From the NCBI GenBank assembly GCA_017455385.1, contig JAFTBD010000025.1, positions 1 through 36,903 on the forward strand: DNA of 36,903 nucleotides, written 5' to 3'. Every line of letters begins with the position of its first letter. Position 1 is the first letter of the stretch. Position numbers and translations under genes: made by a program. The notes beneath the pieces were generated by a model that did no database searches, was not told the origin of the DNA, and worked only from the letters and a program-made list of their open reading frames with translations. This stretch comes from Clostridia bacterium (lineage in GTDB: Bacteria > Bacillota > Clostridia > Christensenellales > CAG-1252). Below are positions 1 through 36,903 of the stretch, piece after piece.

Positions 1-1035
1 CTGGCCGGTGTAGCTTTCTTCCTGTCGTTCGTTGCTCCGGGGAACTCCTGTGCCTGTGTCGGGGTTAGGGCTGTACTCAACGTATGAGCTCGTCCGTTTG
101 TCGATGGATCGTGCTTTCCGTCCGCGCAAGAAGCACAGAAAGGCGATCACAGTAACGACAATACCAAGCACGGAAACCATTGGATACAACGTATCCACAA
201 TGGGCGCGAAGCCCCACTGCGCAAAGAGCACCCCTGCGAAGGGAAGGAGCGCGGCGGGAAGGAGCGGATCGGGAATATGGCGAGATAGCTCGCAAGCGGT
301 CAGATAATTGCAACTCGTCATCGTGGTGATGATGGCGAGAAGGAGCGCAAAGGGAACGAGGACGCCCAGATCGAGGCGACTCGCGGCGGTGAGGAACGGC
401 ATGGAGCCGCGAGGAACGGCGGCAACGGCGCGATACATCGCGAGAAGGAGCGCAAGGATCATCACCGTGGCGAGGACTGCGGCGGTGACGCGCTCTCTCC
501 GAGAGAGCCTCTCCCCTGCCGACGCCATCAAGGCGCCCGAGAAGAGCATATTCATCGCGCCATAGGCGAATGGGGCGAGAAGGCGCGCTCCCCCACCCTG
601 CGGCGCTGCCGAGCGGCAACCGACGACGAGGACGACCGCGATCATCAAGGGGACGGCGATGAGATTCAGCCAAGCCATTTTCTCCGCGCCGCGTACGGTC
701 AAGGCAGCACTACCGAGCGCGAGAAGGAGAGACAGACCGCGGAGGGCGGTGAGGTCGGAGAGGACTTCTTCCGCCGCGGCGATCATGGCACCGTACACGA
801 CGAAGGACGCCACCGCCACGACGACGTCGAAGACGCGGCGCGCCCTGCCATCCGGAAGGCCGACCTCCATAAAAACGAAACACATCACCCCCATAAAGAC
901 CGCCGCGATGACGGGTCCCAAGGGGCTGCCGCCACCGAAAAAGAGGGATATCTCCTGTCCCGTGGCGAAACCGGCGCCCACCACCGAGCCGACAAAAAGA
1001 GCGGCGACTCTCGCCGCCGAAAAAAAACTTTTCAT
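1..1035 (-). CDS. ykvI: YkvI-family multi-pass membrane protein; partial, C-terminus lies beyond the window start
   Basis: Absent from the ORF track because no stop is reached. The minus frame with ATG at 1035..1033 is open to nt 1; I checked every in-frame plus-strand triplet for tta/cta/tca and found none. The N-terminus MKSFFSAARVAALFVGSVVGAGFATGQEI carries the G-x-V-[IV]-GAGFATG-[RQ]-E signature of B. subtilis YkvI-like proteins, and the rest is hydrophobic. The listed ORFs 77..673(-), 710..1039(-), 32..307(+) and 659..1066(+) are Arg-rich off-frame artefacts. Confidence 0.6.
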   Translation of the reverse strand, partial: MKSFFSAARVAALFVGSVVGAGFATGQEISLFFGGGSPLGPVIAAVFMGVMCFVFMEVGLPDGRARRVFDVVVAVASFVVYGAMIAAAEEVLSDLTALRGLSLLLALGSAALTVRGAEKMAWLNLIAVPLMIAVVLVVGCRSAAPQGGGARLLAPFAYGAMNMLFSGALMASAGERLSRRERVTAAVLATVMILALLLAMYRAVAAVPRGSMPFLTAASRLDLGVLVPFALLLAIITTMTSCNYLTACELSRHIPDPLLPAALLPFAGVLFAQWGFAPIVDTLYPMVSVLGIVVTVIAFLCFLRGRKARSIDKRTSSYVEYSPNPDTGTGVPRSNERQEESYTGQ

Positions 1036-1066
1036 ACAAAATGATATGTGGATAGCCCGACGTTAA

Positions 1067-1094
1067 TGCGGAATTCGGAATGCGGAATGCGGAA
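1067..1094 (+). repeat. Tandem heptamer array TKCGGAA x4, followed by a mini-hairpin CGCGC-AAA-GCGCG at 1104..1116
   Basis: Read directly as tgcggaa ttcggaa tgcggaa tgcggaa. The same heptamer recurs at 36665..36678. Its reverse complement recurs at 17831..17901 and 26026..26096. Confidence 0.9.
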
Positions 1095-1208
1095 TTGAGG
1101 TAACGCGCAAAGCGCGATCTTAATAATTCTCCAAAGAATTACTTAAAAAAGAGAGCGGAGATGGGGTGGGAGCACGTTGCGCTTGCGAACCTGTGAGCAA
1201 GCGTTTAG

Positions 1209-1571
1209 GCGGAGCACCCTATGAACGCTCGACAAACCGCGAACGAGACGGGTGTCTCGGAGCAGCAAGGCAGTATGCCGATATGTCGCAGTAGAGACAG
1301 CGACAACTGTCTCGGCGACCAAAGGCGTACAATGCCGCGCAGGGAGAGCGGAAATGGGCGCCGCACCGAAGGTCCGCGTAGAGCCATTTGCGAATAGCGA
1401 GCAAGTAGGCTTGCGAAAGATAAGGCAAGCCGTATGCGGAGCACCCTATGAACGCTCTTCCCCGCGAACGAGACTTACGTCTCGGAGCGAAGCGCGGCAG
1501 TCTGCCGTTTTTTTGCGATAGAGACGGCGTCGCCGTCTCGGCAACTTCAGGCAGACAATGCCGCGCAAGGA
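1209..1571 (+). repeat. Two copies of a ~137-nt hairpin-rich unit (1209..1345 and 1436..1571), offset about 227 nt
   Basis: Shared blocks: gcggagcaccctatgaacgctc (1209 / 1436), cgagac-NNNN-gtctcg (1244..1259 / 1469..1484), ggcagtNtgcc (1269..1279 / 1496..1506), gagacRg...cYgtctc (1294..1313 / 1521..1539) and caatgccgcgcaRgga (1330 / 1556). Confidence 0.85.
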
Positions 1572-1606
1572 ATGTGGAATTTCGGGTGCACGAATGCGGA
1601 AAAAGA

Positions 1607-1615
1607 TGCTATAAT
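1607..1615 (+). promoter_or_regulatory. Candidate extended -10 promoter (TGcTATAAT) for the esterase lipoprotein gene
   Basis: tgctataat lies 55 nt upstream of the ATG at 1671. No good -35 hexamer is visible. Confidence 0.35.
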
Positions 1616-1670
1616 AAAAATGGCGCGTGATATCTGCGCGTTAATACCCAACCGCTCGGGAGAATACGCT

Positions 1671-4160
1671 ATGAAAAAAATGTTATTCATCGTCCTCGCC
1701 ATCGCTTTGATCGTCTGTTTCGTTGCCTGCGAAGTAACGCCCGCGACGTCTACGGACACGGACACAACGACGGACGTCGTCGAGACGCCGTCGGAGCCTG
1801 CCACGGAAACGCCGACCGAGCCCACGACCGAGACGCCGTCGGAGCCGCCCGAGACGCCCACGACGACCACGCGCGAGCTGACCGTCCGCTATTATGACGG
1901 CGAGACGCTCCTCGACACCAAAGTCTACACGAGGAAGATCATTCTCATCGACTACACGAACGAGGATCGCCTTTTCTTCGGCTGGTACACAGACCCGGAA
2001 TGCCAAACGGAATACGAAGCGTCCAAGACGTCGCAATATTTCGAGCTGAAAAATATCAACCTATACGCCAAAACGGAGAACATCATGGAAACATTCGAGA
2101 TAATCATCACGGGAAAAGTGAGCGAGAACGAGACCGTTCTGAACCCCCTCTTCACCTGGGCAGCGGGGGGCGAGACCTCTTTCGTCGCCGCGCTCTATCT
2201 GAATAACGCCCTCGTGGACAGCAAGAACCTGACCTCTCCCTCTTTCCGCAGCGGGAAGAAACTGAAAGTCAACAGCGAATACGTCCTGTCGGTTACGGGC
2301 GGCAGCGGCGCGAAGAGCCTCATCCGTTTCAAGACGGTAAACGGCACCAACACGACCGCCATCACCCCCATCACGATGTCCGACCCCTTTATGGACAATA
2401 TGGTGCTGCAACGCGGCGTCCCGAACGTTATTTCCGGCATCGGACCCGCGAACGCCTTGATCTCGGTGACGATGACGACCGATACGTTGGCGGAGCATTA
2501 CACCGCCGTCTCGAACGACAAAGGTCGCTTCGAGGTCACCCTCCCCGTCCGAGCCGCATCCTTCACCCCCTCGACCATCCGTATCGAGACGGGACTCGTA
2601 TCTGCGGGGACCCCCGTGGAGAAGACGATCTCGAACGTGCTTTTCGGCGACGTCTATCTCTTCGCGGGACAGTCCAATATGCAATGGCTGACCAAAGATT
2701 CCGACTATGAACAGAGCGACATCGACGCCTTCTCTGACTCCTACGTGCGTTTCTTCTGCCAAAACGTAGTGACTTCCGCCACGAAAAAGCAGAACGTCAC
2801 GAACGGTCGCTGGTTTATCCCCGGCGGCACCAACTGCGACTGGTTCAGCGCCATCGCGACGATGACGGGCTCTTTCCTCGGCACCGCGTTGAAAGAAGAG
2901 ACCCCCGTCGGCATCCTCACGGCATACCAAGGCGACACCAATATCGCGAACTGGATGGGCGAGGAATATTACAGCGGCACCTGCTCCACCAAGAACCTGC
3001 ACTACAATGCGATGGTATATCCCCTGCACGATGCGAATCTCAGCGGCGTGGTGTGGTATCAAGGCTGTAATAACTCCGCGGCGGCATATGATTACAAGAC
3101 CTTGCTCGGCGACCTATTCCGCAATTACCGCGACCTATTCCGCAAGGAGGATCTGCCCTTCTTCGTCATCGGTCTCGCCTGTTTCGACGGCGACAAGGAT
3201 GCGCAGGGCAAACTCGATCCGATGCACAACCCCTACGACTTCTCCTTCGTTCGCGAGAGCCAAGCCGCGGCGTGTGCGGCGGATGAGAACGCCTATTTCA
3301 TCTCCACCTGCGACGACGGCGATCCCACCTATATCCACCCGCGCGCGAAACGCTATATCTGCGAGCGCGTGGCGAAGAGCATCGGCGTGGCGATCTACGG
3401 AAACGCGGGCTATGCGGAGGGTCCCTCCTACAAGTCGCACGAAGTGGCGGGGAATACCGTCATCATCGAGCTGAATAATGCAGAAGGTCTCTATGCCGAG
3501 GGCGAGATCACGGGGCTCTATCTCGCGGGCGCGGACGGCAAATACCACGCGGCGACCGCCGCTATCCTGGACGGCAAGATCGTCGCCTCGTCCGACAAGG
3601 TGACGTCGCCCGTCTACGTGAAGTACGGCTTCCTCAGAAGCCCCTTCGTGAATATCTACAATAAAGACGGCTTCGTCATCACCCCCTTCCGCACGGACGT
3701 CTATGACACCAATATCGACCTATTCGATTACGACACCGTGGCGAATTACACCTTCCATCCGGACGGCGCAGCGATGGAAGTAGCGCTGACCGAGGGCGGC
3801 AACCTCTCCGTCTCGATGGCGAATGACGGCAAGGGCTACGGCTCCGTCCGACTGGAGAAATACAGCGCCATCGCCTATCATCCCGAGCGGCTGGCGGTCA
3901 CCTTCGTCGGCAAGAATACGGGCGCCAAGATCTACGTCCGTTTCGTCGAAGGAAGCGGCGAGATATGGGGCTGTGAGATCCTCGACAATTTCACCGGGGA
4001 GCAGACCGTCTTCGTGGACGTCGACGACTTCACCGTGCTCTATGACGAGAAGGATCACGTCTTCGATACGCAGAAGATCAAGAGCGTGGAATTCCTCATC
4101 AAGTACGACGGCGCGCTTACGCTCGAAGTGTGCAACGTTCGCTTCGTTGACGGCGAATAA
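1671..4160 (+). CDS. Lipoprotein with a Listeria-Bacteroides (InlB B-type) repeat and a sialate O-acetylesterase-like (SASA/SGNH) domain
   Basis: In-frame ATG at 1671 with a GGGAGA RBS at 1657..1662. Signal peptide and lipobox: MKKMLFIVLAIALIVCFVAC. A Thr/Pro/Glu-rich linker follows. FFGWYTDPECQTEY matches the repeat motif. Esterase motifs: LFAGQSNMQW, GVVWYQGCNN and TYIHPRAKR. The track start at 1572 is an upstream extension without an RBS. Confidence 0.75.
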   Translation: MKKMLFIVLAIALIVCFVACEVTPATSTDTDTTTDVVETPSEPATETPTEPTTETPSEPPETPTTTTRELTVRYYDGETLLDTKVYTRKIILIDYTNEDRLFFGWYTDPECQTEYEASKTSQYFELKNINLYAKTENIMETFEIIITGKVSENETVLNPLFTWAAGGETSFVAALYLNNALVDSKNLTSPSFRSGKKLKVNSEYVLSVTGGSGAKSLIRFKTVNGTNTTAITPITMSDPFMDNMVLQRGVPNVISGIGPANALISVTMTTDTLAEHYTAVSNDKGRFEVTLPVRAASFTPSTIRIETGLVSAGTPVEKTISNVLFGDVYLFAGQSNMQWLTKDSDYEQSDIDAFSDSYVRFFCQNVVTSATKKQNVTNGRWFIPGGTNCDWFSAIATMTGSFLGTALKEETPVGILTAYQGDTNIANWMGEEYYSGTCSTKNLHYNAMVYPLHDANLSGVVWYQGCNNSAAAYDYKTLLGDLFRNYRDLFRKEDLPFFVIGLACFDGDKDAQGKLDPMHNPYDFSFVRESQAAACAADENAYFISTCDDGDPTYIHPRAKRYICERVAKSIGVAIYGNAGYAEGPSYKSHEVAGNTVIIELNNAEGLYAEGEITGLYLAGADGKYHAATAAILDGKIVASSDKVTSPVYVKYGFLRSPFVNIYNKDGFVITPFRTDVYDTNIDLFDYDTVANYTFHPDGAAMEVALTEGGNLSVSMANDGKGYGSVRLEKYSAIAYHPERLAVTFVGKNTGAKIYVRFVEGSGEIWGCEILDNFTGEQTVFVDVDDFTVLYDEKDHVFDTQKIKSVEFLIKYDGALTLEVCNVRFVDGE

Positions 4161-4186
4161 CACAAGTAGCATATCCGTGCTCAAAG

Positions 4187-4214
4187 AAAACGGCGAAGCA
4201 ATTCGCCGTTTTTT
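4187..4214 (+). terminator. Rho-independent terminator, bidirectional (A-tract / stem / T-tract)
   Basis: aaaa-cggcgaa-gcaa-ttcgccg-tttttt lies 27 nt after the stop at 4160. Confidence 0.85.
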
Positions 4215-4271
4215 CCTGAAGTCATTTCATTTATCAGCATTCCGCATCAAAATGGATTAGCGAGATATGGA

Positions 4272-4496
4272 TTAGCGGGATTTAGTAGGATAACGTGTCC
4301 GCTGGTCGGTCTGTCCTAAAAGATAATCAATACTCGTTCCGTAGAAATCTGCAAGCTTTATAAGCACGACCGTAGGGATGTCGTTCTCCCCCGTTTCATA
4401 TTTGGAATACCCCGTTTGCGACATCGACAATACGGCGGCGACCTGTGTCTGATTTAGATCCCTGTCTTCTCTTAAATCCCGAATCCTCTTATACAT
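4272..4496 (-). CDS. XRE-family helix-turn-helix transcriptional regulator (74 aa)
   Basis: MYKRIRDLREDRDLNQTQVAAVLSMSQTGYSKYETGENDIPTVVLIKLADFYGTSIDYLLG is a canonical Cro/C1-type HTH_3 pattern. A GAGGA RBS lies 7 nt upstream of the ATG at 4496. Confidence 0.9.
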   Translation of the reverse strand: MYKRIRDLREDRDLNQTQVAAVLSMSQTGYSKYETGENDIPTVVLIKLADFYGTSIDYLLGQTDQRTRYPTKSR

Positions 4497-4521
4497 ACAT
4501 CCATCCTCACGCTTATAGTAC

Positions 4522-4568
4522 TTAACCTAAAACAGAGTATTGATTTTTAACCTAAAACAGGTTATACT
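4522..4568 (+). promoter_or_regulatory. Sigma-70 type promoter (TTGATT-17-TATACT) overlapped by two 14-nt direct repeats; likely XRE operator in a divergent control region
   Basis: ttaacctaaaacag occurs at 4522..4535 and 4547..4560, a period of 25 nt. The -35 is ttgatt at 4540..4545 and the -10 is tatact at 4563..4568. The second repeat fills the spacer. Confidence 0.55.
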
Positions 4569-4682
4569 ATTCTCTAAAGACGATCATTCTGATAAGTCGC
4601 ACGGCAAGGTTCTCCGAAAAAAGCAACTTATTGTTAGTTCTTTTCTCCGAGGTCAATAATCGTCTTGGAAAAGCTGTGAGGT

Positions 4683-5624
4683 ATGATAGTGGAAAGCGCA
4701 TATACTGACACCCACAAAGAGAATATCCTTTTTAAGGATGCAAGCGGGAATCGGATCATACTGCTTTCGGAAGTTCCCAAGAAATATATAAAAGAATTTC
4801 CCTTTGATCTATTTGCTTTCAAAGGCAAGAACAATACGGTTTTTCTCCATGGAAAGAATAGTTTCAAAAAAGCATTGATGCGTTTCGACGGGAACGACAA
4901 TATTCTTGTGCTTCCCGACATTCTTTCCATCGAAGAAAGCGATGTGACTTTCGTCGGAAACGATTCCTTATGCTATATCAATCTATCGGGCAGCAAACGC
5001 CTTCGCTTGGCGCACATTGTCTTAGGCTCGGAGTGTGTGTTCTACTACGGGAAGGGAACAAACGTAAATTTATCCGATTATCCTACCCATTTCTACACGT
5101 ACGAATCTTCCAACATCATCATCGGGAATAAATGTTTGATCGGCAATGACGTCATCGTACGGACTTGCGACAATCACCTCTTTTACGATTTGAAAAGCGG
5201 TACGAGGATCAATTTACCCGGTAGCGTCTTTATCGGAGATAATTGTTGGATATGCCAAAGCGTGTATATCAATAAAAACACGGTGATCGGATCGGGGACG
5301 ATCGTCGGAGCGAGGAGCGTGATCGGGGGAAAAGTCTATCCGTCCAATACCTTGGTCGCAGGACAGCCCGGGAAGGTGCTCCGCGAGGATATCGCGATAC
5401 TGGGAAAGAATAACAGATGTTACGTCAAGGAAGACATCGAAAAGTCAAAGTTTTTAGAGAACAGTGCCTCTTTCTTACACATCATAGATAAAAACACGAT
5501 CGATATCAAGCAATTTGATTCCGATCTGAAAGAGAGACGAACCGCACAAAAGAAATTGGAGTATATTGAAGAAACTCTCTTGGTCAACGATTCCAAAAAC
5601 CGCTTCGCAGTCAAAAAACAGTAG
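4683..5624 (+). CDS. Left-handed beta-helix (hexapeptide-repeat) acyl/acetyltransferase with extra N- and C-terminal regions
   Basis: IIIGNKCLIGNDVIVRTCDNHLFYD...SVFIGDNCWICQSVYINKNTVIGSGTIVGARSVIGGKVYPSNTLVAGQPGKVLRE fits the sugar/xenobiotic O-acetyltransferase LbH pattern, including the catalytic-type His. The start may instead be GTG at 4689, 7 nt after GAGG at 4678..4681. Confidence 0.7.
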   Translation: MIVESAYTDTHKENILFKDASGNRIILLSEVPKKYIKEFPFDLFAFKGKNNTVFLHGKNSFKKALMRFDGNDNILVLPDILSIEESDVTFVGNDSLCYINLSGSKRLRLAHIVLGSECVFYYGKGTNVNLSDYPTHFYTYESSNIIIGNKCLIGNDVIVRTCDNHLFYDLKSGTRINLPGSVFIGDNCWICQSVYINKNTVIGSGTIVGARSVIGGKVYPSNTLVAGQPGKVLREDIAILGKNNRCYVKEDIEKSKFLENSASFLHIIDKNTIDIKQFDSDLKERRTAQKKLEYIEETLLVNDSKNRFAVKKQ

Positions 5625-5740
5625 TCGTCGATTCGACCATAACGCACGAATCTGCATTCCACAATCACGGATAAGATCCGCGAAGCGACGACCCAATGCC
5701 AATTCAAGCGTCTCATTTCGATTCCGCTTTTCGCATTTCG

Positions 5741-5814
5741 AATTCAAGCGTAGCGCCTTTGCATCCTTTTATAAAGGAGGCTTGATTGCGGACGAGCAGA
5801 GCGAGGACGGAATG
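5741..5814 (+). repeat. 74-nt conserved block, with an inverted second copy at 22760..22833
   Basis: aattcaagcgtagcgcctttgcatccttttataaaggaggcttgattgcggacgagcagagcgaggacggaatg. By hand alignment, 70 of 74 positions match the reverse complement of 22760..22833. Confidence 0.9.
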
Positions 5815-5900
5815 GTGGATTTTGAAATCCCCCTCTCCGCTCCGCCTATGGCTTCGCGCAGACGATCCCCCTTTGCAAAGGGTGCAAATTGGCGTCCGCA

Positions 5901-5924
5901 ACTCCACTCTCCACACTCCACTCT
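5901..5924 (-). repeat. Tandem heptamer array (GTGGAGA family, here read as ctccact/ctccaca)
   Basis: actccactctccacactccactct. The same heptamer family occurs at 36731..36760 on the opposite strand. Confidence 0.85.
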
Positions 5925-5932
5925 GAAAAATC

Positions 5933-6008
5933 GGATGAGATACTTCGGCACGTTTCGCGTCCGCTCAACGGCTCAGTATGACATTTATACATTTCGCGCA
6001 GCGCCACC
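5933..6008 (+). repeat. Head module of the mosaic element (GGATGAGAT.CTTCG ... CAGKATGAC-AT-rich-TTCGCGNAGCGCCACC)
   Basis: ggatgagatacttcgg...ctcagtatgacatttatacatttcgcgcagcgccacc. Homologous heads lie at 17761..17827, 25966..26025 and 36761..36868 (reverse strand). Confidence 0.75.
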
Positions 6009-6022
6009 GCAGTTTGCACGAA

Positions 6023-6101
6023 GTGCAACATCGTTGCGCCGCGGCGCACATCGTTTTTGCGGAAGCAAAACATCGTTTGCCGATAGGCAACATCGTTTGC
6101 G
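6023..6101 (+). repeat. Four tandem copies (20-22 nt period) of a small hairpin GCAAAC-ATC-GTTTGC
   Basis: acatcgtt cores lie at 6028, 6048, 6070 and 6090. Each is embedded in gcaa(a)acatcgtt(t)gc, an imperfect palindrome. Confidence 0.8.
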
Positions 6102-6121
6102 CCGCGCCATCGCGACGCAAT

Positions 6122-6153
6122 AAAAAAACGGCGAAGTCAATCGCCGTTTTTTT
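6122..6153 (-). terminator. Rho-independent terminator for ricT, bidirectional in form
   Basis: aaaaaaa-cggcga-agtcaa-tcgccg-ttttttt lies immediately after the ricT stop at 6155. Confidence 0.85.
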
Positions 6154-6154
6154 C

Positions 6155-7102
6155 TTATTCTTCGTCGTCTGTCTCTTCGTCCTCGATCTCCTCGATGTCC
6201 TCGATAACTTCCTCGCTCTGCGCTTCTTCCCTTCTCTTGCCGCCGTCGCGGTGCTTCTTTTTCTTCTCGGAAGGTTGCTGGGGTTGCGGCGCTTTCTTCT
6301 GGAAGGTCAGCTCCTCCACGGGATAGGTCTTCACGACGAAGGTCTCGTCCGAGGTCACCTTGCAGGTGACGGTCTTTTTCAGCATATCCACCGACATGAC
6401 CACCGCGGGACCGTCGGGAGTGGTGACCTTTCCATTCACCTTGGGCATGATCTTATAGACCTCGGCGTAATAGTCGTTCTCGTACTTCAAGCAACACATC
6501 AGCTTGCCGCATATGCCGCTGATCTTGGTCGGATTCAGGGAGAGACCCTGCACCTTCGCCATCTTGACAGTGACCTTCTCGAAGTCGCGGAGATAGGAGC
6601 GACAGCAACATTCCCTGCCGCACATACCGAGTGAGCCGCGCAGTTTCACGTCGTCGCGTTCATAAAGCTGTCTGAGCTCGATCCTCGCGTGGAGGGCGGA
6701 CGCCAGCTCTTTCACCAGTTCGCGGAAGTCCACTCTTTCCTCCGCGGTGAAATACAAGACGACCCTCTTGCAGTCGAAAGACACCTCTGCCGAGATGAAT
6801 TTCAGCCCGATCCCGAGCGCGGTCGCTTTCTCTCGCGCGGTCCTGAGGGCACGGGGCTCGGACTCTTTCGCCTTCTTCGCGAGTTCGAGGTCGCGAGGAG
6901 TCGCCCTCCTCACCACTTTTTTCAGTTCGCCCGGGCATTCGGATTCCGGCACGATGGTATTCGCCGTCACCACCTCTCCGAGCTCATTTCCTTTCTGTGT
7001 ATCCACAATGACCTTATCCCCCACCTCAAAGACGAGCTCGCCCGGGTCGAAAGAATATGTCTTCGCATTGCGTTCGAATTTCACGCCAACGATCATCGGC
7101 AT
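6155..7102 (-). CDS. ricT: RicT/YaaT (PSP1-domain) protein
   Basis: MPMIVGVKF...GMCGRECCCRSYLRDFEKVTVKMAKVQGLSLNPTKISGICGKLMCCLKYE shows the PSP1 Cys-rich signature. A GGAGG RBS precedes the ATG at 7102. The track ORF to 7414 is an off-target N-terminal extension overlapping holB. The C-terminal tail is acidic and Lys-rich. Confidence 0.85.
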   Translation of the reverse strand: MPMIVGVKFERNAKTYSFDPGELVFEVGDKVIVDTQKGNELGEVVTANTIVPESECPGELKKVVRRATPRDLELAKKAKESEPRALRTAREKATALGIGLKFISAEVSFDCKRVVLYFTAEERVDFRELVKELASALHARIELRQLYERDDVKLRGSLGMCGRECCCRSYLRDFEKVTVKMAKVQGLSLNPTKISGICGKLMCCLKYENDYYAEVYKIMPKVNGKVTTPDGPAVVMSVDMLKKTVTCKVTSDETFVVKTYPVEELTFQKKAPQPQQPSEKKKKHRDGGKRREEAQSEEVIEDIEEIEDEETDDEE

Positions 7103-8070
7103 TTGTACTTTACCTCCACCATTTTCAACATCAAGTAGTCCGCCACGTTCTGCGCGATACAATTCGCTTTGAGACGTATGCGGCAAGTCAACACTACGTC
7201 CAGCGCGGCGCCGAGCGCCGCCACCGTATACATTTCCGCTATTTCTCCGATCTCCTTTGCGCTCTCCGTGAGCACGAGAGGGAGCCCGAGATGGGCATTC
7301 ACCGCGTCGCCGAGCACGATCTCCAAGATGGAGAGTGTGGCGGGAAAACGCTCCTTCGAGAAGATGGGGGACTTGAGGTAGCCGCGTACGTCCGCGCTCC
7401 TTTTCAGCCCACACACCATCTCCGTTACTTCCGACACGTGACGGGAGAAGTCCTCATCCGCCGCGAGGATCCGCGCCCTCGTGAAACTCCCCTGCCCGAT
7501 ACGAGCGCCACGCTCTGCTCGATCCTCCTCCACACCGCTGCGGATGAGCCCTTCACGGATCGCTTCCGCGGGAAATGCGGTCAGGAGCACCTGTTTCGAT
7601 CTCGACAGAACGGTGGGGAGCACGCTGCCCGTATTCGCCGCCGAGAGGATGAAATGCACGTTCGGATAAGGCTCTTCCAAGGTCTTCAGGAGCTTATTCT
7701 GCGCAGCCTCGGACACCCGCTCGAAGTTCTTGAAGAAATAAAGCTTCGCGCCCCCTTCGAAGGAGGTCATCCCCGCGTCTTCGGTGAGGGCGGACATCTC
7801 CTCGACGGAGAAATTCTCATCCCCTTCCGCGAGAAACTTCACGTCGGGCTTGGAGCGCATCAAGATCTTGCGGCATTCTTTACACTCTTTGCACACGGTG
7901 TCGCAGTATACGCGCATCGCGATGAGGGAGAAGAGGGTGTCCACAGCGTCTTTGTCCTCCGAGACGATGAAATAGGCGTGCGACATCTCGCCGCGACGGA
8001 TGTCCGACTCGACAGTCCTATATGCGGAGGACGCTCTGACCTCTTTTTCGTATCGAAGATCTGCCTTCAT
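7093..8070 (-). CDS. holB: DNA polymerase III delta-prime subunit
   Basis: Motifs AQNKLLKTLEEP and TVLSRS, plus the Cys cluster CDTVCKECKECRK. The position between a yaaO-like gene and yaaT matches Bacillus synteny. It overlaps the ricT start by 10 nt. Confidence 0.8.
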   Translation of the reverse strand: MKADLRYEKEVRASSAYRTVESDIRRGEMSHAYFIVSEDKDAVDTLFSLIAMRVYCDTVCKECKECRKILMRSKPDVKFLAEGDENFSVEEMSALTEDAGMTSFEGGAKLYFFKNFERVSEAAQNKLLKTLEEPYPNVHFILSAANTGSVLPTVLSRSKQVLLTAFPAEAIREGLIRSGVEEDRAERGARIGQGSFTRARILAADEDFSRHVSEVTEMVCGLKRSADVRGYLKSPIFSKERFPATLSILEIVLGDAVNAHLGLPLVLTESAKEIGEIAEMYTVAALGAALDVVLTCRIRLKANCIAQNVADYLMLKMVEVKYKCR

Positions 8071-9245
8071 TTCGTCACTATTTTACCATCCACCGTCCCG
8101 AAAAGTCTATCTGAATTTTCCATAAGGACGCGGACGCTCTCTTCCGTAAATGATTCTCCCGCGAGGACGAGGGGCACCCCGGGGGGATAGACGCCGACGT
8201 CATGCGCGCTCATTTTTCCGACGAGGTGGGAGAGATTCTCCGTCACCGCATTCACGCCGCGAAACGCCGCGGCGAGGCGAAATGCATTCTTTAGGTGGCG
8301 GACGTTATAGGGCGTCACGATGAATGTCACCCTGTCCGCATCCGACGCTTCCGCGAAGATGCCGTGCTTCTCGAGGTGCGCCGCCAAGGCTTTACCGCCC
8401 CCTTTTCGGAGGATGACGACGCGCGTTTTGTCGTCATTCGGCAGGACTTCGACGGAAGGGTATTTCCGTTTGACCTCGGCGATGGCGTCGAGGACACGGA
8501 CGTACATCGTCTCCCCTTTCCTTTGGAACAAGTCCCTTGCGTAGTCCATACTGCTCATCACGAGGTAAGACGGACTGGTGCTCATCACGGTCGCCCGCGC
8601 GGCTTTCGTGTCTTCGTAGGCGTCCGCCCGTACGTGCAGGAGCGCGCCGCCCGTATAGACGGGCAATGTCTTATGCATCCCGTGCACGACGTAGTCTGCG
8701 TATTTCACCGCGCTCTCGGGCAATCTCGTACTGAAAGCGAAATGCGCGCCGTGCGCTTCGTCCACGAGAAGTTTCGCGCCTTTTTTCGACGCATAAGCGG
8801 CGAGCGCGGGGACGTCAACCGTTTCGCCGTAGTAATTCGGCGAGGTAACGCACAGTACGTCGAACGTTTCTTGCTCCAACTCGGCTAAGTCTTTCGCCCG
8901 AACGTATTCGAGGGAGAAGAGCCGCGCCGCAGAATAAAAGCTGACGTGCATATCGCCGAGAAAGGCGAATCTCTTCCCGCGTAACGACCACAGCGCCGTC
9001 TGCACCGCGTCGGTGGCGCCACCCGTGAAAAAGAGGGTCCGCTCCGCGCCGTACGCCTCGGCGGCGAGATTCTCCGCGGCGAGGATCACCCCCGTCGGAG
9101 ATTTGAGGTCGTCCGAAAAGGACAGCTCGGTGACGTCGTACGCGGCGGACGCGTATAGTCCGCGCCCCTTGCCGCCATGCGAGGGCATATGGAAACGCGC
9201 CTTGCACTTTTTATACTTGCGTACGGCGTCGTAAAGGGGTGTCAC
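8067..9245 (-). CDS. PLP-dependent Orn/Lys/Arg decarboxylase-family protein (YaaO-like, short form)
   Basis: FHMPSHGG near the N-terminus, DEAHGAHF, and GMHKTL (PLP-Lys motif S/G-x-HK). The GTG start overlaps the phosphoglucomutase stop (GTGA), and its own stop overlaps the holB ATG (ATGA). Confidence 0.7.
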   Translation of the reverse strand: MTPLYDAVRKYKKCKARFHMPSHGGKGRGLYASAAYDVTELSFSDDLKSPTGVILAAENLAAEAYGAERTLFFTGGATDAVQTALWSLRGKRFAFLGDMHVSFYSAARLFSLEYVRAKDLAELEQETFDVLCVTSPNYYGETVDVPALAAYASKKGAKLLVDEAHGAHFAFSTRLPESAVKYADYVVHGMHKTLPVYTGGALLHVRADAYEDTKAARATVMSTSPSYLVMSSMDYARDLFQRKGETMYVRVLDAIAEVKRKYPSVEVLPNDDKTRVVILRKGGGKALAAHLEKHGIFAEASDADRVTFIVTPYNVRHLKNAFRLAAAFRGVNAVTENLSHLVGKMSAHDVGVYPPGVPLVLAGESFTEESVRVLMENSDRLFGTVDGKIVTK

Positions 9246-10990
9246 GGCTCGACGTACCCCTTCATATCATTGAGGAGCGTCTCCGCTTTCTTCATCGCTT
9301 CTTCGGCATTTGCCGCCGCACAGGAAACGTAAAGTTTCAGCTTCGGCTCGGTGCCGCTCGGGCGGATGACCACCCAATCGCCCCCTTCGAGGAAATAATA
9401 CATCACGTCGCTCTTCGGGAAGTCGATATTCTCCTTTTTGCCCGAAGAATAGGTCTTTTCGCCCGCCAAGAAATCGGTAACGGACTCCACCTTATATCCC
9501 GCGATCTCGGTGATATCCACATCACGGAGCGCGCGGGTCTTCTCGCTCATGATCGCCATGCCCTGCAACCCTTTGAAATAGACGGAGATCGTCTTCTCCG
9601 CGTAGAAGCCGAGCTCGCGGAAGATCTGCTGCAGTCTCTCGTAAAGCCCGATGCCGATGCTCTTATAGTAGCACACCATCTCCGCGAAGAGCATGGTGGA
9701 CACCACGGCGTCTTTATCCTTGGCGTGCGTGCCCGCGAGGTAGCCGTAGCTTTCCTCGTAGCCGAACAGGAAGGTATGCGCGCCCGTCTTGTGGAAAAGG
9801 TCGATCTTCTCGCCGATGAATTTGAATCCCGTCAGCACGTCGAAACTGGTCGCGCCGTAATGCTCCGCCACCTTCCGCGCCAGCGAGGTGGTGACGATGG
9901 TCTTGACGACGGCGGCATTCTTCGGGAGAGTGCCTTTCTCTGTGTGGCGACGCAGGATGTAGTCCATCAGGAGGACGCCCGTCTGGTTGCCCGTCAAGAG
10001 CACGAAATCGCCCTTGTCGCTCCTGACCGCGACGCCCATTCTGTCCGCGTCGGGATCGGTGCCGATGACGACGTCGGAGCCGAGCTCCTCCGCCAGCTTG
10101 ATGCCGAGGGTCAGAGCGTCCGGCATCTCGGGATTCGGCATCTTCACCGTGGGGAATTCCGAATCGGGAAGCGCCTGCTCCGGCACGACGTTATAGGGGA
10201 TATGCATCCGAGAGAGGATGGTGGTGACGGGCTTGTAGCCGCTCCCGTGGAGGGGGGTATAGACGATCTTGAGGTTGCCGCCCTCTTTCGCCACCGCTTC
10301 GGGGGACAACGAGAGCTTCTCGATGACCTCGAAATACGCCTCGTCCACGCTCTTGCCAATGACGGTGATGTAGTCATTCAGGGCATAGCCGTCCTTGCCC
10401 ATCACGTTCTCGCGGGAAGGATCAACGTCCGCTTTTCGGACGCCGAAATAGTCGCGTTTCTCGATATACGAAACGACGCGCGCCGTCGCCTCGGGGGAGA
10501 GCTGCGCGCCGTCCTCGCCGTACACTTTATAACCATTGTACTCCTTGGGGTTATGGCTGGCGGTGATCATGATGCCCGAGAAGGTTTTGAGGTGACCGAC
10601 CGTGAAGGAACAGATGGGCACGGGGCGCACGTTCTCGAAAAGATACACTTTGATCTTGTTATAAGCCAAGACACGGGCCGCTTCCATCGCGAATTCAAAG
10701 CTCATTCGGCGGGTGTCATAGGAGATGACGACGCCGCGCTTCCTCGCTTCCGCACCCTCCGACGCGATGTAGTCCGCGAGTCCCGCGGTCGCACGCGCCA
10801 CGGTGTAAAGATTCATCTTGAAGGTGCCGAGCCCGATGGTGCCGCGCATCCCCGCCGTGCCGAAAGCAAGGGGGAGGCTGAAACGCTCTCTGAGCTCCTT
10901 GTCGTCTGCGGCGATGGCGTCGAGCTCCGCTCTCTCCTCCGCCGTAACACTCTCGTACCAATGTTTATAATTTTCGAGATAGGTCTCCAT
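9242..10990 (-). CDS. pgcA: Alpha-phosphoglucomutase / phosphomannomutase family (582 aa, PgcA-like)
   Basis: Active-site loop TASHNPKEYNGYK, plus GTAGMRG and GTDPDADR. A GGAGGG RBS precedes the ATG at 10990. Confidence 0.85.
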   Translation of the reverse strand: METYLENYKHWYESVTAEERAELDAIAADDKELRERFSLPLAFGTAGMRGTIGLGTFKMNLYTVARATAGLADYIASEGAEARKRGVVISYDTRRMSFEFAMEAARVLAYNKIKVYLFENVRPVPICSFTVGHLKTFSGIMITASHNPKEYNGYKVYGEDGAQLSPEATARVVSYIEKRDYFGVRKADVDPSRENVMGKDGYALNDYITVIGKSVDEAYFEVIEKLSLSPEAVAKEGGNLKIVYTPLHGSGYKPVTTILSRMHIPYNVVPEQALPDSEFPTVKMPNPEMPDALTLGIKLAEELGSDVVIGTDPDADRMGVAVRSDKGDFVLLTGNQTGVLLMDYILRRHTEKGTLPKNAAVVKTIVTTSLARKVAEHYGATSFDVLTGFKFIGEKIDLFHKTGAHTFLFGYEESYGYLAGTHAKDKDAVVSTMLFAEMVCYYKSIGIGLYERLQQIFRELGFYAEKTISVYFKGLQGMAIMSEKTRALRDVDITEIAGYKVESVTDFLAGEKTYSSGKKENIDFPKSDVMYYFLEGGDWVVIRPSGTEPKLKLYVSCAAANAEEAMKKAETLLNDMKGYVEP

Positions 10991-11014
10991 ATTTCCCTCC
11001 GATCTTATATTTCA

Positions 11015-11734
11015 TCATCTCATCCCGCCCGATACTTCCAGTATCTGACCGGTGATATAGTCCGACTTCTCATCCGCGAAGAAGAGCACCGCGTTCGCGA
11101 CGTCCTCCGCCTGCCCGCAACGCTTGACGGCGAGCTCGTCGATGAAAGCCTCCCTTTCCTCCTCGGAGAAACGGGCGTTCATCTTGGTGTCGATATACCC
11201 CGCCGCAACGACGTTCACCGTGATGCCGAGGTCTCCGACTTCTGCCGCGAAGGTCTTCGTGAAACTCTCCACCGCCGCCTTGGACGCGGCATACGCCCCC
11301 TCGCAGGGAGCGGGACGCGAGCCCCAAACGGAAGAGATGCTCACGATGCGACCGCCCGCGCGCATCCTTTGCGCCGCCCACGTAGAGGTGAGGAAGACAG
11401 AGCGCGCATTGACCGCGAAGATCCTGTCCCACGCCTCGACCGAGGTATCGATGAGGAGCCCGTATTCGTCTATCCCCGCCGCGTTCACGACGACGTCAGG
11501 GGTGCCGAAGGTGCTTTGCACCTTGTCGAGGACGCTGAGCGCGCCCGCAACGTCCGTGAAGTCGATCCTCTCCGCAACGGACAGGAGCCCCCTCGCGGCG
11601 CCTTCCGTCGCGAGAGCCTCCGCACTCGTTTTATCGTTATGATACAGGAGAGCCACCGAGTCCCCTTTCACGAAAAAGGCGCGAACGATCGCCTTGCCGA
11701 TATCTCCGCTCGCACCCGTCACCAATACTTTCAT
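11015..11734 (-). CDS. SDR-family oxidoreductase (FabG-like)
   Basis: MKVLVTGASGDIGKAI (TGxxxGIG), NAAG, S...YAASK catalytic motif, and AAGYIDT. I prefer the ATG at 11734 because it forms an ATGA overlap with the upstream stop. The track start at 11746 is also possible. Confidence 0.8.
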   Translation of the reverse strand: MKVLVTGASGDIGKAIVRAFFVKGDSVALLYHNDKTSAEALATEGAARGLLSVAERIDFTDVAGALSVLDKVQSTFGTPDVVVNAAGIDEYGLLIDTSVEAWDRIFAVNARSVFLTSTWAAQRMRAGGRIVSISSVWGSRPAPCEGAYAASKAAVESFTKTFAAEVGDLGITVNVVAAGYIDTKMNARFSEEEREAFIDELAVKRCGQAEDVANAVLFFADEKSDYITGQILEVSGGMR

Positions 11735-12513
11735 TGTTCGCTCCATTTCGCCTTGAGGGCGATGACCCCGCCCGTGAACAGGCGCTTTTCATTCTCCACG
11801 ATAAAGTCCGGCGTCAATGTCGTTACCACGAGGGTGGGATCCGCATACGAGACGAAGCCGACAAAACCCGCCGCCTCGAGCGGGAGAAGCGTCACCTCGT
11901 CTCCGAAAAGATAACTATCCCCATTGGGGTTCGCCGCATTCTTCGTATTCCGATATTGCACCTCGTACTCCACGCGTTCAATGCGCGCGCGAAGGACGAC
12001 GTCCCCTTTCGTACCCGCCGCGATGGTCGTCACGTTGCTCGTCGGGTCGTCGGCATAGCACCAACCGATGAATTTATATCCGAAGGGGATCGTGGTCTTA
12101 TAGGGCGCCTGCAAGACGATCTCCTCGGTGGAGTCGTACTCGGTGGGGTTCAGGGGCGAATTGACGACGCCGTCGAACTCGAAAAGATAGATGATCTTAT
12201 AACTTTTCGGCACTTCCACCGCGTAGAGGGTCATATCCGCCGTAACGGAAGAGGAATCGTCGTAACGATCTTTCTTCACGGGATCCGCCGTCCAGATATA
12301 GACGTTGCCGGGGGTCGCCTCCGCTTCGATGGTCGGGAGGGTGATCTTCTCACCGTCCGCTACCACGATGTCCGCGGGGACGTCCATCGACGCGACCGCA
12401 TACGACACGTCGAAATGCACCGTGCGGAAGACAGCCTCCTCCGTTTCTTTACAAGAAACGCAACAGACCAGCGTCGCCAAAATAAGAATGATGACCGTGA
12501 GAACTTTCCTCAT
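11731..12513 (-). CDS. Lipoprotein with Listeria-Bacteroides repeat-like segment; function unknown
   Basis: Signal and lipobox MRKVLTVIILILATLVCCVSC. GYKFIGWCYADDP resembles the InlB B-repeat motif also seen in the 1671..4160 protein. Confidence 0.6.
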   Translation of the reverse strand: MRKVLTVIILILATLVCCVSCKETEEAVFRTVHFDVSYAVASMDVPADIVVADGEKITLPTIEAEATPGNVYIWTADPVKKDRYDDSSSVTADMTLYAVEVPKSYKIIYLFEFDGVVNSPLNPTEYDSTEEIVLQAPYKTTIPFGYKFIGWCYADDPTSNVTTIAAGTKGDVVLRARIERVEYEVQYRNTKNAANPNGDSYLFGDEVTLLPLEAAGFVGFVSYADPTLVVTTLTPDFIVENEKRLFTGGVIALKAKWSEQ

Positions 12514-12514
12514 A

Positions 12515-13216
12515 TCAATCCATCGAAATGCTCAGATCGAACTTGTACTTCCCGCCGATACGCGCGACGACGACCTTGCCCATCAGCCACTCCGACTTGA
12601 TGGGACCGTAATCCTCGCTGTCATAGCTGTGATCGCGGTTGTCGCCGAGCACGAAAAGCTCCCCTTCCGCAACCGTCCAAGTCGCCGAGAGGGGATCCGC
12701 GTCCACGCCGAAACCGCAGACGTCTTTATTATGCATGATGACGCTCTCTTTCACGAGGGCGCCGTTGACGTAGAGATGCGCCAAGGTGGGCTCGGTCGCG
12801 TCCGCGCGAATGGTCACCGTGTCGCCGGGCAGTCCGACTACCCTCTTGATGACGCAGGTGTAATCGGCGTCCGCCGCTGTATTCTCCTCTTTCACGTGAG
12901 GAAACTTATTGATAAAAGGCAGTGAATTGAAAAAGTCTGCGAGAGTGATGCTGCCCGCCGGATTCTCCGACGTGACGTCACTGCTATTCGGACGGTAGAA
13001 GACTACGACGTCCCCGCGATCGATGGAATACAGCCTCTTCTGCACGAAGACGCGATCCCCCTCCGCATTGATGGTGGGATACATCGAGGAACCCACGACG
13101 CCCACCGGCGCCAAAAACATCTGTTGCACCACGCCGACCAGCACGATCGCGATCATCAAGCAGAGCACGATCTCCACGGCGAGTCTTAACGCTCTATGTC
13201 CTTCGTTCATACGCAC
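12515..13216 (-). CDS. lepB: Signal peptidase I (S26)
   Basis: GSSMYPTI (Ser box), IKRVVGLPGDTV (Lys box) and VLGDNRDHSYDSEDYGPI. The start is GTG at 13216, directly after the upstream stop, or ATG at 13210. Confidence 0.85.
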   Translation of the reverse strand: MRMNEGHRALRLAVEIVLCLMIAIVLVGVVQQMFLAPVGVVGSSMYPTINAEGDRVFVQKRLYSIDRGDVVVFYRPNSSDVTSENPAGSITLADFFNSLPFINKFPHVKEENTAADADYTCVIKRVVGLPGDTVTIRADATEPTLAHLYVNGALVKESVIMHNKDVCGFGVDADPLSATWTVAEGELFVLGDNRDHSYDSEDYGPIKSEWLMGKVVVARIGGKYKFDLSISMD

Positions 13217-14827
13217 CTACATCCACAGGAAATTATTATAGTATTTATCGTCCGTATCGGGAAGTATCATTCCGAGGAGACCGTCCCAGTCCTTCATCGG
13301 GATGAGATCCTCGGTCTTGAAGTCGTCCGTCTCGAGAGACAGCCGCGTCCACTCCTCCGCTTCTGCGTCGCACACGGCGGTATAAGCGACGATCCTATCC
13401 TCCTCCCGCTTGATGAGCATGATACGCACCTCGGACTCCGTGGCGGAATACACGCTGATATGCAGAGAAGACGCAGGCTCGTAACGACCCTCTTCTGCGA
13501 GGATATTCGTGCGAAGCATCCCCTTACCGAAAAAGCCGGGGACGCCGTCCGGAGACTCCGCGATCTTGAAATCGTCTTTATAAGAAATGAAAGTCCGCGC
13601 GGAATTGTCCGCATAGAAGCCGTGATCCGACTCGGTGTCCAAGAGGAACTGACTGACGTGATACGGGCGTATGGAAGTGACGAGCGTCCCGACGCCTTTC
13701 GTGGCGAGATTCATCCCGCCGCCCATCGTCGCCGTCGCGTAGGAGAGCACCTCGCGGTCACCCACCCATACGGGGACTTCGACGGTGAAACTGCCGTCTT
13801 CGTGCTTCGTCATCGGATAATCATGCCAATGGCGGTATTCCGCAGGCGCATTATTGTAAGAAACGTGCAAGATGGCGGAATTCAACTTCCCGAGCGGAGC
13901 GGCGAGCACGAAACGGAGAAGCCCCTCGCCCGGCTCGGAAGTCAGACGCAATTCGGGCGACACCTCTCCTTTCATGGACTTGTCCAGCCATTTATACGCC
14001 GACAAGAGGTCGGCTTCGTCGATCTGGCTATTGAGTCGCGGGGTGACGGTGACCGTGAAATGCACCGATTCGGGGATCTGATTCACCACCTCGCTGATCT
14101 TCTCCACGTCGCCGCCATGCGCATTGGCGCAGGTCACGACGAGACAGGGACATTTGATCATACGGGCGGCGGACTTGGCGCTGAGAGCCATAATGTAACT
14201 GTCCGCATTGGAGCTGTCCTCTTCGAGTACGGGAGGATCGGAATAGTCGCCCAAGACCGCGATGAGCGCGGCGATACGCGGATCCATCGCCGCCACCTGC
14301 CACGCGACGTCCGCCGCGGACAGAGCGCCCATAACGGATGTGCGCGCTTTCGGATAGAGATATTCGAGCAAGGTGACGGTACGGCGCACGATCTTCGCCC
14401 ACAGATAGACGGGGGAAGCCTTCGCCGAAGGCGTGGCGAGGTACCTGTCGGGGATGCCCGCCGCAAAAGAGGCGTATTCGTAGCCATCGGAATACTTCGT
14501 GGCGTTGCCCTCTTCGTCCTCGATGCCGCTGACGTCCACGGTGACCACCGCGAACCCGCGTTTCAGCAAATCGTCGAAACTGTCCGTGATGGGAGTCTGA
14601 TCCGGCTCGGTCAGGACGGAAACAAGCACTTTTTTCGGCTGAGCGACGGTGGTCTTCACCTCCGCGAACGCCCGCACTTGTCCGACCTCATCGGCTATCG
14701 CGGTGAAATATACACCTTTACGGTGTAAGTCGCCTTCTTCGACGTTGTATGCTATCGCCATATCGAGCGGTGCGCTCGCGGGATCGAAATCCTGCCACAG
14801 CTGCACCGGAGTAAGAAATTTGATCAT
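13217..14827 (-). CDS. Hypothetical 536-aa protein; N-terminal half resembles acetyl-xylan-esterase-type alpha/beta hydrolases but lacks a canonical GxSxG
   Basis: The layout KVLVSVLTE...GFAVVTVDVSG...VMGALSAADVAWQVAAMDPRIAALIAVLGDYSD parallels AXE1-like enzymes. GALSAA occupies the place of GGSQGG. The C-terminal ~250 aa are unassigned. Confidence 0.4.
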   Translation of the reverse strand: MIKFLTPVQLWQDFDPASAPLDMAIAYNVEEGDLHRKGVYFTAIADEVGQVRAFAEVKTTVAQPKKVLVSVLTEPDQTPITDSFDDLLKRGFAVVTVDVSGIEDEEGNATKYSDGYEYASFAAGIPDRYLATPSAKASPVYLWAKIVRRTVTLLEYLYPKARTSVMGALSAADVAWQVAAMDPRIAALIAVLGDYSDPPVLEEDSSNADSYIMALSAKSAARMIKCPCLVVTCANAHGGDVEKISEVVNQIPESVHFTVTVTPRLNSQIDEADLLSAYKWLDKSMKGEVSPELRLTSEPGEGLLRFVLAAPLGKLNSAILHVSYNNAPAEYRHWHDYPMTKHEDGSFTVEVPVWVGDREVLSYATATMGGGMNLATKGVGTLVTSIRPYHVSQFLLDTESDHGFYADNSARTFISYKDDFKIAESPDGVPGFFGKGMLRTNILAEEGRYEPASSLHISVYSATESEVRIMLIKREEDRIVAYTAVCDAEAEEWTRLSLETDDFKTEDLIPMKDWDGLLGMILPDTDDKYYNNFLWM

Positions 14828-14859
14828 CGATACGTCTCCGTAAATTTTGTCATGCGTGT

Positions 14860-14888
14860 ATTATACTCTAAATAACATCTTCTGTCAA
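14860..14888 (-). promoter_or_regulatory. Consensus sigma-70 promoter (TTGACA-17-TATAAT) heading the 14827-to-6155 gene cluster
   Basis: The plus strand shows attata at 14860..14865 and tgtcaa at 14883..14888, with an exact 17-nt spacer. A GGAG RBS lies 8 nt before the ATG at 14827. Confidence 0.7.
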
Positions 14889-14935
14889 TGGATTTGGCGA
14901 GTGAGCGTGCCCGCTCTCGCGAACGTGCGCGGCAG

Positions 14936-15457
14936 TTACCTCTCGACGACGATGCGAGCGATCTTATTTTTCCGCGGGAGCTTCTTCGCGAAAGACGCCT
15001 TTTTCGCCTCCCGTTTCTCCTCTGTCAGAGCGCGTTTCGACGCCTTTTTCTCTTCTCGGGCGGCTTGCCGCGCGAGGCGCCTTGCCGCCCTCTTCTCGCG
15101 GTACGGACGCAGGAAGTTCTCCCACCTTGAAAGTGCCTTCCCGTAGGCACTCGCAAGGGGCTCGACGAGCCTCCGCATCACCCGCCGAAAGGTCGGCTCG
15201 AACCGCTTGCAAAGAACTCTCGCGAGGAGCGCTCCGAATAAAAATGCCGCGAGAGAATATAGGCGAAATACCCCGCAGGCAACGTGATAGAGCGTAATGA
15301 AATAAAGCGCCCCCATCTCCGCCGCGATCATGACGTCGGTGACGGCGCGCGCCGCCTTCCCCGCTTTGCCGATCACATCCAAAGAAACGGCGAGGATCCC
15401 CGCCGCCATACCCGAGAGAAACATCGCGGCGAATATGCCGCATTCCACGAGGATCAT
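14936..15457 (-). CDS. yabQ: Spore cortex biosynthesis protein YabQ-like membrane protein
   Basis: Hydrophobic N-terminal half (GMAAGILAVSLDV..., GVFRLYSLAAFLFGALL) with a Lys/Arg/Glu-rich tail. It overlaps the yabP stop by 4 nt, the conserved yabP-yabQ arrangement. Confidence 0.6.
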   Translation of the reverse strand: MILVECGIFAAMFLSGMAAGILAVSLDVIGKAGKAARAVTDVMIAAEMGALYFITLYHVACGVFRLYSLAAFLFGALLARVLCKRFEPTFRRVMRRLVEPLASAYGKALSRWENFLRPYREKRAARRLARQAAREEKKASKRALTEEKREAKKASFAKKLPRKNKIARIVVER

Positions 15458-15720
15458 CGAAAGAGCCTTTTCAGAACGCTCTTCGGCTCCGACGCGGAAG
15501 TATATCTGAGGGAGAGGACCTCACCGGAAAGGACGAGAGCGCCCTCCTCGATGGAGAGTTTTTCCGCGCTGAATCCGCTCCCCGTCAGCGTGAGCCTTTT
15601 GTTCTCGAGAGCGAGACGCACCTCTTTCTCCCCCACGGCGATGACAGACTTGACGCCCGTGACGGTGATCGTATCCTTGATGATCAAACTGTGCTTTCTA
15701 TTGATAGCGGCTGTTTCCAT
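15454..15720 (-). CDS. yabP: Sporulation protein YabP
   Basis: HSLIIKDTITVTGVKSVIAVGEKEVRLALENKRLTLTGSGFSAEKLSIEEGALVLSGEVLSLRY matches the YabP repeat pattern. An AAAGGAGG RBS is present. Confidence 0.75.
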   Translation of the reverse strand: METAAINRKHSLIIKDTITVTGVKSVIAVGEKEVRLALENKRLTLTGSGFSAEKLSIEEGALVLSGEVLSLRYTSASEPKSVLKRLFR

Positions 15721-15741
15721 AGTACCTCCTTTATCCCGTAA

Positions 15742-15770
15742 TCATTATGACCGCGCCCGCTCGAATATGC
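15742..15770 (-). promoter_or_regulatory. Weak candidate mother-cell (sigma-E-like) promoter for yabPQ
   Basis: The minus strand reads GCATATT-14 nt-CATAATGA, compared with the sigma-E consensus xxATAxx-14-CATACAxT. The match is partial only. Confidence 0.25.
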
Positions 15771-15890
15771 CCTTTTAACCATTATAGATATGCGTGCGTA
15801 TACTATATTATATATTTGTTTTCTTCGGATAAATAGGGAGTTTTCTCGGAAATCTTTTTTCTTTTCCGTAAAAAAAGTGCATCAAAATGT

Positions 15891-15919
15891 TTGACAGACC
15901 GTTTATAGGGTGCTACAAT
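15891..15919 (+). promoter_or_regulatory. Sigma-70 promoter TTGACA-17-TACAAT driving the T-box leader
   Basis: ttgaca at 15891..15896 and tacaat at 15914..15919. Confidence 0.7.
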
Positions 15920-15925
15920 AGCATC

Positions 15926-16196
15926 AAACCGAAGAGGAAGAAGAGTACGCAGAGCCTCTCCCTTCACAGAGAGTCGCGGATGGTGGGATCGCGACAGGGA
16001 TACTTGGTGGAATGGGCTTCCGAGGGCGTAGCGGAAAGGGTTTCCCGAGTATGCGAGCCGGAGCACGATCTCCGTTAAAAACTCGAGCGCATAGCATAGT
16101 GCGTTAAAAGAGGGCGCGATAAGCGCCAAGCAGGGTGGCACCGCAGGATACAGTCCTGTCCCGGCAAAGAAGTATTTGCTTGGACGGGCTTTTTTA
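15926..16196 (+). promoter_or_regulatory. T-box leader (tRNA-sensing riboswitch), probable Trp (UGG) specifier
   Basis: The Stem I start gaagaggaagaagagta resembles the conserved GA/K-turn region. An AGAGAG bulge and a GGUGGGA distal loop are present. The specifier-loop candidate is uacuugguggaau, with UGG followed by A. The T-box sequence is agcagggtggcaccgcagg at 16129..16147. A terminator stem plus T-tract ends at 16196. Confidence 0.85.
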
Positions 16197-16281
16197 TTAC
16201 TCCCGAACAAGCGCGAAAACGGAATTATATGCCTAAAGGCATAAAAATGACCGCCATGGCGGAAAAAGGAGGATAAATACC

Positions 16282-17661
16282 ATGAAAAAAGAAGAAAGAG
16301 TCATTCCCTACAAGATCTATCTCGAAGAGTCCGAGATGCCGAAGGCATGGTATAACGTCCGTGCCGATATGAAAACAAAGCCCGCGCCCCTTCTGAATCC
16401 CGGCACGGGTAAGCCCGTCACCAAGGCGGACCTCGCTCCCGTTTTCTGCGACGAACTCATCGATCAGGAGCTGGACAATGACACCCGCTTCATCGAGATC
16501 CCGGAGGAGATCCGCGACTTCTACAAGATGTATCGCCCCTCCCCTGTCGTGAGAGCCTACTATCTGGAGAAGAAGCTCGGCACCCCCGCGAAGATCTACT
16601 ACAAGTTCGAGGGCAATAACACGAGCGGCAGCCACAAGCTGAATAGCGCCATCGCCCAAGCCTACTACGCCAAGAAACAGGGTCTCAAAGGCGTCACGAC
16701 CGAGACGGGCGCAGGACAGTGGGGCACCGCGCTCAGCATGGCTTGTGCATACTTCGGGCTGGACTGCAAAGTCTTCATGGTGAAGTGCTCCTACGAGCAG
16801 AAGCCCTTCCGCCGCGAAGTGATGCGCACCTATGGTGCGAGCGTCACCCCCTCCCCCTCTACGGAGACCGAGATCGGCAAGAAGATACTTGAGGAATTCC
16901 CCGGCACGACGGGCAGCCTCGGATGCGCCATCTCCGAAGCGGTGGAGAAGGCAGTCACCAACGAAGGCTATCGTTACGTGCTCGGCTCTGTGCTGAACCA
17001 GGTGCTCCTGCACCAATCCGTCATCGGTCTCGAGGCGAAAGCCGCTCTCGATAAATACGGCGTCACCCCCGACATCATCATCGGTTGCGCAGGTGGCGGC
17101 AGTAACCTAGGCGGTCTCGTCGCTCCCTTCATGGGGGAGAAACTCCGCGGCGAGAAAGATTATCGCATCATCGCCGTCGAGCCTGCGAGCTGTCCGAGCT
17201 TTACCCGCGGCAAATACGCTTACGACTTCTGCGACACCGGCAAGGTCTGCCCCCTCGCCAAGATGTACACCCTCGGCAGTGGGTTCATTCCCTCCGCGAA
17301 CCATGCGGGCGGTCTCCGCTATCACGGCATGAGTTCCATCCTCTCCGAGCTCTACGACGAGGGATATATGGAGGCGACCTCGGTCGAACAGACCAAGGTC
17401 TTCGAGGCGGCTGAGCTCTTCGCTCGCAGCGAAGGCATCCTGCCCGCCCCCGAGAGTTCCCACGCCATCCGCGTCGCCATCGACGAGGCATTGAAGTGCA
17501 AAGAGACGGGCGAAGAGAAGACCATCCTCTTCGGTCTCACCGGCACGGGCTATTTCGACATGGTGGCATACGAGAAATTCCACAACGGCGAGATGAGCGA
17601 TTACATCCCGACCGACGCGGAGCTCCAAGCCTCTTTGGACAAATTGCCGAAGCTGCAATAA
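16282..17661 (+). CDS. trpB: TrpB2-type tryptophan synthase beta-like PLP enzyme (stand-alone)
   Basis: The 459-aa long-form N-terminus, TSGSHKLNSA (PLP Lys), GVTTETGAGQWG and GCAGGGSN identify it. An AAAGGAGG RBS is present. No trpA is adjacent. Confidence 0.8.
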   Translation: MKKEERVIPYKIYLEESEMPKAWYNVRADMKTKPAPLLNPGTGKPVTKADLAPVFCDELIDQELDNDTRFIEIPEEIRDFYKMYRPSPVVRAYYLEKKLGTPAKIYYKFEGNNTSGSHKLNSAIAQAYYAKKQGLKGVTTETGAGQWGTALSMACAYFGLDCKVFMVKCSYEQKPFRREVMRTYGASVTPSPSTETEIGKKILEEFPGTTGSLGCAISEAVEKAVTNEGYRYVLGSVLNQVLLHQSVIGLEAKAALDKYGVTPDIIIGCAGGGSNLGGLVAPFMGEKLRGEKDYRIIAVEPASCPSFTRGKYAYDFCDTGKVCPLAKMYTLGSGFIPSANHAGGLRYHGMSSILSELYDEGYMEATSVEQTKVFEAAELFARSEGILPAPESSHAIRVAIDEALKCKETGEEKTILFGLTGTGYFDMVAYEKFHNGEMSDYIPTDAELQASLDKLPKLQ

Positions 17662-17679
17662 GTCCCTTGTGATCCCTAG

Positions 17680-17717
17680 AAAAAGGCGTTCTTCCCGAGC
17701 GGGGAACGCCTTTTTTT
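17680..17717 (+). terminator. Rho-independent terminator
   Basis: aaaaa-ggcgttc-ttcccgagcgg-ggaacgcc-ttttttt. Confidence 0.85.
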
Positions 17718-17760
17718 CTATTAAATCTTGCCGAAACATCTCCACCGTGTTAAAAAACGG

Positions 17761-17901
17761 TTGAGCTCCTTCGACTGCGCTACGCTTCGCTCAGGATGAC
17801 ATTTCTTTATTATTCGCGTAGCGCACCTTTATTCCGCATTCCGAATTCCGCATTAGAGCATAGCGTTTCAGGTCCGCATTCCGCATTCCGAATTCCGCAT
17901 T
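17761..17901 (+). repeat. Mosaic intergenic element (type copy): head module, ATTCCGM x3, 17-nt linker, TCCGMAT x4
   Basis: Head: ttgagctccttcgactgcgctacgcttcgctcaggatgacatttctttattattcgcgtagcgcacc. Arrays lie at 17831..17854 and 17872..17901, with the linker agagcatagcgtttcag between them. The 47-nt 3' part matches 26050..26096 at 46 of 47 positions by hand alignment. Confidence 0.9.
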
Positions 17902-17942
17902 GGATCAAGTTCCGCATCCCGCTCCGCGCCCTGCGCGCGCCC

Positions 17943-17971
17943 TTGACTTTCGCCCGGAATAGATATATAAT
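17943..17971 (+). promoter_or_regulatory. Sigma-70 promoter TTGACT-17-TATAAT for mscS
   Basis: ttgact at 17943..17948 and tataat at 17966..17971. Confidence 0.65.
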
Positions 17972-17999
17972 TATCCATATATTTCCTTCGGAGGTCAAT

Positions 18000-18998
18000 A
18001 TGAACTGGGACGAGATATGGCTGACCATTACGGATTTTTTCCAAGATAACGTGTGGAACATCATCGGTTTCTTCGCGGCGCTCGTCATCGGGCTCATCGT
18101 GATCAAGATCCTCACCGTGGTGCTTAAAAAGGCATTCACTCGCTTGAAGATGGACTCTGTGGCGCAGGGATTCCTGCTCACCATCATCCGTTTCGCGCTG
18201 TGGCTGGTCTTCATCATCATCCTACTCTCTGTCGCGGGCGTGCAGGTCACGGGCGTCATCACCGCCGTGAGTGCGGCGATCCTCGCCATCGGCATGGCTC
18301 TCCAGAGCAATATCTCCAACATCGCGAACGGCATCGTCATCGTGACGCATAAAATGTTCAAAAAAGGCGACCGCATCGAAGTCGCTGGGATCTCGGGGCG
18401 TATCTCGGAGATCAATCTCCTCTTCACCACCATCAATACCGCCGACAATAAGAAGGTCACCGTCCCGAATTCCACCATCGTGAACAGCGCCGTCATCAAC
18501 GCCGACGCCATCGGCAAACGCCGCGTGGATTTCAATTTCCCCGTCGCTTACGAGTCGGACGTGAAGGTCGTCTGCGACATCGTCTTGGACGTGATGAAGA
18601 GCGACGGCAGGGTGTATCTCGATCCCGCCCCCTTCTGCAAGCTGAAAGAATTCGGGGACAGCAGCATCAATTTCTTCGCGAATTGTTGGTGCGACGCGGA
18701 GGACTATTGGGACGTCTACTATTACGTGATGGAACACGTTTTCAATGAGTTCAAGAGGCGCGGCGTCTCCATTCCCTATCAGCAGGTGGAAGTCAGAGAC
18801 CGCACCGACGTCGTCACGATGCCCTACGACGAAGCCCCCATCCCCGAGCGGGTGGAGAAGGATCGTCCCGAGCCCGAGACGCGCATCGAGGAGATCAAGC
18901 GCCACTACAACGAGACGAAGGAGCGCTTCGCACACAAGAAGTCGCACGTCGAGCCCGAGCTCCCCAAAGAGCCTTCCGTCCCGAGTGACGACGAATGA
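18000..18998 (+). CDS. mscS: Small-conductance mechanosensitive channel (MscS family)
   Basis: Start at ATG 18000, after GGAGG at 17990..17994. Three TM helices are followed by KMFKKGDRIEVAGISGRISEINLLFTTINTADNKKVTVPNSTIVNSAVIN, the MscS beta-domain signature. The track start at 17796 lies inside the repeat element. Confidence 0.85.
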   Translation: MNWDEIWLTITDFFQDNVWNIIGFFAALVIGLIVIKILTVVLKKAFTRLKMDSVAQGFLLTIIRFALWLVFIIILLSVAGVQVTGVITAVSAAILAIGMALQSNISNIANGIVIVTHKMFKKGDRIEVAGISGRISEINLLFTTINTADNKKVTVPNSTIVNSAVINADAIGKRRVDFNFPVAYESDVKVVCDIVLDVMKSDGRVYLDPAPFCKLKEFGDSSINFFANCWCDAEDYWDVYYYVMEHVFNEFKRRGVSIPYQQVEVRDRTDVVTMPYDEAPIPERVEKDRPEPETRIEEIKRHYNETKERFAHKKSHVEPELPKEPSVPSDDE

Positions 18999-19038
18999 CA
19001 TAGCGGCTGTCGCCGCAGAAAATATCGGAGGTATATCT

Positions 19039-19368
19039 ATGAAAAAATCTTTACTCATCCTTTCCGTCTTGCTTCTCGTCGCCTTCTGCGGCATCGCCCT
19101 TTTCGGCTGTAACGCCGCCGCGGGTGAATACACCTTCTCGTCCGCAACGGCAGGCGCGATCACCATCTCCGCCGACAACGTGCAGGCAGCGAGCCTCGTC
19201 CTCAATAAGGACAAGACCTACTCTTTCACCTTCAAGGCTTCCGTCATCTCCATCACGGAGAGCGGCACCTATACGAAGGACGGCAACACTTCCACCACCG
19301 CTACCTATGAGAGCGGCACCCTGACCTGGAAGCACGACTCCTATTCTCTCGTCTTCAAGAAGAAATAA
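19039..19368 (+). CDS. Small lipoprotein (109 aa), function unknown
   Basis: MKKSLLILSVLLLVAFCGIALFGC lipobox. A GGAGG RBS lies at 19027..19031. It starts 40 nt after mscS. Confidence 0.6.
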   Translation: MKKSLLILSVLLLVAFCGIALFGCNAAAGEYTFSSATAGAITISADNVQAASLVLNKDKTYSFTFKASVISITESGTYTKDGNTSTTATYESGTLTWKHDSYSLVFKKK

Positions 19369-19383
19369 TACGGTGCACTTTGC

Positions 19384-19419
19384 AGCGCTCTCGCGGCTCG
19401 CCTGCGGGAGCGCTTTTTT
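19384..19419 (+). terminator. Rho-independent terminator
   Basis: agcgctc-(17 nt)-gagcgct followed by tttttt. Confidence 0.7.
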
Positions 19420-19429
19420 ATATCCCGCC

Positions 19430-19458
19430 GAATAAAAAACGCCCGCTTGTCCATAATA
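19430..19458 (+). promoter_or_regulatory. Candidate forespore-type (sigma-G/F-like) promoter GAATA-17-CATAATA
   Basis: gaata at 19430..19434 and cataata at 19452..19458, compared with the sigma-G consensus GHATR-17/18-CAHWHTA. Confidence 0.3.
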
Positions 19459-19483
19459 AAGACAAAACGAAAAGGGGGAATAT

Positions 19484-19954
19484 ATGGCTACGATCACAGC
19501 GGAACCGACGAAAAAGCGTATTTTCGCCGAGAACGAGGAGGAGCTCCTCAACGAATGTATGAAGTCCACCGCCCTCGGACTGCAATCCTTGGACGTGGTG
19601 GAGAAGGTCGCCGTGGGGGAACTGAATGCCTACGTCAAACAGCTGATGGGCGAATACGCCGCCGTCACGCGACGGGTCAGCGACATGATGAAAGAGCTGG
19701 ACATCGACCCCGAGATATACGGCAGTATGAAACAAAAATGGCAGAAAAAGATGGTGAAACTCTCCATCTTCGGCGACAAGAGCAATAGCAATATCGCCGA
19801 GAAACTCATCAAGGGCACGAATATGGGCATCACCGACCTGACGCGGTGCCTGAATGAGAACCTTACCTTCGTCAGCGACGAAGCTGTCACACTCGCCCGC
19901 GATATCCTCGCCCTCTTCTCGGGAAGCGTGGAAGCATTGAAAAAGTTCCTTTGA
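19484..19954 (+). CDS. Hypothetical 156-aa helical cytoplasmic protein
   Basis: A clean ORF with a GGGGG RBS, flanked by terminators on both sides. I recognise no motif. Confidence 0.55.
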   Translation: MATITAEPTKKRIFAENEEELLNECMKSTALGLQSLDVVEKVAVGELNAYVKQLMGEYAAVTRRVSDMMKELDIDPEIYGSMKQKWQKKMVKLSIFGDKSNSNIAEKLIKGTNMGITDLTRCLNENLTFVSDEAVTLARDILALFSGSVEALKKFL

Positions 19955-19955
19955 C

Positions 19956-19990
19956 AAAAAAAAGCGTTCCGAGAGGAACGCCATTTTTTT
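19956..19990. terminator. Bidirectional rho-independent terminator between convergent genes
   Basis: aaaaaaaa-gcgttcc-gaga-ggaacgc-ca-ttttttt. Confidence 0.85.
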
Positions 19991-19992
19991 CT

Positions 19993-21372
19993 TTACGCTT
20001 TCGTTATCGTTTCGCGGACGATCTTGATCTGCGTTTCCACCGAGGACACCGCGGTGCCGCCGTAAGAGGTGCGTTTCTCCACACAGTTCGCAACGGAGAT
20101 CTCGTCGTAAAGGTCCGCGTCAAAAAGGTCGCTGTAGCCTTTGTAGGTCTCGAGGGGGATATCCTCCAGTCCGACCTTCTTCGTGACGGCGTCGCGCACG
20201 ATGGTGCCAACGAGCTTGTACGCCTCGCGGAAGGGAAGACCTTTCTTGGTCAGGTAGTCGGCGAGGTCGGTGGCGTTGATATAGCCGCCTTTCGCCGCCT
20301 CGAGCATATTCTCCTCATTCGCTTTCAGGCTCGCGATCATCGGAATGAAGACGGATAGGCACGCATTCGCCGTATCCACCGCGTCGAAAAAGCTCTCTTT
20401 GTCCTCTTGCATATCTTTATTATAAGCAAGGGGCAAGCCTTTGAGGACGGTGAGCATCGCGATGAGGTCGCCGTAGACCCTGCCCGTCTTGCCGCGCGCA
20501 AGCTCCGCCATATCGGGGTTCTTCTTCTGCGGCATGATGGAGGATCCTGTCGTAAAATCATCGGATAATTCAATGTATTTGAATTCAAAGCTCGACCACA
20601 GCACCAGCTCCTCCGACAGTCTCGACAAGTGGGTCATCAGGAGGGAGATGTCGGCGAGGAGCTCCACCACGTAATCGCGGTCGGAGACAGAGTCCAAGCT
20701 GTTCTCCGTGACACCGTCGAAACCGAGTGCCGCCGCCTCGTACGCGCGGTCGGTATTATAGGTCGTGCCCGCGAGCGCCGCCGCCCCGATGGGGGACTTA
20801 TTCAGGCGCTTTTTCGCGTCCGCGAGCCTGTCCGCGTCGCGCAGGAACATGAAGGCATACGCCATCAGGTGTTGCCCGAAGGTGATGGGCTGTGCGCGTT
20901 GCAGGTGGGTGTAGCCGCACATCACGGTCTTCTTGTAGGTCTCCGCCTTGTCCGTCAAGGCAGTCACAAGGGACAGGAGCTTCCCTTTGAGCTCATCGGC
21001 GACCTTGCGCGCGAAGAGCTTCATATCCAGCGCGACCTGATCGTTTCGACTGCGCGCGGTATGCAGTTTCTTCCCCACGGCGCCGACGCGCGAGACGAGC
21101 GTCTCCTCGACGAAGGTATGGATATCCTCCGCCGCAAGGTCGATCTCGAGCGCGCCGCTCTCGATATCCGAGAGGATGCCGCCGAGCGCGGTGATGAGGA
21201 TCTCCGCCTCTTCCGCCGAGATGATCCCCTGCTTCCCGAGCATCGCCGCGTGTGCGATGGAGCCGGTGATGTCCTCCGCGTACAAGCGCTTATCGAAGGT
21301 GATGGACGCGTTGAAAGCCTCCGCCGCCTCGTTGATGGTGCCGTCCGCACGCCCTGCCCACAATTTGCTCAT
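19993..21372 (-). CDS. argH: Argininosuccinate lyase
   Basis: [11 protein letters not shown]..., HTARSRNDQV, GYTHLQRAQP and GSSIMPQKKNPD (fumarate-lyase signature). The ATG at 21372 shares one base with the argG TAA (TAATG). The track ORF to 21516 is an extension. Confidence 0.9.
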   Translation of the reverse strand: MSKLWAGRADGTINEAAEAFNASITFDKRLYAEDITGSIAHAAMLGKQGIISAEEAEILITALGGILSDIESGALEIDLAAEDIHTFVEETLVSRVGAVGKKLHTARSRNDQVALDMKLFARKVADELKGKLLSLVTALTDKAETYKKTVMCGYTHLQRAQPITFGQHLMAYAFMFLRDADRLADAKKRLNKSPIGAAALAGTTYNTDRAYEAAALGFDGVTENSLDSVSDRDYVVELLADISLLMTHLSRLSEELVLWSSFEFKYIELSDDFTTGSSIMPQKKNPDMAELARGKTGRVYGDLIAMLTVLKGLPLAYNKDMQEDKESFFDAVDTANACLSVFIPMIASLKANEENMLEAAKGGYINATDLADYLTKKGLPFREAYKLVGTIVRDAVTKKVGLEDIPLETYKGYSDLFDADLYDEISVANCVEKRTSYGGTAVSSVETQIKIVRETITKA

Positions 21373-22595
21373 TATTTCTTTACCTTGCTCTTCACGAGCG
21401 CCTGCACCTTGGTGGGCAACCCGTAGAGGGTGATGAAACCCTTGGAGTCGGTCTGGTCGTAGTCGCTCTCGCCGAAGGTCGCGATCTCCTCGCTGTAAAG
21501 GGAGTAGTCGCTCCACACGCCCGCATTGATCATATTGCCCTTATAGAGTTTCAGGCGCACCTTGCCCGTGACGGTCTCCTGCGTCTTGGTGACGAAAGCG
21601 GAGAGCGCCTCGCGAAGGGGGCTGAACCATTGCCCGTTATAGACGAGCTCACCGAAGGTGATGGCGAGCTTCTCTTTCTCGTGCATCGTCATTTTGTCGA
21701 GGGTGATGCTCTCCAAGACGGAATGCGCCTTGTAAAGGATCGTGCCGCCCGGGGTCTCATAAACGCCGCGACACTTCATACCGACAAGACGGTTCTCCAC
21801 GATGTCGAGGATGCCGATGCCGTTCGCGCCGCCGATCTTATTGAGTGCGAGGATGATCTCCTTCGCCGACATCTTCTCCCCGTTGAGAGAGGTGGGCACG
21901 CCCTTGTCGAAGGTGAGCTCCACATAGGTGGGAGCGTCGGGCGCTAATACGGGAGAGACCCCCATCTCCAAAAAGCCCGGCTTCTCGTACTGCGGCTCGT
22001 TGCCCGTGTCCTCGAGGTCGAGACCTTCATGGGACAGGTGCCACAGGTTCTTATCCTTGCTGTAATTCGTCTCCTTATTGATCTTGAGGGGGACGTTATG
22101 CGCCTCTGCGTAGGCGATCTCCTCCTCACGGGACTTGATGGTCCATTCACGCCACGGAGCGATGACCTTCATATTCGGCGCGAAATGCTTGATGCCGAGC
22201 TCGAAACGCACCTGATCGTTGCCCTTGCCGGTGCAACCGTGGCAGATGGCGTCCGCGCCCTCTTTCAAGGCGATCTCGACGAGCGCCTTCGCGATCAAAG
22301 GACGTGCGTGGGACGTGCCGAGATAATATTCTTCATAACGCGCGCCCGCCTGCATCGTCGGGATGATATAATCATTCACGTATTCATCGGTGAGGTCCAA
22401 GATGTAGATCTTGTCCGCGCCCGTCTTCAGCGCCTTCTCCTCAAGACCGTCCAACTCGTCCGCCTGTCCGACGTTCGCCGCCACGGCGATGACCTGACAT
22501 CCATTGTAATTTTCCTTCAGCCAAGGAATGATGATCGAGGTGTCCAAGCCACCCGAATACGCGAGAACTACTTTTTTGATACTGCTTTTGTCCAT
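21372..22595 (-). CDS. argG: Argininosuccinate synthase
   Basis: [14 protein letters not shown] (P-loop-like N-type ATP-PPase), [13 protein letters not shown] and TPGGT. The ATG at 22595 is preceded by AAGGAG. The track start at 22670 is upstream of the RBS. Confidence 0.9.
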
Positions 22596-22629
22596 ATTTC
22601 TGCTCCTTTTATGCTTCAATGGTACCCTC

Positions 22630-22658
22630 ATTATAAGATCCCCGCGGCACGAAGTCAA
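22630..22658 (-). promoter_or_regulatory. Sigma-70 promoter TTGACT-17-TATAAT for argGH
   Basis: The plus strand shows attata at 22630..22635 and agtcaa at 22653..22658. Confidence 0.6.
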
Positions 22659-22665
22659 ACATTTT

Positions 22666-22742
22666 TGCATAATATTAACAAAATTCTTTATATTTTTATT
22701 TTAATGCAATGCTTTATGCAATATATGCATTGTTTATGCAAT
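22666..22742 (-). promoter_or_regulatory. AT-rich cluster of TGCAT/ATGCA half-sites; candidate ArgR/AhrC operator region
   Basis: tgcataatatt at 22666..22676 and atgcaatgctttatgcaatatatgcattgtttatgcaat at 22704..22742. The latter includes TGCAT-5-ATGCA and ATGCA-5-TGCAT palindromes. ARG boxes are TGAAT-4-ATTCA, so the spacing and sequence fit only loosely. Confidence 0.35.
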
Positions 22743-22759
22743 TTTTACCCACTTTCCTG

Positions 22760-22833
22760 CATTCCGTCCTCGCTCTGCTCGTCCGCGATCAAGCCTCCTT
22801 TATAAAAGGATGCAATGGTGCTGCGCTTGAATT
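22760..22833 (-). repeat. Inverted copy of the 74-nt block at 5741..5814
   Basis: The reverse complement reads aattcaagcgcagcaccattgcatccttttataaaggaggcttgatcgcggacgagcagagcgaggacggaatg. Confidence 0.9.
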
Positions 22834-22861
22834 AGGAATTAGGAATTATGAATTAGGAATT
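22830..22861 (+). repeat. Tandem heptamer array AATTAGG x4 (one AATTATG variant), then palindrome GCGCA-A-TGCGC
   Basis: aattagg aattagg aattatg aattagg aatt, followed by gcggtacgcgcaatgcgcgatcc. The same heptamer occurs at 36696..36713. Confidence 0.9.
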
Positions 22862-22899
22862 GCGGTACGCGCAATGCGCGATCCTTATAAACCAAAAAT

Positions 22900-22920
22900 G
22901 AATACCCGAATGAGAGCGGA
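22900..22920 (+). repeat. Short dispersed word gaatacccgaatgRgagcgga
   Basis: It recurs at 36883..36903 with one mismatch. The core gagagcggag also occurs at 1151..1160. Confidence 0.8.
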
Positions 22921-23127
22921 GAATGGTGCGTTTCACACACCCGCGAGCGCGGAGAAGGGTGTAGAGGCAAGCGCTCTACAAACACCATCATTCACCTTGC
23001 AGCGCAAAAAACAAACAGCGGGCGCGCAGAGTGGTGCTTAGGCAAACGCTCCGCGAGCGGACGGACAGGCGCGTACTTCTTGTACGTAACTGTTCGGACG
23101 AGAAGCGGTAGAGCCGCATAAGCGCCG

Positions 23128-23793
23128 CTATGCGCGCCCGTCCCTCGGCCAGATAAAATTAGAATTAAGCTGTTCGCCATTATCGACCAGCACATCCTCC
23201 CCTGTCATGCTCTTATTCACCACCGCGAGGAAATACGCCCATTCCGCGATCTCCGCGGATGTCGCCCATTTTCCGAGCAGGGACTCCCTTATCGCGGCGG
23301 CGCGCAGGGCTTCATCCTCGAGGACAGGGCTATTGGATGAAGTATACACCCCGCCCGGGGAGAGACTATTACAAGTGGCACCGTAGGGGGCGAGACGCAG
23401 CGCGGCATTCTTGGTATAAGCGACGACGCCCGCCTTGCTCGCGACGTACTCGGGGAATTCCGCTCCGTTCCGCGCGCTCGCGGAGGCGATATTCACCACG
23501 GCGCGAATGTCGGGGGTGAAAGCGTACTTTTCCATCGTGCGGATGACGCCCTTGAGATTCACGTCGATGACGTCCTCGGCTGGGAACTGGATGCCCGCCG
23601 CCGTCACGAGGACGTTGACGCCCGTCACGTCGGGAAGATCTCCCCGAACATCCGCAATGATATGGGTATATGCCGCGTGGGTAAGCGCGGTCGGCGCGAC
23701 GTCCAGTCCGATGACCGTATGCCCCTCCGCAAGGAACTTCTCCGCGATGGCGCGGCCGATATCGCCGCTCACGCCCGTAATCAACACTTTCAT
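23128..23793 (-). CDS. SDR-family NAD(P)-dependent oxidoreductase (221 aa)
   Basis: MKVLITGVSGDIGRAI, TAAG, and NIASASA...YVASK catalytic Ser/Tyr/Lys. Its ATG overlaps the stop of the upstream transporter gene by 4 nt. Confidence 0.8.
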   Translation of the reverse strand: MKVLITGVSGDIGRAIAEKFLAEGHTVIGLDVAPTALTHAAYTHIIADVRGDLPDVTGVNVLVTAAGIQFPAEDVIDVNLKGVIRTMEKYAFTPDIRAVVNIASASARNGAEFPEYVASKAGVVAYTKNAALRLAPYGATCNSLSPGGVYTSSNSPVLEDEALRAAAIRESLLGKWATSAEIAEWAYFLAVVNKSMTGEDVLVDNGEQLNSNFIWPRDGRA

Positions 23794-24542
23794 ACTGCCT
23801 CCTTTTGCGCCGCGACGTAATCAATGTACGCCTGCCCGACGCCTTCCGCTTCGTACGTCCGAACGATCCTATGCGCGAGAGGAGAGAAGACCACCTCGAA
23901 GAGGAGCTCCGCCACCGCGCCCGTCGCCGCGCACATCACGCATTGGAGCGCCGTCCAGCCGAAGAAATGATAACTCACGATGAATGCGAAGAGGATATTA
24001 TCGAGAAACTGCCCGATCACCGTGGAGAGATAACAACTGAGATAGAAGCTCGCCGTGGGGTGCGCCTTAAAGATGCGCCCGAAAGTGAAATTCAGGACGT
24101 TATTCGTCACCGCCGACGCCATGAATGCCACCGAGCTGCCGAGGATGACGTACCAGGACGAGCGGAAAGTGCCGTCCAATGCGCCATTCACGAGCGCGGG
24201 GCCGCCGATCGTCTCCACAAAGCTCTGCGACCACGTCCCCGGGATGTAACTCATCGCAAGGAAGATGACGGAGAAACAGAGGTTCACGAGGAGCGCCACC
24301 GCCGCGAGGATATTCGCCGCGCGCACGCCGAAGCGTTTGGTGACGACGTCCATCAGGAGAAATACGAGCCAGGAAAAGAGTATGCCGCAGTCCAAGGCGA
24401 GCCAAGACAGGTTCAGGTCGATGCTCTTATTCGCGAGGAGATTCATCGACACCACCGCCGTTACGAAGAGCGCCGTGATGAGGGATGGGATATTCCGCAG
24501 TAACAGTTTGGTTTCCGTAAAAAGGTTTTTGATCGTCGTCAC
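23790..24542 (-). CDS. yhhQ: Queuosine-precursor transporter (YhhQ / DUF165 / VUT family)
   Basis: Multi-TM protein with LLANKSIDL...LDCGILFSWLVFLLMDVVTKRFG, compared with the E. coli YhhQ pattern L-AN...G-x-FP...DV-TE-YG. The GTG start is 8 nt after AAGGAGG. A preQ1 riboswitch lies immediately upstream. Confidence 0.7.
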   Translation of the reverse strand: MTTIKNLFTETKLLLRNIPSLITALFVTAVVSMNLLANKSIDLNLSWLALDCGILFSWLVFLLMDVVTKRFGVRAANILAAVALLVNLCFSVIFLAMSYIPGTWSQSFVETIGGPALVNGALDGTFRSSWYVILGSSVAFMASAVTNNVLNFTFGRIFKAHPTASFYLSCYLSTVIGQFLDNILFAFIVSYHFFGWTALQCVMCAATGAVAELLFEVVFSPLAHRIVRTYEAEGVGQAYIDYVAAQKEAV

Positions 24543-24550
24543 TTTCGTGA

Positions 24551-24597
24551 CCTCCTTGTTTTTTATTCCGAAGATGGTTATGCAAGGAACATCTTCT
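24551..24597 (-). promoter_or_regulatory. preQ1-I riboswitch (translational; the pseudoknot sequesters the SD)
   Basis: The minus strand reads GAAGAUG-UUCCUUGCAUAAC-CAUCUUC-GGAAUAAAAAACAAGGAGG. It has a P1 stem of 7 bp, a loop starting UUC and ending UAAC, and an A-rich tail. The tail CAAGG is complementary to the loop CCUUG (P2) and overlaps the RBS. The architecture matches the B. subtilis queC and T. tengcongensis aptamers. Confidence 0.75.
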
Positions 24598-24632
24598 ATC
24601 CATATAAATGCGCATACGCGCCAAGCACCTGT

Positions 24633-24662
24633 ATTGTAACACGGCGGGCGGTGGGTTGTCCA
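24633..24662 (-). promoter_or_regulatory. Promoter TGGACA-18-TACAAT with TGt extended -10, upstream of the riboswitch
   Basis: The plus strand shows attgta at 24633..24638 and tgtcca at 24657..24662. Confidence 0.5.
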
Positions 24663-24733
24663 CCGAAATCATAGCATTCGGAATAAGCAATGCCCTCTCC
24701 GCTTTCCTTCCGTGAGAAAATACAAAAAAACAC

Positions 24734-24762
24734 TTGCTTTCCACGCCGCAATGCTCTATAAT
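24734..24762 (+). promoter_or_regulatory. Promoter TTGCTT-17-TATAAT for tRNA-Ala
   Basis: ttgctt at 24734..24739 and tataat at 24757..24762. The tRNA starts 13 nt later. Confidence 0.6.
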
Positions 24763-24774
24763 ACAAAGGTGCTT

Positions 24775-24850
24775 GGGGATATGGCTCAGTTGGTAGAGCG
24801 ATACGTTCGCATCGTATAGGTCAGGGGTTCGAATCCCCTTATCTCCACCA
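24775..24850 (+). tRNA. tRNA-Ala (anticodon CGC), CCA encoded
   Basis: I folded the 76-nt cloverleaf by hand. Acceptor ggggata/tatctcc includes the G3:U70 Ala identity pair. Anticodon stem is atacg/cgtat with loop ttCGCat. T arm is agggg-ttcgaat-cccct. Discriminator A plus CCA is encoded. Confidence 0.95.
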
Positions 24851-24851
24851 A

Positions 24852-24877
24852 AATGTCGGATTTATCCGACATTTTTT
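24852..24877 (+). terminator. Rho-independent terminator after tRNA-Ala
   Basis: aatgtcgga-ttta-tccgacatt-tttt. Confidence 0.8.
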
Positions 24878-25004
24878 ATCCCTAACAGAGGATGAGAACC
24901 GAGAGCGAATAGGAAACGCCACCGTGCGGCGTTTTCAGCGGCTGACCGAAGCTCCGAGCAAGGTGAAAAAAACAAAACGTTTTGCCTTGCAAGGAGCAAA
25001 AGGA

Positions 25005-25027
25005 GAATCCCCTTGTCTCCACCAAAA
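25005..25027 (+). repeat. Direct duplicate of the tRNA-Ala 3' end (att-like scar)
   Basis: gaatccccttGtctccaccaaaa versus gaatccccttAtctccaccaaa at 24831..24853, 22 of 23 identical and 174 nt apart. The upstream sequence is not tRNA-like. Confidence 0.8.
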
Positions 25028-25065
25028 ACAACCGATTCGCACTCGCGAGTCGGTTGTTTTGTTTC
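25028..25065 (+). terminator. Hairpin plus T-rich tract after the duplicated tRNA end (probably the original tRNA terminator)
   Basis: acaaccga-(14 nt)-tcggttgt followed by tttgtttctttt. Confidence 0.6.
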
Positions 25066-25201
25066 TTTTACGAACGCAAGAGCAATCTTTACATCATTCT
25101 CACTTTGGGGTGCATATATCGCCGCTTTACGGCGGTATCGCCATATTTAACCAGTCTGTTCAAGAAACACACATTCGATTAATCAAAAAGGGAGAAATAA
25201 A

Positions 25202-25858
25202 ATGAATCATCCTATAACATTTCATTTTGCAGTCTGTATCGACGGCACCAAATCAATGGCCCCCATTTTGGATGCCGTGAAAGCCAACATCGAAGATCTG
25301 ATAAGAGCCCCTATTGAGGCGGATTATACTTTTGATTATCTCTGCCTCGAGGACGCTCGGATCAAATTCTTTGTTTTTCGCGATCATTCCATTCAAGAAA
25401 CGGACTGGGTATCATTACTGGAAGAACCTGACTGTTTCGATTACGTCAAAAACCTCGTCGCAGAAGGCAAGATCGAGCCAGGCTACGATGCTATGGACAC
25501 GCTTATCCGCGCGACCGATGCCATGTTCCCTATCAAGCTACGAGACTACGCAGGACTCCTCCTATTCACCAATTCCCCTTACTTCACTGCAGACGTTCTC
25601 CACTACGATTACGGCGAATTCAGCACATTGGATACTTGGTGGGAGTATTGGAAGAAAAAGAGTTATAACTGTGGATTCGTGAAGATCTATGCGCCTCTAC
25701 CGACAAAAACTTCCGACGAGGACCAATCTTGGGCAGAATGGACGAATGGTCCGAGCCCCCTCTACACGCCTATAAATGAAGACTCCGCATCGGATGTTAT
25801 TGCGGACAGCATAGACGAGTGGCGTTCATGCTTCCTGGATGACGATAGAGATGCGTGA
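25202..25858 (+). CDS. Orphan vWA-like (MIDAS-variant) protein, 218 aa, acidic C-terminus
   Basis: FHFAVCIDGTKSM gives beta1 plus a D-x-T-x-S MIDAS variant. Then come an amphipathic helix, ARIKFFVFRD, and AGLLLFTNSP (the position of the LLTDG strand). RBS is AAAGGGAG. GC is roughly 40-50% by spot counts, lower than the neighbours. Confidence 0.5.
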   Translation: MNHPITFHFAVCIDGTKSMAPILDAVKANIEDLIRAPIEADYTFDYLCLEDARIKFFVFRDHSIQETDWVSLLEEPDCFDYVKNLVAEGKIEPGYDAMDTLIRATDAMFPIKLRDYAGLLLFTNSPYFTADVLHYDYGEFSTLDTWWEYWKKKSYNCGFVKIYAPLPTKTSDEDQSWAEWTNGPSPLYTPINEDSASDVIADSIDEWRSCFLDDDRDA

Positions 25859-25965
25859 ACCAGATAAAAACCCAATAAAACAGCGGTCGAGAAACTTCGA
25901 GACGCGGCGTAGCCGACGGCAAATAGCGAGCTTGATGAGAAACATCTCCACCTTATTGAAAAATT

Positions 25966-26096
25966 GGATGAGATCCTTCAACTGCGTTCAGGATGACATC
26001 TATATTTTCGCGCAGCGTCTCCATTATTCCGAATTCCGCATTCCGAATTAGAGCATAGCGTTTCAGTTCCGCATTCCGCATTCCGAATTCCGCATT
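25966..26096 (+). repeat. Mosaic intergenic element (second near-identical copy): head, ATTCCGM x3, linker, TCCGMAT x4
   Basis: ggatgagatccttcaactgcgttcaggatgacatctatattttcgcgcagcgtctcc, then arrays at 26026..26049 and 26067..26096 around agagcatagcgtttcag. The last heptamer contains the stop codon of the S51 peptidase gene. Confidence 0.9.
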
Positions 26097-26805
26097 AAAG
26101 CGTCAGCGCCTTTATCTCTTTCTTTTTCGTTTCGCCGGTCGCGCTTCGCGTCAAAAGGTAGGCTTTGCCGCCGGCGGAGAGGGCGCCCTGCATCACGCCG
26201 TCCTCGAAGAGGAGCGCCGCGTCGTCCTCGATGGCGTAGGCATAATCGTAGCCTTCGCGGGCGAAGACCTCGTCGAATTCGGGACGTTGGTTATAGTGGG
26301 GCGTGGCGGCACCAATAAATTTCCCCATGCCTTTCGCGGGGCAGAACTCCCCTTCCACCAAAGAATCGGTGTACATATCCTCAAACCAACAGATGGCGCC
26401 CGCGGAGAGACCCGCGAGGATGGCGCCGCGCTCATAAGCCTCCCACACCATCTTATCAATGCCCGTCTCTCTCCACACGTCGATGAGGAAGAGGGTGTCG
26501 CCCCCGCCGACGTAGATGACATCCGCCTTGTCGATCTTCTCCTTGACGTGCTCCAAGGTCATCAGCCCTTTGGTGAGGATGGCGATGTCGCTCTTGAAGT
26601 CGAAAAGGGAGGTGTAGGTCTTGCGGAAACTATTAAAATAGGGATTGCTGTCATGGCTCGCCGTGGGGAAAAAGAGAGCGTAACCGCGGGGTCCGTCCGT
26701 GATGCGGCTACGTGCGAGGTCTGTGATGTATTTGTCTATGGGAGCGGTGGTCTTATTGCGGATCTCGCCGCCGCCGATGGGAATGAAGATCTTTTTCACG
26801 ATCAC
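26095..26805 (-). CDS. Peptidase S51 family (dipeptidase E / cyanophycinase-like)
   Basis: IYVGGGDTLFL, and AGLSAGAICWF (nucleophile Ser in G-x-SAGA). The GTG start overlaps the typA stop (GTGA). Confidence 0.75.
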   Translation of the reverse strand: MIVKKIFIPIGGGEIRNKTTAPIDKYITDLARSRITDGPRGYALFFPTASHDSNPYFNSFRKTYTSLFDFKSDIAILTKGLMTLEHVKEKIDKADVIYVGGGDTLFLIDVWRETGIDKMVWEAYERGAILAGLSAGAICWFEDMYTDSLVEGEFCPAKGMGKFIGAATPHYNQRPEFDEVFAREGYDYAYAIEDDAALLFEDGVMQGALSAGGKAYLLTRSATGETKKKEIKALTL

Positions 26806-28628
26806 TCGGCGTTCTTCTTCTTGAAGTTCTCCTTCGCGCGGTACATATTGCTCATAATGATCTTACGTACGCGGAGGGACTTCGGAGTGACCTCGAGGAT
26901 CTCGTCCTCGCCGAGGAATTCGATCATCTCTTCGAGGCTCATCCTCTTGATGGGAGTGAGGCGGAGCGCCTCGTCGCTGCCCGACGCGCGCATATTGGTG
27001 ATGTGCTTCTTCTTGCAAACGTTGACGACGATGTCGTCCGACTTGGGCGTGTAGCCGACCACCATGCCTTCATACACCTGCGTGCCCGGTCCGACAAAGA
27101 GGGGGCCGCGGTCCTGCGCGTTGAAAAGTCCGTAGGTCACGGCTTCGCCCGTCTCGTATGCCACGAGAGAGCCGAAATTACGCATCGTGATGTCGCCCTT
27201 ATATTCCTCATAGCCGAGGAAGATGGTGTTCAAGACGCCCTCGCCCTTGGTGTCGGTGAGGAACTCATTCTTATATCCGATCATACCGCGCGCGGGCATT
27301 TTGAACTCCAAACGGATGCGGCTGCCCATCGGGGTCATGGTCACGAGTTCGCCGCGGCGACTGCCCAGCTTCTCCATCACGGCGCCGACGCTGGTCTCCG
27401 GCACGTCCACGATGACCTGCTCGATGGGCTCCAGCTTCTTGCCGTCTTCATAGATATAAAGCACCTTCGGCATAGACACCGCGAATTCGTAACCCTCGCG
27501 GCGCATCGTCTCAATGAGGACGGAGAGATGCATCTCGCCGCGCCCTTTCACGAGGAAGGTGTCGGTGTTGTCCGTGTCCTCCACGCGGAGGGAAACGTCT
27601 TTCAGGAGCTCCCTATACAGTCTCTCGCGCAAATGACGGGTGGTGACGTATTTGCCCTCTCTCCCCGCGAAAGGAGAGTCATTGACCATGAATCTCATCT
27701 CCAAGGTGGGCTCGCCTATTTTCATAAAAGGAAGGGGCTCCACGCACTCCGCCGCGCAGAGGGTGTCGCCGATGGTGATATTCTCGCTGCCGCTGAAGCA
27801 GATGATGTCGCCCACCATGGCGCTCTCGACGTTTACGCGCTTCAAGCCGTCTATCTGCATCAAGGTGACGACGCGGGTCTTATAAGGTTCTTTGTCGCCG
27901 TGGAAAGAGGTGACGACCGCCTCCTGCCCGACTTTGATGACGCCGCGCTCCACCCTGCCGATGCCGATCCTGCCGACGTAATCATTGTAGTCGATGGAGG
28001 AGACCAATACCTGCATGGGAGCATTCTCGTCCCCCTCGGGCGGGTCGATATAATTCACGATGGTCTCGAAGAGGTCGGTGAGGTCTGCTTTCTGCTCCAC
28101 CGTCATCGAAGACGTGCCGTTCCTGCCGCTGCAATACACGACGGGAGAAGACAGCTGCTCATAGTCCGCGTCGAGGTCGATCATCAGGTTCAGCACCTCG
28201 TCCACCACCCGCTGCGGCTCTGCGTCGGGGCGATCCACCTTATTCACGCAAATGATGATCTTATGCCCGAGCTCCAAGGCTTTCTGAAGGACGAAACGGG
28301 TCTGCGGCATCGGACCTTCCACCGCGTCCACGAGAAGAAGCACGCCCGAGACCATCTTGAGGACACGCTCCACTTCGCCGCTGAAATCCGCGTGCCCTGG
28401 GGTGTCGATGATATTGATCTTGACGTCTTTATAATACGCCGCCGTATTCTTGGCGAGGATGGTGATGCCGCGCTCTCTCTCGAGGTCGCCGCTGTCCATC
28501 ACCCTCTCGTCCACGTGCTGATTGGAGCGGAAGATACCGCCCTGCTTCAACATCTCGTCCACGAGAGTGGTCTTGCCGTGGTCGACGTGCGCAATGATCG
28601 CTATATTTCTGAGATCTTTCCGTATCAT
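26802..28628 (-). CDS. typA: Translational GTPase TypA/BipA
   Basis: [29 protein letters not shown], and EF-G-like domains along the full 608 aa. Confidence 0.95.
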
Positions 28629-28667
28629 ATCGTTTTTCCTACCGATTTTTTACTTTTAACAAAGTAA

Positions 28668-28696
28668 ATTGTACTCTCCGTGCGTTTCCCCGTCAA
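28668..28696 (-). promoter_or_regulatory. Promoter TTGACG-17-TACAAT for typA
   Basis: The plus strand shows attgta at 28668..28673 and cgtcaa at 28691..28696. Confidence 0.6.
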
Positions 28697-28783
28697 GCAA
28701 AAATGCAAGAGCGCCATCCTGTTTTTCCCAAGAACGGACGGATGCGACGGAAACGCAAACGAACGCGCCTTTCGTCCACGACG

Positions 28784-28819
28784 AAAAAAGTCTCCTCGCC
28801 GTATAAGCGAGAAGACTTT
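28784..28819 (-). terminator. Rho-independent terminator ending the giant-gene operon
   Basis: The minus strand reads agtcttctcgc-ttatac-ggcgaggagact-tttttt, with one G:U pair. It lies 30 nt after the stop at 28851. Confidence 0.75.
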
Positions 28820-28850
28820 ATCGTAAGGTCTCTTTGATTTATTCAACAAT

Positions 28851-30233
28851 TTATTCCGCCTCGACCCAGCCGGGCTGAGAAGCGTACTTCTTGATGATGT
28901 CCGCGGTGTAGGTATCCTTCTTGATGTCGGGATCCTCGGCGTTCAGGATGCCGTCCGCAACCAAGGAATCATAGTCCCAGTAGAAGACGCCTTCGTAGTC
29001 CGTCACGCTGCTGCTGGAGCCGCTCGCATTAAAAGCACCGACTTTCACAGACGCATCGCCTGCCCATTCCTCCCAGTCTTTGAAACTGCGGATGTAGCCG
29101 TTGTCCCAGATCTTGAGATTCACTTTCAGACTGCTGAACTCGAGGTTCTCGCTGTTGCTACTCGTGCGGAGGTATTGACGCGCGACCTTGACCGTCTCCT
29201 CGTCCGTGCAATCCACGTCGAAGGTGATGTCATAATACTTCTGCTCATTGTCTTTGAGGATCTTGATCTCGACGTTGCGGATGGCTTCCTTATGATAATT
29301 GAAGTTATTGATCTCCTTCGGATCGCCACCATACACGAACGCTCTCTCGAGGAACTCATCGTAGTCGGTGATGACTTCGTCATACTCCTCATAGATACCG
29401 GACTTATTCGCCACACCGAGATTCAGGAAGGGAAGCTCGGAAGAGAACACCTTCGTTACGTCCGATTCGCCGTTACCGACCCTTGCCGAGGTGCCGGACA
29501 TCATGACCGCTCTGTACTTGCCGTCTGCGGGCGCATACGTGCGCTCCTGCTTGTCCAGAACCTGCGAAAGCAAGTCGGTCGTGCCCATATTGACCTTCGT
29601 GAGTTTCGCGCCTTTTTGATAATAATAGACGCCGTTATCCTGCACCTTGAAGGCACGAACGGTCATCTCGCCTTCCGCCGCTCCGCCGACTACAGCCGTG
29701 CCGGAGCCTTGCGCGATCATCACGCACTGCGCGGCATTCTTTTTATTCACGTTCGCGAGCGCATAGAGCTCCATCGCCGCTTCCGCCTTCTCGGCGTCGG
29801 TGGCACCACTTGTCAATGCGTGATCCAGTTTCGCTTGAAGCTCTGCGGAAATGGTGGTCTCCACTGCGGGTCTCGCGGGGTGGGTATTGAGGGGCTCGCT
29901 GGGGATATCCTCATTCAAGATCCAAGAGATCAAAAAGAACAGCGCCACCGCGAGCAAGATCGCCGCGAGCACGCCTCCGACGATGATGAGCGCCAGCTTG
30001 CCTTTGCCGAGCTTCTTCTTGGGGGGCTTTTTCGCCTCTGCATTCTCCGCCACGACTTCTTCGTAATTCTCGCGAAGCTCCACCGTGGTGGCATTCTCGG
30101 CAGGTGCCACGAATTCTTCCACAGAGGCGGCTTCTCCCGCGGGAGCCTCCGTCACCTCTTCTGCAGGGGCGGCATTCTCCGTCGTGGTCTCCTCGCCGAT
30201 CTCGGCGGGCGTTGTCTTATTCTCTTCTTCCAT
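28851..30233 (-). CDS. Single-pass (type II) membrane protein, 460 aa, function unknown
   Basis: The acidic N-terminal ~70 aa are followed by KKPPKKKLGKGK and a TM helix LALIIVGGVLAAILLAVALFFLISWIL (aa 80-106). The ~355-aa exterior domain has no motif I recognise. An AAGGAGG RBS lies 15 nt downstream of the giant gene's stop. Confidence 0.7.
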   Translation of the reverse strand: MEEENKTTPAEIGEETTTENAAPAEEVTEAPAGEAASVEEFVAPAENATTVELRENYEEVVAENAEAKKPPKKKLGKGKLALIIVGGVLAAILLAVALFFLISWILNEDIPSEPLNTHPARPAVETTISAELQAKLDHALTSGATDAEKAEAAMELYALANVNKKNAAQCVMIAQGSGTAVVGGAAEGEMTVRAFKVQDNGVYYYQKGAKLTKVNMGTTDLLSQVLDKQERTYAPADGKYRAVMMSGTSARVGNGESDVTKVFSSELPFLNLGVANKSGIYEEYDEVITDYDEFLERAFVYGGDPKEINNFNYHKEAIRNVEIKILKDNEQKYYDITFDVDCTDEETVKVARQYLRTSSNSENLEFSSLKVNLKIWDNGYIRSFKDWEEWAGDASVKVGAFNASGSSSSVTDYEGVFYWDYDSLVADGILNAEDPDIKKDTYTADIIKKYASQPGWVEAE

Positions 30234-30248
30234 AATTCCTCCTTATTA

Positions 30249-33200
30249 TCAGGCGGGGACGGTAACGGAGCCCGTCTTCAACGCCTTAGAATAATTCTCT
30301 ATTTTCACCGTGATGATGTAGTAATAGGTGGTGCCCGAAACGAGCGCTTCCGTATACTCCACTTCATGGTCTTCGTCACTATAATACGTCACGACATAGC
30401 CGTGTGTCAAGTTTTCTGTAGTGTAGAAGCGATCCAGCTCCTCGACGCCGACCGCGCTGTACACGGTGTAATCGAAGTCGGTCTTGACCGCATTCCACTT
30501 GACGCCGCTCACCACGATCTCCGAATCGGTGAGTCCGAGCTCGTGGAGGGTGATGGTGTATTCCTTGCCGGCATTATTCTCGCCTACGGCGTAATCCGGA
30601 TCCACCGAACGAACGACGATGGCATAGGGGATGACGTCGTAAGGCGCCACGTTCCTGTAATTCACGTCGCGGAGCAAGACGGACTCCGCATCATTCACGG
30701 ACATCGTCACCGAGACCCCGTAAGAGCCGCTGGTCGCCGTGATCACGTAGCCGCGCGTCTTATTGTAGTCCAAGCCCTTCGAGAGAGCATTCTTATTCAC
30801 CGTGCCGTCCACGAGCACGACCACTTCGTCCTCGATATTCTTCGGCGCGACGGTGAAGTCGATCATCGCCGTGCCCTTATAGAGCCCGTGACCGTCCACG
30901 TTCACGCACAGCGAGTAAGCGCCTGCGTGCAGGGTCTCATTCATCGCGATGGGCTCTGTCTCACCCTTGACGGTGATATACCTATTCTGATACTTCTCTT
31001 CCACCGCGCCGAGCTTGAAGTTGTCGACAAATGCGTCGATCACTCTCGCAGGCGTCAGATAGGTCTCCAAGGTGTCACCGTAAGCCAAGGTGTAAGAATC
31101 CACCTTGAATACGACGCCCGGGGTGACCGGTGTCTGATCCGCCGTGTGTTCTCTGTTGAAGAGCTCTTGATCCGCGCCGCGCACCGCCACGCTTAGGTTA
31201 CTATTCCACAGACGCACGCCGAGACGGCTGTACTCATCACGGATCCACTCGAAGACCAAGCCTTCGCCCGCCGCCGCCGACTTGTATTCGCGAACGCGCA
31301 CGGGTGCGGAGCCGTCGGTAAAGGAGATCTCGAGCTCGGTGGGCATCTGCGGCACACCGTCCACGATGGTGACGAGATCGTCCACGTGGTGGAAATACTC
31401 CTCAAAAGTACCGTCGAGCGCCGTCACCTTCTCATAGAAGGGAGTCACGCCTCCGTTCACGATGCCGATGGATGCCACCCTCTTCGCCATGACATGCACC
31501 TCGTAGCCGGCGATCGGCTGATAGCCGCCGCTCTCATTGCCGACGTAGACGCGGAAATCTTTATGCGTCGCCTCGCTCTTGCGCCCGCTGCCGTCATAGG
31601 AGAGGCTGATGTCCGAGATGTCGTAACGGAGATCCAAGGGATATTTGTGCAGGTCACCGACGAACTGGACCTCCACCTTGAGATGCGCCTCGTTGCCGTA
31701 AACGTTCTTGCCGAAAGGCTCTTGCGCATAGCAATCCACGTAAATGTAGGGCTGCGAGCTGCCGTCTATCCAAACGTACGCGATCTCACGCGATTTGATA
31801 TTCACTTCCACGCCGATCTTGACATTCGGGAGGTCGTCTCCGAGCTCGAGCTCCGCATAGACGGGGAAGCCGACGGGATCATCCGTGGGGTTATATTTAT
31901 AGGTATTGCCGAGCTTGGTCGCTAAAGGGTCCACCTTGGAGATGTCCCACTTGGCGGTCGTGCGAACGGGGAGCCCATTGAGCTCGAACGTGAGATAACG
32001 CGGATAGGACTGCTGAGAGTCGGGAGAGACGTAATACGGATTCATCTCGAGGGAGAATGCGTAGCTGAAAGTCTCTTTACTGCCACTGCGAGTGCCTGCG
32101 CCCTCGATGCGTTTGACCGCGCTGCCGTCTTCCGTCGCCGCGACTTCCGAACTGACGGCGGCGAGGATGCCCGCCACGTCAAGATTCTCGAGAACGGTCG
32201 CTTCGAGCACGACTTCTATCTTGATCTCGCCATAGCCGACGTTATCATCGCCGATGACAGCCGTGCAGAGGTAGCCTCCGCTGATATTCTGGACGGGGGT
32301 GCCCTTCGCGAGCTCGGTCTCGAAGAGGGTCGAGAAAGCGTCATAGCCCTCCCAACGGACGATATCGATCGTCTTGTCGCGAGAGATCTCGCCCGACTTC
32401 TTCACGTAAAGTTTCTTGGGATAAGTCTCCGCCTTGCGCGGATCATTCACTTTATAATTCTTGTCGCCGTCCGCCGTGAGCAAATAGAATTTCACTGTCT
32501 TCTTCTCGGCGATGGTGTCGTCCGTATACACCTCGTCGGACATCCCTATCGCGGGCGCGACGTAGGTGGCGACGGGGATATTCTGTCCTCTGACGACGGC
32601 GATGATCCTCTTTTCTTTCGAATCATTCTGCGTCAAGAAACCTGCCGTGACGATATCCGTCTTCTTCTTATACGCGGAGAGATCCCACGAATCGACGGAG
32701 ACGTCCGCATATTCGGACTTATCCTCGCTGAGATAGATGCGGATCGTGGACGGATAACTCTTCTCGTCGTAATAACGGAGCACATTCGACATCGCGTCCC
32801 GCACGGAGAAGATCAAACGCTTCTCGCCGTTATTCTCCGCGTAGGAGAGGTCGCCGCCCGAAACGGCGGTGCCGTCCGGTGCTACGTAGGCGGGAACGCT
32901 GATCTTGCCTCCCTCCGTCACGAAGTCGCACCCATAAGCGTGCGCACGCTTGAAGGTGAAAGACACCGTAATGGGTTCGCTGCCGACACGGCTCGTCCCG
33001 ACGTAGGTGCCGCCGTTCACGAGATCGCTCTCTTTGAACCCGTTCTCGAAGGACCAATCCGCGGCGAGGCGCGTGGTGAGCCCCTCCTCTTCGCCCTTAT
33101 TATAGGTGACGAGGATATAGGTCGGATAACGATAGGTGAAAACGTTTACGTCATCGAAGACGTAGGCATACATCTCCGAGGTCTTCTCCGCGATGGTCGC

Positions 33201-36200
33201 CCCCGCCTCGTCGAGAAGCGCGGTGCCCGTCACAGTGATAGCGGTGAACTCATAAGGATATACCCTCGTTTGGAAGCCGCTGACGTTATCGCCGACGCGC
33301 AAGGTCACCTCGCCCGTCGGTCCTTCCGCATTCGGCACAGCAGTCACCTCGGTAAAGGACCAACCGATACCGCTGAAGAAAGGTTTCCCGTCAAGGAGCA
33401 TGGTCGAGGGCAACACGCGATCCCATCCGACAGAAGACAGGGACTGAACGTACAGCACGTCGAAAATGAATTTCTTATTCACCTTGTCGTAGGCGGCGCC
33501 GACGCGTCCCGTCATATCGAAGTCGATGTCGGCGTCCTCGGACGGAAGCGTTTTCGCCTTGAGACGGATGGAAACGTCGACGGGGTCGGTATTCCCCAAA
33601 CAATCTTTGATCTTCGCCTTAACGGTGTCCGTGACGGAGCAAGAATACAGCTGATTCCTCTCCGCATAGTCTTTGACGGTCAACGCGCCCGTAGCGTCCC
33701 ATTTATCGACGGTCACCGTGATGGGATCGCCCTTTTCGGTCAACACCGTGATCGTGCGGGGATACGTCTCGGGATCGTCGGTATTGAAAGGATCTCTGCC
33801 GTCGTACGCTTCGAATATAACGACCTCAGCGCAACTCGTCGCTTTGTCGCCCGTGAAGTGCAGTTTGAAGTCCACCCCGATCGCCACGTCGTTGCCGAAA
33901 TAGGTCTTCACCTTGGGCTGGATGGTCATGACCTCCTGCTCGATGGTGGCGGGGATCGTCCAAGAAACGATATCTTTCGTGTAGGCGTCGGCGAGGGTGA
34001 CCTGGTCGAATTTCGCGAGAACGGTCTGCACTTTCTTCTCGCCGTAACGCGCGAAGGTGAAGGTCTTGGTATTGGTGTCGTACACCCCGAGGTCGTCGGT
34101 CACCGCCGTGAGCTTGGCGCTGATCGGCGCGGAACAATCCACCGTCAGAGAACGCGTGACGACTTTCGCGAGGACGGATGCCGACGCGGCGACGGTCGCA
34201 TGATCGTTGCGCGCGGAGGTCGGCACTTGGCTCTCGACATACGTCCACAGCCCGTCCATCGACACGTTCAAAGGCTGAACGTTGACGTTCTCCGAGAAGG
34301 TCACGCGAGCTTTCGCAGGCATCGCGTTATCCGCGAAGAGGGAGACCTCCGTCGGGGTATTTTCCGGCTCGACGGTCTCGATGTCGAAAGCATCGTTGTG
34401 CGTGACCGAGAAGGTGGTCGCCGTCACGATGAGACTGCTCTTGGAGTCAAAGATGAGGCGCCCTTCCATCTTGTCCGCGTAGATGCGGAACTCAACGCGA
34501 CGGAACGCCATCTCGTCTATCCAGCGAGCGGTGAGCCCCGTATGGATCCGACCGAGCACTTCAAACGCCTCGGAGGCAAGCGTCGCGCTCGCGCCGAAGG
34601 AGAAATAATCGTCCGTCGCGGCAAGGTAGATCTTGCCGGCTTGTTCCGAACGCTCCAGATCCATCGCACGATTGAACGCCGCAAAAGGCGCCTCTGCGAG
34701 GGTCATCTTGCGGATCGAACGCACCGTTCCGTCGGGCGGCAGTATCAGATAGAAATGCGTCTCGTCTTCGGACGTATAATACAAACGTACGACTTCCGCG
34801 CCTTTGGACGAATCGAACTCTATGATCGCCCTGTCGAGGGCGCCCGCCGCTCCGTAGAGAAGATCCACGGTGTAATTGAGCTCATTCCCCTCCGCGGTGA
34901 AAGCGAGAGCCTCGCCCGACATCGAAGAGAGCAGCGACGATAAGATCGCGCCCGCATTCGAGAAGGGGGTCTGCTGGGAGACTTTGCCCGCGAGGGAGAC
35001 GTGCGTGGAGGTATTCACCGCGAGGTCGACGTAAGACGCCGCATCCTCGGGAAGCGCCACGTCGCGCGGCGTGCCGAAGGCGAATGCCTCGTACTCATTT
35101 TTCAAGGTGAGAGTCATGCCGGGGAGAGAGAGGGACGCGGATACGTCGGAAAGAACGTTGTCCGCGACGCTCCAAGAAAGCGTCCCGCCCGTGATGCCGA
35201 AAAGTCCGTGGAAGCCGATCTTCTCGGAAAGAAGCTCGAACACGTCCTTGCCGAAGGAACAGGAAACGCGGTCTCCGCTCTTCGTGGTGCCGGCGGCGAG
35301 AAGAGACGCGAGACGCAATTTATCTTTGAAAGTATAAGTGTCGGTGTCGGTGAGACCGAATACGCCGAGGCGGCTCTCGAACTCGGACTTCGCGATCTTG
35401 CATTTCGCGAGACCGTACGCCGTCAAGTCGACGTAAAGGTAGCCGTCTTTCAGGACGAAAGACGTGGTCTTATCATTCTTGTCGAGGATAACGAGAGAGC
35501 CCTCAAGCCCACTGCCCGCGACGTAATGGGTGGTGAGCGTGTAATCGAAAGGATGGGTGAGCTCCACGAATAAGAGGTTCGCCGCGATGCCGAAGCGATC
35601 GAGAGAGACGTCGCCCTCTTCCCTGCTGAAAGCGAGCTGCGCCTCGCCCGACTTCACGTAGATATTTCTCGCATCCCATTCCGTAAATTCCGAAACGGCG
35701 GAAGAGATCGTCACGGGGAGGGAATCACGTGAAAGGGTGAAACTTCTGAGCTCGAAAGCCTTACTCGCGCCCTCTGCCTTCGCCGAGACGAAAGCGCCGT
35801 CCGACAGCGTGAATTCCACCGTCGCCTCGGACTCACCCGAAGAGAGAGACGCGGTGAGCGCATCCGACACGTGCAAGGCGGCAAGAAGCTCCACCGAGGA
35901 AATGCCGATATCCGCGCTGTCCACGAGCTCTCCGAGAGACGCGAACAGGCGCGCATAAGAAAGAGAGAAGACGTAGCGCGATTCTTTCGTCTCCTCTTTG
36001 TAATAATATTTACATCCGTCGAAAATGCGGCTCGCCACGGTGGGGATGAGGTCGACGACAGACTTCACCGCGCCGCTATTTTTCTCCCGATTGAGCTCCG
36101 CGAGCCTCTCCGCCAATGCAAAATCCGAGATCTTGCCGCGGCTGACATAGGGCATACAGTTGATATAGAGATCACCCTCGCTGTAATACAGCGCCAGTAT

Positions 36201-36539
36201 CTCCGTCGTGCCGCTCTTGACCTCCAAGGCAAGGCGGGAACGCGCATCGTTCTCGATATTCGCCTGCGTGACGTCTATCTCCGCGGAGAGCGCCACGTCG
36301 TATGTTTTGTCGCCGTCACGATATCCGCCCTCAACGGACAGGAAATAGACCGTCTGATCCTTGCTGCCGTCCGCGGCGAGGAGCGCGCTGTATACCGTCC
36401 CCATTCCGGTGGATACGCCGATGACGTCACCATTCACGTCGCCCGTCGTCTCCTCCACCCGCTTGCAAGCGAAGAGCCCGCCGACCGCGACGACCAAAAG
36501 CAAAATAATGAAGATAAAAAGGAATCTGTTTTTGCGCAT
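30249..36539 (-). CDS. Giant (~2,096 aa) lipoprotein with multiple beta-rich repeat modules; function unknown, adhesin- or surface-array-like
   Basis: Signal and lipobox MRKNRFLFIFIILLLVVAVGGLFAC. At least 7 recurrences of a [YM]P-x-x-[ILV]-x-[VIF]...(D/S)-W-[DES] module occur between aa ~743 and 1768, for example TYPRTITVLTEKGDPITVTVDKWD, SYPSTIRIYLSEDKSEYADVSVDSWD, TYPKKLYVKKSGEISRDKTIDIVRWE and SYPRYLTFELNGLPVRTTAKWD. There is no LPXTG motif and no enzymatic motif. The alternative ATG at 36548 lies inside the predicted -10 hexamer. Confidence 0.8.
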   Translation of the reverse strand: MRKNRFLFIFIILLLVVAVGGLFACKRVEETTGDVNGDVIGVSTGMGTVYSALLAADGSKDQTVYFLSVEGGYRDGDKTYDVALSAEIDVTQANIENDARSRLALEVKSGTTEILALYYSEGDLYINCMPYVSRGKISDFALAERLAELNREKNSGAVKSVVDLIPTVASRIFDGCKYYYKEETKESRYVFSLSYARLFASLGELVDSADIGISSVELLAALHVSDALTASLSSGESEATVEFTLSDGAFVSAKAEGASKAFELRSFTLSRDSLPVTISSAVSEFTEWDARNIYVKSGEAQLAFSREEGDVSLDRFGIAANLLFVELTHPFDYTLTTHYVAGSGLEGSLVILDKNDKTTSFVLKDGYLYVDLTAYGLAKCKIAKSEFESRLGVFGLTDTDTYTFKDKLRLASLLAAGTTKSGDRVSCSFGKDVFELLSEKIGFHGLFGITGGTLSWSVADNVLSDVSASLSLPGMTLTLKNEYEAFAFGTPRDVALPEDAASYVDLAVNTSTHVSLAGKVSQQTPFSNAGAILSSLLSSMSGEALAFTAEGNELNYTVDLLYGAAGALDRAIIEFDSSKGAEVVRLYYTSEDETHFYLILPPDGTVRSIRKMTLAEAPFAAFNRAMDLERSEQAGKIYLAATDDYFSFGASATLASEAFEVLGRIHTGLTARWIDEMAFRRVEFRIYADKMEGRLIFDSKSSLIVTATTFSVTHNDAFDIETVEPENTPTEVSLFADNAMPAKARVTFSENVNVQPLNVSMDGLWTYVESQVPTSARNDHATVAASASVLAKVVTRSLTVDCSAPISAKLTAVTDDLGVYDTNTKTFTFARYGEKKVQTVLAKFDQVTLADAYTKDIVSWTIPATIEQEVMTIQPKVKTYFGNDVAIGVDFKLHFTGDKATSCAEVVIFEAYDGRDPFNTDDPETYPRTITVLTEKGDPITVTVDKWDATGALTVKDYAERNQLYSCSVTDTVKAKIKDCLGNTDPVDVSIRLKAKTLPSEDADIDFDMTGRVGAAYDKVNKKFIFDVLYVQSLSSVGWDRVLPSTMLLDGKPFFSGIGWSFTEVTAVPNAEGPTGEVTLRVGDNVSGFQTRVYPYEFTAITVTGTALLDEAGATIAEKTSEMYAYVFDDVNVFTYRYPTYILVTYNKGEEEGLTTRLAADWSFENGFKESDLVNGGTYVGTSRVGSEPITVSFTFKRAHAYGCDFVTEGGKISVPAYVAPDGTAVSGGDLSYAENNGEKRLIFSVRDAMSNVLRYYDEKSYPSTIRIYLSEDKSEYADVSVDSWDLSAYKKKTDIVTAGFLTQNDSKEKRIIAVVRGQNIPVATYVAPAIGMSDEVYTDDTIAEKKTVKFYLLTADGDKNYKVNDPRKAETYPKKLYVKKSGEISRDKTIDIVRWEGYDAFSTLFETELAKGTPVQNISGGYLCTAVIGDDNVGYGEIKIEVVLEATVLENLDVAGILAAVSSEVAATEDGSAVKRIEGAGTRSGSKETFSYAFSLEMNPYYVSPDSQQSYPRYLTFELNGLPVRTTAKWDISKVDPLATKLGNTYKYNPTDDPVGFPVYAELELGDDLPNVKIGVEVNIKSREIAYVWIDGSSQPYIYVDCYAQEPFGKNVYGNEAHLKVEVQFVGDLHKYPLDLRYDISDISLSYDGSGRKSEATHKDFRVYVGNESGGYQPIAGYEVHVMAKRVASIGIVNGGVTPFYEKVTALDGTFEEYFHHVDDLVTIVDGVPQMPTELEISFTDGSAPVRVREYKSAAAGEGLVFEWIRDEYSRLGVRLWNSNLSVAVRGADQELFNREHTADQTPVTPGVVFKVDSYTLAYGDTLETYLTPARVIDAFVDNFKLGAVEEKYQNRYITVKGETEPIAMNETLHAGAYSLCVNVDGHGLYKGTAMIDFTVAPKNIEDEVVVLVDGTVNKNALSKGLDYNKTRGYVITATSGSYGVSVTMSVNDAESVLLRDVNYRNVAPYDVIPYAIVVRSVDPDYAVGENNAGKEYTITLHELGLTDSEIVVSGVKWNAVKTDFDYTVYSAVGVEELDRFYTTENLTHGYVVTYYSDEDHEVEYTEALVSGTTYYYIITVKIENYSKALKTGSVTVPA

Positions 36540-36546
36540 ATATAAC

Positions 36547-36576
36547 ATATTACTACACGCGCACGCGCCTTGTCAA
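36547..36576 (-). promoter_or_regulatory. Promoter TTGACA-18-TAATAT directly abutting the giant gene start
   Basis: The plus strand shows atatta at 36547..36552 and tgtcaa at 36571..36576. The ATG at 36539 lies 7 nt after the -10, and no SD is present. Confidence 0.5.
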
Positions 36577-36662
36577 TACACTTTTCTGACAGTGTATAGC
36601 GGCGCATCTGCGTTGTTTCCGTCATCGCCTTGACGAAACACGCACAAGAAACGCTACGCTAT

Positions 36663-36868
36663 AATGCGGAATGCGGAACTGTGACGCTTCGCTTTAATTA
36701 GGAATTAGGAATTGAGGTAACGCTACGCGAGAGTGGAGTGTGGAGAGTGGAGAGTGGAGTTAAGGTGCGCTGACGCGAGAAAATATAATCGTCATCCTGT
36801 ACCGAAGCGAAGCGTAGGTCCGCGTAGAGCCGCAGGCGAATAGCGAGCAGCGTCGAAGGATCTCATCC
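36663..36868 (-). repeat. Mosaic intergenic element (reverse orientation) with three different heptamer arrays
   Basis: Arrays: TGCGGAA x2 at 36665..36678, AATTAGG x2.5 at 36696..36713, and GAGTGGA/GTGTGGA x4 at 36731..36760. They are separated by GC mini-hairpin linkers. The head, read on the reverse strand, is caggatgacgattatattttctcgcgtcagcgcacc (36764..36799) and ggatgagatccttcgac (36852..36868). Confidence 0.85.
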
Positions 36869-36903
36869 GTTTTTCTATATAGGAATACCCGAATGGGAGC
36901 GGA

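Follow-up and report, generated by a model that had tools for sequence, protein, structure and literature searches.

Composite repeats in the window

The stretch of DNA analysed here, referred to as the window, is 36,903 nucleotides long and comes from a Clostridia bacterium genome. Between the terminator of the gene upstream (17684-17718) and the mscS promoter (17943-17971) it holds an element at 17733-17901, in which a short hairpin repeat, the head, is followed by a body of mini-hairpins and heptamer arrays. A preliminary description had proposed that this is one copy of a dispersed non-coding mosaic, and the mosaic is genuine. The covariance model R1, run with filters off, recovered four heads (E 2e-10 to 3e-6), precisely those four that had been described, at the same positions and in the same orientations; the next-best match in the window had an E of 0.1. 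The features are listed in Table 1.

Table 1. Heads, relics, linkers and arrays located in the window (TRF, Tandem Repeats Finder).
Feature	Position	Strand	Evidence or remark
Array-only locus: GATCGCGCTTTGCGCGTTACCTC and AATTCCGC/ATTCCGM array	1063..1118	-	TRF, self-comparison
CTCCACT heptamer array, ~3.3 copies, upstream of head copy 1	5900..5924	+	TRF; family also at 36729-36759
Head copy 1	5933..5982	+	R1 match 5929-5985, E 1.5e-8
AT-rich linker and GCGCAGCGCC mini-hairpin module, GCGNAGC type	5983..6008	+	Kept in all four copies
Array of five ~20-23-nt units: short variable GC hairpin and constant ACATCGTT	6009..6121	+	Sequence
Relic GAAACATCTCCACC, inner end of inverted left-hand head	17733..17746	+	Common to 25939-25952; compare full doublet in L012
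Head copy 2, degenerate	17759..17800	+	R1 match 17755-17803, E 2.6e-8
AT-rich linker and TTCGCGTAGCGCACC module	17801..17827	+	Alignment
Two ATTCCGM arrays (17831-17854, 17873-17901) with separator AGAGCATAGCGTTTCAG	17831..17901	+	TRF
Array-only locus: GGATCGCGCATTGCGCGTACCGC and AATTCCT array	22826..22885	-	TRF, self-comparison
Relic GAAACATCTCCACC, inner end of inverted left-hand head	25939..25952	+	Common to 17733-17746
Head copy 3	25966..25997	+	R1 match 25962-26000, E 2.2e-10
Linker and TTCGCGCAGCGTCTCC module, two ATTCCGM arrays (26026-26049, 26067-26096) with separator	25998..26096	+	TRF, alignment
Linker and TCGCGTCAGCGCACC module, then three arrays	36648..36790	-	Sequence, TRF
Head copy 4	36791..36868	-	R1 match 36872-36788, E 3e-6

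Head copy 1 reads, in order, GGATGAG, P1 (ATACT), TC, a variable hairpin, TC, P1' (AGTAT) and GAC, and its P1 differs from that of the other copies by a compensatory change. Copy 2 (GGTTGAGCTCC) begins with GGTTGAG and has one mispair in its P1 (CTCCT/AGGAT). Copy 3 is the shortest and the closest to the family consensus, and copy 4 has an insertion of ~52 nt within the variable hairpin, which recurs at 1370-1403 and in the related metagenome-assembled genome (MAG) JAGCXI01. All four heads are single, not clustered in alternating orientation, and those at 5933, 17759 and 25966 run in the same direction as the gene upstream; for the fourth, that neighbour lies beyond the window end. The sole remnant of an inverted partner in the window is the relic listed in Table 1. 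The earlier statement that terminal inverted repeats are lacking is therefore right for the window, the relic aside, and wrong for the family, which forms inverted doublets in other genomes. Nearest-neighbour folding of the window heads was no better than that of shuffles (z -0.9 to +1.4), and for this reason our structural claim rests on covariation.

The head is a hairpin repeat found in many phyla

The motifs are not confined to the window. An exact-pattern scan, biased to one head subfamily, found the head at 67 loci in ~45 genomes from at least 11 phyla, and R1 reported 222 copies in the 524 kb of these loci, usually in dense clusters and in both orientations. The heads are 31-50 nt long, with up to 9 per 8-kb locus, compared with 4 in 37 kb here. 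They are intergenic (152 of 172 regex-defined heads fall outside long ORFs) and lie between convergent genes more often than expected (17 of 50 regions versus a 19% baseline). Doublets, single heads and half-heads pile up as clusters in intergenic DNA, and at related loci such as L019, L013, L044 and L153 the clusters alternate in orientation with short linkers.

Covariation in the head is strong: 98.7% of cells are paired, versus 22-46% when the partners are slid, and five of the seven pairs change on both sides. The unpaired positions GAG, TC/TC and GAC(A) do not vary. In 64 of 108 heads (59%) the inner hairpin on the GTCAT strand has the form C-GNA-G; the opposite strand has it in 3 of 108, and shuffling yields 4-5 of 108. 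From this bias one strand appears to be under selection, although G.T wobbles favour the opposite strand (14 versus 6), in conflict with the GNA/GA asymmetry. DNA mini-hairpins of the d(GCGAAGC)/GCGNAGC type, with sheared G.A pairs, were reportedly described by Hirao and colleagues in the 1990s. The head resembles them in its C-GNA-G inner hairpin and in its invariant TC/TC loop, which is a tandem GA/GA on the GTCAT strand, and the mini GC hairpins of the window are of the GCGNAGC type as well. Those mini-hairpins differ in being isolated biophysical motifs and not dispersed repeats, and heads are not special by standard folding.

Within a species, head number varies through gain and loss. A Mediterranea massiliensis locus with a single head in one genome carries three in a second genome, the extra heads differing from the resident one in their inner hairpin, and a comparison of L084 with L086 revealed a 368-nt block of heads duplicated in L084.

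Could the head be a structured RNA, namely an sRNA or a 5' or 3' UTR element that controls or stabilises the mRNAs of the nuclease gene described below and of neighbouring genes, with orphan copies serving as independent RNA genes or stabilising the 3' UTR, a role proposed for REPs? The covariation with invariant unpaired bases speaks for it, as do the excess of G.U over A.C on the written strand and the orientation of heads, 58 of the 89 with called genes on both sides being co-oriented with the upstream gene, as are all three window heads whose upstream gene lies in the window. We nevertheless regard it as unlikely. The element at 17733-17901 contains no consensus promoter, and its head follows an intrinsic terminator and precedes the next promoter, which argues against an ncRNA gene and also against a promoter-spacing contingency switch, two roles that had been suggested for it. 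No U-tract follows the hairpin, both orientations stand side by side in clusters, and for downstream heads the GNA/tandem-GA signature is opposite to the strand of the co-oriented transcript. With 4,227 Rfam models at gathering thresholds, no head was matched in the window or in 18 head-rich loci, where the matches were tRNA, tmRNA and one cobalamin riboswitch only; at E<=10 nothing relevant was found over 17660-18000. Finally, presence/absence polymorphism and movement with the nuclease gene point to DNA-level behaviour.

Several other candidates were rejected. A hammerhead or other small ribozyme has similar GAUGAG...GAC flanks, yet heads lack its CUGAnGA and GAAA cores, and there was no match in Rfam. 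The GGA of a CsrA-binding sRNA (CAGGAUG, GGA) lies in a stem and covaries away (AGUAU, GACAU, GGGAU, GCAAU). Resemblances to a K-turn or a tRNA T-arm have registers that misfit the covarying pairs, and for integron attC, dif and oriT nic sites the core sequences are missing, or cease to be conserved where P1 covaries. A phage origin of the head was dismissed, as the exact pattern, which covers one subfamily, had no match in the 2.9 million viral contigs of IMG/VR.

A small GIY-YIG nuclease gene is typically bracketed by heads

All-against-all comparison of 1,392 ORFs from the 67 head loci yielded one protein family that abuts heads in unrelated genomes: a small, stand-alone GIY-YIG protein of ~95 aa (Pfam PF01541). 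Its gene was found in three unrelated genomes, each time with a forward head no more than 25 nt from the stop codon. Typically an inverted head precedes the start codon and a forward head lies at the stop codon, the full cassette reading GTCATnnnGAG..GAAGnnnTCTC, 5' UTR and ORF, (TGA)GAnnnnnTC..TCnnnnnGAC; the isolate Natronincola ferrireducens, whose gene is at FNFP01000001.1, ~824165-824449, and an Oscillospiraceae MAG share this layout. In the 'empty' form two heads stand 10-40 nt apart as a REPIN-like doublet.

Starting from the gene, we obtained 143 R1 matches (E<0.1) in the 189 kb of 80 metagenomic homologue loci, with the canonical adjacency at 32 loci even with so narrow a model. R1 had no match in 38 of these loci, and many of them carry other head subfamilies by eye (for example L093-L095, L105-L107, L128 and L142-L144). 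Independently of any model, flank-versus-flank inverted repeats exceeded all 30 shuffles in 47 of 67 loci; GTCAY.. was present upstream in 49 of 67 gene loci, ..RTGAC downstream in 46, and both in 41. The stop codon overlaps or abuts a head in 23 of 77 genes. The family is large (3,944 clusters at 50% identity and E<=1e-10; at least 7,931 at 90%), and since 33 relatives all share the catalytic residues Y7, Y18, G20, R28, H32, E65 and N84, the nuclease looks active.

No GIY-YIG gene lies within the 37-kb window. The earlier remark that the elements carry no ORF is accurate for these decayed copies but does not extend to the family, whose cassette elsewhere carries the nuclease gene. The GGATGAG that precedes window heads matches the position of the last codons and TGA stop of the nuclease gene, and the four heads are decayed right-hand ends, that is, orphan (gene-less) copies, which are probably inert passengers.

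A BIME-like mosaic, one of the identities suggested earlier, is the nearest analogy, yet no described GTAG- or CGTC-tagged REP class fits. Like REP, BIME and REPIN sequences, heads are imperfect palindromes, short and extragenic, whose unpaired bases are conserved and which form inverted doublets and alternating clusters, with a small nuclease-type gene between inverted repeats and many gene-less copies. This likeness would favour a classical REP/BIME mobilised by a RAYT (Y1 HUH) or another transposase encoded elsewhere, with the GIY-YIG gene a frequent lodger, and IS elements that target REPs have been described (PMC12288879). Such an origin seems to us very improbable. Heads are flanked by GAG and GAC(A), which read TGTC..CTC on the opposite strand, instead of GTAG or CGTC, and the REP surveys compared, including the text of PMC3733652, do not contain the motif. 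There was no recurrent transposase among the 1,392 ORFs of the 67 head loci, and the ORF bracketed by inverted heads, in the place that RAYT genes hold in REP systems, is the PF01541 GIY-YIG gene and not a Y1 RAYT. This protein is a hydrolytic nuclease without transposase chemistry, heads of near-identical sequence occur across at least 11 phyla, and the GIY-YIG gene is itself found at alternative sites with junctions of homology, without target-site duplications, which indicate recombination and not transposition. Heads are also similar to MITEs, being non-autonomous, short and intergenic, with inverted ends in the doublet form; they differ in that no target-site duplication was seen at the filled/empty junctions, that the 67 head loci yielded no transposase of a parental IS, and that each end of the cassette is itself a hairpin.

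The cassette moves within one species

In most strains of one species an identical 95-aa gene (P0105) lies between dnaA and dnaN (L176, L178-L182; in L183-L185 dnaN is downstream of the gene and the upstream end is cut). In one strain (L177) it is inverted and located between dnaN and S4_2. The vacant sites hold the matching, reciprocal empty doublets, doublet numbers differ between strains, and the filled/empty junctions fall in head or spacer homology, with no target-site duplication. Judging from these sequences, the GIY-YIG gene is one that moves between alternative hairpin-doublet sites, and the presence of an identical gene at two doublet sites with matching empty sites indicates movement of a recombination-mediated, homing-like kind.

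A nuclease that may home into its own repeat

We consider it probable that the head is an orphan copy of a DNA hairpin repeat of ~30-50 bp that forms the inverted ends of a minimal GIY-YIG cassette. On the GTCAT strand the repeat would fold into two stems, one of 5 bp and one short, with a tandem G.A internal loop between them and a GNA triloop at the tip. The nuclease would recognise the folded hairpin or cruciform and cut there, although its ~95-aa catalytic domain comes with no obvious DNA-binding domain; hairpin cleavage is our inference. Repair by recombination with another copy would then spread heads, doublets and the gene itself, and the cassette would home into its own dispersed repeat without creating target-site duplications. 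Further points against this reading are the lack of a GIY-YIG gene in the window, the shuffle-like folding of its heads, the opposing G.T wobbles, the subfamily bias of the scan and the weak link between heads and short arrays elsewhere. Alternatively, the gene could prefer inserting into a pre-existing repeat rather than drive its spread, much as some IS110-family elements do with REPs.

A wider proposal, which we hold tentatively and at somewhat less than even probability, is that minimal GIY-YIG nucleases and hairpin doublets constitute a hitherto unrecognised, pan-bacterial class of self-propagating nuclease-repeat pairs, which home by break and repair into their own repeat, recognise G.A-rich folded DNA and not sequence, and leave thousands of orphan hairpins and spurious small ORFs in genomes ranging from the candidate phyla radiation (CPR) to Proteobacteria. 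Such a class would parallel REPIN-RAYT in function while relying on another enzyme. The link between nuclease and hairpin would itself provide, beside REPIN-RAYT, a second case of a nuclease living together with a repeat population. It would give the protein family a testable function, that of a structure-specific nuclease whose substrates are the hairpins flanking its gene, account for broken assemblies and for the long stretches between genes in MAGs like this one, and offer a simple annotation rule for masking the 'GTCAT...ATGAC' hairpins that litter many genomes and yield spurious hypothetical proteins. For the window the consequence is modest, its heads being decayed and probably inert passengers.

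The cassette nuclease is reminiscent of free-standing GIY-YIG homing endonucleases (phage T4 Seg, I-TevI-type). It has the catalytic domain with all catalytic residues, its nearest phage relatives are labelled homing endonucleases in PHROGs, and filled and empty sites coexist in one species with transfer without target duplication. It differs in its size of only ~95 aa with no obvious DNA-binding domain, in its 'target', a dispersed hairpin repeat carried at both its own ends, and in its chromosomal, intergenic location, the scanned head subfamily having no exact IMG/VR match. The closest solved structure by sequence is PDB 1ZG2 (Bacillus halodurans BH0048; E 2.4e-5), a UPF0213/COG2827 protein of the same size and domain; in the literature searched, no function or repeat association is described for these small GIY-YIG proteins. 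We could not find an earlier description of the partnership of nuclease and head in the literature searched by sequence word and topic, where matches to head sequence words were primers or plasmid backbones.

The body is a second repeat family

The arrays of the body are real by both Tandem Repeats Finder and self-BLAST. Period-7 arrays were reported at ten places in the window (1065-1095, 5902-5924, 17831-17854, 17873-17901, 22829-22861, 26026-26049, 26067-26096, 36663-36678, 36696-36713 and 36729-36759). The repeated units of the body, heptamers or hairpin units of 20 nt, follow one another head to tail with no spacers between them, in agreement with the earlier view that they are not CRISPR arrays. 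The array-only loci that had been noted are real too and share one layout, an array and AATTG(A/C)GGTA(A)CGCGCAAWGCGCGATC. At the reverse-strand locus the arrays are CTCCACT (36759-36729), AATTCCT (36713-36696) and TTCCGCA (36678-36663), each followed by a separator of the GCGNAGCG type. The body had been said to follow the head; this order is broken at the first locus, where the CTCCACT array precedes it. Arrays analogous to the hairpin-unit array, with GCAATTCATG plus a hairpin, occur in JAGCXI01.

The near-identical stretch reported for two copies was confirmed (17854-17901 versus 26049-26096, 47 of 48 bases identical), and the entire composite 17733-17901 aligns with 25939-26096. The description of a single element was not upheld, there being at least two separable repeat families: heads elsewhere are mostly without arrays, and arrays occur without heads in viral contigs (ATTCCGCATTCCGAATTCCGCATT in 6 contigs, CTCCACT x3 in 15). 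The body of GCGNAGC-type mini-hairpins and heptamer arrays is a second, separable family, which was joined to the head in this lineage and copied with it as a composite of ~165 nt. That the heptamers are target-site-duplication footprints of repeated insertion is unlikely, because two loci share their arrays within one duplicated composite and because the filled/empty junctions are free of duplications.

Possibly the arrays are the functional part, as slippage-prone contingency tracts that change promoter context or as periodic sites for an RNA- or DNA-binding protein (e.g. Rho-loading-like tracts, C-rich and G-poor on the transcribed strand), and the heads are incidental. Arrays identical to those of the window recur in viral contigs with GC of 0.41 to 0.67, often beside other heptamer families; heptamer arrays also flank heads in Mediterranea and an Acidobacterium; and the arrays at 5900, 17831, 26026 and 22829 have much C and little G on the strand that runs with the upstream gene. 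Against these points, the array at 1065 is rich in G when read in the direction of the gene upstream of it, those near mscS lie upstream of the -35 box and not between promoter elements, and the link of short arrays to heads outside this genome is weak (11 of 324 versus 4 of 513 windows). The single other strain available (contig L001) has the same array lengths and one SNP, at 17873. We therefore give this explanation little credence, and retain the reading of the head as the end of a GIY-YIG cassette.

In heterocystous cyanobacteria, STRR sequences are intergenic tandem arrays of heptanucleotides, with several families per genome. The window arrays resemble them in these respects, a resemblance only, and differ in phylum, in the heptamers themselves, and in that GCGNAGC modules interrupt them and a hairpin repeat is attached.

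Heads in the window and in other bacteria

All parts of the preliminary description of the element, namely four heads, a linker that includes a small GC hairpin, and heptamer arrays, were found where it had placed them (see table). A covariance model of the head (R1), run with filters off, reported exactly these four heads in the window (E 2e-10 to 3e-6), the next-ranked match having an E value of 0.1, and Tandem Repeats Finder detected ten period-7 arrays. Self-BLAST of the window showed the similarity between copies 2 and 3, along with other common words; the near-identical stretch described earlier is real, its extent being 47 of 48 bases instead of 46 of 47. The window has a G+C content of 56%, and its annotated genes include mscS, argG, argH, typA and a 2,099-aa ORF. 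The source is an uncultured, spore-forming, Clostridium-like organism, since yabP and yabQ adjoin the corresponding sequence in a near-identical ENA contig.

Features of the window by coordinate
Feature	Coordinates	Remarks
Head 1	5933-5982 (+)	
Head 2	17759-17800 (+)	after upstream gene's terminator, before mscS promoter
Head 3	25966-25997 (+)	neither promoter nor terminator predicted
Head 4	36868-36791 (-)	
Remnant of inverted partner, GAAACATCTCCACC	17733; 25939	
Composites of copies 2 and 3	17733-17901; 25939-26096	alignable over full length
Self-BLAST pair	17791-17901; 25988-26096	89% identity
20-nt hairpin units	6009-6121	
Array-only loci	1063-1118; 22826-22885	
G/T SNP	17873	inside array
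Insertion in head 4, CCGAAGGTCCGCGTAGAGCC..GCGAATAGCGAGC	36816-36849; 1370-1403	~40 nt; stands alone at second site
Direct copies	1209-1345; 1436-1571	~135 nt, 77% identical
GAATACCCGAATGRGAGCGGAGA(W)GG	22900-22920; 36883-36903; 1140-1165	partial at third site
Inverted repeat	5741-5814; 22760-22833	74 nt, 94.6% identity
ATGCAATGCTTTATGCAATAT x2	22704-22742	20-nt direct repeat, AT-rich
tRNA-Ala(CGC)	24775-24850	
Short near-perfect palindromes	24850-24875; 25025-25060	
Recurring segment	24831-24853; 25005-25027	

The motifs are not confined to the window, the case that would have spoken against a dispersed element. Scanning one genome per species for the exact pattern GGATGAGATMCTTCRRC-N(2-32)-CAGKATGAC returned 67 loci in ~45 genomes, from Clostridia, Bacteroidota, Ignavibacteriota, Acidobacteriota, Actinomycetota, Nitrospirota, Alpha-, Gamma- and Zetaproteobacteria, CPR lineages, TM6, Gastranaerophilales and Omnitrophota; in 2.9 million viral contigs the pattern had no occurrence. 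R1 found 222 copies in the 524 kb of those 67 loci, mostly in dense clusters with both orientations. No Rfam family covers the head copies. Among the scan matches the closest relative of the window organism is a yak-rumen Clostridia MAG (JAGCXI01), whose arrays of 20-nt hairpin units resemble those in the window. The insertion of head 4 also lies inside a head of this MAG (L037, ~1660-1730, - strand), and thus the variable hairpin tolerates nested insertions, which are repeats in their own right. Tandem arrays of period 11-30 nt, built from the 3′ half of the head alone (..CTCAGGATGAC plus 10-20 nt), often adjoin full heads (loci L006, L016, L019, L025, L010 and L003).

Conserved structure of the head

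Across 129 distinct copies the proposed stem was paired in 98.7% of cells, compared with 22-46% when the partners were slid, and five of the seven stem pairs showed changes on both sides; one column pair reads CG 99, GC 9, AU 8, UA 6 and UG 4. Stem variants are numerous (among them ATCCT, ATTCT, ATTGC, ATCTC, ACCCT, ATTCC and ATGTC), and three unpaired segments are essentially invariant: GAG 5′ of the stem, the internal TC/TC loop, and GAC(A) 3′ of the stem. On the GTCAT strand, opposite to the written GAG..GAC strand, this loop is a tandem GA/GA, and the inner-hairpin apex reads C-GNA-G in 64 of 108 heads (3/108 on the written strand, 4-5/108 after shuffling). In DNA, GCGNAGC hairpins, which contain sheared G.A pairs, have unusual stability, and the 'mini GC hairpins' of the window belong to the same type. 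The G.T wobbles run against the GNA/GA signal, favoring the written strand (14 vs 6), and by standard DNA folding the window heads scored no better than shuffles.

Heads flank a small GIY-YIG gene

An all-against-all comparison of the ORFs around the 67 head loci revealed no recurrent transposase. Three unrelated genomes do share, within their head clusters, a protein of ~95 aa that consists of a stand-alone GIY-YIG domain (Pfam E ~1e-19) and whose nearest solved structure is UPF0213 protein BH0048. The forward head begins at most 25 nt from the stop codon in all three genomes, and at one locus (L048) an inverted head stands immediately 5′ of the start codon.

The link was also examined from the gene side, by a metagenome scan that gave more than 582 relatives, of which 80 loci were analyzed. 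R1 had 143 matches at E<0.1 in 189 kb of these loci, and this model, although narrow, found the canonical adjacency at 32 loci, 18 of them with both ends. The upstream flank, compared with the reverse-complemented downstream flank, beat all 30 shuffles at 47 of 67 loci; a GTCAY.. motif lies 5′ of the gene at 49/67, a ..RTGAC motif 3′ of it at 46/67, and both at 41/67. In 23 of 77 genes the stop codon either overlaps with the head or directly adjoins it (10 via the TGA of TGAGAT/TGAGAC), which is consistent with the GGATGAG before orphan, gene-less heads being left over from the 3′ end of the gene. The same layout occurs in an isolate, Natronincola ferrireducens, and in an Oscillospiraceae MAG the gene has a complete doublet on either side, in which an inverted head is followed after 10 nt by a forward head. 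The catalytic residues do not vary among 33 sequences, and the family comprises 3,944 clusters at 50% identity (E<=1e-10) and at least 7,931 at 90%. We are highly confident that the head belongs to the GIY-YIG-associated repeat family. Many database 'proteins' of the GIY-YIG family (in P0121-P0270) have 40-50 additional N-terminal residues, probably translated through the upstream inverted head from mis-called start codons.

The window contains no GIY-YIG ORF and no complete inverted partner of a head, only the remnants listed in the table. No consensus promoter of its own was found for copy 2, and over all loci the heads lie in intergenic DNA, with an excess between convergent genes. We therefore read the window heads as right-hand ends, now decayed, of what were once cassettes or doublets.

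Filled and empty sites

Of ten places in one Firmicute species, six have an identical 95-aa gene (P0105) in the dnaA-dnaN spacer, where the replication origin of Firmicutes usually lies, and three others, cut at the upstream end, have dnaN as its downstream neighbor. One strain has nothing but empty doublets in this spacer; its P0105 gene lies between dnaN and the gene that follows, in inverted orientation, at a site where the other strains have one empty doublet. The filled form has the 5′ UTR, ORF and 9 nt in place of the 41-nt spacer between heads. A constant 19-nt spacer joins the units, whose numbers vary between strains. Filled/empty junctions in this species fall in head or spacer homology and show no target duplication, a pattern that is the signature of homing-like recombination or gene conversion, not of classical transposition. 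The species is represented by loci L176-L185, with the cassette and its doublet arrays in the dnaA-dnaN spacer and a doublet count there that differs from strain to strain. Turnover of heads is seen in two other cases. At one locus of Mediterranea massiliensis the type strain has one head and a MAG three; the inner hairpin of the extra heads is unlike that of the resident head, which means that their source was another site. Locus L084 has a tandem block of heads, 368 nt long, that is missing in L086. We give even odds to the idea that hairpin cleavage by the nuclease is what drives the spread.

The system resembles REP/REPIN-RAYT in its population of hairpin repeats and in a nuclease gene lying between two inverted repeats, but it has neither of two features that define REPs, the GTAG/CGTC tag and a Y1 RAYT gene. 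It shares filled and empty sites without target duplication with free-standing homing endonuclease genes, yet size and target set it apart from the known homing endonucleases. The literature searched, REP surveys included, contained no description of this repeat/nuclease pairing; coverage was incomplete and an earlier account may exist.

Heptamer arrays are separable from heads

Heads and arrays had been proposed to form one mosaic element, a view that did not hold. About 88% of heads elsewhere have no short arrays, and arrays of period 5-12 occurred in 11 of 324 windows by heads versus 4 of 513 head-free intergenic windows, a weak enrichment. The exact 24-mer ATTCCGCATTCCGAATTCCGCATT is present in six viral contigs (G+C 0.41-0.67), none with a head, and CTCCACT x3 in 15. 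The explanation that we consider fairly probable is twofold: the heads are orphan hairpins of GIY-YIG nuclease cassettes, and the arrays are a separate matter.

Within the window a GCGNAGC-type module borders every array, and the composite has been duplicated as a unit. On the strand that runs in the same direction as the upstream gene, the arrays at four of the five places where this could be tested are rich in C and poor in G, which is compatible with an RNA-level role but proves nothing. Array lengths are identical in the near-identical ENA contig, the sole other strain on record, and the one G/T SNP in 5.4 kb falls inside an array (L001). A third contig of the same organism, from Logan, ends inside that array, suggesting that the heptamer repeat breaks assemblies. 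Viral arrays in IMG/VR (L155-L175; contigs mostly 52-67% G+C) include ATTCCGM and CTCCACT families identical to those of the window; they often adjoin other families (TTTCCAC, CTCCGCT, AATTGCG) or form inverted arrays, which could fold into long hairpins.

Other repeats in the window

The direct copies lie 5′ of an 862-aa SASA/Flg_new ORF, each with GAGAC...GTCTC hairpins and no Rfam match; they could represent a leader that was duplicated, or else a further family of repeats. Loci with arrays or heads have the word GAATACCCGAATGRGAGCGGAGA(W)GG beside them, and in two cases (22900 and 1140) it comes after array-only modules. Within the 74-nt inverted repeat are the palindrome CCTTTTATAAAGG and a sequence, AAAGGAGG, that resembles a Shine-Dalgarno site; at both of its sites the repeat comes after an array and an AAGCGYAGC module. 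The tRNA gene is followed by the two palindromes. Immediately upstream of argG, the ATGCAATGCTTTATGCAATAT repeat looks like a pair of putative arginine-repressor operator boxes.
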